Source of the DNA: Sphingobacteriia bacterium
Lineage (GTDB): Bacteria; Bacteroidota; Bacteroidia; NS11-12g; UBA9320
Direction: 5' to 3'
Length of the DNA: 64,000 nucleotides
Assembly (NCBI GenBank): GCA_008080835.1
Contig: VMDK01000027.1
Span: 1,514-65,513, forward strand
Part shown: positions 1 to 64,000 of the stretch, piece after piece
How positions within the stretch are numbered: position 1 is the first letter of the stretch
Layout: every line of letters starts with the position of its first letter
Position numbers and translations under genes: made by a program
The notes under the pieces: model-generated
What the model saw: only the letters and a program-made list of their open reading frames with translations
Database searches by the model: none
Told to the model about the DNA's origin: nothing

Positions 1-2
1 TC

Positions 3-1841
3 GCTTTCCAATCAAACCTGGGCTTGATCCAAACGATTGGATATGAAGAAGGTGGTTCCTTGAAGACTCCGCGCAAATACCTGCGCAAGATGTTGAAGGA
101 CGACAAGAACATCGACTATTTCGATCAGATCTACTACGAATTGGCGAAACTGGAACTCATGGAGAACGATAGTGAAGGCGCGATCGATTACTTCAAGAAA
201 TCCGCACAGGCTAGTGTGAAGAACGAAGATCAAAAGGCTTCGAGTTACCTTCAGATAGCGACCATGTATTTCGAGGATCGGAAATTCGATCTAAGTCAGG
301 CCTACTTCGACAGTACCGTGATGTTCATCAGCGAGAAACATCCGGAATACGAAAAGATCAAAGCGCAGCACAGTATCCTCACCGACCTGATCGACAATCT
401 GGTTACGGTCTATGAGCAGGACAGTCTCCTGGCTTTTGCCGAACTGCCAAAAGATGATCAGATGGCACGTATTCGCCGGCAAATGCAACGCGAGAAGGAG
501 GCCAAAGAGAAGCAAGAAGATTTCATCGACAACAGCGATCCATTCAATAATCCGGTGAAGCAGCAAAACAACCAGACCGTTGCAGGTGAATGGTATTTCT
601 ACAATGCCTCAGCTGTAGCTCGTGGTGGTAATGAGTTCTTGAGAAAATGGGGTTCCAGACCACATACGGATTTCTGGCGCATGCAGAGCAAACTGGACGC
701 GTTGGCAGCCAGTGCCCAATCACAGGACTCCGGAGGAGACGATGACGACGATGATGAGGCAGAAGACAAAGACGCGCTGACTTATGACGCAGCGAACGAC
801 GAAGAGAAAAAGAAATTCCTGGAGGATGTCGAGAAGGAAATGCAGAAGTACTTCGAAGATGTACCGATCAGTAAAGAAGCCAAGGCGGTCTCATTGAGTA
901 AGATCGAGAAAGCCCTGTTTGAGGTGGGAAAGATCTACCAATACAGCTTGAAAGAATACCAACTGGCAGTCGATAATTATCTTGTACATCAGGGCCGATT
1001 CCCAGGTTCGGAATTCGAACCGGAGATCTATTTCAATCTGTATAAGTGCTATGGCCAATTGGGCGACAGTACTGCAGCCGGTAGATATGCTCGCCTGCTC
1101 AACGAGAAATACCGCGACAGCAAGTTCAATGCTGTGGTCAATAACAGAAATGTGGTAGAAGATGCCGGTGAGGAAAAGGAAGTGATCGAGATGTATTCGA
1201 AGGCATATGATGCGTACAAGGCTGACCGTTTCAACGAGGTCATTCGCATCAAGAACGAAGCTACCAAGTCTTATCCGGGCAACTCGCTTCAAGCCAAATT
1301 CGACTACCTGTACGCATTGGCTATTGGCCATACTAAAGGACTGGACGAATACCTGCCTCTTCTCAAACAGATCGTAGAGGTGTATCCCGGAACGAGCATC
1401 GCGCAAGTGGCTCAGGATAATATCGACTTCTTCGAAAAGAAAAGTGCCGGAATTTTAGACGAACCGGCAGGTTCATCGGAGTTTGAATACAATGCCGACG
1501 ACATTCACTTTTTCGTATGCATCTTCGATGGTGGAGAGTTGAATAAAGTCCTCATCGCTTTCAGTGATTACAATAAAGAGAACCATCGCTTGAAGAATCT
1601 GCGTGTGAACGACTACACCTCAGGAGGTAAATACATCATCGCCGTGCAGCAATTCCAAAACCGCGATGAAGTAGAGAAATACTACGCCGAATTCCTCAGG
1701 AACGGAAAGTTCTATCAAGATCTGGGTATCCTAGCTCACGAGAATTTCATGATCTCTGCGAACAATTTCAAGATCTTCCTTCAAGATCCGGAATCAGATG
1801 CGTACAGTTATTTCTTTGTGAAGAATTATATTGAGCACTGA
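3..1841 (+). CDS. TPR-like repeat protein, 5'-partial (reading frame open to window start)
   Basis: The 605-aa ORF begins at a TTG at 24, but the frame stays open back to nt 3, so the N-terminus probably lies upstream of the window. Helical repeat-like composition. Contains an acidic tract GGDDDDDDEAEDKD. Confidence 0.5.
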   Translation, partial: AFQSNLGLIQTIGYEEGGSLKTPRKYLRKMLKDDKNIDYFDQIYYELAKLELMENDSEGAIDYFKKSAQASVKNEDQKASSYLQIATMYFEDRKFDLSQAYFDSTVMFISEKHPEYEKIKAQHSILTDLIDNLVTVYEQDSLLAFAELPKDDQMARIRRQMQREKEAKEKQEDFIDNSDPFNNPVKQQNNQTVAGEWYFYNASAVARGGNEFLRKWGSRPHTDFWRMQSKLDALAASAQSQDSGGDDDDDDEAEDKDALTYDAANDEEKKKFLEDVEKEMQKYFEDVPISKEAKAVSLSKIEKALFEVGKIYQYSLKEYQLAVDNYLVHQGRFPGSEFEPEIYFNLYKCYGQLGDSTAAGRYARLLNEKYRDSKFNAVVNNRNVVEDAGEEKEVIEMYSKAYDAYKADRFNEVIRIKNEATKSYPGNSLQAKFDYLYALAIGHTKGLDEYLPLLKQIVEVYPGTSIAQVAQDNIDFFEKKSAGILDEPAGSSEFEYNADDIHFFVCIFDGGELNKVLIAFSDYNKENHRLKNLRVNDYTSGGKYIIAVQQFQNRDEVEKYYAEFLRNGKFYQDLGILAHENFMISANNFKIFLQDPESDAYSYFFVKNYIEH

Positions 1842-1849
1842 TCCTCCAC

Positions 1850-4114
1850 ATGACAACGAAGAAATCCGACAAAAAGAAACGCTCACCTTTTATCACCAGA
1901 TGGATCAAACGATTATGGATCGTTTTTGGTGCAGGTATTTTGCTCTTCGTACTTTTCATGTTCGCCCTGAGCTGGGGATGGTTCGGGTACATGCCTGACA
2001 TCAAGGCACTGGAAGACCCAAGAACCAATCTTGCTACCGAGATCTATAGCTCCGATGGAGAAATTTTGGGCAAACTCTTTTATCTCGAAGATCGCACCAA
2101 TATTGAGTACTCCGATATCCCTGAGCATTTGGTCAACGCACTTATTGCCACAGAAGATGCCAGGTTCTACAAACACAGCGGGATCGACCCCAAGAGTATA
2201 CTACGAGCGGTAACGCTTCTTGGGAAACGCGGAGGAGGAAGTACCATCACTCAACAGCTAGCTAAGAACTTATTCCACCCGGAGCGAAGGAACAAGATCG
2301 AGCGGGTGGTACAGAAGCTTAAGGAATGGATCATTGCGGTTCAACTGGAGAAGAGGTATACCAAGGACGAGATCGTGATGATGTATTTCAACACGGCAAG
2401 CTGGGGATACAGCACCGGGATCAAATCGGCGGCCAAGACCTTCTTCAATAAGACCACCAGCGAACTGAACGTCGAAGAAAGCGCAGTGTTGGTTGGGATG
2501 TTGAAAGCACCGACCACCTACAATCCAAAAAGAAATCCGGAAAAGTCGAAAGGCCGAAGAGACGTGGTACTTGGGCAAATGAATAAGTACGAATACCTGA
2601 GTGATACGCAGTTAGATAGTCTGCAAGCGATCGAGATCGAGCTGGACTATAATCTGAGTTCACACGACCGTGGGATGGCTACTTACTTCCGTGAACACGT
2701 GCATCAGTTCATGAAGAATTGGTGTAAGGAAAATGGCTTTAACGTCTATAACGATGGTTTGAAAGTATATACGACCATCGACAGCAGGATGCAGCAATAT
2801 GCAGAAGAAGCTGTGAATGAGCATATGGTCGAACTGCAGGATCAATTCTTCAGAGAGACGAAGAGGCTTCGCGCAAACCCATGGAGAGATGAAGAACATG
2901 CTTGGAAAGAGGATAAGGATTACATTCCCAAACACCTGAAACGGACTCCTCAATATCTCGCCTTGAAGAAGCAAGGAAAGAGCCACAAGCAGATCATGGT
3001 GGAGATGGAGAAACCGGTTCAGTTGAGCATTTTCAGCTGGGACGGCGAGATCGACACGACCATGTCGGTGATCGACTCACTCAAATACTACAAGCAGATC
3101 CTGCACAGCGGATTCATGGCGATGAACCCACATACCGGTCACATCAAGGCCTGGGTGGGTGGCATCGACTTCAAGCATTTTCAGTATGATCACGTGAATA
3201 AACGCGCTACCAGACAGGTTGGATCAACCTTCAAACCGATCGTGTATGCCCGTGCTCTGGAAGATCGTGTAGTACAACCTTGCGAGTATATCCCGACCAC
3301 TTCTGTGACGTTCGAACTGGACGACGGCGACACCTGGACTCCTCGAAACTCTGACGACCCTGATGAGTCTGAACTGCGCGTGTACGAATGCCTGAAGAAG
3401 TCCCTGAACACAGGAACCGCTCGGGTTATGAAACGCATGGAGCCACAGTCTCCGCTCAAAGTGAAGGACTTCAGCGACAAGTTGGGGATCGATACGCGAA
3501 AGTTCGTCCCGTATCCGTCTATCTGTCTGGGAACGATGGACCTTTCGGTATATGAAATGGTCGGCGCATACGGAGCCTTTGCCAATCAAGGCACCTGGAC
3601 CGAACCGGTGTACATTACACGCATTGAAGACAAGCATGGAAACATCCTTCAGGAGTTCATTCCGAATACCACGGAAGCCATGAGCAAGCAAACGGCTTAT
3701 ACCATGGTTCAGATGCTTCAAAAGGTAACTGAAGGTGGCGGTACAGCTGCAAGACTGCGCTTCCGCTATAATATCCGGACTCCGGTCGGAGGAAAGACCG
3801 GAACCACCCAGAACAACTCAGATGGTTGGTTCATTGGAGTCACCCCGGATCTGGTTGGAGGATGCTGGGTCGGTTGTGAAGACCGACAGGTCCATTTCCG
3901 CAACACGGCATACGGACAAGGAGCCAACATGGCGCTCCCCATCTTCGGGATCTTCCTCAATGATGTCTACGCCGATCGTTCGATAAAGATCTCCCAGGAA
4001 GCATTCGAAAAACCGGAAGGAGAATTCGAGATCACCATGGATTGCGAAGCGTTCGATGAACAACATCAGGACGATCAGGATGTGGTGGATCCACCTCCGG
4101 GCATCGGACGGTAA
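1850..4114 (+). CDS. mrcA: Penicillin-binding protein 1A (bifunctional glycosyltransferase/transpeptidase)
   Basis: N-terminal TM segment. GT51 motifs EDARFYKHSGID and GGSTITQQLAKN. Transpeptidase region with STFKP (SxxK) and KTGT motifs. 754 aa. Confidence 0.9.
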   Translation: MTTKKSDKKKRSPFITRWIKRLWIVFGAGILLFVLFMFALSWGWFGYMPDIKALEDPRTNLATEIYSSDGEILGKLFYLEDRTNIEYSDIPEHLVNALIATEDARFYKHSGIDPKSILRAVTLLGKRGGGSTITQQLAKNLFHPERRNKIERVVQKLKEWIIAVQLEKRYTKDEIVMMYFNTASWGYSTGIKSAAKTFFNKTTSELNVEESAVLVGMLKAPTTYNPKRNPEKSKGRRDVVLGQMNKYEYLSDTQLDSLQAIEIELDYNLSSHDRGMATYFREHVHQFMKNWCKENGFNVYNDGLKVYTTIDSRMQQYAEEAVNEHMVELQDQFFRETKRLRANPWRDEEHAWKEDKDYIPKHLKRTPQYLALKKQGKSHKQIMVEMEKPVQLSIFSWDGEIDTTMSVIDSLKYYKQILHSGFMAMNPHTGHIKAWVGGIDFKHFQYDHVNKRATRQVGSTFKPIVYARALEDRVVQPCEYIPTTSVTFELDDGDTWTPRNSDDPDESELRVYECLKKSLNTGTARVMKRMEPQSPLKVKDFSDKLGIDTRKFVPYPSICLGTMDLSVYEMVGAYGAFANQGTWTEPVYITRIEDKHGNILQEFIPNTTEAMSKQTAYTMVQMLQKVTEGGGTAARLRFRYNIRTPVGGKTGTTQNNSDGWFIGVTPDLVGGCWVGCEDRQVHFRNTAYGQGANMALPIFGIFLNDVYADRSIKISQEAFEKPEGEFEITMDCEAFDEQHQDDQDVVDPPPGIGR

Positions 4115-4174
4115 TGATACATTTGATTTTCTGAACCACGGAGCTTGCCCACCTCCGGCAAGGCACAGAGGTCG

Positions 4175-4199
4175 GGGCACCTATGCCCTTTCTCCTTTT
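4175..4199 (+). terminator. Weak intrinsic terminator-like hairpin (GGGCA-ccta-TGCCC) followed by a T-rich tract, in a convergent gap
   Basis: 5-bp stem with 4-nt loop at 4175-4188, then tttctcctttt. Lies between the PBP1a stop (4114) and the stop of the LptD-like gene on the minus strand (4211). Confidence 0.3.
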
Positions 4200-4210
4200 A
4201 CCTAACCCCT

Positions 4211-6802
4211 CTAGTTGTCGTACCAGAATCCGCGACGGGTGAGTTTCAGATCCTGCAACGTAGCTGATTTGACACGGATCACGAAGTCGAAGCGGCGATA
4301 AGTACCCGTTGGGATCCAGCCAAAACTGAACTCCCAGCAGTGCAGATCGCGGAAGAAATCGATCTTGGTCAGGGTGCTTTCCTTGCGCTGGAAATTATAT
4401 CCCGAACTGAATCCGATCTTCCAGTTCTCGGTGAGTTTGACATCACCGTTAAAGGTGACCGTTTGTTCCTTTCGTGCTTCTTCGTCAAATGAGCGACTGA
4501 AGTTGAAACTGTAGCTCAAATTCAGACTCCATGGGATGTTGAAATCCACGAAATACTGACTGTACGCGTTGATCACCTCCAGCTCCTCTTCAGAAGCATT
4601 GGGTGAGGTCTTGGGTTTCAATGCCTGAGGATTCAGGTTCGTGCTCAGCGACAGTCGAGAGGATGTCATCCTCACGAGCTTGCCATTATTGATCGAGAAA
4701 TCGTTGATGCGCACATTGCGACTGCGCGTTGAGTCATACGTAAAGTCGTATGGGTCAAATCCGGCGCTGAAGGTGAACCGTAGCATTTTGAAGAGTGTGG
4801 TGTTACCGCTCATGCTGATGTTGCGCAGGTTGAGTGAATCGGCCAGGAAGTTGTATCCGGAACTTACATTCAAAGACTCGATGATCTTGACCTTCTTCAA
4901 GCCACCATTGGACGTGTCCTTTTCACTTCGGACCTTGATCTCCAGGTTGTTTCCGATCGACATATTCAAGGCTCCGTTGGCTCCACCCGATGGTGCACCC
5001 AGGATACCACCTTCGAAGATGGAGTACCATTGCGTGTTGCCCGCGGTGTCAGATTGTACTTCGCGATATCCGAAGCGCTCCTGCTCATTATACTGCGGAG
5101 CCCAGGAACCACTCAGTGTCGGTCGCATCACGTGCCGGATGGCGTAAAGCTTACCCTTCCTGAATTGCTTGAATCCATAAATGGTCGTGTTCATACTGAT
5201 GCTCGCCGAGTAGGTCGAAGCACGCTGGAACCCTCGCACATCACGGGTGATTAGCGTATCATTCTCCCAGCTCTTTTCGATGGTTTTAAAATACCAGTGA
5301 TCGGCGAAGTTGACCGATGGGGAGATGTTGAAATATTTGAACGCCTTGAATGATGTGGAGAATGGCATGCTGTGCTTCACTCCAAACCGAATATTTTCCT
5401 GCACGTCCGGATGAAAGCGCATGACGCCATTGTTGCGCTCAATGATGGAATCCTGATTGATCTGCAGGCTGTTCTGCAACTGCGACTGGTAGCTGATACC
5501 GAAATTCCGCAATGCCTTTTTCTTGCTCCTTGGACCGGAGAGATTGGCAAACGGTTGGATCCTGACCAGGTTCACGTTCATATCAGGTAAACGCATGTTG
5601 AGCTCACCCGTTCCCAGGTTCTGGTCGATCCTTCCACTCGTGCTAAAGTTCAACTTCCGATTCAGAAATGAGCGCGAGTAGTTCACACTACTGTTGGCAT
5701 TGGTCGCGAGGATGTCGTTCACCTCTTGAGAGTTGTTCCGCAATTGGTTTCGCGAAACAAAGTTCACGTTTGCGCTGAAGTTGGTACCGGGTTTTGACTT
5801 CCCGTCCTTGGTATAGTTCCAACGAACGGCATAATCGTTACTCACGGTATAGTCCGGGGCTTCCTTTTCTCCAAAGAAGTTCTTGTTGAAATCAAAGGCC
5901 ACCTGACCGCTGTACTTGTATCTGCGGCGGTATCTCGACACCAGGTGAAATCCATAACTTCCCCTGAAGTAGATATCTCCCGTAAGTTTGAGATCGAAGT
6001 AGTCATTCACCGGGAAATAATAGCCCCAGTTATTCAGGTAAAAACCGCGGTCCACTGTCTCTCCATAGCTTCCGATCACCACACCTTTGGACCTGGCTTT
6101 GTTTATCGGGAAGAATGCAAAAGGCACGAACAATGGTGTATTCACTCCTTCTATGACCAAGTTGGCCGGACCACTGACTACTTGACTTCTGTCGACCACT
6201 TTGAACTTATCCGCTTCGATCCAGAAATGTGGTTCGGGAGCTTTACAAGTAGTGAAGGTTGCACCTTTCAAGTAGGTATTCCCGGTCGAATCACGCAGGA
6301 TCTTCTTACCGCGCAAAACGCCATCGGATTCCGTTGTGAGCACACCGCTGCTGATCCCTTTCTTCGTCTTAAAATTATACCACATCTCCTCAGCGTGATA
6401 GACCTTTCCTTCCGAAGTGAAGATCGGTTCACCCTGAACGATCCCGGCGCTGTCTTTGACCCCTACCGCATGAAGATCATTGGTCGCGAAGTCGACTTCA
6501 ATGAAATCGGCCTCCAACTTCATGTCGCCATACACGACTACAGCTTTGCCGTATAAATAGACTTTCTTACCCGGCACATTCAATCGCACCGAATCGCGTG
6601 ATTTGTAATCTACCACGGTTTCAAGCCCTCCTTTAGCCGGTTTGATCGAGAGCGAAAAACTGTCTTCTCCGATCCTCGAGGAATCAGCGATAACCATAGC
6701 GGAATCGGGGATAACCAAGGCAGAATCCACCTGTGCTTGTACGTTTCTACATACAAATAGTGCAATGAATGTGAAGACTATGGTGCTGAGATGCGTTCGC
6801 AC
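4211..6802 (-). CDS. lptD: LPS-assembly outer membrane protein, LptD/OstA-like
   Basis: 863 aa with signal peptide. N-terminal OstA-like segment (KVYLYGKAVVVYGDMKLEADFIEVD). Long C-terminal region with alternating beta-strand pattern. Sits beside an amidase gene, as is common for lptD in Bacteroidetes. The identification is by recollection, not by search. Confidence 0.5.
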   Translation of the reverse strand: MRTHLSTIVFTFIALFVCRNVQAQVDSALVIPDSAMVIADSSRIGEDSFSLSIKPAKGGLETVVDYKSRDSVRLNVPGKKVYLYGKAVVVYGDMKLEADFIEVDFATNDLHAVGVKDSAGIVQGEPIFTSEGKVYHAEEMWYNFKTKKGISSGVLTTESDGVLRGKKILRDSTGNTYLKGATFTTCKAPEPHFWIEADKFKVVDRSQVVSGPANLVIEGVNTPLFVPFAFFPINKARSKGVVIGSYGETVDRGFYLNNWGYYFPVNDYFDLKLTGDIYFRGSYGFHLVSRYRRRYKYSGQVAFDFNKNFFGEKEAPDYTVSNDYAVRWNYTKDGKSKPGTNFSANVNFVSRNQLRNNSQEVNDILATNANSSVNYSRSFLNRKLNFSTSGRIDQNLGTGELNMRLPDMNVNLVRIQPFANLSGPRSKKKALRNFGISYQSQLQNSLQINQDSIIERNNGVMRFHPDVQENIRFGVKHSMPFSTSFKAFKYFNISPSVNFADHWYFKTIEKSWENDTLITRDVRGFQRASTYSASISMNTTIYGFKQFRKGKLYAIRHVMRPTLSGSWAPQYNEQERFGYREVQSDTAGNTQWYSIFEGGILGAPSGGANGALNMSIGNNLEIKVRSEKDTSNGGLKKVKIIESLNVSSGYNFLADSLNLRNISMSGNTTLFKMLRFTFSAGFDPYDFTYDSTRSRNVRINDFSINNGKLVRMTSSRLSLSTNLNPQALKPKTSPNASEEELEVINAYSQYFVDFNIPWSLNLSYSFNFSRSFDEEARKEQTVTFNGDVKLTENWKIGFSSGYNFQRKESTLTKIDFFRDLHCWEFSFGWIPTGTYRRFDFVIRVKSATLQDLKLTRRGFWYDN

Positions 6803-6925
6803 TTGGTTTTAACCAATATCTTTGTGGTACGTAGTTGAGAACGCGGTCAAAGCTAACTAATTATGCCTTGACAGAAGTAATGAAGCTCGACAAACAATCG
6901 TTCTATCTTTACCAACCTACACGCA

Positions 6926-7717
6926 ATGAAACGGCTTGTGACTTCCATATTCCTGATCTCGGCATTCGTGCTCGTCGCGTCCCATCCGTTGAATATGCAA
7001 AAAACCGAGCTGAAGACAGTGGTGATCGACGCGGGACATGGCGGCAAGGATCCGGGTTGCATAGGCGCGGCAAAAAGGTCGTTTGAAAAAGATGTGGCAT
7101 TGGACATCGCGTTGCGCTTAGGTAAGCTCATCAAACAAAAGATGCCAGAGTTGAATGTCATCTATACCCGCAAATCCGACGTGTTCGTCCCACTTTGGAA
7201 ACGGGCCAGTATCGCCAACAAGAACCGGGCTGACCTGTTCATCTCCATTCACTGCAATGCCAACGAAAGTGGCACCTTACACGGGACTGAAAGCTACGTC
7301 ATGGGAATTCACAAATCGGAACAGAATCTGAATGTGAGTAAAAGAGAGAATGCTTCCATCCTTTTGGAAGAGGATTACAAGAACAACGAAAACTATAATG
7401 GTTTCGATCCGGAGTCAGACGAAGCACATATCATCTTCTCGCTATACCAGAATGCGTATCGCGAGCAAAGCTTAGAGTTAGCCGGGAAGTTCCAGGATGT
7501 GATCGAAACGAAGAAGATCCGACGGAATCTGGGTGTAAAAGAGGCCGGATTCCTGGTCTTGTGGCGCACTGCGATGCCGAGTATTCTTGTTGAAACTGGC
7601 TTTCTGACCAATGCACAGGAGCAGGAATTCCTCCTCTCCGAGAAAGGAAAATCGAACTTATCGGAGTCCATTTTCATGGCTTTGAGGTCTTACAAGAACG
7701 AACTGGAGGCCAACTAG
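6926..7717 (+). CDS. N-acetylmuramoyl-L-alanine amidase (Amidase_3 family)
   Basis: Signal peptide. Motifs VVIDAGHGGKDPG...IHCNA...GFLTN match the AmiC/CwlV-type zinc amidase domain. Confidence 0.85.
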   Translation: MKRLVTSIFLISAFVLVASHPLNMQKTELKTVVIDAGHGGKDPGCIGAAKRSFEKDVALDIALRLGKLIKQKMPELNVIYTRKSDVFVPLWKRASIANKNRADLFISIHCNANESGTLHGTESYVMGIHKSEQNLNVSKRENASILLEEDYKNNENYNGFDPESDEAHIIFSLYQNAYREQSLELAGKFQDVIETKKIRRNLGVKEAGFLVLWRTAMPSILVETGFLTNAQEQEFLLSEKGKSNLSESIFMALRSYKNELEAN

Positions 7718-7783
7718 GTGGTGAACTAACCTTCTTTTAACAGCTTGTGTAAACTTAGGAAACACAAGGCAATGCAGAAATAC

Positions 7784-7791
7784 TATTTTTG
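7784..7791 (+). promoter_or_regulatory. Putative Bacteroidetes -7 element TATTTTTG upstream of the mlaD-like gene
   Basis: Matches the TAnnTTTG consensus 17 nt upstream of the ATG at 7808. No convincing -33 TTG at the proper spacing. Confidence 0.2.
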
Positions 7792-7807
7792 AAGAGCTGA
7801 ACGAAGC

Positions 7808-8791
7808 ATGAAAATTTCGAACGAAACGAAAGTCGGGGTCCTCGCGGCCGTCTCAATTACCATCCTGATCCTGGGATATAATTTCATGAAAGGAGAAGAC
7901 CTCTTTTCAAACAGCAACACGTATTATGCTGTATACCAAAAAGTGGATGGACTGTTTCGATCGAACCCAGTGGTGGTAAATGGTTATACGGTAGGCCATG
8001 TGAGCAGCGTAGACATGGATGTCTCCAATCTCGACCTGATCGTAGGTATTAGCGTGCCATCCGACATCAAGATCCCGAACAACTCCGTTTTCAAGATCAC
8101 CAACAACGACCTGGTGGGTAGTAAAGCCATAGAGATCATGATGGGAGATGACTCGACCGGCTATGCTCAATCCGGTGACACGCTGAGCAGCCGCAAAGAT
8201 GCAGGTATCGAACAAGCCATCACCAGTGTGCTCACTCCCCTTTCGGAAAAAGTGAATAACGTCCTGAGCAATATCGACACAGCCATCTCGGATGTGAGTT
8301 TGCAAACGACACTCAACGATCTGAGTGCAACCTTAACTGCATTCCAGCTCACCACTGTTCGATTGAACGCGATCCTCGAAGGAAATACCGAGAAGATCGG
8401 TTTGATCATCGACAACGTGAATAAGATGAGCGCTGATCTCAAAGAAAGCACCCCAAAGGTCAAAGACATCATCGCCAATCTCGACCAAACGTCCAAAGAC
8501 CTGAAAGCGTTAGATCTGAAAGGGATCACCAAGGATCTTGCAGCTACCATTCAGGAGCTGAAGAGCACCCTAGAGAAGCTTCAAAGTGACGATGGCACGA
8601 TCGGCAAATTGGCATCTAGTGATGAACTCTATCAGGAGTTGATGTCCACGCTTCATTCAGTTGACAGTCTGGCCAATGATGTCATCAAATACCCAAGAAG
8701 GTATACGGGCATTACAGATGGACAGCGCAAAAAAGGTGACAAGCAAAAAGAGGTGAACGAAGGAATCAAACTCCCTACCGAGACCAAATAG
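7808..8791 (+). CDS. MlaD/Mce-family protein (phospholipid transport substrate-binding component)
   Basis: N-terminal TM helix followed by an MCE domain (VDGLFRSNPVVVNGYTVGHV). Long coiled-coil-like C-terminus typical of Bacteroidetes MlaD-like proteins. Confidence 0.6.
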   Translation: MKISNETKVGVLAAVSITILILGYNFMKGEDLFSNSNTYYAVYQKVDGLFRSNPVVVNGYTVGHVSSVDMDVSNLDLIVGISVPSDIKIPNNSVFKITNNDLVGSKAIEIMMGDDSTGYAQSGDTLSSRKDAGIEQAITSVLTPLSEKVNNVLSNIDTAISDVSLQTTLNDLSATLTAFQLTTVRLNAILEGNTEKIGLIIDNVNKMSADLKESTPKVKDIIANLDQTSKDLKALDLKGITKDLAATIQELKSTLEKLQSDDGTIGKLASSDELYQELMSTLHSVDSLANDVIKYPRRYTGITDGQRKKGDKQKEVNEGIKLPTETK

Positions 8792-8799
8792 TCACAGGA

Positions 8800-9831
8800 T
8801 CAATTCAGGCCCTGCAACTCGCTCAATAATTCCGGACCACGATAGATGAATCCAGTGTAGATCTGCACAAGGTCCGCACCGGCGTCGATCTTTTTTTGCG
8901 CATCGGCTCCGCTCATGATGCCTCCCACTCCTATGACAAGCATGTCAGGAGCGATCTCTTTGATCCGTGATATCATCGCAGTGCTACGCTCAATGAGTGG
9001 TGCGCCGCTCAGACCTCCGTTTCCGATAGCATCCAAGTGAGAATTGCTTGTCTTCAGACCTTCTCGTTCAATCGTAGTGTTGGACACAATGATACCGGTC
9101 AGGCCATTCTCGGCACAAAGCCCGGTGATCTGCTCGAGTAGCGCATCATTCATATCCGGTGCGATCTTTAATAGGATCGGTTTTGGCGCAGTGTTCAGCG
9201 TTTCACAAAGCTCCGTTTCGGCAGCTCGCAAGGTTTTGAACAGTTTTTCGAGTGGTTCTTTTTCCTGAAGCTCTCTCAGGTTAGGAGTGTTTGGTGAGCT
9301 TACGTTCACAACGAAGTAGTCAACATAGGGAAACAATGCCCGATAACAATAGTCGTAATCGCTGGCGGCATCTTCATTGGGAGTCACTTTGTTCTTCCCG
9401 ATGTTCCCTCCGATGATCAGGTCCCGGCCATTCTTCGCGCGATAGGCTTTGAGTCGTTCAGCGATCAGATCGGCCCCGTCATTGTTAAAGCCCATTCTAT
9501 TGATCAGTGCATGGTCGGCAGGTAAGCGGAACAACCGAGGCTTTGGATTCCCATCCTGGGGTTTAGGAGTCACCGTTCCGATCTCTACAAAGCCAAAACC
9601 CAGGTCTCTCAGTTCCTTCAGATAGGTCGCATTTTTATCAAATCCGGCGGCCATACCAAAGCGAGATGGAAATTCCAAACCCATGCAGGAGTAAGTTCCT
9701 GAGGTTCGTTTGTTGTATACGACCCTTCGCAACAAGGGTAGCTTATTCAAGGTTTTGAGCGTCTTCATGGTAAACCCATGCGCGCGTTCCGCAGGTAACA
9801 AAAAAAGAAGTCGCTTGATCAGTTCGTACAT
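8800..9831 (-). CDS. pyrD: Dihydroorotate dehydrogenase (quinone), class 2
   Basis: N-terminal membrane-association helix, FGMAAGFDKN, GFGFVEIGTVTP, and a C-terminal GxGGI FMN-binding region. 343 aa. Confidence 0.9.
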   Translation of the reverse strand: MYELIKRLLFLLPAERAHGFTMKTLKTLNKLPLLRRVVYNKRTSGTYSCMGLEFPSRFGMAAGFDKNATYLKELRDLGFGFVEIGTVTPKPQDGNPKPRLFRLPADHALINRMGFNNDGADLIAERLKAYRAKNGRDLIIGGNIGKNKVTPNEDAASDYDYCYRALFPYVDYFVVNVSSPNTPNLRELQEKEPLEKLFKTLRAAETELCETLNTAPKPILLKIAPDMNDALLEQITGLCAENGLTGIIVSNTTIEREGLKTSNSHLDAIGNGGLSGAPLIERSTAMISRIKEIAPDMLVIGVGGIMSGADAQKKIDAGADLVQIYTGFIYRGPELLSELQGLN

Positions 9832-9905
9832 TCTAGCTGCGAATATATCCTTCGTCCTGTTTCTTCAGAGTCTATTTCTATTTTTGTGCCCCAAAGAAAC
9901 GAGGC

Positions 9906-11138
9906 ATGAACAATTGGTTAAACGTAGCAGACGATCACGATTTTTCAGAACACAACCTACCTTTCGGTGTATTCCGGAGCGGAGGTGAATCACATATAGG
10001 AGTGGCGATTGGAGATCATATAATCGATCTCAATATCTATGCATCAGATGGCAATCTCAGTGAAACGAGTTTTGATGCTTCCACTTTGGGCGAAGGAACA
10101 CTCAATGCATTCATGGATTGCGGCAGACCTGCACACAAAGAACTACGAATAAAACTGCAATCCGATCTGGGGAATGAGAATTCTTCCCTGGCCTCCGGTC
10201 GGGATAAGTACCTTGTGGATCGCATAGGTGCGGAAATGGTCATGCCTATCGAGATCGGTGACTACACCGACTTCTACTCCAGTATCGAACACGCAACCAA
10301 CGTTGGAAAAATGTTCCGCCCCGACAATCCGCTACTGCCGAACTGGAAACACATTCCGGTCGGATATCATGGACGTGCCTCATCGATCGTGATGAGTGGT
10401 ACGCCTATTCGTCGTCCTAAAGGTCAACTCATGCCACCAGATGCAGATGCCCCGGTGTTCGGACCTAGCAAGCGCATGGATTTTGAATTGGAGATGGCGT
10501 TCGTGACCTGTAAGGGAAATGCACTAGGAGATACGATCAGCACTGCTGACGCCGAGGATCACATTTTTGGGATGATGGTTTTCAACGACTGGAGCGCGAG
10601 AGATATCCAGAAGTGGGAGTATGTACCACTCGGACCATTCCTTGGAAAGAACTTCGGCTCGACCATTTCACCTTGGATAGTGACCATGGACGCACTGGAT
10701 CCATTTCGAGTGACCGGTCCAAAGCAAGACCCAAAGCCTCTCGAGTATCTGCATTGCGAGAAAGATCATTCATTCGATATAAAGCTTCAGGTTTCCCTGC
10801 AGCCGAAAGATTCTGAATCAACCATCATTTGTCGCTCTAACTACAAGTATATGTACTGGAATCTGGCTCAACAGCTAGCTCATCATACGGTGAATGGCTG
10901 TAACGTGCGTACAGGAGATGTGATGGCCAGTGGTACCATCAGCGGACCACAGAAAGGGAGTTTCGGATCCATGCTGGAAATAAGCTGGAGCGGGAAAGAA
11001 CCGATCACATTGAAAGATGGCAGCACACGTACTTTTATCGAGGACAATGACACCATTCACATGAACGCATGGTGCCAAAAGGATGGGAAACGTGTTGGAT
11101 TCGGAACCTGTAGCGGAGAGATCCTGCCTTCTAATTGA
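9906..11138 (+). CDS. Fumarylacetoacetase (FAH family hydrolase)
   Basis: 410 aa. N-terminal FAH_N-like region (LPFGVFR), C-terminal FAA_hydrolase motifs (DYTDFYSS, GDVMASGTISG). Confidence 0.8.
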   Translation: MNNWLNVADDHDFSEHNLPFGVFRSGGESHIGVAIGDHIIDLNIYASDGNLSETSFDASTLGEGTLNAFMDCGRPAHKELRIKLQSDLGNENSSLASGRDKYLVDRIGAEMVMPIEIGDYTDFYSSIEHATNVGKMFRPDNPLLPNWKHIPVGYHGRASSIVMSGTPIRRPKGQLMPPDADAPVFGPSKRMDFELEMAFVTCKGNALGDTISTADAEDHIFGMMVFNDWSARDIQKWEYVPLGPFLGKNFGSTISPWIVTMDALDPFRVTGPKQDPKPLEYLHCEKDHSFDIKLQVSLQPKDSESTIICRSNYKYMYWNLAQQLAHHTVNGCNVRTGDVMASGTISGPQKGSFGSMLEISWSGKEPITLKDGSTRTFIEDNDTIHMNAWCQKDGKRVGFGTCSGEILPSN

Positions 11139-12776
11139 TCAGTGGTAGTATTTAGCCACCAGAGGCATCTGTCTTCCGATTCCAAATGCTCTATGTGAAA
11201 TGCGGAGGATCGGGCTCCCCTGGAATCGCTTGTATTCGTTCCGGTCGACCATTTTAACCACTTTGCGAACCACTTCTTCTTCGAATCCGAGATCGACGAT
11301 CTCCTTCCAGCCTTTCTGCTCTTCTATATAGTGCATGAGAATAGCATCGAGATATGAATATTCGGGAAGTGAATCGCTGTCCTTTTGATCAGGTCTTAGC
11401 TCCGCAGAAGGTTCCTTCTTGAGGATGGCTTCCGGGATCACTTCTCCATTTCTGTTCATGTATCTGGCTATCGCATAGACCTGCGTTTTGTATAGATCCC
11501 CGATCGGTGAGAATCCACCACACATATCGCCGTAGAGGGTCGAGTAGCCAACTGCTGTTTCGCTCTTGTTACTCGTATTGACCAGGAGAACTCCCAATTT
11601 GTTACTTATGGCCATCAACAGCAACCCACGTCCCCTTGCCTGAATATTCTCCTCGGTCACATCATCGGGCATTCCGTGGAACATCTCTTCGAGCGCTGAA
11701 TCGGCTGAATCCACCAAGCCATTGATGGGTACAATATGATACGGACTACCCAAATTCTCTGCGAGTTGAACTGCATCTTTCACGGAACCTTCCGAAGAGA
11801 ATTTAGAAGGGAGCATCACAGCAGTCACATTCTCGGCACCAAGGGCAACCGCACACAGGGCATGCACCAAGGCGGAATCGATCCCTCCTGAGCTTCCGAT
11901 GAGCGCCTTTTTGAATCCCATTTTCCCGAAATAGTCGCGAATTCCCATCACGATAGCATCGTGGATCAGGTTCTCATCCTCATCGCGAAAATTGTGACTG
12001 TGCGACAACAGCTCTTCGTGTTTGTCGACATCTACTATCTCAAAGTCCTCTTCGAAGTACTCCAGTTCCTCGGCAATGACTCCAGTATTGGTGATAAACA
12101 TGGAGCCTCCATCAAACAGGACATCCGTATGAGCTCCAACCTGGTTAACGTAGATCAATGGCAGATCATACTTCTGTGCATTTCGTACCATTCGACCTTG
12201 TCTGTCCTCCACATGATTGTAGCTGAATGGAGAACCGGAAAGGTTGACCATGAGGTCAGGCTTTTGTTTCATCAGCTCATCCATCGGAGTGGTCGGATAC
12301 ATCTGTGGTGAATCCAGATTCCAGAGATCCTCACAGATCGTAACCGCGATGCGCTTTCCCTTGAACTCGAGGATTTCGACGGAACGAGCCGGTTCGAAAT
12401 ACCGATACTCGTCAAAAATATCATAAGTAGGAAGCAGGGACTTGTTGAACTGTGCCTTGATTTCCCCATCGTGCAGGAATAACGCGGCATTGTACAGCCC
12501 CTTGCCGTCGCTGAGTCCGGACTTTACCGGTGACCCGATCAAAACTCCTATACCTTGCGATGCCTTTGCTACTTCCTTCACTGCTTCTTCACAGCGCTCG
12601 ATGAAGCTCTCGTAGTTGAGCATGTCTTTGGGAATATATCCGCAGATGGACAGTTCACTGAATACGATCAGATCCGCACCCAGGGATCTCGCTCTTCCAA
12701 TGCGATCGATACATTTCGCTGCGTTGCCTGTCAGGTCACCAATGGTGACGTTCATTTGAGCGAGAGCTATTTGCAT
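11139..12776 (-). CDS. nadE: Glutamine-dependent NAD+ synthetase
   Basis: 545 aa. N-terminal nitrilase/CN-hydrolase domain (MQIALAQMN... FSELSICGY) fused to an NAD-synthase PP-loop domain (LIGSSGGIDSAL). Confidence 0.9.
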   Translation of the reverse strand: MQIALAQMNVTIGDLTGNAAKCIDRIGRARSLGADLIVFSELSICGYIPKDMLNYESFIERCEEAVKEVAKASQGIGVLIGSPVKSGLSDGKGLYNAALFLHDGEIKAQFNKSLLPTYDIFDEYRYFEPARSVEILEFKGKRIAVTICEDLWNLDSPQMYPTTPMDELMKQKPDLMVNLSGSPFSYNHVEDRQGRMVRNAQKYDLPLIYVNQVGAHTDVLFDGGSMFITNTGVIAEELEYFEEDFEIVDVDKHEELLSHSHNFRDEDENLIHDAIVMGIRDYFGKMGFKKALIGSSGGIDSALVHALCAVALGAENVTAVMLPSKFSSEGSVKDAVQLAENLGSPYHIVPINGLVDSADSALEEMFHGMPDDVTEENIQARGRGLLLMAISNKLGVLLVNTSNKSETAVGYSTLYGDMCGGFSPIGDLYKTQVYAIARYMNRNGEVIPEAILKKEPSAELRPDQKDSDSLPEYSYLDAILMHYIEEQKGWKEIVDLGFEEEVVRKVVKMVDRNEYKRFQGSPILRISHRAFGIGRQMPLVAKYYH

Positions 12777-12786
12777 AGGAACCGTA

Positions 12787-13512
12787 TCAGAAGAATACGC
12801 CGGTAGTGATGCTTGCGTAATTCAGCCTTGCGTTCGAAACATCGTCTCTGACGAGGAAGTTCGTAAAGCCATTGTCGATGCGTAATCCAACATGTAGTTG
12901 CGCATCACCTGCAAGTTGATAGTTGAAACCACCACCGATGATGAGCGGTAACCGCATTGGGAATACCTTATCGTCGAAATTGGCAAAATGGTATTCATCA
13001 GCGGCTTTGTGGTTAACACGGATGTCATCTGTGTTTTCCGGATAGCCATCAATGAGTGGACCTCCTACATCGGCACGAGCTCCAAGCAAAATACTCGGGG
13101 CCAATCCGAATTGAGCCCAGTATGACATATAACCGACTTGCTTCGTATGGAATTTGATCGAGATCGGTATCTGTAAATACTGAAACCGATAATCGTAAGT
13201 CACATTGTCATATCCTTTCCCCAAATAGATCAGCGAATCAAGATGTTCGATACCACCAGCGAGATGCGTAATAAGGATCTCTGCATTCACGGAGTAGTTA
13301 TCCGAAAAGAAAAAGTCACCCATTACACCATAACTATACCCGAATCCCGTTCCATTTTGAGCAATGTTACTTGATTGTGGAGAGATCCAGCTGATATTAC
13401 CGCTGAATTTCATCCCAAATTTGAAGCGATCTTCCTGAGCTTGGGATGTTAAGGAAAACACAACCAGTAGCACTGTGCTTAAAAAGAACCGGTATAGCTT
13501 GGTGAACTTCAT
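12787..13512 (-). CDS. Outer-membrane beta-barrel protein (porin/OmpA-like beta-barrel family)
   Basis: The ATG at 13512 gives a signal peptide MKFTKLYRFFLSTVLLVVFSLTSQAQ. Alternating amphipathic strands and a C-terminal ...GVFF. The longer ORF extending to 13644 has no signal-peptide logic. Confidence 0.55.
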   Translation of the reverse strand: MKFTKLYRFFLSTVLLVVFSLTSQAQEDRFKFGMKFSGNISWISPQSSNIAQNGTGFGYSYGVMGDFFFSDNYSVNAEILITHLAGGIEHLDSLIYLGKGYDNVTYDYRFQYLQIPISIKFHTKQVGYMSYWAQFGLAPSILLGARADVGGPLIDGYPENTDDIRVNHKAADEYHFANFDDKVFPMRLPLIIGGGFNYQLAGDAQLHVGLRIDNGFTNFLVRDDVSNARLNYASITTGVFF

Positions 13513-13519
13513 AATTTTG
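13512..13519 (+). promoter_or_regulatory. Putative -7 element TAATTTTG upstream of the GldB-like gene
   Basis: TAnnTTTG consensus 22 nt upstream of the ATG at 13541. Confidence 0.25.
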
Positions 13520-13540
13520 CGACCGTTGATTTGAACAAAA

Positions 13541-14593
13541 ATGCATAAAAAAACGCATAAAACACGGCTGACAGTCCTCATTTGCTGCCTGCTAGTAGCT
13601 ACAATTTCCTTGCAGTCATGTAAGGACAGCAACAGACACGTCAAAGACTTGAGCGGTCATCAGATCGAACTGGACATCAAACGTACGGAAGGCTCCGTCT
13701 TTGCGCTTAAGAACATTCCTGACGTTATGGAGTGGGCGCAGCACGACACTGTATTTTCGCTGGTGTACATGAATGGGATCATGCAGGATATCACCGGAGG
13801 ATATATGCGCACCAAGGAACAGAATGCCGAGGCATTGCTCCAATTCGTGCAAAATGGGGACATGCGTCATTTGTACCGAACGGTCGACAGCACATTTCAC
13901 GATTTTGACGATATCGAAGATCGATTGAATAACGCCTTCAGCTATTTCAACTATCACTTCGATGACAGTAATATCCCCAAGATCTACACGTTCGTTAGTC
14001 CGTTCTATTACAATACGGTCACATTTGGGAACAATCTGGGAATTGGACTGGATATGTACCTCGGCCCCACATTTGATCCATATTATACTCCGGGACTGAA
14101 TTTTCCGCAGTACAAGATCAACAAGTTCCGAAAGAGCTCGATCGTGGCAGATGCGGTAAAATCCTGGTTGATGTCGGTTTTCCCGAAAAATGACGAGGAT
14201 CGACGACTGATCAGCGAAATGCTATATGAAGGAAAGATCCTGTATGCCATGGACGCTTTGCTGCCTCATGAAGCTGATTCCATCAAGATCGGGTACGAGA
14301 AAGGACAGATCGAATGGTGTGGCGAAAATGAGCTACAAGTTTGGGATCACCTGATCGCGGAGGAATTATTGTATTCCCGGGATCAGCTGAAATATCGAGG
14401 AGTGCTCGGTGATGGGCCCTTCTCCAAAGGAGTTAATGTGCCTCAGGAAAGTAGTCCACGGATGGCGGTATGGACCGGTTGGCAGATCGTTCGGAGATAT
14501 ATGGAACTCCACCCAGAGCTCACTCTTCGCGATCTCATGCGGGATACGGATTACGATAAGATCCTCCGAAAGAGCGCCTACAAACCCGGTTGA
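13541..14593 (+). CDS. Lipoprotein, GldB-like (candidate gliding-motility lipoprotein)
   Basis: Lipoprotein signal with Cys (LVATISLQSC). About 350 aa, aromatic-rich. Size and lipoprotein character resemble Flavobacterium GldB. The assignment is from recollection, not from a search. Confidence 0.35.
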   Translation: MHKKTHKTRLTVLICCLLVATISLQSCKDSNRHVKDLSGHQIELDIKRTEGSVFALKNIPDVMEWAQHDTVFSLVYMNGIMQDITGGYMRTKEQNAEALLQFVQNGDMRHLYRTVDSTFHDFDDIEDRLNNAFSYFNYHFDDSNIPKIYTFVSPFYYNTVTFGNNLGIGLDMYLGPTFDPYYTPGLNFPQYKINKFRKSSIVADAVKSWLMSVFPKNDEDRRLISEMLYEGKILYAMDALLPHEADSIKIGYEKGQIEWCGENELQVWDHLIAEELLYSRDQLKYRGVLGDGPFSKGVNVPQESSPRMAVWTGWQIVRRYMELHPELTLRDLMRDTDYDKILRKSAYKPG

Positions 14594-15459
14594 TCACCTG
14601 TGGTCAGATAGGGCAAGAGCTTCGCGATAGCATCCGGCTTCCACGAATAGAGTTCATGAAGCTCTGTTACTGCTGAGAATACACCGTGCACATTTCGATA
14701 CTTCACTAACGAACCCGCCATTTGGTAGGAAATATAGGGATGTCGTTGAAGTTCTTCCCGTGTGGCCTCATTGATGTTGATCATTTGCACCTCGCTCTTA
14801 AGTTCGAATTTTTCAAGGACGCTTTCCACCACCGCGGAATCGAGCCCATATACTTCTGAAAGCTGGTCCAGGGAGGCAAACCCTCCCAGCGCATTTCGAA
14901 ATTTCAATATTCGGCCTGCGAGCACCTCTCCGATCCCACGGACCATTGTCAAATCAGACAACTCGGCTTGGTTAAGGTCTGTATTGGGCACTTTAACCAG
15001 AGGAAGTTCCCGACGTATGGGAGCATGACGAAATCGGAGATGAGGTCTCAAGGCTTGGTACATTCCTGTATCGTCCGCACACAGCCGTTGAAAATATGAC
15101 TCGTTCTCGATATAACCGTCGTCGCGCTTGAATTGCAGGATCCTATCGATCCATATCTCGGGGAAATGGAGTCCGTACATCTTCCTCGCGCTCAGGTAAT
15201 TGGGATCAAAGTGCTCTGGGATCTGCGGAGCGCTCCGCGCCTCGATGCGCTGCTCGAATTTCTTCACCCGGATGACTCCGGTGGAATCGGCCGCCGGCGT
15301 AAATCGCCCTTGCCGCGAAGGCAATTTATCCATGTACACAGATACGTCGTAAAACGTGCGCTTCTCAGGTAAAGAGCGGACCACTATCAGAGTGATCAGT
15401 CCCAGGAATAAAATGAAGTACCCTCGTTGTTCAGAAGGTGAAAGTTGGAATGGCTTCAT
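14578..15459 (-). CDS. Helix-hairpin-helix DNA-binding protein, ComEA-like, with N-terminal TM anchor
   Basis: TM helix near the N-terminus. Two HhH-type segments (LTMVRGIGEVLAGRI and LQRHPYISYQMAGSLV) typical of ComEA. Confidence 0.55.
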   Translation of the reverse strand: MKPFQLSPSEQRGYFILFLGLITLIVVRSLPEKRTFYDVSVYMDKLPSRQGRFTPAADSTGVIRVKKFEQRIEARSAPQIPEHFDPNYLSARKMYGLHFPEIWIDRILQFKRDDGYIENESYFQRLCADDTGMYQALRPHLRFRHAPIRRELPLVKVPNTDLNQAELSDLTMVRGIGEVLAGRILKFRNALGGFASLDQLSEVYGLDSAVVESVLEKFELKSEVQMININEATREELQRHPYISYQMAGSLVKYRNVHGVFSAVTELHELYSWKPDAIAKLLPYLTTGDQPGL

Positions 15460-15516
15460 AACACGATCTCATTGGATCATGCTTCAAGCCTTCAGGTGTG
15501 CGTTCGAAGTTCGGGA

Positions 15517-16767
15517 TCAGAGCTCAGCTTCTACCCCGTCGAATGCTTTTTTATACTCTCCGCTTTGTAATTTCTGTTGAACGTCGCGGAATGCAGTGAT
15601 CGTTTCATTCACATCCTCCATGGTATGAACCGCAGTAGGAATGAGACGAAGCATGATCACGCCTTTTGGCACGACCGGGTACACTACGATAGAACAGAAA
15701 ATGCTGAAGTTCTCACGAAGGTCCTTCGTCAGGTTCATCGCTTCTTCAACCGTTCCGTTCAGGATCACCGGAGTTACACAAGATGCGGTAGTTCCGATAT
15801 TGAATCCGGCATCTTTCAAACCTGACTGAAGTGCATTCACCACTTTCCAAAGGTTTCCTTTCAATTCCGGACGAGTTTGGAGCAATTCCAATCGCTTGAG
15901 CGCACCGATCACCAATGGCATAGGAAGCGACTTCGCGAAGATCTGAGAGCGCATGTTGTAGCGCAGATAATCAATGATATTCTTGTCACCTGAAACGAAG
16001 GCACCAATGCTGGCCATGGATTTTGCGAAGGTGGAGAAATACAGATCGATCTGATCTTGTACTCCTTGCTCCTCTCCAGTACCTGCACCGGTCTCACCCA
16101 AAGTCCCGAATCCATGCGCATCGTCCACGAACAAGCGGAATTCGAATTTTTCTTTCAGTGCCACTACATTCTTCAGATCACCTTGGTTACCTGACATCCC
16201 GAAAACTCCTTCCGTGATGACCAGGATAGCTCCACCTGTTTGCTCGGCCATTCGAGTGGCACGCTCCAGTTGTTTCTCCAGATTGGCGATGTCGTTGTGT
16301 GCATATACGAAGCGCTTACCTTGATGCAAGCGAACACCGTCTATGATACATGCATGTGATTCGGCATCGTACACGATAATGTCCCTGCGGTCGACCAAAG
16401 CATCGATCGCCGACAGAACTCCCTGATATCCGAAATTCAGGAGTATGGTAGACTCCTTCTTCACGAAATCGCTCAGCTTTTGCTCGAGCTCTTCGTGTTT
16501 GTTGGTGTTACCCGACATCATTCTCGCACCCATCGGATAGCCCAGACCGTATTCAGCAGCTGCTTCTGCATCGACTTTGCGTACCTCGGGATGATTACAA
16601 AGACCCAGATAGTTATTCAAACTCCAGGTCAACATTTTCTTACCGCGAAAAACCATGCGCGGTGCGATCTCGCCTTCCAGCTTGGGAAATGTGTAATACC
16701 CGTGTGCTTGTCCGGCTCTGGCGCCCAGTGGGCCCATGTTCGATGTTACTTTTTCGAATAGATCCAT
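15517..16767 (-). CDS. PLP-dependent alpha-oxoamine synthase family acyltransferase (Kbl/BioF/Spt/cysteate-acyltransferase-like)
   Basis: 416 aa. WSLNNYLGL, DDAHGFG, and a PLP-lysine region FSTFAKSMASIGAFV, consistent with class-II aminotransferase fold-type I AOS enzymes. No tdh or bio genes adjacent. Confidence 0.75.
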   Translation of the reverse strand: MDLFEKVTSNMGPLGARAGQAHGYYTFPKLEGEIAPRMVFRGKKMLTWSLNNYLGLCNHPEVRKVDAEAAAEYGLGYPMGARMMSGNTNKHEELEQKLSDFVKKESTILLNFGYQGVLSAIDALVDRRDIIVYDAESHACIIDGVRLHQGKRFVYAHNDIANLEKQLERATRMAEQTGGAILVITEGVFGMSGNQGDLKNVVALKEKFEFRLFVDDAHGFGTLGETGAGTGEEQGVQDQIDLYFSTFAKSMASIGAFVSGDKNIIDYLRYNMRSQIFAKSLPMPLVIGALKRLELLQTRPELKGNLWKVVNALQSGLKDAGFNIGTTASCVTPVILNGTVEEAMNLTKDLRENFSIFCSIVVYPVVPKGVIMLRLIPTAVHTMEDVNETITAFRDVQQKLQSGEYKKAFDGVEAEL

Positions 16768-16888
16768 GAGTGGCTAAAAGTTTCGGCAAAGGTAGATAAG
16801 AGAAAATAGACCGCCAATTAAAACTGCGCTGCTTATCAACCGACTTCACACGTCCCGTAACATTCTGTCATTCCCTGCGTTGTAGGTG

Positions 16889-16919
16889 TTGCCGGGGAAC
16901 AATTAAACATCTAACTTTG
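16889..16919 (+). promoter_or_regulatory. Putative Bacteroidetes sigma-A promoter for bamD (-33 TTG, 20-nt spacer, -7 TAACTTTG)
   Basis: TTG at 16889-16891 and TAACTTTG at 16912-16919, matching the Bacteroides TTTG/TAnnTTTG consensus and spacing. ATG at 16933. Confidence 0.35.
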
Positions 16920-16932
16920 CAGACTTTTTAAA

Positions 16933-17781
16933 ATGCAGCAAGTGCGCATATTCCTTACTATCTGTACAGCTATTATCCTCCTGAGTGGTTGCGAATACCA
17001 GAAACTACTCAAGAAGGGCTCCAACGAGGATAAACTCGAGGGTGCAATGCAGTACTATAATAAAGGAGATTACAATCGTGCGCAGCCTTTGCTCGAGGAT
17101 CTGATCGGAGCTTTCCGTGAGCGTGAGAAAGCTGAGCAGGTGTATTTCTACTATGCGTACACCTTCTACAGCATGAACGACCACCTGTTGGCAGGTCACC
17201 ACTTCAAGCGCTTTTCGGAGACTTACCGATCGAGTAAGTATCGGGAAGAAGCCACTTTCATGTTTGCGAAATGCGCGTATCACAACACATTGCCATACAA
17301 ACTTGATCAGACAAGTACCAAAAAGGCCATTGAGCAGATCCAGCTATTTGTGAACCAATACTCGGAGAGCGAATTCATTCCTGAATGTAATAAGCTCATC
17401 GACGAGTTGCGTGCCAAGTTGCATCAAAAGGCTTACGAGCAGGCTATGATGTACTACAACATGGCAGATTATCGCTCTGCGGTGATCAGTTTCAAGAATG
17501 CCGTTCTTGATTTCCCCGACATACCTGAACTTGCCGAGATCAACTATTTGACCGTAGAATCATCCTTGAAATACGCGGAGAAAAGTATCCGAAAGGTTCA
17601 GGAAGAGCGATATTCGAATACGGTTGCCGAGTGCAAGGACTATTACGCTGCCAATCCAAAAGGCACTGATTACTACATGAAGGTGCAGCGAATTGAAGAG
17701 TTGGCCACGAACCGCCTCGAGGCACTGAAAACCAACACGACCAACGAAGACGAGAAACCGCTGGAAACCAGCATGAAATAA
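16933..17781 (+). CDS. bamD: Outer membrane protein assembly factor BamD (TPR lipoprotein)
   Basis: Lipoprotein signal (LLSGC). TPR-like repeats (YYNKGDYNRA..., YYNMADYRSA...). Sits immediately upstream of rpoZ-coaBC as in other Bacteroidetes. Confidence 0.7.
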   Translation: MQQVRIFLTICTAIILLSGCEYQKLLKKGSNEDKLEGAMQYYNKGDYNRAQPLLEDLIGAFREREKAEQVYFYYAYTFYSMNDHLLAGHHFKRFSETYRSSKYREEATFMFAKCAYHNTLPYKLDQTSTKKAIEQIQLFVNQYSESEFIPECNKLIDELRAKLHQKAYEQAMMYYNMADYRSAVISFKNAVLDFPDIPELAEINYLTVESSLKYAEKSIRKVQEERYSNTVAECKDYYAANPKGTDYYMKVQRIEELATNRLEALKTNTTNEDEKPLETSMK

Positions 17782-17806
17782 ATCATCAATTAGAGTATAT
17801 ACTGTT

Positions 17807-18136
17807 ATGAATAAATACATCGATGCCCCAGACACTACTGTTCCAAGAGACACACGTGATCTTGACCAACCTACAGAGAATTTGTACGAATCGGTAGTAG
17901 TTGTTTCGAAAAGAGCGAATCAGATCGCAGCTCAGATGAAGGAAGAACTTCATGCCAAGCTTGAAGAGTTTGCTTCAGAAACCGACAATCTGGAGGAGAT
18001 CTTTGAGAATCGCGAGCAGATCGAGATCTCTAAGTACTACGAGTCATTGCCTAAACCAACATTGCTGGCAACGGAGGAGTTTCTGGAAGACAAAGTCTAT
18101 TTCAGAAATCCAGCCAAAGATGAGGCTGAGCAATAG
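17807..18136 (+). CDS. rpoZ: DNA-directed RNA polymerase subunit omega (Bacteroidetes type)
   Basis: 109 aa. Core NLYESVVVVSKRANQIAAQ matches the RpoZ fold. Overlaps the coaBC start by 17 nt. Confidence 0.65.
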   Translation: MNKYIDAPDTTVPRDTRDLDQPTENLYESVVVVSKRANQIAAQMKEELHAKLEEFASETDNLEEIFENREQIEISKYYESLPKPTLLATEEFLEDKVYFRNPAKDEAEQ

Positions 18137-19316
18137 ACGTATTCTACTGGGAGTAAGCGGCAGTATCGCTGCTTATAAATCAGTTTTTCTTACCCGCCTG
18201 CTGGTAAAGGAAGGTGCCGAAGTCCAGGTAGTCATGACCGACGCCGCCAAAGACTTCGTAGGCCCGCTTTCATTCTCTACTTTGAGCAAGAATGAGGTGT
18301 ACTCGGAATATTTCGACAAAGAATCCGGGGCCTGGGCTAATCACGTCGATTTGGGTGAATGGCCTGACCTCATGTTGATCGCACCCGCCACAGCCAACAC
18401 TATCGCCAAGATGTGTCACGGCATTTGTGACAACCTGTTACAAGCTACTTTTCTATCATCCCGAGCACCGGTGATGATCGCTCCTGCGATGGACCTGGAG
18501 ATGTATGAGCACGCCAGTCTAACCGAAAACCTTGAGACCCTCCGCTCACGTGGCGTATTAATATGCGATGCCGAGGAAGGTGAGCTAGCAAGTGGCTTGA
18601 GCGGGAAAGGGCGGATGGCAGAACCGGAACACATCCTGGATGCCGTAGTGAACGTTTTAAATAACGGACCACTATCGGGAAAAAGATTTCTGGTGAACGC
18701 CGGACCTACCTATGAAGCCATTGATCCTGTCCGTTTCATTGGCAATCGATCGACCGGCAAAATGGGCATCAGTATTGCCAACGAATTGTGTAAAAGAGGA
18801 GCCCAAGTGGATCTGGTCCTTGGGCCGAGTAAGATCACTTCCATCGATCACAAGATCCGTGTTCACCATGTGGAAAGCGCTGCGGAGATGTTCGATAAAT
18901 GTATAGAGATATTCCCGCAAACCGAAGCTGCAATACTCAGTGCAGCCGTGGCTGATTTTACTCCATCCAGTGTTTCTGATCAAAAGATCAAGAAGGGAGA
19001 TAACGACATGCAGCTCGGGCTGACAAGAACAAAAGATATTCTGTCTACCCTGGGTGAGATGAAAGAGGAACGAATATTGGTGGGATTTGCCATGGAGACC
19101 AATGACGAGGAAGCCAATGCGATCTCAAAACTCGAACGAAAAAACGCCGATATGATCGTCCTCAACTCACTGCGTGAAAAAGGAGCGGGATTCGGTGAAC
19201 AAACCAATAAGGTGCGTATGTTCGTCAAAAAAGGGAAATCATTCGACACAGAAGTGAAGAGTAAAGAGGCTATTGCATCAGATATTGTCGACAAAGTCGT
19301 TGAACTCTTGAATTAA
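18120..19316 (+). CDS. coaBC: Bifunctional phosphopantothenoylcysteine decarboxylase / phosphopantothenate-cysteine ligase
   Basis: The ATG at 18120 gives MRLSNRRILLGVSGSIAAYK (flavoprotein domain). C-terminal DFP ligase domain (GPTYEAIDPVRFIGNRSTGKMG). The longer ORF starting at 17952 is probably upstream read-through. Confidence 0.9.
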   Translation: MRLSNRRILLGVSGSIAAYKSVFLTRLLVKEGAEVQVVMTDAAKDFVGPLSFSTLSKNEVYSEYFDKESGAWANHVDLGEWPDLMLIAPATANTIAKMCHGICDNLLQATFLSSRAPVMIAPAMDLEMYEHASLTENLETLRSRGVLICDAEEGELASGLSGKGRMAEPEHILDAVVNVLNNGPLSGKRFLVNAGPTYEAIDPVRFIGNRSTGKMGISIANELCKRGAQVDLVLGPSKITSIDHKIRVHHVESAAEMFDKCIEIFPQTEAAILSAAVADFTPSSVSDQKIKKGDNDMQLGLTRTKDILSTLGEMKEERILVGFAMETNDEEANAISKLERKNADMIVLNSLREKGAGFGEQTNKVRMFVKKGKSFDTEVKSKEAIASDIVDKVVELLN

Positions 19317-19328
19317 ATTTGTGCCTTC

Positions 19329-20243
19329 ATGATCCGAATGGGAAAACATATCATCTTCAGTATCACCTTGCTTATCGTTTCGGCAGTTGGAATGGCTCAA
19401 GACTTGAACTGTACCGTGGAGGTGATCACACGAAGAGTGACGACCACCAACAAGCAGATATTTGAGGATTTCAAGAACTCGGTGACCCAATTCATCAATA
19501 ACCGTAAGTGGATAACCGAAGAAGTGCGCAGCAACGAGAAGATCGATTGTGCATTTATATTCGACTTCTCCACCTTTGAGATCGATAAGTTCTCCTGTCA
19601 ACTCAGCGTTCAGTCCAGTCGGACCATCTACGGAACTAATTACAACACCAAGATCCTGAACTACGTTGACAACAACTGCAATTTTCAGTATGCACAATTC
19701 CAGCAACTGGAGTTTCAGGAGAATGCCTACACCGGAAACCTAACCAGTATCATTGGATTTTATGTCAATATGATCATCGGAATGGATTTCGATTCATACA
19801 GTCTCTATGGTGGTAATCCTTATTTCAAGAAGGCACAGGCCATCAGAGATGCAGCCATGAACTCGGGTTCAGGCTGGCAGGCCAACGATGGAAACGGAAG
19901 CAGGAATCGCTATTTCCTCATCGACAATATGCTGGATGATCGGTTCAGACCTTTGCGAGATGCCATGTATCGATACCATATGAAAGGGCTAGACGTCATG
20001 CGTAAAGACATGGACGAAGGTCGCGAAGGAGTGTACAACAGCTTGAAGGACCTGAAAAAGGTCTACGATGCAATGCCCAACGCGTTCATACTTAGAATAT
20101 GGTTCAATGCCAAGGCGGATGAACTGATCCAGGTCTTCAAAAGAGCCAATCCTACACAAAAGAACAAGAGTGTAGAACTCCTTCAGAAAATGGATCCTGC
20201 AAATCGCAGCAGGTACGAAGAAGGAATCCTCAAAAACGGTTGA
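19329..20243 (+). CDS. Secreted hypothetical protein (DUF4835-like, commonly downstream of coaBC in Bacteroidetes)
   Basis: Signal peptide (ITLLIVSAVGMAQ), 304 aa. The family assignment is from memory of synteny only. Confidence 0.35.
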   Translation: MIRMGKHIIFSITLLIVSAVGMAQDLNCTVEVITRRVTTTNKQIFEDFKNSVTQFINNRKWITEEVRSNEKIDCAFIFDFSTFEIDKFSCQLSVQSSRTIYGTNYNTKILNYVDNNCNFQYAQFQQLEFQENAYTGNLTSIIGFYVNMIIGMDFDSYSLYGGNPYFKKAQAIRDAAMNSGSGWQANDGNGSRNRYFLIDNMLDDRFRPLRDAMYRYHMKGLDVMRKDMDEGREGVYNSLKDLKKVYDAMPNAFILRIWFNAKADELIQVFKRANPTQKNKSVELLQKMDPANRSRYEEGILKNG

Positions 20244-20280
20244 GAAAAATCAATGGAAACTTTTTCACTGACCAAATGGA

Positions 20281-21399
20281 TCAGTGGAAGAATTCTTTCA
20301 TTCGGTCAAAGAAGCTCTTATCGCCTTGTGGCTGTGGCTTGAAATTCTCACTTTCCTCCAACTCCTTGAGCATGTTCTTTTCCTGAGTGCTGAGCTTTTT
20401 GGGAGTCCAGATATTCACTTGCACCAGTTGATCTCCTTTCCCATATCCTTGTACTTCAGGCAAGCCTTTCCCTTTCAAACGCAATACCTTTCCGGCCTGC
20501 GTTCCGGGTTCTATCTTGATCTTCACTCTTCCACCAACGACCGGCACTTCCACATCACCACCTAGTGCAGCTTTTGGAAAACTGATGTACAGGTTGTGGA
20601 TGAGGTTTCGTCCATCGCGAATGAGTTCATCATGTGGGATCTCCTCGATCAGAACGATCAGGTCTCCGCTGCTTCCTCCTGTGATCTCATTTCCCTTTCC
20701 GCTTACGCTCAGTTGCATGCCATCTTCAACACCGGCCGGGATCTTAAGATTCGTGGTGACCTCTTTGCTGACCAGACCATCAGAATCTGCACCCGGAGGT
20801 CTTTTATCGACCATCTGGCCCTTACCATGGCACATCGGACAAACCGAAGTGGTCTGCATTTGTCCCAGGAAGGTATTGCTGACTCGGGTTACCTGACCAC
20901 GACCATTACAAGTCGAACATGTCTTATAGGTCACACCGTCGGCGACCACCTTTTTGGAGTACTTGATCTTTTTCTCGACTCCGTTTGCGATCTCATCGAG
21001 GTTGAGCTTCAACTTGATGCGGATATTGGATCCCACAGCTTGGCGAGAGCGTCCGCGACCTCCTCCACCAAAGAAACTTTCAAAAGGGCTACCTCCACCG
21101 AAAATATCTCCAAACTGACTGAAGATGTCCTCCATGGACATTCCACCTCCACTGAAGCCTCCACCTGCTGCTCCTCCAACTCCTTGATGTCCGAATTGAT
21201 CGTAGCGCTGGCGCTTTTCAGCATTACTGAGAACCTCATAGGCTTCTGCAGCCTCCTTGAATTTCTCCTCCGCACTCGGGTCGTCGGGATTCTTATCGGG
21301 GTGATACTTGATCGCAAGCTTGCGATACGCTTTTTTGAGCTCCGCCTCGGTCGCGTTCTTCTCAACCCCTAATACCTCGTAGTAATCTCTTTTCGCCAT
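20281..21399 (-). CDS. dnaJ: Molecular chaperone DnaJ
   Basis: J-domain with HPD (KYHPDKNP), Gly/Phe-rich linker, four CxxCxGxG zinc-finger repeats, C-terminal domains. 372 aa. Confidence 0.95.
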
Positions 21400-21402
21400 A
21401 CC

Positions 21403-21966
21403 TTACTCCCCAACTACTACTTTGGCGTATCTCAATACTTTGTCGTGCAGCATGTAGCCGGTTTCGATCACATCAACCACTTTGCCCGACAACTTTGGAT
21501 CCGGTGCCGGAATGCGCGTGATCGCCTCATGGAAATCGGCATCAAATTCTTGCTCTTTTGACTCATATGCCTTCAGCCCTTTTGCCTGAAGGATATTGAT
21601 CATCTTCGTTTGGACCAGCTGTACTCCTTCGATCACGGATGCCACATCCTTGGCATCTTTAGAGGTCTCGATCGCTCTTTCAAAATCGTCCAAAACCGGA
21701 AGCAGGTCTTCCATGATCTCGCGACCTGCGCTGTTGATCAGGTCGAGTCGCTCTCGTGCTGTACGCTTGCGAAAGTTGTCAAACTCCGAATAGAGTCGAA
21801 GATACTTGTCCTTCGCTTCCGCGATTTCCGCATCTTTATCGATCGTCTGCTCTTGCGCATCAGCGTCATCAGCATCCGTCGAATTTGCATCAGTATCTTG
21901 AGCCTGTACGTCCTGTTCGGTCATTACCGGCTCTTCATTTTTGTCAGCTTTTTTCTTCCTTTTCAT
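21403..21966 (-). CDS. grpE: Nucleotide exchange factor GrpE
   Basis: The ATG at 21966 gives MKRKKKADKNEE. Acidic N-terminus, coiled-coil, and a C-terminal GrpE beta-domain (VIETGYMLHDKVLRYAKVVV). Directly upstream of dnaJ. Confidence 0.9.
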   Translation of the reverse strand: MKRKKKADKNEEPVMTEQDVQAQDTDANSTDADDADAQEQTIDKDAEIAEAKDKYLRLYSEFDNFRKRTARERLDLINSAGREIMEDLLPVLDDFERAIETSKDAKDVASVIEGVQLVQTKMINILQAKGLKAYESKEQEFDADFHEAITRIPAPDPKLSGKVVDVIETGYMLHDKVLRYAKVVVGE

Positions 21967-22062
21967 GACTTCCACTTGTGTGCAACAATATTGCCAAAGA
22001 ACGAATGTCGTTCTCAATGGCAGAAAACTCAGAAATGATGGGTAACTAGTGCCAAAATGACA

Positions 22063-23367
22063 CTACAAACGAGTGATGTCAGCACCAAGATCTTTCAAGC
22101 GCTGCTCAATGTTTTCGTATCCGCGATCGATCTGTTCAATGCTGTGAATGGTACTCTCTCCTTTGGCCGCAAGTGCCGCGATCAGAAGAGATACCCCGGC
22201 CCTGATATCAGGAGATGTCATGTTTATCCCGCGAAGCTCCACGCTTCGATTCAATCCCATGACAGTTGCACGGTGTGGATCGCATAGGATGATCTGAGCA
22301 CCCATATCGATCAAATTATCGACGAAGAACAAACGGCTTTCGAACATCTTCTGATGGATGAGCACGTTTCCTTTTGCCTGTATACACATCACAAGGATCG
22401 CACTGATAAGGTCAGGCGACAATCCCGGCCATGGTGCATCAGCTATGGTTAGCATCGAGCCATCGATGAAGCTATCGATCTCATATTCGGCATTGTCGAA
22501 TACCCGAATATTATCGTCCTCCACCGTGAAGTTCACTCCGAGGTTGCGGTAGGTTTCAGGCATGATACCCAGCTCATCGTAGCGTACATTTTCGATGGTT
22601 ATATCTGAGTTGGTCAGAGCGGCTAAAGACATGAAGGAACCGATCTCGATCATGTCGGGAAGTAGTCTGTGACGGCAACCACCCAGACTCTTGACTCCTT
22701 CGATGGTAAGCAAGTTCGATCCTACCCCGGAGATCTTTGCGCCCATACTGTTGAGCATTTTACAAAGCTGCTGCAGGTAAGGTTCACAAGCCGCATTGTA
22801 AATGGTCGTGGTACCTTCCGCCATGACTGCAGCCATGACAATATTGGCGGTACCGGTAACTGAAGCTTCCTTAAGGAGCATATCCGTTCCGATAAGCGGT
22901 TCACCTTCGACTTTGAAGTATTTTTTCTCCCGGTTGAATTCGAATGTAGCCCCAAGCGCTTCGAATCCGCGGAAGTGTGTATCCAGACGACGACGACCGA
23001 TCTTGTCTCCACCAGGGCTTGGAATGGTACCATAACCAAACCGCGCCAAGAGTGGTCCAAGGATCATTACAGATCCTCGAATAGTCGTTCCGGTCTTAGC
23101 AAATTCTTCGGAATGGATATAATCCATATCCACGGTTTCTGCTTTGAATGACCAAGTAGAGTTACCGAGTGATTTTACCTCCACTCCGAGACCTCCAATA
23201 AGTTCTATCAGCCTATTGACGTCCCTGATATCGGGGACGTTCTCAATGATCACTTCTTCGGGGGTGAGTAGAACCGCAGATATTACTTGAAGAGCCTCAT
23301 TTTTAGCTCCTTGCGGGGTGATTTTTCCGTGAAGGGCATTGCCACCCCTGATTAGAAATGATCCCAT
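22063..23367 (-). CDS. murA: UDP-N-acetylglucosamine 1-carboxyvinyltransferase
   Basis: The ATG at 23367 gives MGSFLIRGGNALHGKITPQGAKNEAL (EPT family). Active-site Cys region GGCRH... 434 aa. Confidence 0.9.
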   Translation of the reverse strand: MGSFLIRGGNALHGKITPQGAKNEALQVISAVLLTPEEVIIENVPDIRDVNRLIELIGGLGVEVKSLGNSTWSFKAETVDMDYIHSEEFAKTGTTIRGSVMILGPLLARFGYGTIPSPGGDKIGRRRLDTHFRGFEALGATFEFNREKKYFKVEGEPLIGTDMLLKEASVTGTANIVMAAVMAEGTTTIYNAACEPYLQQLCKMLNSMGAKISGVGSNLLTIEGVKSLGGCRHRLLPDMIEIGSFMSLAALTNSDITIENVRYDELGIMPETYRNLGVNFTVEDDNIRVFDNAEYEIDSFIDGSMLTIADAPWPGLSPDLISAILVMCIQAKGNVLIHQKMFESRLFFVDNLIDMGAQIILCDPHRATVMGLNRSVELRGINMTSPDIRAGVSLLIAALAAKGESTIHSIEQIDRGYENIEQRLKDLGADITRL

Positions 23368-23368
23368 G

Positions 23369-23977
23369 CTATTTCTTTTTCTTTTTCTTTTTGTTGTTCG
23401 GTTTCGGACGTCTTGCGCGATGCTCGATATGGATCTCGAGATCACCCGGATCGAGTGAAAGTTGACCCTTAGATAAAGTATTGAGGTGGTTGATCACGGC
23501 GTTGTTATCAAGGTTCTCATCATTCCAATTGCGTGAAGTGTTCACCATGAAACTTGCGATGTAGTTGATGAGCGCCGTTTTCATCTCTGAATCTTCCATG
23601 GCAGCTGCTTGCTCCACCATTTGCTGAAGATTTCGTCCATAGAAGCGGAATTTGATCAATTCATCTTTGTACGGAACCGGTTCAGGCGTACGATTCACGT
23701 TCTCGGGCTCCGGTTTTGGATACGGGCCGTCTACATCGAGCTTGTAATCAGAAATAATGTATAAGTGATCCCACAACTTTTGCTCGTAGTTATCGAGTTC
23801 CTTGATCTGCGGATTCAAGCTGATCATCACCTCAACAATAGCTTCGGCAAGTCTTGTCCGCTCAATTCTGTCCTTGATGGTCATGACTTGTTCAACCATC
23901 TTCTGGACGTTTCTTCCATACTCAGAGATCACCATCGGATCTTCTTCCGTATTGTACACAACTGTACGTTCTTCCAT
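23369..23977 (-). CDS. DUF4290-like protein with internal duplication and poly-Lys tail
   Basis: Internal repeat (EYGRNVQKMVEQV / FYGRNLQQMVEQA). Ends ...NNKKKKKKK* encoded by (AAAAAG)3. Its stop lies 1 nt from the murA ATG, so it is presumably co-transcribed. The DUF4290-murA synteny is recollected. Confidence 0.5.
   Translation of the reverse strand: MEERTVVYNTEEDPMVISEYGRNVQKMVEQVMTIKDRIERTRLAEAIVEVMISLNPQIKELDNYEQKLWDHLYIISDYKLDVDGPYPKPEPENVNRTPEPVPYKDELIKFRFYGRNLQQMVEQAAAMEDSEMKTALINYIASFMVNTSRNWNDENLDNNAVINHLNTLSKGQLSLDPGDLEIHIEHRARRPKPNNKKKKKKK
23375..23392. repeat. Hexanucleotide simple-sequence repeat (CTTTTT)3 / (AAAAAG)3 at the 3' end of the DUF4290-like gene, abutting the murA start
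   Basis: Read directly: c-ttttt-c-ttttt-c-ttttt at 23375-23392. Confidence 0.8.
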
Positions 23978-24145
23978 AGGGCAAATATAAACCATAAGAA
24001 AGGCGCTTTAACCCGAGGCATTTAATTCATTCCTTGAGGCGAAGTGAAGTACCAATTGGGTGTGATTTTTTCTTCAGGTGACTCTAAAATCGATTCCGAA
24101 ATCACACGCTAATCTCATGGCATTATAAAGTAAATGTTAACAAAG

Positions 24146-24177
24146 TTTGTATTAATTGTCACCAGTCACTAATTTAG
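24146..24177 (+). promoter_or_regulatory. Putative promoter for susC-like gene (-33 TTTG, 20-nt spacer, -7 TAATTTAG)
   Basis: TTTG at 24146-24149 and TAATTTAG at 24170-24177, one mismatch to TAnnTTTG. ATG at 24199. Confidence 0.3.
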
Positions 24178-24198
24178 TCGTCATCTAAATGTAAGCGT

Positions 24199-27100
24199 AT
24201 GATTAAAAAGAGTTACAACTTACTCTGTATCATGCTATTACTCTTTATTGGGATGGAGGCATCCGCCCAAAGTAGAGTAATAACAGGTACTGTCACAGGA
24301 GATGGCGACAATGAGCCATTGATTGGCGTTTCTGTTTTGGTCAAAGGGACCAGTATAGGAACGGTTTCTGATTTGGACGGCAAGTATTCGATTGCCGTTC
24401 CAAAAGGCGACCAGGTGTTGATTTACAGTTACACCGGGTTCGTCACGCAGGAAGTGACTGTCGGCAGCTCAAGCAACATTAACATCACCATGCAAGAAGA
24501 TGTTATGGGCTTGGAAGAAGCTGTAGTCACTGCCCTGGCTATTAAAAAGGAGGTCCGGTCTCTCGGATACTCTGCTCAAAAAGTCGGAGGGGATGAACTT
24601 GCCGAGTCTGGTGAAGTGAACGTGATCCAGGGACTTGCGGCGAAAACGTCGGGAGTTCAAGTAGTTGGATCAGGTGGCACACCTGGTGCAAGTAGCAAGA
24701 TCCTTATCCGTGGTAATGCATCATTTACCAGAGGTAACCAACCACTTATCGTGATCGATGGTATTCCTATCGACAACTCACAAGGTAACATGAACGGTAG
24801 TTCTGCCAGTGATTATCCTTTCAATGCAGGATTGAGCGGTGTGAACAGTTCAAACCGTGGTGTGGACCTGAACCCAGCTGACATTGAGTCGGTAACAGTT
24901 CTTAAAGGTCCAGCTGCAACAGCGCTTTACGGTTCACGAGCAGGAAATGGTGCGATCATCTACACTACCAAACGTTACAAGTCTGGTGTGAAAGCAACGT
25001 TTAGCAGTTCGGTTGAGATCTCTCAGGTGAACAAAATGCCTGGCCTTCAGAGCGAATACGCTCAGGGTTCAGGAGGTGCTTATACTGTTGCGGATCCGGG
25101 ACCTGATGGATTATGGTTTACGGCTGATGATGTAGCTTATGGTACGTCTGCAAGCTGGGGACCAAAAATCGGAGGGACCGGTGGAGAAGACCTGACAAGC
25201 ACAGACAACGTTGACAATTTCTTCCAGAATGGAGTTTCGTGGAACAACAACTTGTCTTTCTCAGGTGGAAGTCAAAAAGCGAATTATCGCTTGTCGATCG
25301 GTAACAGCCAAGTAACAGGTACTATACCTAACACGGACTGGGATCGTACTTCGATTCGCTTGACGAGTGATGTTCAGCTCACCGACAAATTGAAACTTGG
25401 TGGTACGGCCAATTATGTCAACTCGGGTGGTACTCGTGTACAGAATGGATCAAACCTTTCAGGTGTGATGCTCGGTCTGACACGTGCCCCTGCAAGTTTT
25501 GACCTTACTGGTGGCGGAAACACCAATCCAGAAGATGGAGCTGTTACTTGGAAACTTGGTAGTGGAAACCAATACCAGTATTTCTATCCTTATGATAACC
25601 CGTATTGGACGGTATATGAAAACCCATCCACAGATAATGTGGATCGTATGATCGGTAACTTTGATGTTCTGTACAACCCGAACAGCTGGTTGACCGTAGC
25701 GTACAAACTGGGTATCGATGCATATACTGATTCACGTCAATCGATCTTCGCTGTTCACTCTTGGGATCCTCCAAGTCCAACCGGACAGGTGGAGCAATTC
25801 GTAGTTCGTAGCAAGGAAGTCTACTCTGACCTCATCCTTACTGGGGTGAAGGATTTCAGCGACAAGTTGAGCGGAAAATTGAGTGTTGGTAATAACCTCA
25901 ACCACCGTTTCGCTTCAGAGCAATATCTCCGGGGTCGTAACTTGAGTGTAGAAGGATTCTACAACTTGAGTAACGCTTCAAACCTCTACGCGGGTAACTC
26001 CGAAGCAACAGTGAGAACTTCTTCTCTCTTCGTGATGGGAGATCTCGATTTTGATAACACATACTATTTGTCATTCACCGGTCGTAATGACTGGGCTTCT
26101 ACTTTCGGAGAAGGACAGAACAACTTCTTCTATCCTTCTGTGAACGCAGCTATTGTCTTTACTGAGCTGATGGAAGCGAATACAGGTTTGAGAAAATATC
26201 TCGACTTCGGTAAACTTCGTTTGGGTTACGCTCAAACAGGTATCGAGCCTCCTGTGTATTCTTCTCAGACTTATTACGGGAGCCCGACTCTTACCGATGG
26301 ATTCACCGACGGTATTGCATTCCCATTCACAGGTGTGAACGGATTCACTACTTCGGAAGCTATGGGTAACCCTGATCTGAAGCCTGAGCGTCAGATAGGA
26401 ACTGAGATAGGACTTGACCTTCGATTCTTCAAAGGTCGTTTGACAGTTGATTATACATACTACAACCAGAAGTCAGTTGACATCCTATTGTTCCGTCCAC
26501 TTGCACAATCTAGTGGATTCCGATTCCAGTATACAAATGCTGGAGAGATGGTGAACAAAGGACATGAGTTGAGCGTAGGTGGTACTCCTATTCAAACTGA
26601 AAGCGGCTTCGATTGGAACATCGTAGCTAACTTCACTCAAAACATCAGTGAGGTAACTGCATTGGCTCAAGGAGTTGACGAGGTGAACATCGAGACTGCA
26701 TTCTCAAGTATCGGATCATTTGCTATCATAGGCCAGCCTTATGGAGCTTTGTTCGGAACACAGTGGGCACGAACAGATGATGGCCAATTACTCATCAATC
26801 CTAGTACAGGTTTGCCATTACTCGAAGCTGAAAGAGGAAACGTAGGAAATCCATTCCCTGACTTCCTCTTGAACATCAGAAACACATTCACATATAAAGG
26901 ATTGCGTTTGAGCGCATTGCTCGATATCCGTGAAGGTGGAGACATCTGGTGTGGTACTTGTGCTCGTCTGAACCGCCTCGGTCGTTCAGAAGAGTCTGCA
27001 AACCGCGAGGAAATGTACGTTATCGAAGGTGTCCTTGCTGATGCAAATGGCGAGTCTACCGGACAAGCGAACAACGTGGAGATCGATGCACGAACTTACT

Positions 27101-27396
27101 TCGAGCGTTATCTCGGTGACAACGGTGCAGCTGTTGAACAAGCTGTATTCGATGGTTCTTGGGTACGTCTACGTGAATTGACCCTTTCTTATGATTTCGA
27201 TATCAAGAAGGACATGAAGGTCTTGAAGACTTTGAATGTATACTTCACCGGAAGAAACCTTTGGTTGTCTACGGACTACCCAGGTGTTGATCCTGAAACA
27301 AGTTTGACTGGTTCCAGTTCAAACGTGAACGGATTTGACTACTTCAACAACCCGGGTACGAAATCGTATATCTTTGGACTTAAGGCAGGATTTTAA
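24199..27396 (+). CDS. SusC/RagA-family TonB-dependent outer-membrane receptor
   Basis: 1065 aa. Signal peptide. N-terminal carboxypeptidase-regulatory-like domain (VITGTVTGDGDNEPLIGVSVLVKGTSIGTVSDLDGKYS). TonB-plug and barrel. C-terminal ...LKAGF. Immediately followed by a SusD-like gene. Confidence 0.9.
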   Translation: MIKKSYNLLCIMLLLFIGMEASAQSRVITGTVTGDGDNEPLIGVSVLVKGTSIGTVSDLDGKYSIAVPKGDQVLIYSYTGFVTQEVTVGSSSNINITMQEDVMGLEEAVVTALAIKKEVRSLGYSAQKVGGDELAESGEVNVIQGLAAKTSGVQVVGSGGTPGASSKILIRGNASFTRGNQPLIVIDGIPIDNSQGNMNGSSASDYPFNAGLSGVNSSNRGVDLNPADIESVTVLKGPAATALYGSRAGNGAIIYTTKRYKSGVKATFSSSVEISQVNKMPGLQSEYAQGSGGAYTVADPGPDGLWFTADDVAYGTSASWGPKIGGTGGEDLTSTDNVDNFFQNGVSWNNNLSFSGGSQKANYRLSIGNSQVTGTIPNTDWDRTSIRLTSDVQLTDKLKLGGTANYVNSGGTRVQNGSNLSGVMLGLTRAPASFDLTGGGNTNPEDGAVTWKLGSGNQYQYFYPYDNPYWTVYENPSTDNVDRMIGNFDVLYNPNSWLTVAYKLGIDAYTDSRQSIFAVHSWDPPSPTGQVEQFVVRSKEVYSDLILTGVKDFSDKLSGKLSVGNNLNHRFASEQYLRGRNLSVEGFYNLSNASNLYAGNSEATVRTSSLFVMGDLDFDNTYYLSFTGRNDWASTFGEGQNNFFYPSVNAAIVFTELMEANTGLRKYLDFGKLRLGYAQTGIEPPVYSSQTYYGSPTLTDGFTDGIAFPFTGVNGFTTSEAMGNPDLKPERQIGTEIGLDLRFFKGRLTVDYTYYNQKSVDILLFRPLAQSSGFRFQYTNAGEMVNKGHELSVGGTPIQTESGFDWNIVANFTQNISEVTALAQGVDEVNIETAFSSIGSFAIIGQPYGALFGTQWARTDDGQLLINPSTGLPLLEAERGNVGNPFPDFLLNIRNTFTYKGLRLSALLDIREGGDIWCGTCARLNRLGRSEESANREEMYVIEGVLADANGESTGQANNVEIDARTYFERYLGDNGAAVEQAVFDGSWVRLRELTLSYDFDIKKDMKVLKTLNVYFTGRNLWLSTDYPGVDPETSLTGSSSNVNGFDYFNNPGTKSYIFGLKAGF

Positions 27397-27413
27397 TTGA
27401 GGAGGACAGAATT

Positions 27414-28790
27414 ATGAAAAACTTAAAACTATATTTCGTTTCAGCGTTGGTACTCTTCATGAGTGCCTGTAACGACTTCGTAGATGATTACGGAGTTTCT
27501 CCTAACGATCCTTCCGAGGTAACTCCTGCACTTCTGTTGTCTGGTGCTCAGGCAGCTGTTTTTGCTACCTATAATGGCCAGTTGACAAGAACAGGAAACA
27601 TGATGACTCAACATCTTTCGGGAACAGATTTCCAGATGGTAGAGTATGATAACTATGTCATCATGGAAGGAGATAACAACAACGAATGGAGCATGATCTA
27701 TAATCACATAATTGAACCTTGTAACAACATCATCGATGTTTACGGGGACGAAAACCCATACTATCGTGGTATGGCACGTGTACTCAAAGCGATGGGTGCA
27801 GGTGTTGCTACGGATTATTGGGGTGATATTCCATTAAGTGAAGCGGCAAAAGGCCTCACTGAGGGTAACCTTGAGCCGATGTATGACAATCAGGAAGACG
27901 TGATCAAAGCCATTCAGACTATGCTGGATGATGCGATCGCGGATTTCGGAGCTGATCCAGCAAGCAACGCTAACACTCCTGGAGCTGATGATCTTATCGC
28001 AGGTGGTGACATCGATGCTTGGAAACGTTTTGCGTACATGCTAAAAGCTCGCTATGCGATCCGTCTTACTAAAAAGGATAAGACGTCAGCAGCTGATGCT
28101 GCGTTGCAGGCACTTGTAGATGCTGGTTTGACCGGCAACTCTGACGACATGCTTTCTCGCTATGGAACCAATGGTAACGAGTTGAACCCATGGGATGCTT
28201 TCGAGCAGGATCGTGGAGGATATCTCAGAGTTGGAGCGACACTTATGGACATGATGCTAGCTAAAAATGACCCACGTATCAGTGCTTATGCTGCAGTGGA
28301 TACAGGTGGAGCATATCGTGGAGCTATCCTTGGTTCAGGTGACCAAACAGCTTCTCCGATAGGAACTCATTTGAGAGCAACTACCGGTGATCTGATCTCC
28401 TATGTGGAGTGTAAGTTCATCCAGGCAGAAGCAAACTTCCACAAAGGTGAGCTTACTGGTGCTGCAAACGCCTACAACGAAGCGATCAATGCATCGATCA
28501 TGAAAGTGACCGGCGCAGCTGATACAGCGTATTCAAACATGTATGCGAACGAGAATAACACCACGATCACCTTAGAGAAGATCATGGATCAGAAATACAT
28601 TGCCATGTTTGGACAATGTGAGGCTTGGGCAGATTGGAGAAGAACCAATATGCCAGCACTGACTCCTAATCCTAATGCACAGATAACTGAGATCCCTCGT
28701 CGTCTACCGACAGTGATCGAAGAGCGCCTGTACAATAGCAATGCTCCTAGCAACACGGACATCACTGCTCCGGTTTGGTGGGATGAGTAA
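27414..28790 (+). CDS. SusD/RagB-family nutrient-binding outer-membrane lipoprotein
   Basis: Lipoprotein signal (LFMSAC). 458 aa helical/TPR-like SusD architecture. Sits 17 nt after the susC-like stop. Confidence 0.85.
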   Translation: MKNLKLYFVSALVLFMSACNDFVDDYGVSPNDPSEVTPALLLSGAQAAVFATYNGQLTRTGNMMTQHLSGTDFQMVEYDNYVIMEGDNNNEWSMIYNHIIEPCNNIIDVYGDENPYYRGMARVLKAMGAGVATDYWGDIPLSEAAKGLTEGNLEPMYDNQEDVIKAIQTMLDDAIADFGADPASNANTPGADDLIAGGDIDAWKRFAYMLKARYAIRLTKKDKTSAADAALQALVDAGLTGNSDDMLSRYGTNGNELNPWDAFEQDRGGYLRVGATLMDMMLAKNDPRISAYAAVDTGGAYRGAILGSGDQTASPIGTHLRATTGDLISYVECKFIQAEANFHKGELTGAANAYNEAINASIMKVTGAADTAYSNMYANENNTTITLEKIMDQKYIAMFGQCEAWADWRRTNMPALTPNPNAQITEIPRRLPTVIEERLYNSNAPSNTDITAPVWWDE

Positions 28791-28813
28791 CTCTTTATAG
28801 AACCTCAGATTTG

Positions 28814-28844
28814 GGAGCGGCCGAAAGGTCGCTCCTTTTTTTTA
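28814..28844 (+). terminator. Rho-independent terminator (9-bp stem, GAAA tetraloop, T9)
   Basis: ggagcggcc-gaaa-ggtcgctcc at 28814-28835 followed by ttttttttt. Lies between the susD-like stop and the convergent aldehyde dehydrogenase stop. Confidence 0.65.
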
Positions 28845-28860
28845 GGGAAAAACTGGCAGA

Positions 28861-30303
28861 TCAGTATTTGATGCAGACGTTCTTGGGTTCGGTAAAAAAG
28901 CGCATGGCCTCCCAACCTCCTTCTCTACCCACACCGGAATTCTTGACTCCTCCGAATGGTGTACGCAGATCTCGTACGAGCCAGCAATTGATCCAAACGA
29001 TGCCACTCTTGAGTTTGTCGGCTACTCGATGAGCTCTGGAGACATCCTGAGTCCAAACGGTCGCAGCCAAACCATATTCAGTACCATTGGCATATGCCAG
29101 TGCTTCCTCTTCCGTATCAAATGGTTGAAGTGTGACAACGGGTCCGAAAATCTCCTCCTGATTGGTCCTGCATTTTTCATCCAGCCCTTCTATGACGGTA
29201 GGTCGGATAAAATATCCTTCCGAGAGGTCACCTTCCATCTGTTCGGCATGGCCTCCGGTAAGCACCGTTCCTCCTTCTTCCTGAGCCAATTTGACATAAC
29301 CCAGGATCTTCTCGAAATGAGGCTTACTCACAACCGCACCCATTTTGGTCCCTTCTGCCAGAGGATCGCCAACCTTCATTGCCGCTACCTTCTCTACAAA
29401 GGTGTCGCGGAATTTTTCATAGATCCCACGCTGAATATAGATGCGGGAACCACATAGGCATATCTGTCCCTGATTGGCAAATGACGATCGGAGACTGGTC
29501 TTAAGCGCTTCTTCGAAGTTGCAATCGTCGAAAATGATATTGGGGTTCTTGCCTCCAAGTTCCAACGAAAGTTTCTTGAATTTGGGTGCTGCTGTTCGGG
29601 CAATATGTTCACCGGTGGTTGTTCCTCCGGTAAATGAGATCATCTTCACATCGGGGTGCTCGACGATAGCGTTACCGGCAGATCCTCCCAGACCATGAAC
29701 TATGTTCAATACTCCGGCCGGTAATCCGGCTTCAATACAGAGTTCTGAAAGCAAATAAGCGGTCATTGGTGTAACCTCACTGGGTTTAGCCACTACGGTA
29801 TTACCCGCTGCAAGAGCCGGGGCGATCTTCCAGGAGAACAAATACAACGGCAAATTCCAGGGAGAAATACATCCTGCTACACCGATCGCCTTGCGCGTGG
29901 TATAATTGATCACATGATCTGAAGTGCGATGGCTCTCCGACGCAAAATGTCTGAGTCCTGTTGCGAAAAACGAGAAGTTATCCCGAGCCCGAGGGATGTC
30001 CACGGTACGAGCTAATTTCAAAGGTTTTCCATTGTCCCGACTCTCTGCTTCTGCCAGTCGTTCCAGATTTTGATCGATCAGCTCAGACAATCGAAGAAGT
30101 ATGGCACTGCGTTCATCCAGAGAGGTCTCACTCCAAGATGGAAATGCCTCTTTGGCCGCTTCCACAGCTCGCTTGACATCCTCTTCTCCCGAATCAGGGA
30201 TCAATGAGTATACTTTGCCTTTAGCGGGCTCGTAGTTGTCGATATACCCGCCTTTTGCAGGTGCAACCAATTCTCCATTGATGTAATTCCGGATCTCGAT
30301 CAT
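28861..30303 (-). CDS. NAD(P)-dependent aldehyde dehydrogenase
   Basis: 480 aa. ALDH motifs (FTGGTTTG, ELGGKNP, catalytic Cys region GQICLCGSR). Confidence 0.85.
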   Translation of the reverse strand: MIEIRNYINGELVAPAKGGYIDNYEPAKGKVYSLIPDSGEEDVKRAVEAAKEAFPSWSETSLDERSAILLRLSELIDQNLERLAEAESRDNGKPLKLARTVDIPRARDNFSFFATGLRHFASESHRTSDHVINYTTRKAIGVAGCISPWNLPLYLFSWKIAPALAAGNTVVAKPSEVTPMTAYLLSELCIEAGLPAGVLNIVHGLGGSAGNAIVEHPDVKMISFTGGTTTGEHIARTAAPKFKKLSLELGGKNPNIIFDDCNFEEALKTSLRSSFANQGQICLCGSRIYIQRGIYEKFRDTFVEKVAAMKVGDPLAEGTKMGAVVSKPHFEKILGYVKLAQEEGGTVLTGGHAEQMEGDLSEGYFIRPTVIEGLDEKCRTNQEEIFGPVVTLQPFDTEEEALAYANGTEYGLAATVWTQDVSRAHRVADKLKSGIVWINCWLVRDLRTPFGGVKNSGVGREGGWEAMRFFTEPKNVCIKY

Positions 30304-30339
30304 ATCTCAAAATTAGGCAAACAGATACGTTTGCGTTGA

Positions 30340-31869
30340 TTACAGATTTTTCAGAAGTTCTTTCATCGACACTTCAATGGAAACAATAGTGCTCAGCTCT
30401 TCGATCTTCACGCGCTTCTGCTCCATGGAGTCGCGGAATCGAACGGTTACGTCGTTGTTCTCCAAACTCTCATGGTCCACCGTGATGCACACCGGAGTAC
30501 CAATTGCATCTTGCCGTCTGTAGCGCTTTCCGATGCTATCCTTCTCTTCATAATAGCAGCTGAAATCGAACTTGAGGTCGTCCATGATCTTTCTGGCCAT
30601 TTCCGGCAGACCATCCTTTTTAACCAATGGCAGGATCGCACATTGGAATGGTGCCAGTGCCGGTGGCAAACTCAAGACGGTTCTTGTTCCTCCTTCTACT
30701 TCTTCTGTTTTCAGCGAGTTACTCAACAGAACGAGGAACATTCGATCCAGACCGATGGAAGTTTCAACTACATAAGGGACATAGCTTTCGTTACGCTCAG
30801 AATCAAAGTACTGGATCTTTTTACCTGTACTTTCCTGATGCTGACCCAGATCGAAATCGGTTCGTGAGTGTATACCCTCTACTTCTTTGAACCCGAATGG
30901 AAATTCATATTCTATATCAACAGCAGCATTGGCATAGTGAGCCAATTTGGTGTGGTCGTGATATCGGTAGCGTTCCGGGTCAATACCCAGGTTCAAATGC
31001 CACTGGAGCCGTTGTGCTTTCCAATGCTCGTACCATTTCATCTCATCACCGGGAGCTACGAAGAATTGCATCTCCATTTGCTCGAATTCCTTCATTCGCA
31101 TGATGAATTGGCGAGCTACGATCTCGTTTCGGAATGCCTTACCTGTTTGTGCGATCCCAAAGGGCAATCGCATGCGGCCGGTCTTCTGTACGTTCAGGTA
31201 ATTCACGAAGATCCCCTGAGCAGTCTCCGGTCTGAGGTAGATCTCCGATTCTCCGTCCGTAGCACTCATTTGAGTGCTGTACATCAGGTTGAATTGACGA
31301 ACTTCCGTCCAATTCTTTGATCCGGAGATCGGACAAGCGATCCCTTCGTCGATGATCAACTGACGGATCCGCTCCAGGTCGTTTTGTTCCAATCCCTCGC
31401 GCATCTCGTTGGAGATGTGATCGATCTTGTTCTGGTTGCGCAGCACATTCGGATTCGTGGCCAGGAATTGATCCAGGTCAAAGTCGTCACCGAAGCGCTT
31501 GGAGGCTTTGGCGATCTCCTTCTGGATCTTCTTGCGATATTTCTCCTGATGCTCTTCGAGCAGCACATCCGCACGGTAGCGCTTCTTGCTGTCCTTATTG
31601 TCGATCATCGGATCATTGAAACCGTCGACGTGTCCACTTGTTTTCCATACACTAGGCGACATAAAAATGGCGGCGTCCAACCCAACAATGTTCTCGTTGA
31701 GTTGCACCATGCTCTTCCACCAATAGTCACGGATGTTCTTTTTCAGTTCGACCCCATTCTGGCCGTAATCGTAAACGGCTGCCAAGCCGTCATAGATCTC
31801 GCTGCTGGGGAAGACGAACCCATACTCCTTAGCATGGGCGATCACGTGTTTAAAATGTTCCTCTGACAT
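30340..31869 (-). CDS. glyQS: Glycine-tRNA ligase (dimeric class II type)
   Basis: The ATG at 31869 gives MSEEHFKHVIAHAKEYGFVFPSSEIYDGL. Class-II core (FRNEI...) and a C-terminal anticodon-binding domain. 509 aa. Confidence 0.9.
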   Translation of the reverse strand: MSEEHFKHVIAHAKEYGFVFPSSEIYDGLAAVYDYGQNGVELKKNIRDYWWKSMVQLNENIVGLDAAIFMSPSVWKTSGHVDGFNDPMIDNKDSKKRYRADVLLEEHQEKYRKKIQKEIAKASKRFGDDFDLDQFLATNPNVLRNQNKIDHISNEMREGLEQNDLERIRQLIIDEGIACPISGSKNWTEVRQFNLMYSTQMSATDGESEIYLRPETAQGIFVNYLNVQKTGRMRLPFGIAQTGKAFRNEIVARQFIMRMKEFEQMEMQFFVAPGDEMKWYEHWKAQRLQWHLNLGIDPERYRYHDHTKLAHYANAAVDIEYEFPFGFKEVEGIHSRTDFDLGQHQESTGKKIQYFDSERNESYVPYVVETSIGLDRMFLVLLSNSLKTEEVEGGTRTVLSLPPALAPFQCAILPLVKKDGLPEMARKIMDDLKFDFSCYYEEKDSIGKRYRRQDAIGTPVCITVDHESLENNDVTVRFRDSMEQKRVKIEELSTIVSIEVSMKELLKNL

Positions 31870-32259
31870 GGATGTGCTTTTGAGCGCGCAAAGATAGCTA
31901 TGAAGAATAGAAGTGTATAGTGTGAGTGAAGAGTGTTTGCACGCCATTGAATGAAGGGAACAGGAAGTTGAACCACAAAGACACGGAGAACACAGAGAAG
32001 TGTACTTTTAAACTCGCCCCTGTCGATATTGCTGGAGATGAACAGTGTAAGGGTAGAGTGTAAGGGAATAGGGAGCAATTCCCTTGGGTACAGTTGGCAG
32101 AACAGTTGAGGCGTTCGGGTGCGACTTGCTTTGCCTGTTGTTCGTCCTTCCACTAGGCCAGTCTTTAGCGAAAGAATTTAACGCAGACTACGTCATCATT
32201 ATGAGCCGATTAGTGTGCTTACCCGCCTTTGGTGGGAGTGAACAGTGTGCTTAAGTGAA

Positions 32260-34182
32260 TTACTCTGGCTGTTCTTCTTTCTTGGCTTGGTTCTGAGCCC
32301 GCACTTCGGCTGCTTTCTGGAAATAGATCTGTGCCTGAGCCGGCTGTCTTAAATTGCCATAGCCTCTTGCGATGTTCTCATACACTTGAGGATTATTCGG
32401 AGCGATCTCACTCAAACGCAGAAAGTAATCAATAGACTTCTGATATTGTCCCTGAACCCCATAAGCCACTCCCATCAATCGCAACAATTCCGGGTTATTG
32501 GGTTCGATCTGTTCGGCTTTCCCGAGATAATCCATGGCAACGTTCACATCACCCGTCTCACCTATGGTCTTCGCTCCTGCCATATACGCTTTGACGAGAT
32601 TTGAATGAACTTTCTCAGGTGTACTGCTGAAGCGCTGATAGTTCAGGAAACTAGTGATCGCCTGGGGATATTCCTGCAGAATGTAATGGGCATTTCCTTG
32701 AAGGATATAAGCTGTTTTATACGCAGGATGGATCTTGATCGCTTTATCGACGTACTTCAGCCCTTTGCGCAGATTGGCTTCGTCGCAATTCTCGCCACCT
32801 TCCAAAATACACTTATCGATCAGACTCCCTCCGGCTGCCTGGTTCAACTTGGCGCTGTTGGTCATCGTGAGTACATCGGTTTGAAACAGACTGAAATCTG
32901 AAACCCAAACAGTGTTACGGCTCATGGTCTTCATTGCGAATAGTGCCAAAACAACTCCAAGAACTGCGATCCGCGTGGGCTGTTTCTTATCCTTTTTCCA
33001 GATCAAGCGTCCTACGGCAATACAAAACCCGAGCGAACCCATGAATGCAAATCGTTCGCCCATGTGCGTTCCTACCGGGAATAATATGTTACTGATCAGT
33101 ATCAATGAGACGATGAAGTAGGCGATGCCGAAGCTCAAAACCTTTCTGCTGCGATACCACTTGAAGAAAGCCCAGATCAATCCACCATATATGAGCAGAG
33201 AAACCAAGACTTCCCAACTTCCCATTTCGGGTATTCCTATCGCCCTGGGATAGTAGTCATGCGACAGCGGGTGCGGGATAACCAGCAATTTCACATAGTA
33301 TCCCAAACAGAAGATGATCGAGGCTACTCGCTCTCCGGGGGTCATCAGTACATACTTTCCGCCGGCAAATTTGACGAATGGGTTGTTCATCATCTCCATA
33401 TTGCCATAAACAGCTTCCCCGGTTCCCAGGATCGCGAAACGAATCGCCAGGTAAGGAAGCATCCCGACCAATAAAGGCCAGGTACTCTTGACAGAGTTGA
33501 AGAAATTCTGCTTGCCGAAAACGAAGAATATCAGAAAGGCTACAGGGACGAATGTTGCCGCCATTTCCTTGGCCATCATGGCGAGGAACATGACTGCTGC
33601 AGACAGCACCACGCTTTGCGTTTTATTATCCGAAAGCAGGAGATACAATGCCCAGGTCCCAAGCAGCATCGATAAGATCTCATCCCGTCCCTTGATATTG
33701 GCAACAACTTCGGTATGAATAGGATGGAATGCAAAAAGTAAGGTGATCACCAGCGGTAAAAGGCCCGGTTTTCGACCATGTTTCAGAAACAATCGTTCCA
33801 AAAACAAGAAGATGAGCACACATAACAAACTGAAACACAGAATATTGATCAAATGTCCGCCAAATGGATTGTCACCAAATATTTCGTACTCAATAGCGAA
33901 CATGGCCAGACTGAGCGGACGATAACGACCACCGCTGACCAGTTTATCCTTGCCTTCTACTTTGAAAAATCCCCTGAAGGTGTCGTATTTGAACAACTCC
34001 GGCAACCCTTTGATCCCCTTTTTTGTGAAATCGTTTTGCGTGATCACAATAGCATCATCGATGGTATAACCATGATTGAGCGTATTGCCATAGAGGAGAA
34101 TAGAAGTAATGGCTACAATCAGGATCTGGTGCATCCTCGAAAGGTTGTTCCACCACAAGTTCGGCGCGGTCGCTCTTGACAT
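32260..34182 (-). CDS. Polytopic membrane protein with C-terminal TPR repeats, TMTC/PMT-like GT-C-fold glycosyltransferase family (DUF1736-like)
   Basis: 640 aa. About 10 predicted TM helices. Conserved acidic DD after TM1 (YTIDDAIVITQND). C-terminal third made of TPR repeats (AYILQGNAHYIL, LMGVAYGVQGQY, ENIARGYGNL). Confidence 0.5.
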   Translation of the reverse strand: MSRATAPNLWWNNLSRMHQILIVAITSILLYGNTLNHGYTIDDAIVITQNDFTKKGIKGLPELFKYDTFRGFFKVEGKDKLVSGGRYRPLSLAMFAIEYEIFGDNPFGGHLINILCFSLLCVLIFLFLERLFLKHGRKPGLLPLVITLLFAFHPIHTEVVANIKGRDEILSMLLGTWALYLLLSDNKTQSVVLSAAVMFLAMMAKEMAATFVPVAFLIFFVFGKQNFFNSVKSTWPLLVGMLPYLAIRFAILGTGEAVYGNMEMMNNPFVKFAGGKYVLMTPGERVASIIFCLGYYVKLLVIPHPLSHDYYPRAIGIPEMGSWEVLVSLLIYGGLIWAFFKWYRSRKVLSFGIAYFIVSLILISNILFPVGTHMGERFAFMGSLGFCIAVGRLIWKKDKKQPTRIAVLGVVLALFAMKTMSRNTVWVSDFSLFQTDVLTMTNSAKLNQAAGGSLIDKCILEGGENCDEANLRKGLKYVDKAIKIHPAYKTAYILQGNAHYILQEYPQAITSFLNYQRFSSTPEKVHSNLVKAYMAGAKTIGETGDVNVAMDYLGKAEQIEPNNPELLRLMGVAYGVQGQYQKSIDYFLRLSEIAPNNPQVYENIARGYGNLRQPAQAQIYFQKAAEVRAQNQAKKEEQPE

Positions 34183-34310
34183 AGCACAATTTTACGAATT
34201 CACGTGTAAACATCAGAGTTGAGAGGCAGGAATACTCTGAAAAAATATTAATTACACTTGATTTATTCTCAGATTGATTTATTACCTTCGCAGCCCTTAA
34301 AGCAAAAAGA

Positions 34311-34565
34311 ATGGCGAATCACAAAAGTGCATTGAAGAGGATCCGTAGCAACGAAGCCAAAAGAGAGTTGAACAAGTATCAACACAAAACCACTCGTACT
34401 TGGATCAAACGCGTTCGCGAAGCGGAAAATAAAACAGAAGCTGAAAAGCTTTTGCAAGAGACCTTTTCCAAAATGGACAAGCTTGCTAAGAAGAATATCA
34501 TTCACAAGAATAAAGTTGCTAACCTCAAGCGTAAGTTGCAGCTGAAAGTGAATGCGTTGGGATAA
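34311..34565 (+). CDS. rpsT: 30S ribosomal protein S20
   Basis: 84 aa. MANHKSALKRIRSNEAKRELNKYQHKT... is a typical S20. Confidence 0.9.
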   Translation: MANHKSALKRIRSNEAKRELNKYQHKTTRTWIKRVREAENKTEAEKLLQETFSKMDKLAKKNIIHKNKVANLKRKLQLKVNALG

Positions 34566-34595
34566 GCAATCATTGCGCTCAACATGATATTGAAA

Positions 34596-34623
34596 GCCTC
34601 CGGATTTCCGGGGGCTTTTTTTG
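34596..34623 (+). terminator. Rho-independent terminator downstream of rpsT
   Basis: gcctccgg-attt-ccgggggc stem-loop (8 bp including one G-U pair) followed by T8 at 34616-34623. Confidence 0.6.
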
Positions 34624-34638
34624 TGTTCTTTCGGATGC

Positions 34639-35319
34639 ATGAAAGCCAGAGATGTGCTTTTGGCGGAAGAAGGACCTCGCGAGAAGATCACGCGCAACGG
34701 GATAGACAGCCTGTCCGATCCTGAATTGATCGCCTTGATACTCTCCACCGGCCACGGTGAAGCCAATGCTATCTCCATCGCTCGTGCGATGTATGTCGAG
34801 TACGAAGGTGACCTGCACCAACTTGCACGTGCTACAGTTGACGAGCTTATGAGTATCCGTGGAGTTGGTCGTGCCAAAGCTTCGAGAGTAGCCGCTGTGT
34901 TCGAATTGAGCAGAAGAAGGGAGCGAGCTCAGCTGGGAAAGAAAGTGCGGATCTCAGGAAGCAGCGACGTGTATCGATTGATGGAAGCTGTCCTGAAGGA
35001 CAAATCCTACGAGGAATTCTGGATGCTCGTGCTGAATCGCTCCAACTGCGTAGTGAGACAGATCCGTATCAGTGAAGGGAGCATACACGGGACAGTAGCA
35101 GACCCCAAGAAGATCTTCAAACTGGCACTGCAGCACAAAGCATCTGCATTGATCTTTCTTCACAATCATCCCAGCGGACAAATCGAACCGAGTCAAGCCG
35201 ATCGTTCGCTCACCGAGAAGCTCAAAGCTGCAGGGGGCATACTCGACATCGCATTTCTCGATCACGTGATCATTACTCAAGGAGGATACTATAGTTTTGC
35301 TGATGAAGGAGATATGTAA
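34639..35319 (+). CDS. radC: RadC-family JAB/MPN-domain protein
   Basis: The ATG at 34639 gives MKARDVLLAEEGPREKI. HhH region (LMSIRGVGRAKA) and JAMM motif HNHPSG. The upstream TTG at 34621 would overlap the rpsT terminator. Confidence 0.8.
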   Translation: MKARDVLLAEEGPREKITRNGIDSLSDPELIALILSTGHGEANAISIARAMYVEYEGDLHQLARATVDELMSIRGVGRAKASRVAAVFELSRRRERAQLGKKVRISGSSDVYRLMEAVLKDKSYEEFWMLVLNRSNCVVRQIRISEGSIHGTVADPKKIFKLALQHKASALIFLHNHPSGQIEPSQADRSLTEKLKAAGGILDIAFLDHVIITQGGYYSFADEGDM

Positions 35320-36675
35320 GTGAGACTGAGTAACCGATCAATATGGACCATCATCATTGTCATAGCAGTTGCTATGAGATGCTTTGTGACGCTTTGGAGT
35401 TATCAGGCCAATGACGACCATAGTGAACCGGTGCTCCTTTACATGGAAACGGGCATCTATCCGCACGCAGACTCGTGCTGGGAGTGTTTTCAGCCTCCGT
35501 TATTTTATAAATTTCATGCAACACTGGCACGTGCCACAGGATCGGTGGATGCCTATGATGTGCACCGACAAATGCAGTGGGTGAATCTGTTGTTCTCACT
35601 GCTCTGGGTGTGGGTGTTCCTTTCCTTTGTGCGAAAGATCCCTCTGAAAACGAATGTCGCAATGGTCACTTCGTGCTTTGTATTGTGGAATCCACGACTT
35701 GCCTCTTTGAGCGTACAGGCCACGAACGATTCCATAGTGATCCTACTTGGCGCTGCATTCACTTTGTTCGCATGGCTATGGCTGAACCACGGACAACACA
35801 AGTATGCTGCCCTGTTCATTCTTTCGGCAGGTGTAGCGTCCATACTTAAGGGTAACGGGATCGTACTTATCCTTACAGCTGTTCCGATCTTATTGCTTGC
35901 GATTGGCATGCACCCGGGGAAGAGCATTTTGAAACTATCCGCCCTACTCCTTTTTGTCGGGATTGGTTCGGCCTTGCTGGGAGGGTATTATTCCAAGTAC
36001 GAGCAGTTCGGTACGCCTTTTCACATCAATCAGGAAAAGGCTGAACCACCACCCTTTTCCCAAGATCAGGAGTGGTTCGGAAAACGAGCTGGTATTCGAT
36101 CGATCCGCTCGGGTTATCTGACGTTCCCCTTCCGTGCATTACTTGATACACCTTACCAGATCAATGACGAACCGGAATTCCCGGTACATCGAACCAATTT
36201 CTGGACGTTGCTCTATGGGAATTTTTACCGGGTCCAGTTTCACAACCATCCAGGCTCCTGGCGGGTGTTAGAAGCATCATGGTCACACGATCTGGCTCGA
36301 GTGATTTTTGTTCTCGGTCTATTGCCGACCCTGTTGTTGATCTGGGGCTTTGTGATGAGTTTGGTGCAGGTCCTGCGAAGGAAAGAGGGTTGGCGCGAGC
36401 ATGCTCTTCATTTGCTGCTGGCTGGTGTGTTCCTGGTATTCGTGTTGAAATACAGCTATGATTACCGGGACTTTGGGAATATCAAACCGCTGTTCCTGTT
36501 CCCTGCCATGCTCTCCTACTTTTTCCTGTTCGCCAAGTGCGTAGATACCATAGCGCAAAAAAGGGAACGAAGAGCTAATTGGCTCCTCATCCCCATAGCA
36601 GTGATCAGTTCCCTTTTCATCGCGGATCATATCGCACTATTGATCCAGCTTCATGAGCATTACTTCCGGTTTTGA
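35320..36675 (+). CDS. Polytopic integral membrane protein, possible GT-C-fold glycosyltransferase (ArnT/PMT-like topology)
   Basis: 451 aa, about 11 TM helices. Acidic NDDHSEP loop after TM1. GTG start immediately after the radC stop. No recognisable named family by eye. Confidence 0.4.
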   Translation: MRLSNRSIWTIIIVIAVAMRCFVTLWSYQANDDHSEPVLLYMETGIYPHADSCWECFQPPLFYKFHATLARATGSVDAYDVHRQMQWVNLLFSLLWVWVFLSFVRKIPLKTNVAMVTSCFVLWNPRLASLSVQATNDSIVILLGAAFTLFAWLWLNHGQHKYAALFILSAGVASILKGNGIVLILTAVPILLLAIGMHPGKSILKLSALLLFVGIGSALLGGYYSKYEQFGTPFHINQEKAEPPPFSQDQEWFGKRAGIRSIRSGYLTFPFRALLDTPYQINDEPEFPVHRTNFWTLLYGNFYRVQFHNHPGSWRVLEASWSHDLARVIFVLGLLPTLLLIWGFVMSLVQVLRRKEGWREHALHLLLAGVFLVFVLKYSYDYRDFGNIKPLFLFPAMLSYFFLFAKCVDTIAQKRERRANWLLIPIAVISSLFIADHIALLIQLHEHYFRF

Positions 36676-38355
36676 TCATATCCCTTGAAGCCTCTCGCCT
36701 TCGGGGTATTCGATCTCAAAGTCGAACACACGTCTCCATTTCGCTCGCCCTTTGACTTCCGTCTCCCAGGTCAGGATTCCGGTTCGCTCGTTCAGTTTGG
36801 CACCGTCCATTTCGTTCACGACCACATCGATATTTTGCTCAGCAGCTACCGGGATCTGATCTTCTACTACTAGCGTGATGTCCGAGCTATGAGTATTGCG
36901 TATCACGATCTCGTATTGCGCCTTGTATACTTTCTTGTTGCCGAGGAGTTTGTCTTTGATCGAACTCTTCAACTTCTTGCGTTCGCTTCGAACACGCTCG
37001 TCCCTTCCAAGTGAAACCTCCATCGTGTCCGATAAAATAGTAGGGTCAATGACGGTTGTTCCCACAAAGGTGTTCCCGAAGAAGACATTCGCTTGCCCGA
37101 CGAGCAGATCCATATCTCTCCAGTCGGTCAGATTTGCGATCACAAATGCGCTCTGCTCCATTTTCGGCACGATGTGATGCACATATTTGGTTTTGACCTT
37201 CTCTCTCTTGAGCACTACGAAGTGCGATTTGCCGTCAGAATGGATCTTATAAGGTAGGTCGATCTCGAATTCTACAGAGCTGAAGTTCTGCATCTTCTGA
37301 GTGTAGCCATCAGAGTAGTCTGCGATTTCTTCTTCGTCCTCAACGAATTCGACTTCCTTGGACTCCGCTGCTGCGATCTTATCCATGGTTTGAATGGCAG
37401 GGCGCTTCTTGTAGGCAGACATTTCTACACGTACTTGTCGGAAGAAACGGACATACCAAGTCGGCAACTTTGGCTTGATCTTGTTACGGTTCGGATTCGC
37501 ATTGGAGATCTTCAGTTTTACTCCCGACCAGTCTATCCCTGTATTCTGAACGATCCTTGCCTTGTAAACCAGGCTGAGATCTTCTGAGACGCTGCTGGCC
37601 ATCACATCATAGATCGGGCTCCACCGGGCATTTCGTGTGAAGAAGGACGTTTCTACTACCCCATACACTGCTGTCTCCGCGACGACATGAACCAATATCT
37701 GATGTTTCGGCCTTCCTGGAATTGGCTGCGGTTGATTCGATTGGTAATTCCTCAATTCGCGCAGTTCTACGTTCAGGGCATTGACCAGAATTCCTACATC
37801 ACTTTGCTCTTTGGTCAAATGGAATCGACGTCGAGCGATCTCATCGAGTTTCTGTTTGATGAAATGCGAGGCAGAAACGAGAAGGTCCAATGAATCCGGA
37901 TCTCCCTTCCCATTGATGAGCGGATGCTGTTGTATGAACTGCTCCTCTCTCTGCAGATAATTGAGCCTGCTTTGGATCAGATTCTGTCGCAGCCGGATAT
38001 TTCTAAGCGATTCCTCGATCCGTTCGATCTTGCTTTTGACGGAATTCGGAATCTCCACCGGTTTGACCGGCTCCGGATGAACGTAGCGATACTGGATGTC
38101 GGAAATGGTGAACTTACCGATCCCTGAAGCTTGCAGGCTATTGGGGTCGATGGAGTTCGCGAGATCGTCGAAAACAATGACCGACATTCCTTTTGGGATC
38201 TGAACGGATGCTTTTCGTTTGATCTGTGCTCCCTGGATGAACACTGTTACGCCAGTGATCTGCGAGGAGACGGTTTTCTCGTTTGTTTCTGCAAAGGCTG
38301 ATGCAGCCAACAGGATAAAGGAAAAAGTAATTCCAAGTGCTTTGATAAGTTTCAT
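36676..38355 (-). CDS. Secreted DUF4139-family protein (DUF4140 N-terminal domain; mucoidy-inhibitor MuiA-like)
   Basis: 559 aa. Signal peptide, N-terminal beta-rich domain, central coiled-coil (ERIEESLRNIRLRQNLIQSRLNYLQREEQ). Length and architecture are typical of Bacteroidetes DUF4139 proteins. The identification is recollected. Confidence 0.45.
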   Translation of the reverse strand: MKLIKALGITFSFILLAASAFAETNEKTVSSQITGVTVFIQGAQIKRKASVQIPKGMSVIVFDDLANSIDPNSLQASGIGKFTISDIQYRYVHPEPVKPVEIPNSVKSKIERIEESLRNIRLRQNLIQSRLNYLQREEQFIQQHPLINGKGDPDSLDLLVSASHFIKQKLDEIARRRFHLTKEQSDVGILVNALNVELRELRNYQSNQPQPIPGRPKHQILVHVVAETAVYGVVETSFFTRNARWSPIYDVMASSVSEDLSLVYKARIVQNTGIDWSGVKLKISNANPNRNKIKPKLPTWYVRFFRQVRVEMSAYKKRPAIQTMDKIAAAESKEVEFVEDEEEIADYSDGYTQKMQNFSSVEFEIDLPYKIHSDGKSHFVVLKREKVKTKYVHHIVPKMEQSAFVIANLTDWRDMDLLVGQANVFFGNTFVGTTVIDPTILSDTMEVSLGRDERVRSERKKLKSSIKDKLLGNKKVYKAQYEIVIRNTHSSDITLVVEDQIPVAAEQNIDVVVNEMDGAKLNERTGILTWETEVKGRAKWRRVFDFEIEYPEGERLQGI

Positions 38356-38455
38356 AGTGCGATGTTGTTTCGCACTCTATGCCTTTCAAAGCATCACAGG
38401 TAAAGGAGATACTACATCTCCTTTCACCACCGTCCGGTTTTGATTTATCAGCGGA

Positions 38456-41400
38456 TCAGAATCCTGCGTAATCCAGCAACTTATCCAGTTTGAGGGAGTT
38501 CAGATCCATACTGAAGCTGATGCGCTTGCCAAAGGAGTCGATCCCTTTTAAGTCCTGGGCATCCAGAATGAACTGAGAAGTGGAAAGAGGGAAGTACACC
38601 TGCAGAAAACCCGTGAGAACATTCAACTGCAAGCCAGCCGAATAAGCGATAGAGCCATCACTTCCTGGATGGGACTCGATGCCAGCAAAACTAAATACGT
38701 CCGCATAGAGCGCTATCGGCAGTTTAACCGGAATGTCTGCTCGAACGTTAAAGGCAGCGATCCACTGATCGCCGTCGTCGCTAACATTTCCCATATTCCC
38801 GACCAGCTTCGACTGATATCCTGACAAGGTCACTTGACGGCTCCAGAGACCCGATCCGGCTGCTCGACCCATCATCAGATACTGATAGGTGTAATCAAAT
38901 CGTCCGGCATCAGGACTCAAACGGAACTGGTAGTACCTATCGTCCGCAGGATCCGGATAGTACCCACCATAAAATCGGAAATTGATGCCTTTATCGGTAA
39001 GCTTAGAAAGGCGATAGTGGAATTTCTTAGAGTGATCGATCTCGATCTTCACGAACTGATCGTCCACCGAGTTGTTCTCGTTTTTAATGTATCGATTGGC
39101 CGAGTAATTTCCCCACTGAGCTCGGATATTGGTTTGGCAAGGATCAAGGGCTTTTCGATTCCCAAAAGAAAACCGAAGATCCACGAATTGATCGCTGTTG
39201 AATTCCGAAAGCGAAAGATGACCGGTCGTATCTTCCATCACATCCGCTTTGCGCTGTTCGATATCAAACTGCGGTTTGAAGGATATGATCGTTGTCGAGA
39301 GCTCGATCTCTGCAAATTTCTTTGAACGCAAGTCTGAAGGTTGGAAACCAAACAATACGTAGGGACGAATTCTGGTGTACGTGTGATCGTATAACCTTCT
39401 CGTGCTGAATCGAGAAGCCTCCACACCGATGTCCTTCTTCCACATATGCGCTTTCGCATGATGCGAATATTCGATCCTTCCGAGACCATTCAACTCCTGA
39501 TTGCTGAAACTGAACAAAGTCGAGAGAGAATATTTGAGCTTTTTACCCGGCAAGGTCATGTTTGAGACGTATACCCCTGCCATCCAATTATCGTTGATAT
39601 TGTAGCCGACTATAGGAAGCCAACTCACCATAGAGGCGTTGGGGTTCTCGATCAATGCCAGCAGGTTGAAACTGACCGGCTCCATCTTTGGAAACATGCC
39701 ACTGGTGCGCATGGAATTATTCGACTGATCGGGCTCGAAGATGTCCTCGTATGGATCGATCTTGACGAGATCGTACTCCTCGCTCGTGTTGATAGGAACA
39801 GTTACCTTCTCGGCATTGACCTGATCCACGCGCTCCTCGTGCATCAGGTCTCCTTCTTTGAAGAATCCGACCACAAAAGGAGCTTGAATATCACCTCGAT
39901 TCACGATGGTGATGGAAGAATCGCTCAAAGCATCGATCGCATAATCAATGTGCTTTTCTGTATTGATGACATCACGGAAGAACCAGGTCAGATCTGTACC
40001 GCTCGTTCGTTCAAAAACGTCCTGCATATCTCCCGGTAACGGGTGCCTGAATTTCCAGGTTTCATAGTACTCCTTAAAGCAGGAGTCCATCATCTCCGTC
40101 CCAAGATATGCCTCCAAATGCTTCAAGACCAGTGCCCCTTTCCCATAGACCATTGTGCCATAATTCATCTCCGTGAATTCCAGGGATGAAGCGCCAATGG
40201 CTTGGTGTGTTTCCTGTCTCTCGGAATACATCGCTCCGATCCCGAGGAAGAAATCGTTAATGTTGAACAGATTGCTGATAATGGTCGGTCGCTCGAGAGA
40301 CGCATGTCGAAAACTCAGGAATGATGTAGCTCGGGAATCGAAATAGGAATTGAGCGACTCATCCATCCATGGATATCGCTTCTCATTGCTACCCAAGATC
40401 CCATAGAACCAGTTATGTCCAACCTCGTGCACAACGACCTCCTGCTGTTCTGCAGAGATCACCGTGATCATCGGGTATTCCATCCCACCACCGGCTTCCA
40501 GCGCTCCATAAACCACCGAACAATAATCATATGGATATGGCCCAATATGCTCTGAATAGTATTTCAAGCCTCGCTCGATCCAACTTGTGTAGTCGAAATC
40601 CTGTTTCGGGGCAAAACCCAGAGTGCGTATCGTATGTCCTTCGATTTCGACCTCCGAGCTTTCTATGTTGAGGTTCTTTCCTGCGAACCAGGCAAAATCG
40701 TGAATGCTGTCTTGCTTGTAGTGAAGCGTCTTCAATTTAGTGGCGGATGGGATGTCCATTTCCGGATCGATCGGATTCGCGATCCTGTGTTCAATAAAAT
40801 CCCACTCTTTCTGATCCATTAATTCTCCGGTTGCAGCCACCACGTAGTTTTCCGGAACGGAAATAGAAACATCGAAAGAGCCAAAGTCAGAATAGAATTC
40901 CCCCTGATCGTGATAAGAGATCGGATTCCATCCGTTGACATCATAGACGGCCGGTTTGGGGAACCACTGAGTGATCTGGTAATTCTGTCCGGCGTGCCCA
41001 AACCTACTGAACCGACCGGGGATCTTCACTCGAAAAGGGGTGGTTATCACTGCTTTCTCACCGGAGAACAACCATCGGTTCAGATAGAGCACGCAAACGT
41101 CTTTTCTAAGACTGTCATACTCCCACCTGACAGGTTTGCCATCTACCACAAATTTCATGTCGCGCATCCAACCTCGATCGCTTTCTTTTGCAAACTGAAA
41201 ATCCAGCTTGCCATTTTCGACCAGTTGCCGGGCAAATGGCGTGTTGTTGTCCTCATAAGCATTAGGCCACGCATGAATAAATATCCTGCGAAGGTCGTTC
41301 GGAGAGTTGTTCGTATAGGTGATGCAGATCTGACCATCGAGCATATGTGCAGAATCGTCGAGCTCTACATGGATCTCGTAGTCGACCCGTTGCTGCCAGT

Positions 41401-41476
41401 CCGACTGTCGAACCGCTTCCTGAGCGCTCAAACCGGAACAGATCAGGAATGCAAATGCAGTGAGGAGAATTTTCAT
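38456..41476 (-). CDS. M1-family zinc metallopeptidase (gluzincin HExxH...E) with a long C-terminal beta-rich domain
   Basis: 1006 aa. Signal peptide. HEVGHNWFYG and WMDESLNSYF provide the HExxH plus downstream Glu of M1 aminopeptidases. The C-terminal roughly 450 aa show alternating hydrophobic strands and end in ...LDYAGF. Confidence 0.7.
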   Translation of the reverse strand: MKILLTAFAFLICSGLSAQEAVRQSDWQQRVDYEIHVELDDSAHMLDGQICITYTNNSPNDLRRIFIHAWPNAYEDNNTPFARQLVENGKLDFQFAKESDRGWMRDMKFVVDGKPVRWEYDSLRKDVCVLYLNRWLFSGEKAVITTPFRVKIPGRFSRFGHAGQNYQITQWFPKPAVYDVNGWNPISYHDQGEFYSDFGSFDVSISVPENYVVAATGELMDQKEWDFIEHRIANPIDPEMDIPSATKLKTLHYKQDSIHDFAWFAGKNLNIESSEVEIEGHTIRTLGFAPKQDFDYTSWIERGLKYYSEHIGPYPYDYCSVVYGALEAGGGMEYPMITVISAEQQEVVVHEVGHNWFYGILGSNEKRYPWMDESLNSYFDSRATSFLSFRHASLERPTIISNLFNINDFFLGIGAMYSERQETHQAIGASSLEFTEMNYGTMVYGKGALVLKHLEAYLGTEMMDSCFKEYYETWKFRHPLPGDMQDVFERTSGTDLTWFFRDVINTEKHIDYAIDALSDSSITIVNRGDIQAPFVVGFFKEGDLMHEERVDQVNAEKVTVPINTSEEYDLVKIDPYEDIFEPDQSNNSMRTSGMFPKMEPVSFNLLALIENPNASMVSWLPIVGYNINDNWMAGVYVSNMTLPGKKLKYSLSTLFSFSNQELNGLGRIEYSHHAKAHMWKKDIGVEASRFSTRRLYDHTYTRIRPYVLFGFQPSDLRSKKFAEIELSTTIISFKPQFDIEQRKADVMEDTTGHLSLSEFNSDQFVDLRFSFGNRKALDPCQTNIRAQWGNYSANRYIKNENNSVDDQFVKIEIDHSKKFHYRLSKLTDKGINFRFYGGYYPDPADDRYYQFRLSPDAGRFDYTYQYLMMGRAAGSGLWSRQVTLSGYQSKLVGNMGNVSDDGDQWIAAFNVRADIPVKLPIALYADVFSFAGIESHPGSDGSIAYSAGLQLNVLTGFLQVYFPLSTSQFILDAQDLKGIDSFGKRISFSMDLNSLKLDKLLDYAGF

Positions 41477-41572
41477 AGAGATGAGGAAAATATGTGGGCA
41501 AAAATAAGGTTCCCCTTATGGAAGCCCGAATAGATTAAGACACCTTTACATCAGTACTAAGCCCCCTCTTGC

Positions 41573-42976
41573 ATGGAAGATGACAGAATTACCCCCTACG
41601 AGTTGACCAAGCTGGCCAAAAAGTTTGAGGCCAATCGCAAAACGAGGACTTTCGACTACTACGAACCTCGAATACTTCATGAATTGGTTGGCCATTATCT
41701 GGAAGAAGGCAACCCGGAATACGCGATCGAGATCTGTGAGATCGGAATGGAGCAACATCCTTTTGAAACTTCTTTTTATGGTCAGGCTGCTGAATTATAC
41801 AACAACGGAAAGCGTGTCATGGCTGCTATGAGGATCATAGAAAAAGCACTCAGCATTGAACCCGGACATGCAGAGCATCTCATGCTCAAAGCTCAGATAC
41901 TTGAGAACATGCGTAAACCGATCGAAGCAGAGGAACTTTATGATCGTGTCATTGAGAACGGTGGGGACATTGACGAGGTGCGCATTCGAAAGGCGAATAA
42001 CTGCATCAACCTCGGAGAGCCTGAGCGTGGTGTAGAGTTGATCCGTGAGATCTTTTCCAAGAAGATCAAATCCGAGCATTTGTTCTACGAAGCACTCATG
42101 TATCTCGAATTGATCAACCGACTGGAAGCCGGGATCGAAATGCTGGAAGGCTACCTCGATGAAGACCCTTATTCAGCTACTGGCTGGTGCGGGCTGGGAC
42201 ATATTTACAACGAGACCGGTGATCCGGAAAAAGCGATCTGGGCATACGATTTTGCCGTGGCTATCGATGAGAACTATGCGGATGCATATCTGCAAAAAGG
42301 GTACTGCTACACGGAGCTGGGTGACTACGAAAATGCCGCTGAATCTTTCAACGAATATCTGCGCCTGGATGCTCCGGATCCGCTCTCGTACACGAACATG
42401 GCAGACTGCTACCGCATGATGAAGCAGTTTGAAAAGGCGGAAGAGACATATCGCAAAGCACTGGAGATCGACCCGAATTACAGCGAAGCCTGGTTTGGAT
42501 TGGGCCTCGTCGCCAGCGGCGTAAAGAACCACAAAGAGGCAGCTGAATTCTACAAGCGAGCACACGAACTGGAGCCTGCAGATGACCTCTGCCTGCTGCA
42601 GTTGATCGATTCATACAAAAAGCTTGGATACTGGGCTCAAGCCGAGAAGTTACTCGCCAAAATGCTCAAGACCCGAACGGATTATCAGCATGCGTACGTG
42701 TGGCTTGCCAACTCTCAGGCGAAGCAAGATAAGTACGACGAAGCACTTGCTACTCTGGAGAAGTGGTTGGACAAAAGACCCGAAGACGATCAGATCTGGT
42801 ATCAGAAAGCAGCCTACCTCTATTTGCAAGGCGACGAGAAAAATGGTTTAGATTCTTTGTGTCATGCCTTACTTTTGAACCCAGAAACAGTGGAGACTTT
42901 CTTCGAGTTTGCACCCGGTTATAAAGACCACGAAAAGGTGAAACAGATGATCGACCTCTACTCGAACGAATTGTAG
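41573..42976 (+). CDS. Tetratricopeptide-repeat protein
   Basis: 467 aa of tandem TPR-like helices (AYLQKGYCYTELGDYENA, AWFGLGLVASGVKNHKEA, etc.). No signal peptide. Confidence 0.6.
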   Translation: MEDDRITPYELTKLAKKFEANRKTRTFDYYEPRILHELVGHYLEEGNPEYAIEICEIGMEQHPFETSFYGQAAELYNNGKRVMAAMRIIEKALSIEPGHAEHLMLKAQILENMRKPIEAEELYDRVIENGGDIDEVRIRKANNCINLGEPERGVELIREIFSKKIKSEHLFYEALMYLELINRLEAGIEMLEGYLDEDPYSATGWCGLGHIYNETGDPEKAIWAYDFAVAIDENYADAYLQKGYCYTELGDYENAAESFNEYLRLDAPDPLSYTNMADCYRMMKQFEKAEETYRKALEIDPNYSEAWFGLGLVASGVKNHKEAAEFYKRAHELEPADDLCLLQLIDSYKKLGYWAQAEKLLAKMLKTRTDYQHAYVWLANSQAKQDKYDEALATLEKWLDKRPEDDQIWYQKAAYLYLQGDEKNGLDSLCHALLLNPETVETFFEFAPGYKDHEKVKQMIDLYSNEL

Positions 42977-42980
42977 GCTT

Positions 42981-43745
42981 ATGCAGAATTTCGACTTGTC
43001 GCAACTTCCCGAGCGAACCACAAAACCCCGTCTTGCAGGATTGACCATGGTCATGGATAAAGGCCTCAGCCTTCGATTGGCAGAGGACTTCGTTGAGCTG
43101 GCGGGAGAATTTACCGACTTGGTCAAACTGGGTTTTGGAACATCTATGTACACCCCTGGATTGGAAGACAAGCTCAAGCTGTATCGCGAAGCCGGTATTC
43201 CGGTTTATCTGGGAGGCACACTTTTCGAAGCATTCATCGTTCGTGGCCAATTTGATGATTACTTGCGTTTACTGGATCGCTGGCAATTAACTCATGCCGA
43301 AGTGAGTGATGGCTCTATCGAGATCAGTGAAGATGAGAAATGTGAGTACATCCATAAGCTCTCCAAACACGCCACCGTACTTTCAGAAGTAGGTTCCAAA
43401 GACACCGATAAGATCATTCCTCCTTACAAATGGATCAACATGATGCAGTCGGAACTGGACGCGGGAGCATGGAAAGTGATCGCGGAGGCTCGTGAAAGCG
43501 GAACGGTAGGGATCTTTCGAAAATCGGGTGAAGTGCGATCGGGATTGGTGGAAGAGATCCTGACCAAGATCCCTCAGGATAAGATCCTTTGGGAAGCACC
43601 GAATAAAGGACAACAATTGTGGTTCATTCAGCTCTATGGACAAAACGTGAGTCTTGGGAATATCTCTCCATGGGAAGTGATCCCGCTGGAGACCCTGAGA
43701 ACAGGCCTTAGAGGGGACACTTTCAGCTTTTTTCTCGATAAATAA
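42981..43745 (+). CDS. (2R)-phospho-3-sulfolactate synthase (ComA) family protein
   Basis: 254 aa. LTMVMDKGLS...GFGTSM...VYLGGTLFE matches the PSL-synthase TIM-barrel family as I recall it. Confidence 0.6.
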   Translation: MQNFDLSQLPERTTKPRLAGLTMVMDKGLSLRLAEDFVELAGEFTDLVKLGFGTSMYTPGLEDKLKLYREAGIPVYLGGTLFEAFIVRGQFDDYLRLLDRWQLTHAEVSDGSIEISEDEKCEYIHKLSKHATVLSEVGSKDTDKIIPPYKWINMMQSELDAGAWKVIAEARESGTVGIFRKSGEVRSGLVEEILTKIPQDKILWEAPNKGQQLWFIQLYGQNVSLGNISPWEVIPLETLRTGLRGDTFSFFLDK

Positions 43746-43761
43746 TTGAAAATCAGTCTTT

Positions 43762-44172
43762 TTAGACTTTCTCTCGCCGAATAAGGTTTAAAGAGAGGTC
43801 GACTTTATCTCCCTTTTTACCGGCCGGATCCACAATGCCGATCACGACTTTATAAGTCGCCCCGGTATGCACGTCGAATACCATGTCTGCCGAGATCTTG
43901 GTCATTCGGGATTTTGATACTTCCACCGGACGATCCTGCATGTCGTACACTCCAATACTCACCATCATGCTGTCGCGCTCATGGTTTACATTGAACATGT
44001 AATCAAAACCATCTTCCGCCGGGAATTCGAATGTATAGAGTTCACCGCTAGAAAGGATGAGATCCTGCGAACGCACGAATCTCCATTGAATGCTTGGGTT
44101 GATCTCCTTGACCTGCGCCTGGGCCGACCCCAGAAACGCAAGAACAGCTAGAAGAGTAAAGATCTTTTTCAT
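43762..44172 (-). CDS. Small secreted hypothetical protein
   Basis: 136 aa with a clear signal peptide (LLAVLAFLGSAQAQ). No recognisable motif. Confidence 0.4.
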   Translation of the reverse strand: MKKIFTLLAVLAFLGSAQAQVKEINPSIQWRFVRSQDLILSSGELYTFEFPAEDGFDYMFNVNHERDSMMVSIGVYDMQDRPVEVSKSRMTKISADMVFDVHTGATYKVVIGIVDPAGKKGDKVDLSLNLIRREKV

Positions 44173-44198
44173 GGTCTATTCAATAACGCGAAGAATGC

Positions 44199-44975
44199 TC
44201 AGTTGTTGTGGGTGGGCTTTCGTTGCTCAATCGCTGCTGAAAGCATTTTATAGATCTCGGCCAGGTCTGGTCGATTTTCAAGCATTTGCAAATGCTTCTT
44301 CATGGTTTCTACATCTCCTCTCATAGCCGGACCCGTTTGTTGTTCCATTGGTGTACCGTGATCCAAATTATTTCCGGTTTGCTCAATGAGTGGTTTCAGA
44401 AGTTCGAAATCCAGGTCTTTCGAGGTGAGGAACTCGTTGCTCATGCTATACAATACATTCGCAAAGTTATTGGTAAATACAGCGGCGAGATGATAGTTTG
44501 CTCTGTCAGAACTACTACAATAGCGCACCGTATTAGAAATATCTCCGGCAATTTCCTGCAGCACATGGGTCGCATTGCTATCTGAACCTTCTATAAGGAA
44601 AGGGACTTTGAACATGTCTACATCGACATGCTTGTTCAATGTTTGCAATGGATAGATCACACCGTATCGAAATGCTCCTCCCTTGAGAACTTCCATGGAA
44701 CGAACGCCGCAAGTGTGTGCGAGCACCCCATTTACCGAAGGTAATTCTGCACAGATCTCTGCGATGTGGTCGTCGGGAACGGCAAGGATCACTAGGTCAA
44801 CGAGATCATAGATCGAGTTCAGATCAGTGGAATAGTATGCACCGAACTTGACTGCCAGTGCTTTGGCGTGGTCTTCATCGCGACTGATGATCTGCTCGAT
44901 GGTATGCCCGGCTCGATCCATGGCTATACTCAATTGCCAAGCGACGTTTCCCGAACCGACGAAGGTGATTTTCAT
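44199..44975 (-). CDS. Rossmann-fold NAD(P)-binding protein, DUF2520 / ProC-ketopantoate-reductase-like
   Basis: 258 aa. N-terminal ITFVGSGNVA dinucleotide-binding motif. Its start overlaps the ccmF-like stop by 4 nt (ATGA), so it is probably in the same operon. Confidence 0.5.
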   Translation of the reverse strand: MKITFVGSGNVAWQLSIAMDRAGHTIEQIISRDEDHAKALAVKFGAYYSTDLNSIYDLVDLVILAVPDDHIAEICAELPSVNGVLAHTCGVRSMEVLKGGAFRYGVIYPLQTLNKHVDVDMFKVPFLIEGSDSNATHVLQEIAGDISNTVRYCSSSDRANYHLAAVFTNNFANVLYSMSNEFLTSKDLDFELLKPLIEQTGNNLDHGTPMEQQTGPAMRGDVETMKKHLQMLENRPDLAEIYKMLSAAIEQRKPTHNN

Positions 44976-47590
44976 GACCGCTTATTGTGCGCCATGCGTT
45001 GTCGGATTGCTAAAGCAAATCCTACCAACATGACGATCATTCCTCCCCAAAGTACGTTAATATAGGGGAATACAATGGCCTTCATGATGATGTAGTCCTT
45101 AGGCTTGATCGCAGTTTCGATCTCATGAACGATCTCTCCATCTACTTCTTTAGGGAAATAATTGAGGCGTATGGATGCCTTTTCGGCAAATGAGTACACG
45201 TTGTAGGCGCTCAGCCCATCTTTCAAACCATACAATGGTTTCGCGATGTAGACCGTATCTGCTCCGATCACACGTAAAGTGGCGATCTGCATGCTGTGTC
45301 CTTCTAAGTCGGCAGATATGCTTGTACCTTCTACCTGTTCTACACTATCAAGAATGATCAGATGGCGATTGACGAAGATCGAATCCCCGATATTCATTTC
45401 GTGCATTTTCTCACTCAACCACTCTTCCCGTGGTTCCAGTTTGTTTGGAACAGAACTTACGTGCGTGAAGATATCGCGGGTGAGGTAATGCCTCGTGTCA
45501 GGGTTCGCTGTGAGTCCCATCTCACGACTGATCTGAGCATTAGGGTACAGAGTAAAGGTCTCTCCGGTCTCCAGGTGCTTGTAATCAACAATGTAGAAAT
45601 TGTCCGGACTCTTCGTAGAATCACCACGATAGGTCACCTCGTAATTCTGCATGATGACCGGCTCATTCTTGTACAGGAGTATGTTATGTCTGGTCTCCTC
45701 ATCCGAGAAGTTCTCACCGTAATTGTAAAGCGTGTTGATGGAGATGACCTCCTTTTTCCCTCCGGAAAAAAGCACCCCAATGAGCATGAGTGCAAATCCA
45801 ATGTGAGCCACACTCCCTCCTGCGAGATTCAACTTTCCTCTGAGTCCGGTGATCACGTAGAGTATATTTCCGAATATGGAGTAGAACGCAGCGAACAACA
45901 GGATCCAATGCAGGAATTGATCAAAACCGGCCAACCAAACGACCAATGCAGTCAGCACAACCGATATGATGGCCACACTCGCGATCTCCGAGAATAACTT
46001 TCGCTTATCATCAGTCTTTCGGTAACGGAGGAACTGACCGTATCCTGTGAGTAAAGCGATGACGATGGAGATAGGAAGTTGCCATTTGTTATAGTGGGCT
46101 ACTGGTTCATTTGGCGGAGCCAAAGTTCCCTTGGCAAAGCTATCGAACAGCTCAATAGACGTGGCATCTGCCAGCCATGCCCAGAAGCTACTAGCCTGCA
46201 TGAGGATCTTGTTCATGACCGGAATGCTCGTGGTACTGATCACTTGCACCGCTGATAATATCAGGATGAGTGCACCGATGAACATCCAGAACTCTCGTGA
46301 GTAGACCGATTCTTCTTTCTTGCTCAGTGGTAGTTCCTTTTGGAAATTCCGGATCAGGGCTATCAACCCCATGAGAAGCAGGATCACGTTCACCCCAAAG
46401 AGAAAGCGTCCGACGATCACATTGATCACTAGTATGATCACTACTACTCCCAGAGCCAACCATCGATCACGCGATCGTTTGAAGGAGGCAAATACGGGCA
46501 CCAGCATGAACAGGAACAGGTACACGAGCAACTGACGCGATAAGCCCAGATCCGTGAATGAATGCACGGAAGTATCACCGAGAACTCCACTGCGCGTAAG
46601 GAAGGTCGCATATAGCACCAACACGAATGACGCGATCAGGAGGAGATAGGTCAGCATCAGAGATTGACCCGAGGCTCGGTTCAGGACTATGACGTGCAAT
46701 CCAGCTACGAGGATCAACCATGGAACCAGGGATGCGTTCTCCACCGGATCCCAGGCCCAATATCCCCCAAAGCTCAAGCTCTCGTAAGCCCAGATACCGC
46801 CCATAATGATCCCGGTTCCAAGCACTGCTACACCCATGAGGGTCCAAGGCAGGGCTGGACGCATCCAGGAAGTATATTCTTTTCGCCATAAGCCGGCGAC
46901 TGCGAATGCAAATGGAATGATGGTAGAGGCAAATCCAAAGAACAAAGTTGGAGGGTGTATGACCATCCAATAGTTCTGAAGCAATGGGTTAAGCCCTGTT
47001 CCATCTGTGATCACCTTGAGGTAGTCGGCTGCCGGGATTCCGCGCATCTGCATCACCGGAAGTGACAGGATCTCTGGTCGTACTTCCCGCAACAGCACAA
47101 ATGGACTACGACCGAACGTGAATGCATCGGAGATCTCGATTCCAAGAAGCATGGTGCTCAACAGAACCTGAGAAAGCATGATCACGGATAATACCGGGGC
47201 CTTCCATTTGGTTCGATTGAATATCAGCACACCTCCTAACACTGCTTGCCAAAACATCCAAAGAAGGAAGCTTCCCTCCTGCCCTTCCCAGAAGCAACTG
47301 ATCATATAGTGCGTCGGCAAGGCTCGTGATGAATGCTGCCAGGCGTAATCGTATTCGAAATAGTGATTGTATATGATGAAGAATAGTGTGGAGATGATCC
47401 CGATCACAGATACGGCATGTACCCAGTAGGAGTAATCCCCAGCACGCTTCCAGAATCCACTATCATCGTTATTAGTAGCTTTCCAGAAGAAGAAAGCAGT
47501 TAAAATGGCTGAGGCGAAACTCAGGAGAACGAACAAGTTCCCCAAATTACCTATCAGCAGGTGTTCGCTGTTGAATGTGATTTGCTCCAC
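44972..47590 (-). CDS. ccmF: Cytochrome c-type biogenesis protein, CcmF-like heme lyase
   Basis: 872 aa, more than 12 TM helices. WWD heme-handling motif GGYWAWDPVENASLVPWL. Confidence 0.7.
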   Translation of the reverse strand: MEQITFNSEHLLIGNLGNLFVLLSFASAILTAFFFWKATNNDDSGFWKRAGDYSYWVHAVSVIGIISTLFFIIYNHYFEYDYAWQHSSRALPTHYMISCFWEGQEGSFLLWMFWQAVLGGVLIFNRTKWKAPVLSVIMLSQVLLSTMLLGIEISDAFTFGRSPFVLLREVRPEILSLPVMQMRGIPAADYLKVITDGTGLNPLLQNYWMVIHPPTLFFGFASTIIPFAFAVAGLWRKEYTSWMRPALPWTLMGVAVLGTGIIMGGIWAYESLSFGGYWAWDPVENASLVPWLILVAGLHVIVLNRASGQSLMLTYLLLIASFVLVLYATFLTRSGVLGDTSVHSFTDLGLSRQLLVYLFLFMLVPVFASFKRSRDRWLALGVVVIILVINVIVGRFLFGVNVILLLMGLIALIRNFQKELPLSKKEESVYSREFWMFIGALILILSAVQVISTTSIPVMNKILMQASSFWAWLADATSIELFDSFAKGTLAPPNEPVAHYNKWQLPISIVIALLTGYGQFLRYRKTDDKRKLFSEIASVAIISVVLTALVVWLAGFDQFLHWILLFAAFYSIFGNILYVITGLRGKLNLAGGSVAHIGFALMLIGVLFSGGKKEVISINTLYNYGENFSDEETRHNILLYKNEPVIMQNYEVTYRGDSTKSPDNFYIVDYKHLETGETFTLYPNAQISREMGLTANPDTRHYLTRDIFTHVSSVPNKLEPREEWLSEKMHEMNIGDSIFVNRHLIILDSVEQVEGTSISADLEGHSMQIATLRVIGADTVYIAKPLYGLKDGLSAYNVYSFAEKASIRLNYFPKEVDGEIVHEIETAIKPKDYIIMKAIVFPYINVLWGGMIVMLVGFALAIRQRMAHNKRS

Positions 47591-47593
47591 AGA

Positions 47594-47980
47594 TCAGATA
47601 TCCTCGACTTCGTTCTCGTATTTACTCGGGCATTTCACCTGAATACTGCTGGCGAGGAATTCGTTATCTCCTTGCACTTTCCCCACGACCACAACTTCTT
47701 CAGATCGTTCAAAATCGAATGGCTTTTGCTGAAGGCACGTCACTTTTCGCTCTTCTCCCTGACTGTCGACCGCATAGAAAGTGAATTTCTCAGGATCTAC
47801 CATAGCATCGTAGACGACTTCCTTCTCTTTGACCAATTCTGCTTTTACATAGCATTCCTTGTTAGGGTCCTTGGCCGCTTCGCTAAAGCTCTTGAACGTA
47901 CTCGCATCACCATAGGTGCCCACTACAATGGCAATGGCCACTGCAATGACGACGAGTATAGCTATATGGGAAGGTTTCAT
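47594..47980 (-). CDS. ccmE: Cytochrome c maturation heme chaperone CcmE (CxxxY variant)
   Basis: 128 aa. N-terminal TM anchor, OB-fold region (VKAELVKEKEVVYDAMVDPEKFTFYAVDS). C-terminal VKCPSKY, i.e. Cys-x3-Tyr in place of the canonical His-x3-Tyr. Confidence 0.65.
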   Translation of the reverse strand: MKPSHIAILVVIAVAIAIVVGTYGDASTFKSFSEAAKDPNKECYVKAELVKEKEVVYDAMVDPEKFTFYAVDSQGEERKVTCLQQKPFDFERSEEVVVVGKVQGDNEFLASSIQVKCPSKYENEVEDI

Positions 47981-47982
47981 GA

Positions 47983-48174
47983 TTATTCTTTCTCTTCGAA
48001 TTTGCGCAATTTGAGATCGAGTCGGACGAGATAGATCACCAGCCCAACGAATATGATAGCCAACACGGCAACCACCACGTTGTACTTTCCGGATCTGTCG
48101 AAGAGCCCTTGTTCAGCTGCCATTGCCTGCCCAAGGAACAGGAAGGTGAATAAGTAAGCGATCAATCTTTTCAT
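47983..48174 (-). CDS. ccmD: CcmD-like small membrane protein
   Basis: 63 aa with a single TM helix. Sits between ccmC and ccmE. Its start overlaps the ccmC stop (ATGA). Confidence 0.4.
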   Translation of the reverse strand: MKRLIAYLFTFLFLGQAMAAEQGLFDRSGKYNVVVAVLAIIFVGLVIYLVRLDLKLRKFEEKE

Positions 48175-49211
48175 TGCAAATCTCTTTTGTGTTCATGGAC
48201 CCGAAGACGAGTGGTCAATTCTGCGATCCAGACTCCCAATAGGATCCATCCGACCACTGCCGGATAAAACACCTTTCGGAGGTTATTGTTCAAGTCGTAC
48301 GTATTGAATCCAACGCTGTCACCACTGCCCGGATGGAGCGAAAAATCGGCCACCTTCGGCAACACGATGATCAATACAATGAATAGCGGATATGCGAGTA
48401 TGTTGTATACCGCAGATATACGTGAGCGTTTGTCCTGATCTTCGATCGCTGATCTAAGGATCATGTACGCGAGGTACATGAGCAATGCGATCACTGCTCC
48501 ATTTAACTTGGGATCGGAAGTCCAGTATACTCCCCAGGTATGACGAGCCCAAAATGCCCCGGTTGCCACTCCCATGAGCCCGAACAGGATACCGGCTGCA
48601 GTGAACCCGTATGCCTGGTGATCGTATGCCTGGTTTCCGGTATTCAACAGCATGATGCTGTAAATGAAAGCCACTAAAAGCAGGGCGATCATTGTGAACC
48701 ACATTGGAACATGGTAATTCAGGTTTCGGATGGTCTCGTACAGGATCCCTCTGTACGGGAAGCTGAAATAGGTTGCGTTCAGCTTGTCCGGTCGATTTGT
48801 ACATTCCGGCGTGATCTCTTGTTCGACGGTCTGACTGAGTCTCAGGGCTTTTACTCCCAAAAACATCCCATCAATTAAGTTCTCCACCACAACTGTGGCA
48901 ACTGCTTCTTCATCATTTGATCGATGAATCGGTGCGAACGAAGCTTTCAGGAGATCAGCATCCATAACCTCGACCGATGAGGCACAATACAACATTGAAT
49001 CCACCTTCAGCCAGACCTTGTTCTGGTCGGCTTCGGAGACATGTGTATTGTATCCCTGCACAACGATCTCGAAGGCATCATCTGTGCGCATGACATCCGG
49101 GACAATTGCCGAAACACCGGGACCTGTAGGCACTGATGTACCTGCAATCACAGCATAGCCGAGGAGTAAAACTCCCAACCATTTCCACCAGGATATCTTC
49201 GTCAAGGACAT
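48171..49211 (-). CDS. ccmC: CcmC/CcsA-family cytochrome c biogenesis (heme export) protein with N-terminal periplasmic extension
   Basis: 346 aa. WWD-type motif WARHTWGVYWTSDPKLNG and conserved His-containing TM segments. Confidence 0.6.
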   Translation of the reverse strand: MSLTKISWWKWLGVLLLGYAVIAGTSVPTGPGVSAIVPDVMRTDDAFEIVVQGYNTHVSEADQNKVWLKVDSMLYCASSVEVMDADLLKASFAPIHRSNDEEAVATVVVENLIDGMFLGVKALRLSQTVEQEITPECTNRPDKLNATYFSFPYRGILYETIRNLNYHVPMWFTMIALLLVAFIYSIMLLNTGNQAYDHQAYGFTAAGILFGLMGVATGAFWARHTWGVYWTSDPKLNGAVIALLMYLAYMILRSAIEDQDKRSRISAVYNILAYPLFIVLIIVLPKVADFSLHPGSGDSVGFNTYDLNNNLRKVFYPAVVGWILLGVWIAELTTRLRVHEHKRDLQ

Positions 49212-49330
49212 TGAGGCGCAAAGATACGATTAAAAACAGGGAGGGGCGAACAACCGGAAGTCAAGACTTTTGTCAGCATCTGACTACACGAAGGTCATGA
49301 AGATCGGTTCCATGACAACGGCATAAAGCC

Positions 49331-49338
49331 TACCTTTG
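49331..49338 (+). promoter_or_regulatory. Putative -7 element TACCTTTG upstream of fumC
   Basis: Exact TAnnTTTG match 20 nt upstream of the ATG at 49358. No clear -33 TTG. Confidence 0.25.
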
Positions 49339-49357
49339 CGGAGCAAATTCAACAAGA

Positions 49358-50758
49358 ATGGAATATCGTACGGAAAGAGACAGCATCGGAGAGGTTCAGG
49401 TACCTGCCGAGAAATATTGGGGAGCTCAAACACAGCGCTCGCTTCAGAATTTCATCATCGGAAATCAAAAAATGCCCATCGAGATCATCCGGGCATTTGG
49501 TGTTCTGAAAAAATGTGCCGCTCGAGCCAATGAGCGACTCGGCGTGCTCGAATCAGAAAAGGCTGACTTGATCGCCCGAGTTTGTGATGAGATCGCCGAA
49601 GGTCAGCTAGACGACCAATTCCCGTTGGTGATCTGGCAAACCGGTTCCGGGACCCAGAGCAACATGAATGTGAACGAGGTCATCGCCAACCGCGGACATG
49701 TGCTGAGCGGAGGAAAACTTACCGATGAGAATAAAGTCCTCCATCCGAACGATGACGTCAATAAGTCACAAAGTTCCAACGATACTTTCCCAACTGCCAT
49801 GACCATTGCGGTCTACAAGCAGATGGTTGATTTCGCGATCCCAGGACTCCAGGTCTTGAAAGACACTTTCAAGAAGAAGGCACGTTCGTTTCGGGAGGTC
49901 GTGAAGATAGGGCGGACACATTTCATGGATGCAACGCCCCTTACTCTTGGCCAGGAGTTCAGCGCATATCATCGTCAGCTAATGTTGAGCATTGCAGCGA
50001 TCGAGAAAGCCATGGGAACCGCCTCTGAACTTGCTTTGGGAGGAACTGCTGTGGGTACAGGACTAAATACACCTAAAGGTTATTCCGAGTTGGTTGCAGA
50101 CATCATCGCCAAAGAGACCGCACTTCCACTGGTCACAGCTGTGAACAAATTTGAAGCGCTTGCAGCGCATGATGCCATGGTCGAATTACATGGTGCGCTC
50201 AAACGCGCTGCCGTGAGTTTGATGAAGATCGGAAATGATATTCGCATGTTGAGTTCCGGACCCCGTTCAGGTATTGGTGAGATCATCATCCCGTCCAACG
50301 AACCGGGATCTTCCATCATGCCTGGTAAGGTGAATCCTACTCAAGCTGAAGCGTTGACCATGGTATGTGCCCAGGTAATGGGTAATGATGTGGCGGTTTC
50401 TGTTGGGGGCAGTAATGGACATTTCCAACTGAACGTCTTCAAACCGATGATCGCTGCGAATCTGCTTCAATCGGCGAGAATACTTGGCCAGGCTTGTCTT
50501 TCATTCAACAATAACTGCGTAGAAGGAATCGAGCCTAATCACGAAGAGATCAAGAACAAACTCAACAATTCGCTGATGCTTGTCACAGCATTGAATACGC
50601 ATATCGGTTACGACAACGCCGCCAAGATCGCCAAGAAAGCGCACGCCGAAGGAACCACGCTGAAAGCAGCAGCACTATCACTAGGACTTCTCACCGAAGA
50701 GCAATTCGATGCCTGGGTGAAGCCGGAGGATATGGTTGGGGACGTGGACGTTTATTAG
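49358..50758 (+). CDS. fumC: Fumarate hydratase class II
   Basis: 466 aa. [13 protein letters not shown] signature and an aspartase/fumarase N-terminus. Confidence 0.95.
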
Positions 50759-50853
50759 GAGTAAGTTTTCCCGCCTGTGACAGGAAAACAGGTTTCGGTT
50801 TAGGGCATCGGGTTTCTCGCTAGAGGTGGGTAAGCCGGTGTCGACCCTATACA

Positions 50854-50928
50854 CTGTCGCGGATTTGCAATCCGTGACAACTTCAAAGCACGGGTTCTGT
50901 GCAGTCACGGATTACAAATCCGCGACAG
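50854..50928. repeat. 75-nt nested palindromic element (two 25-nt arms, each itself a hairpin, one mismatch) downstream of fumC
   Basis: ctgtcgcggatttgcaatccgtgaca (50854-50878) versus gtcacggattacaaatccgcgacag (50904-50928). Each arm contains gtcgcggatt / aatccgtgac self-complementarity. No T-tract follows. Confidence 0.6.
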
Positions 50929-50992
50929 GAGCTCGAACAAGTGTAATGGCATTTACTTTATAAAAGCGGGCCATAATGCGATCGTACCCGGA

Positions 50993-51193
50993 TTGAAGTT
51001 CACCATTCTCACCATGCTTCTCGGCTGGTGGGGTATCCCATGGGGACCGATCTATACCATCGGTAGCATCTTCCGCAATCTCAGTGGCGGCGTCGACGTC
51101 ACCCAGGAAGTGATCGAATCCATGGCTACTCCGGAAGAGGAGACCGCGGAGGAGATCGTGGAACAGGTTGAAAGGAGACTTGAGGACAGTTAG
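50993..51193 (+). CDS. Small hypothetical membrane protein (TTG start), doubtful
   Basis: 66 aa. Hydrophobic N-terminus (LLGWWGIPWG), acidic tail. Overlaps the extended 3' end of the adjacent four-helix-bundle pseudogene. No supporting motifs. Confidence 0.25.
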   Translation: MKFTILTMLLGWWGIPWGPIYTIGSIFRNLSGGVDVTQEVIESMATPEEETAEEIVEQVERRLEDS

Positions 51194-51563
51194 GGGATAG
51201 GAGATAGGTGTTCGGGATTGACTTGAGGTAACGCATGTAACCCGAGATCATCTTCTCTAATTCCTGCAATTCATTAACATGGTGATTCATTTCATTATTC
51301 GAAAACCCATAATTCCCTAGAAGCATCAATTGTGTTTCAAGCTAATAGCAAGAGCCAAGAGCTATTCTGAGGTAATTCAGGAAAGAACGGTTAGTCTGTG
51401 CACATCCCTCCGCAATATTGGATGGAATAGAAATGGCACTTTTTTGGATCTGCCTGCCTAGAGCAGAGAATTCTAGATTTTTTGAGGAAGAAGTAAGTTC
51501 AAAAGCGGATCTGGCAATTCCCAATGATCTTTGCCAAATCTCCAGATTGCGAAAATTTCTCAT
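51126..51563 (-). pseudogene. Four-helix-bundle protein gene (23S rRNA intervening-sequence protein family) interrupted by an in-frame TAG
   Basis: The N-terminal part MRNFRNLEIWQRS...IPSNIAEGC...LGSCY stops at TAG (51342-51344). The same frame continues LETQLMLLGNYGF...ELEKMISGYMRYLKS. Family members read ...GSCSELETQL... there, so a sense codon has become amber. The C-terminus then runs on past the expected end. Confidence 0.5.
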
Positions 51564-51673
51564 TCCGCAATGAATTAGATTTCATTGACATGCTAGAAAA
51601 AAATATGGTCCGCGTTAAAATTCTCTCTCCCAGCGCCCCTATCTCCCATCTCCTAGAACCTATCTCCTAAAAC

Positions 51674-52210
51674 CTACCACTCGTTCTTCCACATCATGCT
51701 CTCAATAGGCTTGATGGTGCGTTCGTTGTACTTGGCGTTCTTCTTTTTGTTGTAGAAAGTTTCGATCTCGCCTTCTACCTGGAAATAGATGAGCTGGCCG
51801 ATAGGCATGCCGCGGTAGATGCGTACAGGCTGCGCGCAAGAGATCTCCAAGGTCCAGGTATTGCAGAACCCGACGTCACCTTTACCGGCAGTAGCGTGAA
51901 TGTCGATCCCCAGACGTCCGGTACTGGACTTCCCTTCGAGGAATGGTACGTGAGCATGCGTTTCTGTGTATTCTTCTGTCACACCCAGATAAAGCGTATT
52001 TGGTTGAAGTACGAATCCGTCAAGCGGGATCTCGAAGTACTGGATCTTATTGTGTTTTCTGGCGTCAAGAACCCTGTTGTCGTACGTCGCGAGGTATTTC
52101 CCAAGGTGTACGTCATAAGAGTTGGTTCCTAGACATTCAGGACGGTAAGGTTCGATCAGGATCGTGCCTTTGTCGATCTCTTCAAGTATTCGCTTATCAC
52201 TCAGTATCAT
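51674..52210 (-). CDS. dcd: dCTP deaminase
   Basis: 178 aa. MILSDKRILEEI...GTNSYDVHLG, dUTPase-like fold signature. Confidence 0.9.
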   Translation of the reverse strand: MILSDKRILEEIDKGTILIEPYRPECLGTNSYDVHLGKYLATYDNRVLDARKHNKIQYFEIPLDGFVLQPNTLYLGVTEEYTETHAHVPFLEGKSSTGRLGIDIHATAGKGDVGFCNTWTLEISCAQPVRIYRGMPIGQLIYFQVEGEIETFYNKKKNAKYNERTIKPIESMMWKNEW

Positions 52211-52225
52211 GTGGCAGAAAATGGG

Positions 52226-53116
52226 CTAATCCGAGCCAACGTGAAAGAGCATGATGGCACGGTCATCGCCGCACGAAATAAAATGATTTGAGTCAATCCA
52301 CAAAACTTTGTTAACCGCATTCGTGTGGGCATCCTGCTTCTCCTTTTTGACCACTTTCAGCAAGTCGAGTTCGGTCGACCAAATGCGGATCGATTTATCC
52401 AAACTTCCACTCAACAAAAGTGTCTCATCCGGAGAAATGGCAAGGGTTTGAATGGTGTACAGATGTGCATTTACAGTGGCGAATTCCCGAGGATCAGCCA
52501 GATTGGTCTTACGTATCGTAGCATCCCTTCCTGTTGAAAACATGTATTCCTCGGCAAATGCCAGATCGAACACGGAGTTCGCATGACCTTCAATGACATC
52601 GATCGAATTCAGCGTTGCGGGTTCCAGGATGTGGATCTTGTTGTCGCTGCAAGCAGCAAATAACGAATCCCCGCGTGAGTGCAAATTGCGAATGGATGTC
52701 TTATCGGGTAGCAATTTTCTTCTCGAATCCTCATTCAACAAGAGATCACTTTTAACCAATTCCCCATTCCCTCCTCCGGAGTATATGTGTTGCTCCTGGC
52801 CTGTAAAAGCAAATGTCCCTAACGAATGCAATGTCGACTGTGCGGCCACTTCTCTGTCTGACTCTGAGAGGCAGTACACTTCTCCGGTAGAGGTGCCACA
52901 GTATATCTTCCCTTCATAGATGTAGATGGAGTAAATGGCTTGTGGCAACTGCGCTATCAGTTCGCCGTTTGAATCGATCGGCCAATTCCAGCGGATCACG
53001 TAGCCATCGGCTCCGGCAGAGTAGATCGACCCGGTTTCACGATCGATCGCCAGCGAGTATACCGAGTCCCGGTGTCCTTCAAAATGCGCTACTTTTGTGA
53101 CTTCCAGCTTGTTCAA
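52226..53116 (-). CDS. WD40/beta-propeller repeat protein (start uncertain)
   Basis: Multiple WD-like repeats (HFEGHRDSVYSL, GHANSVFDLAF, AHTNAVNKVLW). The ORF is open to 53377, but the upstream 87 codons overlap the divergent PPTase gene and have no WD character. A TTG at 53116 gives a plausible N-terminus. Confidence 0.5.
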   Translation of the reverse strand: MNKLEVTKVAHFEGHRDSVYSLAIDRETGSIYSAGADGYVIRWNWPIDSNGELIAQLPQAIYSIYIYEGKIYCGTSTGEVYCLSESDREVAAQSTLHSLGTFAFTGQEQHIYSGGGNGELVKSDLLLNEDSRRKLLPDKTSIRNLHSRGDSLFAACSDNKIHILEPATLNSIDVIEGHANSVFDLAFAEEYMFSTGRDATIRKTNLADPREFATVNAHLYTIQTLAISPDETLLLSGSLDKSIRIWSTELDLLKVVKKEKQDAHTNAVNKVLWIDSNHFISCGDDRAIMLFHVGSD

Positions 53117-53731
53117 TTGGCTATTGTATTCAAAAAAGATCTGCCTTCGGGGAAACTCGCTGTTTGGGAAATGATCGAATCTCCCGATGAGCTTTATCCT
53201 CAGCTTCGTTGCGAAGTTCCCATCTTTCACAACAACAAACAACGCAATCTCGAATGGGTTTCGAGTCGTATCCTGTTGCAATCCATGGTTGAAGAAAATT
53301 TCAAGATCGAGAAGGACGAATTCGGCAAGCCACATCTGTCCAATTCTGATGAGCAGATCTCTCTGACCCACTGTCAAAAGTTTACAGCTGCTATCGTTTC
53401 AGATCGTCCGACCGGAGTGGATATAGAACATGTCAATCCGAGGATCGAGCGCATTGCAAGCCGATTTCTGAATGCGAGCGAAGCAAAGTTCCTTCGACCG
53501 TATAACTCCGAAGAACGATTGCAGTATCTCTATGCCATCTGGTGTGCCAAAGAGGCTGTTTACAAAGCGTACGGAAGGCGTGCTGTGGATTTCGCGGATC
53601 ACATGAATGTACTACCGTTCAAGTTTGAGGAGCGGAAGCTATCGCTCACTCTGAGCAAAGAGTCAGAAGTAAATTACACAGTAGCCTTCGAGTTGTTCGA
53701 TGAGCACGTATTGGCTTACACGGTCGATTGA
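53084..53731 (+). CDS. 4'-phosphopantetheinyl transferase (Sfp/EntD-type)
   Basis: KLAVWEMIESPDEL N-terminal signature, GVDIE, and WCAKEAVYKAYG (WxxKEAxxK). The start is ambiguous (ATG at 53072, ATG at 53084, or TTG at 53117). Confidence 0.7.
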   Translation: MRYFCDFQLVQLAIVFKKDLPSGKLAVWEMIESPDELYPQLRCEVPIFHNNKQRNLEWVSSRILLQSMVEENFKIEKDEFGKPHLSNSDEQISLTHCQKFTAAIVSDRPTGVDIEHVNPRIERIASRFLNASEAKFLRPYNSEERLQYLYAIWCAKEAVYKAYGRRAVDFADHMNVLPFKFEERKLSLTLSKESEVNYTVAFELFDEHVLAYTVD

Positions 53732-53829
53732 GTTTGTCAGAATGATTAGAGTTTCCTTAACTCGTAATTCTTTCTTGAACCACGGAGACACGGAGGGCAC
53801 AGAGAAGGATCACAAAGAAAAATGGCGTT

Positions 53830-53885
53830 CCCTGAGCCTGTCGAAGGGAGGCATTTTGCTATCGTGCCCTTCGACAAGCTCAGGG
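53830..53885. terminator. Strong hairpin (19-bp arms, 1 mismatch, 18-nt loop) in the convergent gap between PPTase and dsbD; likely bidirectional terminator
   Basis: ccctgagcctgtcgaaggg (53830-53848) and cccttcgacaagctcaggg (53867-53885). Confidence 0.5.
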
Positions 53886-53912
53886 TCCGACACTCAAGAC
53901 AAAAAGAAAACA

Positions 53913-56144
53913 TCATTTTAATAAGCGATGGCGCATACGCTTTTTGTACTCGGCTAGCCCATCTTTCAGGAAGTCGACATATGCTTGCTTATCCAGATTG
54001 TACGAATCGCGCGGTGCAAGCATGTCCCCTTTGTTGTCAAGCAACGCGTAAAGTGGTTGTGCATTGGCCTTGAAATAACACATCTGAATATCGGCATTTT
54101 TCTTGGCCAAAGTCGTTACCTGTTTGTTGGTGACCTTGGACCAGTACCACTCATCTTCCGGAAGATCCAGAGTCTTGTCGTCCACGTAAAGCGAAATGAT
54201 CACGTATTCCTCGCGCAATATCTCGAGCACGCGCGGATCTGACCACACCCGAGCCTCCATTTCCCGGCAGTTCACGCATCCATGTCCGGTAAAGTCAATA
54301 AAGACTGGTTTGCCCAACTTACGGGCACATTCCATTCCCTGCTCGTAATCAAAATATCCTTTTAGGCCATGTGGCAAATGCAGTCGCTCTGAATATCGAG
54401 GTTTCTCACAGAGGTCCATTTCCTTATCATTGACCTCATCGATCATCTCAGATATACTGAAATCATGGGTGCTCATAGGCGGCAAATAACCGGCCAACAT
54501 CTGCAAAGGCGCTCCGAACATCCCCGGGGTCAGGTAAACCACGAATGTGAATGTGATTATGGCAAAAAGCAGTCTGGGTACCTTCAGGAAAGGCATATCG
54601 GAATCGTGCGAGAATTTGATCTTTCCGAGCAGGTAGATCCCCATCAAAGTGAAGATCACGATCCACAATGCGATGTAGATCTCACGATCGAGTATACCCC
54701 AGTGGTACGTCTGGTCGGCCACACTCAGGAACTTTAGTCCAAATGCCAGCTCGACAAAACCGAGGACCACTTTCACACTGTTCAACCAACCACCTGATTG
54801 AGGCAATCCGGTCAGCCAGTTCGGGAAGATCGCAAACAGTCCGAATGGAAGTGCAAACGCCAATGAGAAGCCCAACATACCAACCAACGGCATGATCACT
54901 TCTCCACCGAATGCGGCCACGATAATGGATCCTACGATCGGTCCGGTACAACTGAAGCTGACCAAGACAATGGTAAAGGCCATGAAGAAAATACCGGCCA
55001 ATCCACCTTGGTCTGATTTCTTATCGACGCGATTCACCAACCAACTTGGCAAAACGATCTCGAATGCTCCAAAGAATGATGCAGCGAAGATCCAGAACAC
55101 AAGGAAGAACAGTACGTTGGGTATCCAATGGGTGGAAAGGAAGTTTGCCGCTTCAGGGCCAACTGTCAATGTGAGGATGGCACCAATGACCGTGTAGATC
55201 ACGATGATGCTCAAACTGTAAATGATCCCGTTCCTGCGACCGACTCGTTTAGGTTGTCCTTCTTTCATGAAGAAGGATACGGTCATTGGGATCATCGGGA
55301 ACACACAAGGAGTGAGCAAAGCCAGTAACCCTGATATGAACGAGACCAGGAAAAAGGCCCAGTATTGTCCACCCTCCGGTTCTTCCTGTCCTGGGAATAT
55401 TTTCTCTTCGCAGGGAGTCTGATCCTCCGGTCCGCTTCCTCGGTATGAGGTATAGTTCACACTATCCACCGGAATCGGATCGTAATTTGAACCTTTAACA
55501 ACCCCTCGCAGCTCACCGACCAATGTCAGCAGACTATCGCAACACAGACCTCCACCCATTGCTGGGGACTCGTCTGCAATTGTATCATCCGGTCCTTCAT
55601 CAGGCACCGTTTGAGTCGCTGTTTGCTGAGGGGTATCGGTTGTTACCGGAACAACAACAGCATCACCGCTCACGTTGAATCCTTTGATATTAAAATCGTA
55701 TTCCTGGAGCACGCAGAGACCGGCTTCAGTACACATTTGGTACTCCAAAACCCCTTTGATAACAGGATCTTTACCTAGTATCTTGATCTTCTGGTGGAAC
55801 TCAGCCGTTTTGCTAAAATCGGCCAGATCGCAATTGAATACGTCGTCGAAATACTTGTGATCGCCTACCGCCTTGGCCAGTCCGACCACCTCAAAACTTG
55901 GATGTTTTTCAAACTTAAACTCTGAAGGAAGTGGTCCGAATTTACAGACGTAGTTATTGCTGTAGACGTGGTAAGTTTCTGGGATGACCGCCTTAAAGAC
56001 GATCTCAGTCTCCTCACCTGTTTTGACATTCTTATTTGGGATCTCGTATGACCAGTCGGCCGGAGGGATGATCTGTGCGATACTTTGAGCCTGAATGAAC
56101 AGAGCTCCGAATAGAACGAATAGTATTCTCAGGTATGCCTGCAT
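53913..56144 (-). CDS. dsbD: Thiol:disulfide interchange protein DsbD (protein-disulfide reductase)
   Basis: 743 aa. N-terminal periplasmic nDsbD-like domain with CTEAGLC. Central TM domain with TPCVFPMIP. C-terminal thioredoxin-like domain with GHGCVNC. Confidence 0.8.
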   Translation of the reverse strand: MQAYLRILFVLFGALFIQAQSIAQIIPPADWSYEIPNKNVKTGEETEIVFKAVIPETYHVYSNNYVCKFGPLPSEFKFEKHPSFEVVGLAKAVGDHKYFDDVFNCDLADFSKTAEFHQKIKILGKDPVIKGVLEYQMCTEAGLCVLQEYDFNIKGFNVSGDAVVVPVTTDTPQQTATQTVPDEGPDDTIADESPAMGGGLCCDSLLTLVGELRGVVKGSNYDPIPVDSVNYTSYRGSGPEDQTPCEEKIFPGQEEPEGGQYWAFFLVSFISGLLALLTPCVFPMIPMTVSFFMKEGQPKRVGRRNGIIYSLSIIVIYTVIGAILTLTVGPEAANFLSTHWIPNVLFFLVFWIFAASFFGAFEIVLPSWLVNRVDKKSDQGGLAGIFFMAFTIVLVSFSCTGPIVGSIIVAAFGGEVIMPLVGMLGFSLAFALPFGLFAIFPNWLTGLPQSGGWLNSVKVVLGFVELAFGLKFLSVADQTYHWGILDREIYIALWIVIFTLMGIYLLGKIKFSHDSDMPFLKVPRLLFAIITFTFVVYLTPGMFGAPLQMLAGYLPPMSTHDFSISEMIDEVNDKEMDLCEKPRYSERLHLPHGLKGYFDYEQGMECARKLGKPVFIDFTGHGCVNCREMEARVWSDPRVLEILREEYVIISLYVDDKTLDLPEDEWYWSKVTNKQVTTLAKKNADIQMCYFKANAQPLYALLDNKGDMLAPRDSYNLDKQAYVDFLKDGLAEYKKRMRHRLLK

Positions 56145-56280
56145 GCGCTGGTTGTCGGTAATTTTATAACCTTCGGAAATCAGGTGTTGTGGCTTCCCAA
56201 CTGATTGAACACCGAATGATGCGCCAAAGTTGTGAAAAATCTTTTAGACCCGAGTTCAAAGCTGATGAAAAGCACTCTTT

Positions 56281-56742
56281 TTACTCAATTCGGATAGTAA
56301 AGGGCTCTTTTTGCAAAATACACATCCCGTTTTCAAGGCAAACTTGGTACTCAAGGATCACACTAACCGTTCCGCTCGAGCCGGTCATCGCTACTTTTTG
56401 CTCAAAACGAGCGTGCTTCTTGAAGTAGTTAAGCTCGCACATGAAAATGTCGTCGTACTCCGTAACCACCCCTTTTGAAATGAGGCTCCCCTCCAAGTTC
56501 AATCCTGTAGCCTCCGTGCTGTCCAACCTTGAAGGATTGGGACCGAATTCACATTCGAAAGTGGAGCCATAAATGTGCAGCCCTTCTTTGATATCCGTCA
56601 TGAACATCAATCGCAATGTATCTCCGGCCTCCGCATTATCCATGCTTGCACTGATCTTCCAGTCGAATGTCGGAAGATCCTGAGCATTTGACAAGAACAC
56701 GGAACTCAGCATCAAACCGAGCACTAAGAATATTGAACGCAT
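56281..56742 (-). CDS. Stand-alone DsbD N-terminal-domain-like periplasmic protein
   Basis: The ATG at 56742 gives the signal peptide MRSIFLVLGLMLSSVFLSNAQ. Sequence parallels the N-domain of the adjacent DsbD (DWKISAS.., IYGSTFECEFGPNPS.., CLENGMC as a C-x5-C pair). 153 aa. Confidence 0.55.
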   Translation of the reverse strand: MRSIFLVLGLMLSSVFLSNAQDLPTFDWKISASMDNAEAGDTLRLMFMTDIKEGLHIYGSTFECEFGPNPSRLDSTEATGLNLEGSLISKGVVTEYDDIFMCELNYFKKHARFEQKVAMTGSSGTVSVILEYQVCLENGMCILQKEPFTIRIE

Positions 56743-56842
56743 ATGTGAAGTTATTATCAATACAGTATTATCGGGCAGATGTGCACAAGTGTATAAAATG
56801 AACGCAGTTGCAGCAGCACCTCCGGTAATTTTGTAGCAAGTT

Positions 56843-58237
56843 ATGCGAAAAATCTTAGGATTACTCTTCCTCAGTTTGGTATTGTATGGAGCGTCATTCG
56901 GACAAACCAAGATCACCCCGAATGAGTATATCGACAAGTACAAGGACTACGCCGTGATCGAGATGCATCGATCCGGTGTACCAGCAAGTATTACCCTCTC
57001 TCAGGGAATGCTGGAAAGCAGCAACGGGAATAGCCGATTGGCGACAAAAGCCATGAATCACTTCGGCATCAAGTGTAAATCCACCTGGACCGGAGGGGTC
57101 ATTTATGCCGATGATGACGCTCCCGATGAGTGTTTTCGAGCATATAAGAGCGTACTTGAATCTTATAGAGATCACAGCGATTTCCTGCGCAACAACTGGA
57201 GATACCACGCATTGTTCGACCTGAACCCTACCGACTATAAAGGATGGGCCAAAGGGTTGAGACAAGCAGGTTATGCCACCAATAATCAGTATCACACGAT
57301 CTTGATCAGTTTGATCGAACGACATGAGCTTTACAAGTATGATCTGATGCCGGTTCCGCAAAAGAATGATGCACTGATCAGCAACAACAAGGTACCGGCG
57401 ATCTATGCCCCAAAGAACAGTTCAGCCAAAGTGATCGCTGATGAGCATCATCTGAAGCCGAAGCACATTTACAAATACAACGACCTCGAAAAGGGAAGCG
57501 AGATCAATGAAGGTGACCTCATTTACCTGAAGCCCAAGCGCAGAAAAGGAAGCGTTCCTTCACACACCGTTGGGGAAGGCGAATCCATGTACATGATCGC
57601 TCAGACGTACGGTATAAAGCTCAAGCATCTGTACAAAAAGAACCGCATGGATCAAGGCTCTGAAGCCAAACCAGGTGAAACTTTGTATCTGCAGAAGAAA
57701 AGAAATAAGGAAGATGAGGTCAAGACCCGCAACGAGCAGGAAATGGCAGCGCTAGAGATCATCAAGGACAATTTCGTGAACCCGAATTCCATAGAGGTCG
57801 AAAAAGCGCCACCCATCGAAAGAGTCGAGATCGAAGTTCCCGATTTTCACATCGTAGCTAAGGGAGACAACATCTACAGGATCTCCGAGAAATACCACGT
57901 GTTGGAAGAAGACATCATCAAATGGAACGGTTTGACAAGCATGCAAGTGACGGTTGGACAGAAGCTCTATTTGCATGAGCGCAAAGGAGCTGAAGCACCT
58001 GAAAAGATCATCGTGAATGAAACGGAAGAGGTCGTTGAGATCGTAGAAGAAGAAAATATCATCAGCACCGAAACTGAAACCGAAGAGGAATCATCCAAAT
58101 TTCACGTCGTTCAGGCAGGAGAAACACTCTATCGAATTTGCAAGAAATACGATGTCTCACAAGATGACATCATGCGCTGGAATGATATGGCCACAACGAC
58201 CATCTACGAAGGTCAAAGACTTCGAATAGCAGAATAG
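56843..58237 (+). CDS. Peptidoglycan hydrolase: N-acetylglucosaminidase (FlgJ/Acm-type) domain followed by three LysM repeats
   Basis: Signal peptide. Glucosaminidase motif ITLSQGMLESSNGNSRLA...NHFGIK. Three LysM-like units (HTVGEGESMYMIAQTYGIKLKHLYKKNRM, HIVAKGDNIYRISEKYHVLEEDIIKWNGL, HVVQAGETLYRICKKYDVSQDDIMRWNDM). Confidence 0.75.
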   Translation: MRKILGLLFLSLVLYGASFGQTKITPNEYIDKYKDYAVIEMHRSGVPASITLSQGMLESSNGNSRLATKAMNHFGIKCKSTWTGGVIYADDDAPDECFRAYKSVLESYRDHSDFLRNNWRYHALFDLNPTDYKGWAKGLRQAGYATNNQYHTILISLIERHELYKYDLMPVPQKNDALISNNKVPAIYAPKNSSAKVIADEHHLKPKHIYKYNDLEKGSEINEGDLIYLKPKRRKGSVPSHTVGEGESMYMIAQTYGIKLKHLYKKNRMDQGSEAKPGETLYLQKKRNKEDEVKTRNEQEMAALEIIKDNFVNPNSIEVEKAPPIERVEIEVPDFHIVAKGDNIYRISEKYHVLEEDIIKWNGLTSMQVTVGQKLYLHERKGAEAPEKIIVNETEEVVEIVEEENIISTETETEEESSKFHVVQAGETLYRICKKYDVSQDDIMRWNDMATTTIYEGQRLRIAE

Positions 58238-58240
58238 ATC

Positions 58241-59695
58241 ATGAGTCCTCAGCTGATCATCGGACTTATCCTCGCCTATTTCGGGCTCCTCATTTTCATT
58301 TCCTGGATCACGAGTCGTAAGTCAGATGTAAAATCCTTTTACCTGGGCAATCGTCAGGCTCCATGGTATCTGGTATCCTTTGGTATGATAGGTGCCACGC
58401 TGAGCGGGGTCACATTCATATCGGTCCCGGGTATGATCGGAAACATCGATCACATCAACGGTCAGTTCAGCTATTTCCAGGTGATCCTGGGGTATATCAT
58501 CGGTTATTGGGTGATCGCCGGGTTGCTCCTGCCGATCTATTACCGCATGAATCTGACTTCCATCTACGGATATTTACGTGAACGATTTGGTTGGCGCAGT
58601 CATAAGACCGGTGCGGGATTCTTCCTGTTCTCCAGGGTCATTGGAGCAGCGTTCCGACTCTACCTGGTGGCGACAGTCATGCAGGCTTTCATATTCGATC
58701 CGTGGGACGTACCTTTCTGGGTCACGGTCTCTATCACGATCGGATTCATTTGGGTGTATACGTTTCGGAGTGGGATCAAGACGATCATCTATACCGACAC
58801 ACTGCAAACCTTCTTCATGCTCACCGCTGTGTTTCTGACTGTGCGTTACGTGCTTCAGACACTAGACCTGGATTCGGTGTCCGCGATAAAGGATGCGATG
58901 GCTCAGTACGACATCAAACAGACGTTCTTCTGGGATGGGTCGGAGCGAAATTTCTTCAAGCAATTCCTGAGCGGCTTCTTTCTGGCGATCGTAATGACCG
59001 GACTGGATCAGGACATGATGCAAAAGAACCTGAGTTGTAAGAACATCGGGGAGGCTCAGAAGAATATGTACACGCTCAGTGTGACCATGTTCTTCGTCAA
59101 TACTCTTTTCGTATTGTTTGGGGCACTTTTATATGTTTACGCACATTCCAGAGGAATAGCCATTCCTGAAAACCGAGATCTGCTCTACCCTACACTTGCA
59201 CTGCAACATTTCGACCTCAGCATAGGGATACTATTCATTCTTGGGTTGATCGCAGCCGCATATTCCAGTGCCGACTCTGCACTTACTTCGCTTACCACAT
59301 CCTTTGTGGTGGATATCCTCGAATTCGACCGCAAAGGAGAAAGGCCGAGATTGCGCCTATTCATTCACATCGGATTTTCCCTCCTGCTGCTAGCTGTGAT
59401 CGTGGTGTTCCGATATTGGGTAGACGATAGTGTCTTGACTTCACTATTCAGAATTGCGGGACTCACGTACGGGCCTTTACTCGGGCTCTATTTCTTTGGG
59501 ATATTTTTCAAAGGGAAACTCTCTGACAAACTGGTTCCGATCATTTGCATTGGCTCCGCATTGATCTCTTTCATCCTCGTTAAAAACGCCGAAGATTGGT
59601 TCAATATGCGCATCGGATTTGAGATCCTGATCTACAATGGTTTCCTTACATTTGTCGGCCTCTGGATCGGCTCTCGTTTTCATAGCGAGCAGTAG
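58241..59695 (+). CDS. Sodium:solute symporter family transporter
   Basis: 484 aa, about 13 TM helices. SSF N-terminal signature (GNRQAPWYLVSFGMIGATLSGVTFISVPG). Confidence 0.85.
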   Translation: MSPQLIIGLILAYFGLLIFISWITSRKSDVKSFYLGNRQAPWYLVSFGMIGATLSGVTFISVPGMIGNIDHINGQFSYFQVILGYIIGYWVIAGLLLPIYYRMNLTSIYGYLRERFGWRSHKTGAGFFLFSRVIGAAFRLYLVATVMQAFIFDPWDVPFWVTVSITIGFIWVYTFRSGIKTIIYTDTLQTFFMLTAVFLTVRYVLQTLDLDSVSAIKDAMAQYDIKQTFFWDGSERNFFKQFLSGFFLAIVMTGLDQDMMQKNLSCKNIGEAQKNMYTLSVTMFFVNTLFVLFGALLYVYAHSRGIAIPENRDLLYPTLALQHFDLSIGILFILGLIAAAYSSADSALTSLTTSFVVDILEFDRKGERPRLRLFIHIGFSLLLLAVIVVFRYWVDDSVLTSLFRIAGLTYGPLLGLYFFGIFFKGKLSDKLVPIICIGSALISFILVKNAEDWFNMRIGFEILIYNGFLTFVGLWIGSRFHSEQ

Positions 59696-59769
59696 ATAGA
59701 TGACCCATCGGGTCTGAGTTGACAACGAATCAGGGAAAACTGCGTTATATATAATTCAGAACACTTAGT

Positions 59770-60474
59770 ATGGACGAGGAAAGAATCAAGAAAGCATTTG
59801 AGATCAAACAATGGCCTGAGAGAAAGAGTTCCGACAGCTGGAACATCTTCAAGGTAATGGCCGAATTCGTGGATGGATACGATCGCTTGGCGAGTATCGG
59901 TCCATGTGTTTCGATCTTTGGTTCTGCCCGAACTAAGCCTGATCACCCGTACTATAAAATGGGTGTTGAGATCGCCAGCAAACTGAGTGATGCGGGATTA
60001 GGAGTCATCACCGGTGGTGGACCGGGAATCATGGAAGCTGCTAACAAAGGAGCTCATGATAAACACGGTGCGTCAGTGGGTTTGAATATAAACCTTCCAT
60101 TCGAACAAGTTGCAAACGAATATATCGATGAGGACAAACTCATCAACTTCAATTTCTTCTTCGTGCGTAAGGTGATGTTCATGAAGTACGCGCAAGGATT
60201 CATTGTCTTGCCGGGTGGATTTGGAACCCTCGACGAGTTGTTCGAGGCACTCACGCTGGTACAGACCAAGAAAACAGCCAATTTCCCGGTAATCCTGGTC
60301 GGTACAGATTTCTGGAGTGGCTTGCTCGATTGGATCAAGGCCACGATGCTGGAGAAGGAGCAGAACATCAGTCCTGAGGACATGTTCCTTTTCAAATTGG
60401 TCGACACAGCCGATGAAGCCGTAGAAGAGATCTTCGAATTCTACAGCAAGTACGCGATGAGCTTGAACTTCTAG
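59770..60474 (+). CDS. LOG-family nucleotide hydrolase (cytokinin riboside 5'-monophosphate phosphoribohydrolase-like; TIGR00730)
   Basis: VFGSARTKPDHPYY...GGGPGIMEAANKGA...PGGFGTLDELFE are LOG family signatures. 234 aa. Confidence 0.85.
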   Translation: MDEERIKKAFEIKQWPERKSSDSWNIFKVMAEFVDGYDRLASIGPCVSIFGSARTKPDHPYYKMGVEIASKLSDAGLGVITGGGPGIMEAANKGAHDKHGASVGLNINLPFEQVANEYIDEDKLINFNFFFVRKVMFMKYAQGFIVLPGGFGTLDELFEALTLVQTKKTANFPVILVGTDFWSGLLDWIKATMLEKEQNISPEDMFLFKLVDTADEAVEEIFEFYSKYAMSLNF

Positions 60475-60486
60475 AGAATTTCAAGG

Positions 60487-60561
60487 CAGGATCTCATGCC
60501 TCATATGCACCAAAGGGTCTTCTTCGAGAGACCCTTTGGACATTCCTAAAGGAGATCCTGC
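60487..60561. terminator. Nested palindrome (10-bp outer and 11-bp inner stems) in the convergent gap; candidate bidirectional terminator or structured RNA
   Basis: Outer gcaggatctc (60487-60496) / gagatcctgc (60552-60561). Inner ccaaagggtct (60510-60520) / agaccctttgg (60529-60539) with 8-nt loop. No U-tract. Confidence 0.45.
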
Positions 60562-60566
60562 GGTTA

Positions 60567-63500
60567 TCAATTCTGCGACACGTCCGGATCTTTTCTTCGG
60601 AATCGTATCCTGTCGAATTGTGTGCGGAAGAAGAATCCGACTCCCGTTGTAGTGATGTTGTTTATGGCACCTAAAGTCGGGTCGTTCGCGAGTTTCTGGA
60701 ATGCCTTCACTCGTACTTTACCGTCTTCTTTTACATTGTAGACCAAGTTCAGGTTATACGGATTCCTGCCGTTATTGGTGTAGGCATCCACTGAGCCCGC
60801 TATCTCCAGACGGTCATTGAACAATTTCCTGCGCACAGAAAGTATGAGTTCTGCATTCTGTTCGGCATTCTCCGGTTGCCAGTCGAACCCGAATTCCCAG
60901 TTCTGATTGTATTGCGAAAGCCAGTTGTTGATCTGTCCACTTAGGAAAGAACTCAAGTTGTTGTTCACGGTTTGTGAGATATTGTTCGCATTGAATCCTT
61001 CCGATTGATAATTGTAAAAGTTCGTTGGAGAGAAGGAACCGAACGTCACCAGCGAGAAGACCTGTCTGTTCAATTCGTCCTCATCCTTTCGCACACGGTT
61101 AAGGATGGATAAGAACTCACTTCCTCCGCTGATCGATGCACTTTCCGGTAGATCAATGCCAAAGCTGATCTCCGGGTTGAACAATTCGCCGCGCAAGAAC
61201 AGCAGCACATCTACAGGGATCTCTCCTTGATATTTACCCTCGCTAATAAAGCCGCTACCCAGCATAAGGTGATACGGCTTGGCCTTGTTCCTGCGGATCG
61301 ATGCTTCCATGTCGATATAGGCATTATAAGGATCACCATCCCAACGAATCTTACTTCCCTTTTTCAGGGTAAAGCGCTCGCTTACGAGCATTGGAGAAGA
61401 GAATGGATAATACCCTTCGGTCACCTCGAAATCTCCAAACATGAAGAAATCCCCGTAGGTGTTCATCTCGATCTTCACGGAACCAATTCCGCGACCGTAG
61501 ATCTTGTCATCCAGTAGTTCATCGAATAGCAGCTCGAATTCAGCGTCTTCATTGACCTTGAAGATCATGTCCATCGTGATGCCTTCAATGTCTCTGGTAG
61601 CTTTCTTGACCACCTTATTGCTTTGATCAACGAAGGATACGTATTCAACCAAGGCGTTCTCGTTATCAGAATAAACCGGTATGTATAGCTTGGTACCCTT
61701 ATTCGATTCAGCGTTGATCTTCAGGTAAATATCATCAAGTGGCCCTTTGAACTCAATGTAACCGGTTCCGTACGCCTTTCCGTAGAACAAGTCATTATCC
61801 TCTTTCGTGGTGTTCATGGCCAATATGCTCTTGGCCTCCACCACGCTCAGATCGAGGACAAAATCATCGAAGAGATCATGCTTTATGCTCCCTTTTGCCT
61901 TGGCGGTATGTCCTTCTGGGTCCTTGATGCTCACATTGCTCAAGTCGATGGATCTTTGGGAGATGGAAACCCGGTCGTTCAGGATGAAATCCGTGTTGAG
62001 ATAATCGACTTTGAATGCGACGTTCTTCATATCCATAAATCCACTGAGATCGGGATCATCAAAGCTTCCTTTCAATTTCATACGCGCATTCACAACTCCC
62101 CGGAAATTCGAAGCCAGCCCACTGAAGATGTTCTCAAATGGTTTCACACTTCCCTGATTCAACACTAGGTCGAGATCGAAGTTGTTGTGTTGCGTTCTCC
62201 AATCAACTCGACCATAGGTCCTGAGGTTCTTGAACATCCCTTCTTCTATACTCGCGTCAATGTCCATGACCAACGGATGCTCATTGGAGGTGGAAATGAT
62301 CTTAAAGTTCCCCAGCGTATCACCATTGAAAACAAGGTCCTGAACCCTGAAATTTGCCTTCAAGAGCGGTCTGTCGAGCACCTGGTGCACATCGATGGTC
62401 CCGTTGGCGAATCCATAAACCTGCACATCCTGAGACGCAATGATGGGATTGATATTGGAAAGCTGGAATTGATTGAGCCAAATGGAGATCTTTTGATCCT
62501 TCTCAGATCCAATTCGACCGGTCAGGTACGCCGTTTCACCCTGCGAACTCAGCTCGAGGATCTCGATTACTGATTGCCCGTTCGTGAAGAAGAAGTTGTT
62601 CTTGTCGTTGATATCCCACCTTCTTCCGTAGCTGTACAAATGTGATTGCTCCAAACGCAATTGGATGGTATCGTCACCCAAGTGGAGTAATCCAAAGCTT
62701 CGCAGAGCTATGGCATCCGAAGTATCGGATACGTTCAGCAGGAAATCCACATCGTTTGGAAGAATACTAGCATTGAGCACCACTGAATGTGCAATGGATG
62801 AATCATTTTGCAACACAGAGCTGACATCGGTGGTCATGTTCAACAACTGGTGTGGTTTCTTGCGGATGTTCAGGAAATAGTCTTTGAGCACGTAGCTCCC
62901 TCTGGCGATCTCGTCCATACGCCCGTCTATCGCCAGACTTTTTTCCGCGGAATGATATTCACCGACAAAGGTTCCGTTACCCAGCTCGACACCATATGGC
63001 ATGATCAGATCAAGCAGGTCACTCTGACGGATCTTGGCGTTGGCAGTGATCACAACCGGCTTTTTCATCGGATACTTGACCTCGTAATAGTCCGGGAACA
63101 AGGTTTCCAGGAAATCGGCGTAAACCCGGTTCAGCTCACTGAAAAGGAAGTTCCCTTTCAGATCCACATCGGCAAAATCTGTTCGAAGGATGATGCTGCG
63201 TTCGTCATTCTTGTAGCCCGAGCTGGCAAATAAATTGTTGATGCCGTAACTCTCTCCTTGCCTTAGGATCCTCAGATCCGTAGCGCTCAGCATCCCGTTG
63301 ATCTGGTCGATGTGATTTCCAACGAGGTTCACATCAATATTAGCGCTGGCTATGCTCTTGACGGAGTCCAGCTTGAAGGCCAGGAGGTCGAATCTCTCGA
63401 TCGAGGAGGTGAACTTGTACATTGACAACGCTCCTGTGAAATCCATGGTTCCGTTAAAGGTGAACTTCGCCTTTTGATCATCGCAGGTCGCCGAACCTTC

Positions 63501-64000
63501 AAAACTACCTGATGTGAAATGCCCTTCGGCATCAATATTCTTGACCTCTGTTCCGCGGATCACGATTCGATCCACAGTAGAAGTCACATCTCCCTGGAGG
63601 TCACTTCGGTTGCTCCCGGATGCATTGTCGAGGGCGATCTTGAAATCGCTTGTTCCCAGTTCTTCGGTACCGAGTAACTTTCCGATATCGAATGTTTTAC
63701 CATCTACTTTCCCATCGAAATGAAGCATGTCCTTCTCATCTGTTGTGATATGGACATTTGCCGTAAGAAGTCCGAGTGCAGACTGGGCAGAACCATCTAG
63801 TGCGAAATCATTCAGGAACCCGGTGGCAAAACCCCGAAATCTCATTTTACCGAATTTATGGATCTCTTCTGGCAGTTCGCGCTGGATGAGACTCTCTATG
63901 TCCGTCGCAAAAGTGGTCGCATTGTCGATGTCGAGATCGACGTATGTGGTGTTGACATTGGGCAAACCCTTCATTCGCAGATCCCCTTCCAGCGAAGTAT
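60567..64000 (-). CDS. Very large secreted/envelope protein, TamB/AsmA-like (DUF490-type C-terminus), 5'-truncated by the window end
   Basis: More than 1135 aa. The frame is open past 64000 (upstream codons ...TSLKGDLR before the first ATG at 63974). Repetitive beta-rich sequence. C-terminal ...GVGFFFRTQFDRIRFRR. Confidence 0.4.
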   Translation of the reverse strand, partial: TSLEGDLRMKGLPNVNTTYVDLDIDNATTFATDIESLIQRELPEEIHKFGKMRFRGFATGFLNDFALDGSAQSALGLLTANVHITTDEKDMLHFDGKVDGKTFDIGKLLGTEELGTSDFKIALDNASGSNRSDLQGDVTSTVDRIVIRGTEVKNIDAEGHFTSGSFEGSATCDDQKAKFTFNGTMDFTGALSMYKFTSSIERFDLLAFKLDSVKSIASANIDVNLVGNHIDQINGMLSATDLRILRQGESYGINNLFASSGYKNDERSIILRTDFADVDLKGNFLFSELNRVYADFLETLFPDYYEVKYPMKKPVVITANAKIRQSDLLDLIMPYGVELGNGTFVGEYHSAEKSLAIDGRMDEIARGSYVLKDYFLNIRKKPHQLLNMTTDVSSVLQNDSSIAHSVVLNASILPNDVDFLLNVSDTSDAIALRSFGLLHLGDDTIQLRLEQSHLYSYGRRWDINDKNNFFFTNGQSVIEILELSSQGETAYLTGRIGSEKDQKISIWLNQFQLSNINPIIASQDVQVYGFANGTIDVHQVLDRPLLKANFRVQDLVFNGDTLGNFKIISTSNEHPLVMDIDASIEEGMFKNLRTYGRVDWRTQHNNFDLDLVLNQGSVKPFENIFSGLASNFRGVVNARMKLKGSFDDPDLSGFMDMKNVAFKVDYLNTDFILNDRVSISQRSIDLSNVSIKDPEGHTAKAKGSIKHDLFDDFVLDLSVVEAKSILAMNTTKEDNDLFYGKAYGTGYIEFKGPLDDIYLKINAESNKGTKLYIPVYSDNENALVEYVSFVDQSNKVVKKATRDIEGITMDMIFKVNEDAEFELLFDELLDDKIYGRGIGSVKIEMNTYGDFFMFGDFEVTEGYYPFSSPMLVSERFTLKKGSKIRWDGDPYNAYIDMEASIRRNKAKPYHLMLGSGFISEGKYQGEIPVDVLLFLRGELFNPEISFGIDLPESASISGGSEFLSILNRVRKDEDELNRQVFSLVTFGSFSPTNFYNYQSEGFNANNISQTVNNNLSSFLSGQINNWLSQYNQNWEFGFDWQPENAEQNAELILSVRRKLFNDRLEIAGSVDAYTNNGRNPYNLNLVYNVKEDGKVRVKAFQKLANDPTLGAINNITTTGVGFFFRTQFDRIRFRRKDPDVSQN

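Follow-up and report, generated by a model that had tools for sequence, protein, structure and literature searches.

Solo copies of a purine-rich CACNRAG triple repeat in a Bacteroidota contig, a candidate arm of foldback repeats patchily dispersed across bacterial phyla

STRR arrays consist of 7-nt units in variable copy number and are confined to heterocystous cyanobacteria, and, like REPs and MITEs, they are usually private to one species or genus. The small dispersed repeats (SDR) of Elhai are reportedly very small insertions that land within such repeats with no duplication of the target. REPs are short extragenic sequences, numbering tens to hundreds in a genome, that occur as singlets or as hairpin-forming inverted doublets, the doublet being the replicating unit (PMC3116915). 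Each REP is an imperfect palindrome and carries a GTAG/GT[AG]G or CGTC foot (PMC6006769, PMC3733652). In one known selfish IVS, 28-bp terminal inverted repeats are cut by RNase III (PMC4990558). The arm family described here works like a REPIN, a MITE or an IVS stem, yet it lacks features that define REPs and classical MITEs. We know of no published name for this repeat, and its two- and three-unit strings, like descriptive terms for it, had no relevant match in the literature searched, most subscription journals lying outside the coverage of that search.

In the window, that is, the whole 64-kb stretch of DNA that was analysed, the motif TGAAC-CACRRAG-R-CACRGAG-RR-CACAGAG occurs in three copies, all on the plus strand. 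A preliminary description of this DNA had reported a motif common to the gaps after mrcA and after the PPTase gene, and it was located at both, with TGAACCACGGAG at 4132-4143 and 53776-53787 and GGCACAGAG at 4162-4170 and 53796-53804; the count of two was incomplete, a third copy being situated at 31968-31999. Copy 1 (4132-4170) retains unit 1 with its head (TGAACCACGGAG) and unit 3 (GCACAGAG, 4163-4170) intact, and a mini-hairpin takes the place of its middle unit. Copy 2 (53775-53806) is a complete three-unit arm, TTGAACCACGGAGACACGGAGGGCACAGAGAA, parsed as TTGAAC-CACGGAG-A-CACGGAG-GG-CACAGAG-AA, with the PPTase stop codon 44 nt before it. Copy 3 is also complete (TTGAACCACAAAGACACGGAGAACACAGAGAA); a search for adjacent units parsed it as TTGAAC-CACAAAG-A-CACGGAG-AA-CACAGAG-AA, and its period is 9 by TRF. 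The distance of about 20 nt described before GGCACAGAG applies to copy 1, where the mini-hairpin makes it 19 nt, and not to copy 2, where it is 8 nt.

With at most one mismatch, GAACCACGGAG matched four times in the window against 1.0 expected, a number reached in 0 of 100 shuffles, and GGCACAGAG taken alone showed no enrichment there. Furthermore, a profile HMM trained on 212 arms, all from other genomes, recovered copy 2 (E 7e-10) and copy 3 (E 7e-9) with nhmmer, matched copy 1 as two separate halves, and matched nowhere in the 64 kb beyond the three copies. Because these E-values are very small, the shared motif is real and not a product of chance. Copy 1 is flanked by the genes of PBP1a (+) and a Bacteroidota-type LptD (-), and copy 2 by those of PPTase (+) and DsbD (-), all four of which had been guessed correctly at the outset. 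Copy 3 is located between a prolyl-tRNA-synthetase-like (class II aminoacyl-tRNA-synthetase) gene (30340-31947, minus strand) and a TPR/PMT_2 gene (32260-34182, minus strand), a co-directional gap in which the arm is antisense to both neighbours. Beyond the arm, the three copies have no sequence in common, and the window arms fold no better than shuffled sequence (z -0.2 to -1.2). All three are solo, inert-looking arms. Their density, 3 in 64 kb, would predict about one copy per 20 kb for the genome.

Both convergent gaps recur in independent contigs of the same species, and the copies are therefore no assembly artefact. A metagenome contig of the same species and strain (L151) carries the copy-2 gap, with one difference in 271 nt and an identical arm. 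A second same-species contig (L234) shares 94.9% identity across 6,427 nt, and its 96-nt copy-1 gap contains a single SNP, located in the adjoining terminator-like stem and outside the arm. About 4.9 differences would be expected in this gap at the flanking rate compared with the one seen (Poisson P ~0.04), which hints weakly at constraint or recent homogenisation. In more distant relatives, the motif is absent from the PBP1a-LptD gap of L235-L237 (gaps of 18, 504 and 117 nt; 79, 77 and 76% protein identity) and from the PPTase-DsbD gap of L143 (257 nt; 80% protein identity), and the latter gap measures only 16 or 0 nt in relatives at 55-56% identity. Copies 1 and 2 are therefore lineage-specific additions.

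The mini-hairpin of copy 1 (4144-4162, plus strand) is a 19-nt sequence, CTTGCC-CACCTCC-GGCAAG, that occupies the place of the middle 9-nt unit, has a fold energy of -8.2 kcal/mol and occurs once in the window. A direct repeat had been described between this region and the end of mrcA; the repeat is present, and its extent was corrected to an exact 10-mer, CCACCTCCGG, at 4091-4100 in the end of the PBP1a gene and at 4149-4158. The second occurrence corresponds to the loop and the 3' stem of the mini-hairpin, the PBP1a-end copy lies 58 nt upstream, and such a 10-mer repeat within 211 nt has an estimated chance of about 2%. A local patch templated from the end of the PBP1a gene may be the origin of the copy-1 hairpin. 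Similar structures were observed twice more, in an Isosphaeraceae MAG, where a GC hairpin of about 20 nt stands for the middle unit (L087 and L104; -6.9 and -8.6 kcal/mol). L087 is orthologous to a locus of a MAG labelled Phycisphaerae (L037; 88% identity over 2.3 kb), which retains a normal CACAGAG unit where L087 has the hairpin, and the hairpin is therefore a secondary replacement within a pre-existing arm. The replacement of the middle unit by a mini-hairpin in copy 1 resembles an SDR-type insertion into tandem repeats.

Across genomes, the arm is about 28-32 nt long: a head, [G/T][A/C]AC, precedes three CACNRAG units of 8-9 nt with purines between them. Among 283 arms the head reads GAAC, TAAC, TCAC or TTAC. 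The CAC..AG of every unit is essentially invariant and positions four and five vary, CACAGAG being the most frequent form, followed by CACGGAG and then by CACGAAG and CACAAAG. The sequence is A-rich upstream of the arm and purine-rich over the first ~20 nt downstream. Three units are present in 218 of 278 arms, two in 49, four in 10 and five in 1. Under a relaxed definition, 186 of the 283 arms belong to F..R inverted pairs with a spacer of 1-184 nt, the remaining 97 being solo. Of the 28 stem positions, 91.8% are pairable across 46 distinct pairs, with covariation above that of all 500 partner shuffles. The second spacer is mismatched in 30-41% of these pairs and the outermost head position in 28 of the 46 (GAAC opposite TAAC, TCAC or TTAC), and the palindromy commonly ends 2 nt outside the first CAC. 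No target-site duplication was observed, as direct repeats were found neither outside 60 pairs nor outside seven Isosphaeraceae-type elements (six from one MAG and the orthologous copy of the Phycisphaerae MAG).

In other genomes, arms of 28-50 nt bound lineage-specific elements of 60-260 nt. The arm is embedded in two kinds of TIR-bounded repeat (~95-140 nt) in Nostocales; in Isosphaeraceae and Gemmataceae it forms part of a long palindrome, in Sorangium of an element of ~190 nt and in an Armatimonadia MAG of one of ~140 nt. One Isosphaeraceae MAG contains six copies of a 187-261-nt element with 50-nt arms, whose interiors are homologous, diverged and present in either orientation. At L033, two copies have the same left arm, which departs from its own partner in each copy at three positions; an imperfect doublet was therefore copied as a unit. 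Pairs in Sorangium, Nostoc and Isosphaeraceae that had been taken for orthologues are really copies of longer lineage-specific repeats at different loci.

The distribution of the arm is cross-phylum yet patchy. A scan for the exact pattern GAACCACRRAGNCACRGAGNNCACRGAG (25 specified positions) in one genome per species found at least 120 genome loci in about 13 phyla. The phyla among the matches listed are Cyanobacteriota, Planctomycetota, Verrucomicrobiota, Myxococcota, Chloroflexota, Acidobacteriota, Gemmatimonadota, Armatimonadota, Pseudomonadota, Desulfobacterota, Spirochaetota, Hydrogenedentota and Bacteroidota. Carriers among these listed matches include Nostoc, Anabaena, Microcystis and others in the Cyanobacteriota, seven Sorangium genomes and Chondromyces in the Myxococcota, Chitinilyticum, Salinisphaera, Methylophaga and Sulfuritalea in the Pseudomonadota, and one Chitinophagales MAG in the Bacteroidota. 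Many carriers are isolates with complete genomes, for example Nostoc NIES-4103 and Sorangium So0157-2, and the spread is therefore not due to binning errors. In addition, the motif is present in 22 IMG/VR viral contigs and in Gemmatirosa, Nostoc-group and Bacteroides replicons, a search of cultured phages gave three weak matches, all to uncultured faecal phage contigs, and the motif was absent from each of 5,426 complete E. coli genomes. The suggestion of a small dispersed, REP-like repeat is thus borne out by the extra window copy and by a very large number of copies elsewhere. Two observations had been named in advance as counting against it: conservation at orthologous loci is indeed lacking, but the second, an absence of additional copies, is strongly contradicted by the very many found.

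The arms are chiefly intergenic, and every type of gap is occupied by some of the 283. The preference for convergent 3' gaps proposed in the preliminary description is therefore not upheld: copy 3 lies in a co-directional gap, and the only bias is an approximately 2:1 excess of sense-downstream positions, confined to solo arms (44 versus 21, with ORFs as a crude proxy for genes). No gene is linked to the arm. An all-against-all BLAST of 1,036 flanking ORFs returned no recurrent neighbour family, only unrelated housekeeping genes, and a Pfam scan of 150 neighbouring ORFs returned 176 different, ordinary families, with no transposase or recombinase among the 25 most recurrent ones listed. Neither the 1.1 Mb of motif-centred loci nor the window contains a Y1/RAYT/IS200-like ORF detectable with approximate queries. 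No arm pair in the loci examined encloses a transposase-like ORF; the sole pair whose arms lie over 1 kb from each other has a periplasmic binding-protein gene between them. Small ORFs directly downstream of an arm belong to no consistent family, and the arms themselves yield spurious ORFs, recognisable in ORF lists as LCALCASVV- and SVPSVPLWF-type peptides. The practical cost of such arms lies in broken assemblies, spurious ORFs, and misled intergenic-motif and sRNA screens.

Compared with REPs, the arms similarly occur solo and as inverted doublets, lie in intergenic DNA near gene ends and lack target-site duplication, and the doublet replicates as a unit in other genomes, which is not so for the three solo copies of the window. 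However, the differences are significant. None of the heads among the 283 arms ([G/T][A/C]AC) is a GTAG/GT[AG]G or CGTC foot. The arm is a purine-rich triple direct repeat without palindromic symmetry, whereas a REP is itself an imperfect palindrome of 20-40 nt. Moreover, each REP family is confined to one species or genus and co-evolves with the RAYT (TnpA-REP, a Y1 HUH transposase) that mobilises it, REP copies flanking a single-copy RAYT gene, whereas the arm core is near-identical in ~13 phyla. Bacterial MITEs (Correia/NEMIS, Nezha, TIMEs), which depend on DDE transposases, resemble the elements built on the arm in being non-coding, 60-260 nt long, TIR-bounded, multi-copy and intergenic, with lineage-specific interiors, and arm elements, too, are found in viral contigs; terminal inverted repeats are present elsewhere and not in the window copies. 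The elements differ from MITEs in the lack of target-site duplication, in the lack of a cognate IS with the same ends among the loci examined, in the many solo arms, and in a TIR core that is common to unrelated interiors in different phyla. The STRR arrays of Nostocales resemble the arm in being built of short tandem units, and they occupy intergenic DNA in organisms that also carry it, but the arm has a fixed head and exactly three 8-9-nt units and is distributed over many phyla.

The 23S-IVS/PF05635 cassettes provide a further comparison, as they also carry inverted tandem-unit arms that form a ~28-bp stem. Their units vary from locus to locus, whereas the CACNRAG arm sequence is frozen, and the CACNRAG spacers of 1-184 nt are too short for the cassette gene and are 'empty'. 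Inverted arrays of 6-9-nt tandem repeats stand immediately on both sides of 39 of 69 metagenome four-helix-bundle loci, again with a unit that varies locus to locus. A general link of the arm to four-helix-bundle or GxxExxY cassettes was rejected, as the CACNRAG arm occurs at just 1 of 80 four-helix-bundle (PF05635) loci. GxxExxY-like remnants adjoin arms at two loci (L074 and L106).

Several other identities were tried and set aside. An intrinsic terminator does not apply: the motif is unstructured, and the terminator-like site (4174-4199) is not within it. A Shine-Dalgarno mimic is contradicted by the units, most of which read CACAGAG and not GGAG; a DnaA-box array matches at only 7/9 and 5/9 positions; and an attC site matches R''/R' at 6/7 positions, yet no cassette array is present. 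Sigma-54 and ECF promoters and an IS91-type GAAC target combined with an oriIS end were dropped for lack of fit or test, and invertible promoters were discarded with spacers often below 40 nt. Rfam 15 gave no match in the window at the gathering score; for the copy-2 gap and for a perfect paired element, it gave nothing beyond generic hairpin (miRNA-precursor) matches below threshold.

These results point to the motif as the arm of a non-autonomous, replicating foldback repeat of the REPIN, MITE or IVS kind, with the window copies as solo arms, a reading to which we assign a probability of about 0.55. It is favoured because arms are paired, are copied unit-wise, are present in multiple copies per genome, and show a patchy spread and lineage-specific presence. 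In most genomes two arms stand opposite each other across a spacer of 1-184 nt and can form a stem of ~28 bp, and the doublet, often inside a lineage-specific element of 60-260 nt, multiplies as a unit with no duplication of its target. Mobilisation would presumably proceed in trans, through a putative protein recognising the triple repeat, and the paired forms, once transcribed, would be expected to serve as stems of the RNase III or terminator type. Among the loci examined there is neither an autonomous copy nor a candidate transposase. No filled-versus-empty site pair with near-identical flanks was recovered either, and mobility is therefore deduced from the distribution. The foldback model does not directly describe the window copies, which are all solo and cannot form the stem because they have no partner arm. 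Recent ancestors of this Bacteroidota lineage may have acquired such arms in their intergenic gaps. Most probably the arms are leftovers of selfish elements, or one-ended products of them, and would be carried passively in 3'-UTR or intergenic DNA.

REP and MITE families are normally lineage-specific, and a near-identical 28-nt core in ~13 phyla is unusual for them. A 28-nt module that is near-identical across phyla and phage contigs, with none in E. coli, calls for a recognition protein common to its carriers or for frequent movement of tiny pieces of DNA between phyla, and the fixed sequence of the arm makes the question testable. The interest therein is the phyletic breadth and not anything that the three window copies do, the result for the window being modest. 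As a tentative and somewhat doubtful extension, the arm may be the hallmark of a mobile foldback DNA superfamily not described before, with horizontal spread among bacteria. If true, this would imply one conserved, putative trans-acting enzyme, for which the candidates would be a new transposase or recombinase, or a hairpin-targeting activity tied to the small selfish four-helix-bundle and GxxExxY cassettes, and lineage-specific MITE-like elements would be built around the shared module.

The cross-phylum identity of the core could instead reflect selection by a conserved binding partner. According to this alternative, the arm is a functional array of three sites for a protein, putatively a nucleoid-associated, termination or processing factor with the same patchy bacterial distribution, and was merely captured by lineage-specific repeats. 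The even spacing of the units, their invariant CAC..AG with free purine spacers, the unit number fixed at three in 218 of 278 arms and the conservation of the core in ~13 phyla would all suit such an array. The same applies to the purine-rich sequence kept on each arm's own strand, and to pairs that mix unit variants, for example CACAGAG with CACGAAG, with 12 differences. Furthermore, the copy-1 gap is more conserved than its flanking genes between strains, and independent arms tolerate a looped-out hairpin for the middle unit. However, the arm is missing from the gene gaps of close relatives and from all E. coli genomes, its position and orientation relative to genes are not fixed, no neighbour gene recurs, and no candidate protein was found. 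The multi-copy elements with homologous interiors also point to replication as DNA. As the primary explanation, the binding array is unlikely.

A primary role at the RNA level is quite unlikely as well. Here, the paired ~28-bp stems would serve as RNase III sites, 3'-end stabilisers or bidirectional terminators, and the solo arms as purine-rich 3'-UTR elements. The pairability of 91.8% of the stem positions, the covariation in excess of shuffles, and the A-rich sequence upstream of the F arm, hence T-rich after the R arm, are consistent with this role, as is the excess of solo arms sense-downstream of a gene. In annotated Bacteroides finegoldii records, a terminator-like hairpin right after an aminotransferase gene is enclosed by one pair, and a second pair is situated between tatA and a murF/alr gene. 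In the window, copies 1 and 2 are found between a stop codon and a hairpin, and the 28-bp IVS stems cleaved by RNase III set a precedent (PMC4990558). Against this role, the window copies have no partner or significant fold, and copy 3 is antisense to both neighbours. The mismatches within pairs, at the second spacer and the outermost head position, also argue against it; moreover, structure alone leaves the cross-phylum sequence identity unexplained, and no Rfam family corresponds to the arm. Neither the binding array nor the RNA role is mutually exclusive with selfish spread.

The remaining explanations, an independent sRNA, convergence by slippage, and chance, are effectively excluded. An independently transcribed sRNA tied to the adjacent terminator, in favour of which stands the terminator-like hairpin after copy 1, is very improbable, as neither convergent gap has a sigma-70-like promoter, the motif has no significant fold or Rfam match, the copies are alike in the arm only, and the gene gaps of relatives lack it. 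Simple tandem repeats of the STRR type, arising by independent slippage in each lineage with a convergent or chance likeness, would fit the unit period of 8-9 and the many other short tandem arrays of different units that flank four-helix-bundle genes in similar genomes, but a fixed head with exactly three units is not an expected product of slippage, and the same 25 positions in at least 120 loci and ~13 phyla, with window HMM E-values of ~1e-9, leave this origin just as improbable.

Hairpins had been described beside copies 1 and 2 and do exist, but neither is related to the motif or to the other, one being a terminator-like stem and the other belonging to a different repeat family. The first (4174-4199, plus strand), downstream of PBP1a and the sole terminator-like site found, consists of GGGGCACCTATGCCCT followed by TTCTCCTTTT; its stem at 4174-4189, GGGGCA-CCTA-TGCCCT, precedes a T tract and adjoins copy 1 as a feature separate from the arm. 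The second is a palindrome at 53823-53892 with 26-nt arms, CCCTGAGCCTGTCGAAGGG ... CCCTTCGACAAGCTCAGGG, that are 85% complementary and fold at -50 kcal/mol (z = -4.1). Its core 18-mer, CCTTCGACARGCTCAGGG, has exact matches in at least 120 viral contigs, sometimes with an inverted partner arm before it, as CCGTTCG..TGAGCCTGTCGAA ... CCCTTCGACAAGCTCAGGGCGAACGG. This palindrome belongs to a different widespread family of dispersed repeats, not to the CACRGAG arm, and probably serves as the minus-strand terminator stem of DsbD.

The window also contains a PF05635 four-helix-bundle ('23S rRNA IVS protein') pseudogene with an in-frame stop (51126-51563, minus strand), accompanied by inverted purine-rich tandem arrays at 51193-51215 and 51628-51670. 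These flanking arms differ from CACNRAG. At the same position, the relative at 80% carries an intact, oppositely oriented PF05635 gene, and the inverted heptamer arrays on either side of it are built from a different unit.

In copy 1 of the arm, situated in the PBP1a–LptD gap, a GC mini-hairpin of approximately 20 nt (window 4144–4162) takes the place of the middle unit. The same replacement is found at two loci of an Isosphaeraceae MAG (L087, about 2195–2220; L104, about 4370–4395), and it is independent in the Bacteroidota genome of the window and in this MAG. Since the orthologous locus in a Phycisphaerae-labelled MAG (L037) retains the normal unit and shows no such replacement, the mini-hairpin arose secondarily within an existing arm, in a manner that recalls the insertion of very small sequences into tandem repeats. 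Furthermore, CCACCTCCGG forms an exact 10-nt direct repeat (4091–4100 and 4149–4158), with one copy in the last codons of PBP1a and the other in the mini-hairpin, across its loop and 3' stem. Such a repeat may have originated as a locally templated patch; it may also be generated by chance, with an estimated probability of about 2%. Between the window (4115–4210) and a same-species contig (L234, 8439–8534), the gap contains one difference in 96 bases, against a divergence of 5.1% across 6,427 aligned bases of the same two strains; conservation in the gap exceeds that of the coding sequence on either side (P about 0.04).

The 181-nt PPTase–DsbD gap around copy 2 holds two unrelated, adjacent pan-bacterial repeats, because the long palindrome beside the arm (53823–53892) belongs to a second, separate widespread family. 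The palindrome core, CCTTCGACARGCTCAGGG, has exact matches in at least 120 IMG/VR contigs, in some of which an inverted partner arm precedes it (CCGTTCG..TGAGCCTGTCGAA ... CCCTTCGACAAGCTCAGGGCGAACGG). Around copy 3, purine-rich short repeats adjoin the arm both upstream (AGTGTATAGTGTGAGTGAAGAGTGT, 31915–31950) and downstream (GTGTAAGGGTAGAGTGTAAGGGAATAGGGAG, 32040–32075), which suggests a gap pieced together from fragments of small repeats.

In Nostocales, the solo arm is a module inside two distinct TIR-bounded elements, the first (L004, L013, L017, and L108) with the ends AGGACTTACGCA...TGCGTAAGTCCT and the second (L012, L014, and L015) with GGGACTTCCAA...TTGGAAGTCCC, and both recur across species at non-orthologous loci. 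In Microcystis aeruginosa NIES-4325 (L106, 3760–3950), a 33-nt variant arm, ATTAACCACAAAGGCACGAAGGACACTAAGGGG, is repeated six times head-to-tail, and 16 nt after this array begins an ORF (MDERANDLSKEIIGAAIAVH...) whose product resembles a GxxExxY / PD-(D/E)XK protein. In Sorangium (L074, 2619–2984), a degraded GxxExxY-like ORF is followed by an arm.

The minus strand of the window carries a pseudogene of the four-helix-bundle type (PF05635, 23S-IVS protein; 51126–51563), which is interrupted by an in-frame stop and has inverted purine-rich tandem arrays on its flanks (51193–51215 and 51628–51670). At the equivalent site of an 80% relative (L143, 8068–8433), the PF05635 gene is intact, lies in the reversed orientation, and is bracketed by inverted heptamer arrays (TCGGGTN / ACCCGAT x6), unlike those of the window. 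Inverted arrays of 6–9-nt tandem repeats bracket four-helix-bundle genes in 39 of the 69 metagenome loci, with an array unit that varies from locus to locus.

Follow-up and report, generated by a model that had tools for sequence, protein, structure and literature searches.

A four-helix-bundle gene with two private lesions, enclosed by complementary heptamer arrays next to dcd in a Sphingobacteriia bacterium

Small four-helix-bundle (4HB) proteins of the PF05635 family are encoded within the intervening sequences (IVSs) of 23S rRNA genes in Leptospira, Coxiella burnetii and Xanthomonas, where terminal inverted repeats enclose the open reading frame. In the Coxiella IVS, the S23p (4HB) ORF comes with a 28-bp terminal inverted-repeat stem that is cut by RNase III, and tandem GACAGAT heptamers—variable in number—lie upstream of the ORF, which is itself in decay (PMC4990558). 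Genes of the same family also stand free of rRNA, singly and in intergenic positions, in Bacteroidota, Cyanobacteria and others; their products, of ~118 aa, go by the name 'four helix bundle protein' (TIGR02436). The Coxiella paper is the only one we found that links heptamers with this ORF family, and our searches of the literature turned up no description of free-standing 4HB cassettes flanked by heptamers, which is not proof that none exists. The locus described here lies in a 64,000-nt stretch of a Sphingobacteriia bacterium assembly (GCA_008080835.1, contig VMDK01000027.1), referred to below as the window. It has the ORF and the enclosing terminal inverted-repeat stem of the rRNA elements, the stem being evident from the arms in the window, from those in the sister lineage L179, and from predicted folds. 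It differs from them in that both of its arms are heptamer arrays, and in that it occupies no rRNA gene, neither at helix 25 nor at helix 45 of 23S rRNA, but is flanked instead by dcd and a small protein gene. Rfam found no rRNA between 50700 and 51800, nor any recoding RNA family; its matches were confined to a sub-threshold 'microRNA' that falls on an unrelated 80-bp palindrome.

The gene is a full-length PF05635/TIGR02436 reading frame on the minus strand, running from 51563 to 51210, with TAG inside it at 51342–51344. When the stop is rendered as X, the conceptual product matches both family models end to end, PF05635 at 83.2 bits (cut-off 33.8; profile positions 1–106 of 106) and TIGR02436 at 88.5 bits (cut-off 24; positions 1–109 of 109, the match ending at residue 114). 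The reading given in the original prediction, MRNF…LGSCY, then amber, then LETQL…YLKS, is seen as claimed. The closest solved structure is 2gsc (XCC0516; E = 5e-32), and searches with PADLOC and PHROGs gave no meaningful matches. Codons 1–73 (MRNF…LGSCY; 51345–51563, minus strand) are identical to residues 1–73 of the intact protein P0001, and are annotated as a 73-aa product, P0242; codons 75–118 (LETQL…YLKSIPN; 51210–51341, minus strand) remain in frame, and are the same as in the intact allele. The amber codon between them replaces GAG, for Glu74, which is invariant in a family alignment of 37 sequences. The motif SIPSNIAEG is thus kept in the window copy, and the motif GS..ELETQ is broken (GSCY-E-LETQ, with TAG for E).

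Over an interval of ~940 bp, the window differs from contigs of the P0001 type essentially by two changes, and both are private to it. One is a G→T nonsense change at 51344. A change from GAG was the example given in the original prediction for the origin of the amber codon, and GAG is what occupies that codon in 13 of 13 metagenome contigs near-identical across the interval (L002, L004–L007, L009, L010 and L190–L195), in all of which the gene is intact, 118 aa long, and ends with TAA after …KSIPN. The other is a deletion of 41 bp between 11-bp direct repeats (CAATCCCGAAC), the sole surviving copy of which, at 51210–51220 on the minus strand, marks the deletion junction. The deletion took the native TAA, together with 30 bp of 3' spacer. 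All nine relatives aligned for both lesions (L002, L004, L009 and L190–L195) retain both copies of the repeat and have G at 51344.

Loss of the TAA is why, as had been observed earlier, the C-terminus does not stop where other members of the family do. The frame runs on to 51126, and its overlap with a convergent 66-aa ORF (50993–51193, plus strand) is real. The run-on tail, TYLLSPNCPQVSFQPVPRSPPRSPLPE (51126–51209, minus strand), has no homology to the family; it is of low complexity, as described, but only because it reads the acidic C-terminus of the neighbouring gene in antisense: the deletion has fused the frame to that gene's 3' end, and so given the tail its odd, proline-rich composition. 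What remains in the 66-aa ORF that borders the cassette is the C-terminal part of a conserved small membrane-protein gene of ~125 aa, which is full-length in L001. The locus thus lacks an uninterrupted ORF of ~110–130 codons with a stop of its own: codon 74 is a premature TAG, the native TAA is gone, and this copy is an ordinary pseudogene of the 4HB family.

Could the amber codon be an error of sequencing or assembly, and the gene intact in the organism? The T at 51344 occurs in no other contig, the truncated product is found on just one (an NCBI contig of 68,782 bp in the cluster listing, against 6 and 16 contigs for the intact alleles), an exact look-up of the 73-aa product gave no match, and the assembly is possibly one made from a metagenome. 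Since the T is seen on a single contig, that base could be wrong, and that base only. Taken as an account of the whole, error is unlikely, because the same gene in the same assembly bears a second, independent lesion, and the fusion caused by the loss of the stop would stay even were the substitution mistaken. The loss of sequence between two 11-bp direct repeats points to replication slippage, and an assembler that uses k-mers longer than 11 is unlikely to produce it. A similar deletion nearby, of 24 bp between 12-bp repeats, is common to the window and the independent contig L190, which shows that deletions of this kind occur here as natural polymorphisms of the population. The converse proposal, that the lesion is no lesion because TAG is read through or reassigned to yield a full-length protein, has a chance close to nil. 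The frame does stay open past the TAG, identical to the intact allele, but of the 30 open frames in the window with 300 or more codons TAG ends 8, dcd and the small convergent gene included; it is a normal stop here, and programmed readthrough, one of the alternatives originally offered, is rejected on that account. The relatives, moreover, have the family-invariant Glu codon at this position, no recoding RNA family was detected, and any readthrough product would still bear a nonsense tail of 27 residues, its native stop having been deleted. Recoding plays no part at this locus. It is also highly improbable that the N-terminal fragment of 73 aa functions as a short form of the family, or as half of a split gene, annotated though it is as a protein (P0242) in one public assembly. 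Among 120 homologues listed, 119 are 111–144 aa in length and the one exception is 97 aa, so short forms are not normal in the family; of the four helices covered by the Pfam and TIGRFAM profiles, three precede the stop, which lies at the invariant GS..E motif; and the 67-aa ORF downstream can start only with a TTG inside helix 4.

The pseudogene fills the gap between two convergent genes, dcd (dCTP deaminase; 51674–52210, minus strand), which lies upstream of it in the same direction, and the small membrane-protein gene; neighbouring genes encode a WD40 protein, ACPS, fumC and cytochrome c biogenesis functions. Short inverted repeats had been said to flank the gene. They exist, but they are not simple repeats: they are imperfect tandem arrays of heptamers. 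The 5' arm (51635–51676, minus strand), evident from the sequence, from TRF, from inverted-repeat pairing, and from MFE and centroid folds alike, is G-rich and of the type TAGGNNN, its units reading TAGGTTT, TAGGAGA, TAGGTTC, TAGGAGA, TGGGAGA and TAGGGGC; the first of these holds the stop codon of dcd (TAG, 51674–51676). The 3' arm (51191–51209, minus strand), found by inverted-repeat search and in the folds, is C-rich (ACCTAT, CTCCTAT, CCCCTA) and complementary to the first, and the stop codon of the small convergent gene (51191–51193, plus strand) sits within it. Pairing can take place in two registers, 51191–51208 with 51638–51655 (18 nt, 89% complementary) and 51191–51209 with 51658–51676 (19 nt, 84%). 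These inverted repeats are beyond chance: GGAGATAGG occurs five times in the 64 kb against an expected 0.38, three of the five at the two flanks, and a 22-nt pattern of two units occurs at the two flanks only, where none is expected. Across the whole window, TRF reports a single array of period 7, at 51638–51669, and also period 14 at 51648–51676. Minimum free energy and centroid RNA folds pair the arrays in the intact and the window cassette, although the fold energy of the cassette as a whole is unexceptional (z = −0.9 and −1.8). Between the 5' arm and the ATG is a spacer (51564–51634, minus strand) in which no sigma-70-like promoter was found, and a scan of the cassette's own strand for intrinsic terminators and sigma-70-like promoters—Bacteroidota-type promoters being outside its range—found neither.

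This arrangement is not peculiar to the window. Heptamer arrays, their unit sequences varying, bracket most free-standing members of the 4HB family. In a survey of unrelated metagenome loci (76–80, the number varying by test), autocorrelation peaks at lags of 7 and 14 appear in both flanks of the ORF and not in the ORF itself. In 61 of 80 loci, TRF finds arrays of period 7, 14 or 21 no farther than 150 nt from the ORF, at a density about 11 times that elsewhere in the same loci. For 40 of 76 loci, the two flanks score higher for mutual complementarity than 99% of shuffled flanks, and in 15 of 24 reverse-complementing the downstream unit gives the upstream one, with at most one mismatch, compared with 4.7% of pairs drawn across loci. 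The sequence of the arms varies from locus to locus. Mismatches between arms, read on the sense strand, comprise 59 G:U and 91 A:C, counts that are not independent since the units repeat; G:U is not enriched over A:C. This wobble test thus lends no support to a role of the stem in RNA, and complementarity could therefore be maintained at the level of DNA. The GC-skew polarity of the arms is strongly biased (49 loci versus 2), a polarity which, being symmetric under reverse complementation, is uninformative about the orientation of the gene.

The same chromosomal site carries different cassettes in sister lineages. L179 has the same cassette as the window lineage, its protein 75% identical and its arms 38 nt long and 95% complementary. 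In L001, L003 and L008, the site downstream of dcd is occupied by another 4HB gene, in the opposite orientation and only 41% identical, flanked by arrays of GGCATCG/GGTATCG and CCCGAnA units, the number of GGCATCG copies being 1, 4 or 5. The genes of the window lineage and of L179 are orthologous and have units of the TAGGAGA type; L001 has another gene and other units. Simple inversion can be ruled out as the link between the two kinds of cassette, because the proteins share so little identity and the array units differ. Genomes whose dcd is 90–92% identical have neither the 4HB gene nor the arrays after dcd; their downstream neighbour differs too, and a true empty site, with synteny kept on both sides, was not found among them or elsewhere. 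A scan of a genome collection with the neighbouring small protein gave relatives of 62% identity or less in many phyla, and no orthologous dcd–fumC site. As for recent movement, each exact protein looked up occurred in one genomic context, and no identical proteins were found in differing ones.

With these comparisons in hand, the proposition that the flanking repeats belong not to a cassette but to the host—as a bidirectional terminator, or as chance low complexity between convergent genes—can be weighed. In its favour, both convergent genes have stop codons that touch or run into the arms, no other terminator is present in the interval, and complementary arrays without any 4HB gene exist in some genomes (L130). 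We consider it decidedly improbable, nonetheless. The type of unit travels with the gene, as the window lineage and L179 attest when set against L001; within a locus the two sides match, and across loci they do not; period-7 arrays are strongly enriched beside 4HB genes in unrelated loci, most of which have the gene between co-directional neighbours and not convergent ones; and those relatives of dcd that have no 4HB gene have no arrays either. The feature is very probably, instead, a 4HB gene cassette, promoterless and hairpin-bounded, lodged between dcd and the small membrane-protein gene in a copy that was inactivated recently.

Other small elements resemble such a cassette in part. Apart from being a pseudogene, by its nonsense codon and its stop-loss deletion, the window copy is like the free-standing TIGR02436 genes, heptamer flanks included. 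Avd (bAvd, PF22296), of the diversity-generating retroelements, has a homologous four-helix-bundle fold, and several close homologues of the window protein match PF22296; the cassette here, though, has no reverse transcriptase and no template and variable repeats, for within 5 kb to either side we found no reverse transcriptase-like ORF, and no such repeat pair nearby, the neighbours all being housekeeping genes. Integron gene cassettes, an ORF plus an attC hairpin, are likewise small, promoterless, placed in the sense direction within a host transcription unit, and furnished with imperfect inverted repeats, but they have one attC downstream, whereas here there are repeats on both sides of the ORF; neither a GTTRRRY core site nor an integrase gene is present. 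Nor does the element look like a transposon or MITE, there being no direct repeat outside the arms, a single copy in the 64 kb, and no conservation of arm sequence across loci. Cyanobacteria have short tandemly repeated repetitive (STRR) sequences, heptanucleotide arrays reportedly described by Mazel et al. in 1990, which similarly consist of tandem 7-nt units in intergenic DNA; these are said to be dispersed repeats, not inverted pairs around a gene. The unit in the window is a different one and its host is Bacteroidota-like, while one surveyed locus, L127, has CCCCAGT/CCCCAAT, the STRR1 unit.

If the folds are a guide, the two arrays would pair over a long range and form a stem around the ORF, most likely in the transcript that reads through from dcd. 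Such a stem would mirror that of the 4HB-encoding 23S rRNA IVSs, and by analogy with the cut made there its cleavage by RNase III is predicted. The cassette, it appears from the sister lineages, may be gained, replaced and lost as one unit. More broadly, and tentatively, since we think it somewhat doubtful, hairpin-bounded cassettes may form a widespread and essentially undescribed class that has the free-standing 4HB genes as its cargo, laid out as a G-rich tandem heptamer array, a promoterless ORF of ~118 codons, and a complementary C-rich array. The traits we would list as observed are unit sequences peculiar to each cassette lineage, array copy numbers variable within populations, a usually sense orientation within host transcription units, and replacement or flipping at one chromosomal site, as in the three lineages after dcd. 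Were the idea correct, 4HB-encoding rRNA IVSs would be special only in that the cassette had come to lie in a helix of rRNA; heptamer arrays like the STRRs of cyanobacteria, and the hairpins of L130 that have arrays but no gene, could be its non-autonomous relatives.

What is out of the ordinary at this locus is the repeat-bracketed 4HB cassette, an under-described type; the pseudogene inside it is ordinary. Bracketing by repeats is a general trait of the 4HB family, of which we found no account outside ribosomal RNA. For annotation, the consequence is that neither the 73-aa nor the 67-aa ORF should be called a protein: they are parts of a pseudogene with two lesions and no recoding. For the function of 4HB/IVS proteins and the origin of rRNA IVSs, questions open since the 1990s, there are now two concrete handles, namely the matching inverted heptamer arrays around most free-standing members, as in the Coxiella IVS, and the single chromosomal site at which sister lineages have different, oppositely oriented cassettes. 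Both bear on whether these cassettes are mobile elements of an RNA- or DNA-hairpin kind.

The original prediction took the feature for a decaying insertion between fumC and dcd, and it has held up well. The intact orthologue is under purifying selection between lineages, with dN = 0.19 and dS = 3.55 for L002 against L179; a different 4HB gene sits flipped at the same site elsewhere, and gene and arrays alike are missing from the close relatives of dcd described above. In the genome of the window, the element is probably dying. The commonest intact allele in the population, P0241 (16 contigs), has S45F at an otherwise invariant Ser; selection on the gene may already have relaxed in this species.

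The window's four-helix-bundle (4HB) gene belongs to a known family and has become a pseudogene, a case of ordinary gene decay as the original prediction judged it, and its interest lies less in that decay than in the architecture of the arrays around it. On the minus strand, the first segment of the gene (51563→51345; MRNFRNLEIWQRS...NIAEGC...LGSCY) is followed directly by an in-frame amber codon, TAG, at 51344-51342, after which the same frame resumes and runs on to 51126 (LETQLMLLGNYGF...ISGYMRYLKSIPN). Translated through the stop as X, the frame aligns with the full length of both the PF05635 and the TIGR02436 profile and scores well above their curated cut-offs. The alignment goes no further than residue ~114, and the final ~27 residues therefore do not belong to the family. 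Among database homologues the best is P0001, which ends ...YLKSIPN and shows 100% identity to the conceptual translation once Glu is put at the stop.

Alignments of the interval account for both defects. The window has T where all relatives aligned have G, making the change GAG to TAG, as predicted; it also lacks 41 bp that in all relatives are flanked by two copies of CAATCCCGAAC, and the native TAA falls within this missing segment. Hence the failure, already noticed in the original prediction, to stop where the family stops: with the TAA gone, the frame is fused first to the 3' repeat arm and, beyond it, to the antisense of the convergent neighbour's acidic C-terminus (...PEEETAEEIVEQVERRLEDS), which produces the proline/serine-rich, 'low-complexity' tail. 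Both changes are private to the window. Contig L190 shares with the window a further deletion of 24 bp, between CTGTCGCGGATT repeats on the downstream side of the small convergent ORF, showing that slippage deletions segregate naturally in this population. The alternative of programmed readthrough, and with it that of TAG reassignment, would make the amber codon translatable; we reject both because TAG is the terminator of 8 of the window's 30 long open frames, that of dcd included. That short forms are normal in this family is likewise contradicted: Glu74 is invariant in an alignment of 37 sequences, and none of the listed 4HB homologues is a 73-aa form. The 73-aa product itself is recorded on one NCBI contig.

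Exact look-up of the adjacent dcd protein led to relatives at this interval: metagenome contigs that belong to one species-level population with the window, share about 97% nucleotide identity with it from dcd to fumC, and carry an intact 118-aa 4HB gene. Between lineages the ORF is under strong purifying selection (dN 0.19, dS 3.55), so the intact gene is functional elsewhere. Constraint may be relaxed across this population, as the commonest intact allele here, P0241 (16 contigs), hints: it has Phe in place of the family-invariant Ser45 of the SIPSNIAEG motif, a substitution found in 7/7 contigs (L002, L004-L007, L009, L010), while the window and P0001 keep Ser45.

The inverted repeats said to flank the gene are real, and far exceed chance expectation: 51191-51208 is complementary to 51638-51655 (18 nt, 89%), and 51191-51209 to 51658-51676 (19 nt, 84%). 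The flank upstream of the gene is the sole period-7 tandem array in the 64-kb window, reading, in gene sense, TAGGTTT TAGGAGA TAGGTTC TAGGAGA TGGGAGA TAGGGGC. The first TAG of this array is the dcd stop codon (51674-51676), and the opposite arm holds the TAG stop (51191-51193) of the small convergent ORF. Both host stops thus sit in the outermost TAGG units of the arms, in the window as in the related contig L179 (77-114 / 582-619), leaving zero spacer between host genes and cassette.

The dcd site was compared in three lineages, a check that had been proposed. The window lineage and L179 carry orthologous cassettes in the same orientation and with the same TAGGAGA/TAGGGGA units (small gene 86% identical, 4HB protein 75%). 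In L179 the arms reach 38 nt with 95% complementarity and overlap the stop codons of both host genes; the 18-nt pairing of the window is a worn version of them. Contigs L001 (4541-5095), L003 and L008 encode the identical dcd protein, with dcd and fumC at 82-88% nucleotide identity; the same dcd-proximal position is occupied there by another 4HB gene (41% identity), which lies on the opposite strand and is uncalled in the source annotation. GGCATCG/GGTATCG repeats border it towards dcd, and CCCGAnA repeats on the far side. GGCATCG occurs in 1, 4 or 5 copies in the three contigs, so the arrays are variable-number tandem repeats, such as are also reported for the Coxiella 23S rRNA intervening sequence (IVS; PMC4990558). 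In genomes with dcd 90-92% identical, neither 4HB gene nor arrays were found after dcd; these are no strict empty site, since the downstream neighbour differs. From these comparisons we infer that at this intergenic site the gene and its arrays remain a single unit through gain, replacement and loss.

The arrangement is widespread. Inspected by eye, nearly all of 80 metagenome loci encoding varied members of the family (31-43% identical to the query) have ~7-nt units in a short upstream array, with its reverse complement on the downstream side; the units are locus-specific. Autocorrelation peaks at lags 7 and 14 in both flanks (0.385 vs ~0.29 background), and not within the surveyed ORFs. By TRF, 61/80 loci have arrays of period 7/14/21 no more than 150 nt from the ORF; their density is about 5.4 per kb near the ORF vs 0.5 per kb in the rest of those loci. 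In 40/76 loci, flank-to-flank complementarity lies above the 99th percentile of shuffled controls, and in 15/24 the upstream and downstream units are reverse complements of each other (<=1 mismatch, whatever the rotation), vs 4.7% of cross-locus pairs. A G-rich 5' arm with a C-rich 3' arm is seen in 49 loci and the opposite in 2, a polarity that, being symmetric under strand exchange, describes the hairpin and says nothing of gene orientation. The gene is co-directional with its upstream neighbour in 49/64 loci and with its downstream neighbour in 56/61; about 70% is expected of any bacterial gene pair, so only the latter stands out. A median of only 70 nt separates the ATG from the stop codon of the upstream gene, and the array fills this gap.

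Several cassettes adjoin genes of nucleotide metabolism or DNA synthesis (L180-L189), as that of the window does dcd (51674-52210); those of P0003 and P0005 adjoin nucleoside transporter, thyA or DHFR genes, and that of P0112 has an imuB-like Y-family polymerase gene on one side and a dnaE2-like gene on the other. This may be coincidence. At L130 (2400-2700 and 2800-3200), many complementary heptamer arrays occur with no 4HB gene, GTCGTTG/GTTGATC facing CCAACAA/CCAACGA, some of them in frame within a 304-codon ORF, in its 3' part, and translated as ...VVDRSPSVVDRLSNSQQPTTNNQQ...; such arrays may be relatives of the cassette arms that lack a gene. The L127 units, CCCCAGT/CCCCAAT, are the classical cyanobacterial STRR1 unit.

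How might such a cassette work? Complementary arrays bracket a promoterless-looking ORF, and in predicted folds they pair. By analogy with the 4HB-encoding 23S rRNA IVS (PMC4990558), the arms of a read-through transcript from the upstream host gene would form a long stem around the ORF, a candidate RNase III substrate. Tandem units still pair when shifted by 7 nt, and this may be why the arrays tolerate changes in copy number. Arm mismatches do not favour G:U over A:C (59 vs 91); complementarity could be kept at the DNA level, through cruciforms, ssDNA hairpins or inter-arm conversion, for example. The window element, then, would behave like an rRNA IVS but lacks the defining location in rRNA. 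Identity with the Avd protein of DGRs is rejected, there being no RT, and class-membership criteria reject integron cassettes and MITEs. The closest solved relatives of the protein are uncharacterised pentameric bundles (2gsc, 2rld), and it matches no defence or phage families. In the literature searched, only the Coxiella paper links heptamers to this ORF family, so the general architecture of free-standing copies may be undescribed.

The interval probably holds a second gene remnant, the 66-aa ORF (50993-51193), because a palindrome stands in place of ~45 codons at the N-terminal end of a small membrane-protein gene, which is conserved, encodes 125 aa, is intact in L001 and has 50-62%-identical relatives across many phyla. 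This near-perfect 80-bp palindrome (CTGTCGCGGATTTGCAATCCGTGACA ... TGTCACGGATTACAAATCCGCGACAG; 50852-50930) separates fumC from the small ORF and has no second copy in the window, and searches of Rfam gave only spurious sub-threshold microRNA matches. Relatives are polymorphic for an extra 24-bp half-copy at the palindrome, absent from the window and L190. Just past the fumC stop, at 50790-50830, lies a short heptamer-like tract, GGTTTCG GTTTAGG GCATCGG GTTTCTCG, whose units resemble the sister-lineage GGCATCG/CCCGAAA arrays around the L001-type cassette; it may be the relic arm of another or older cassette.
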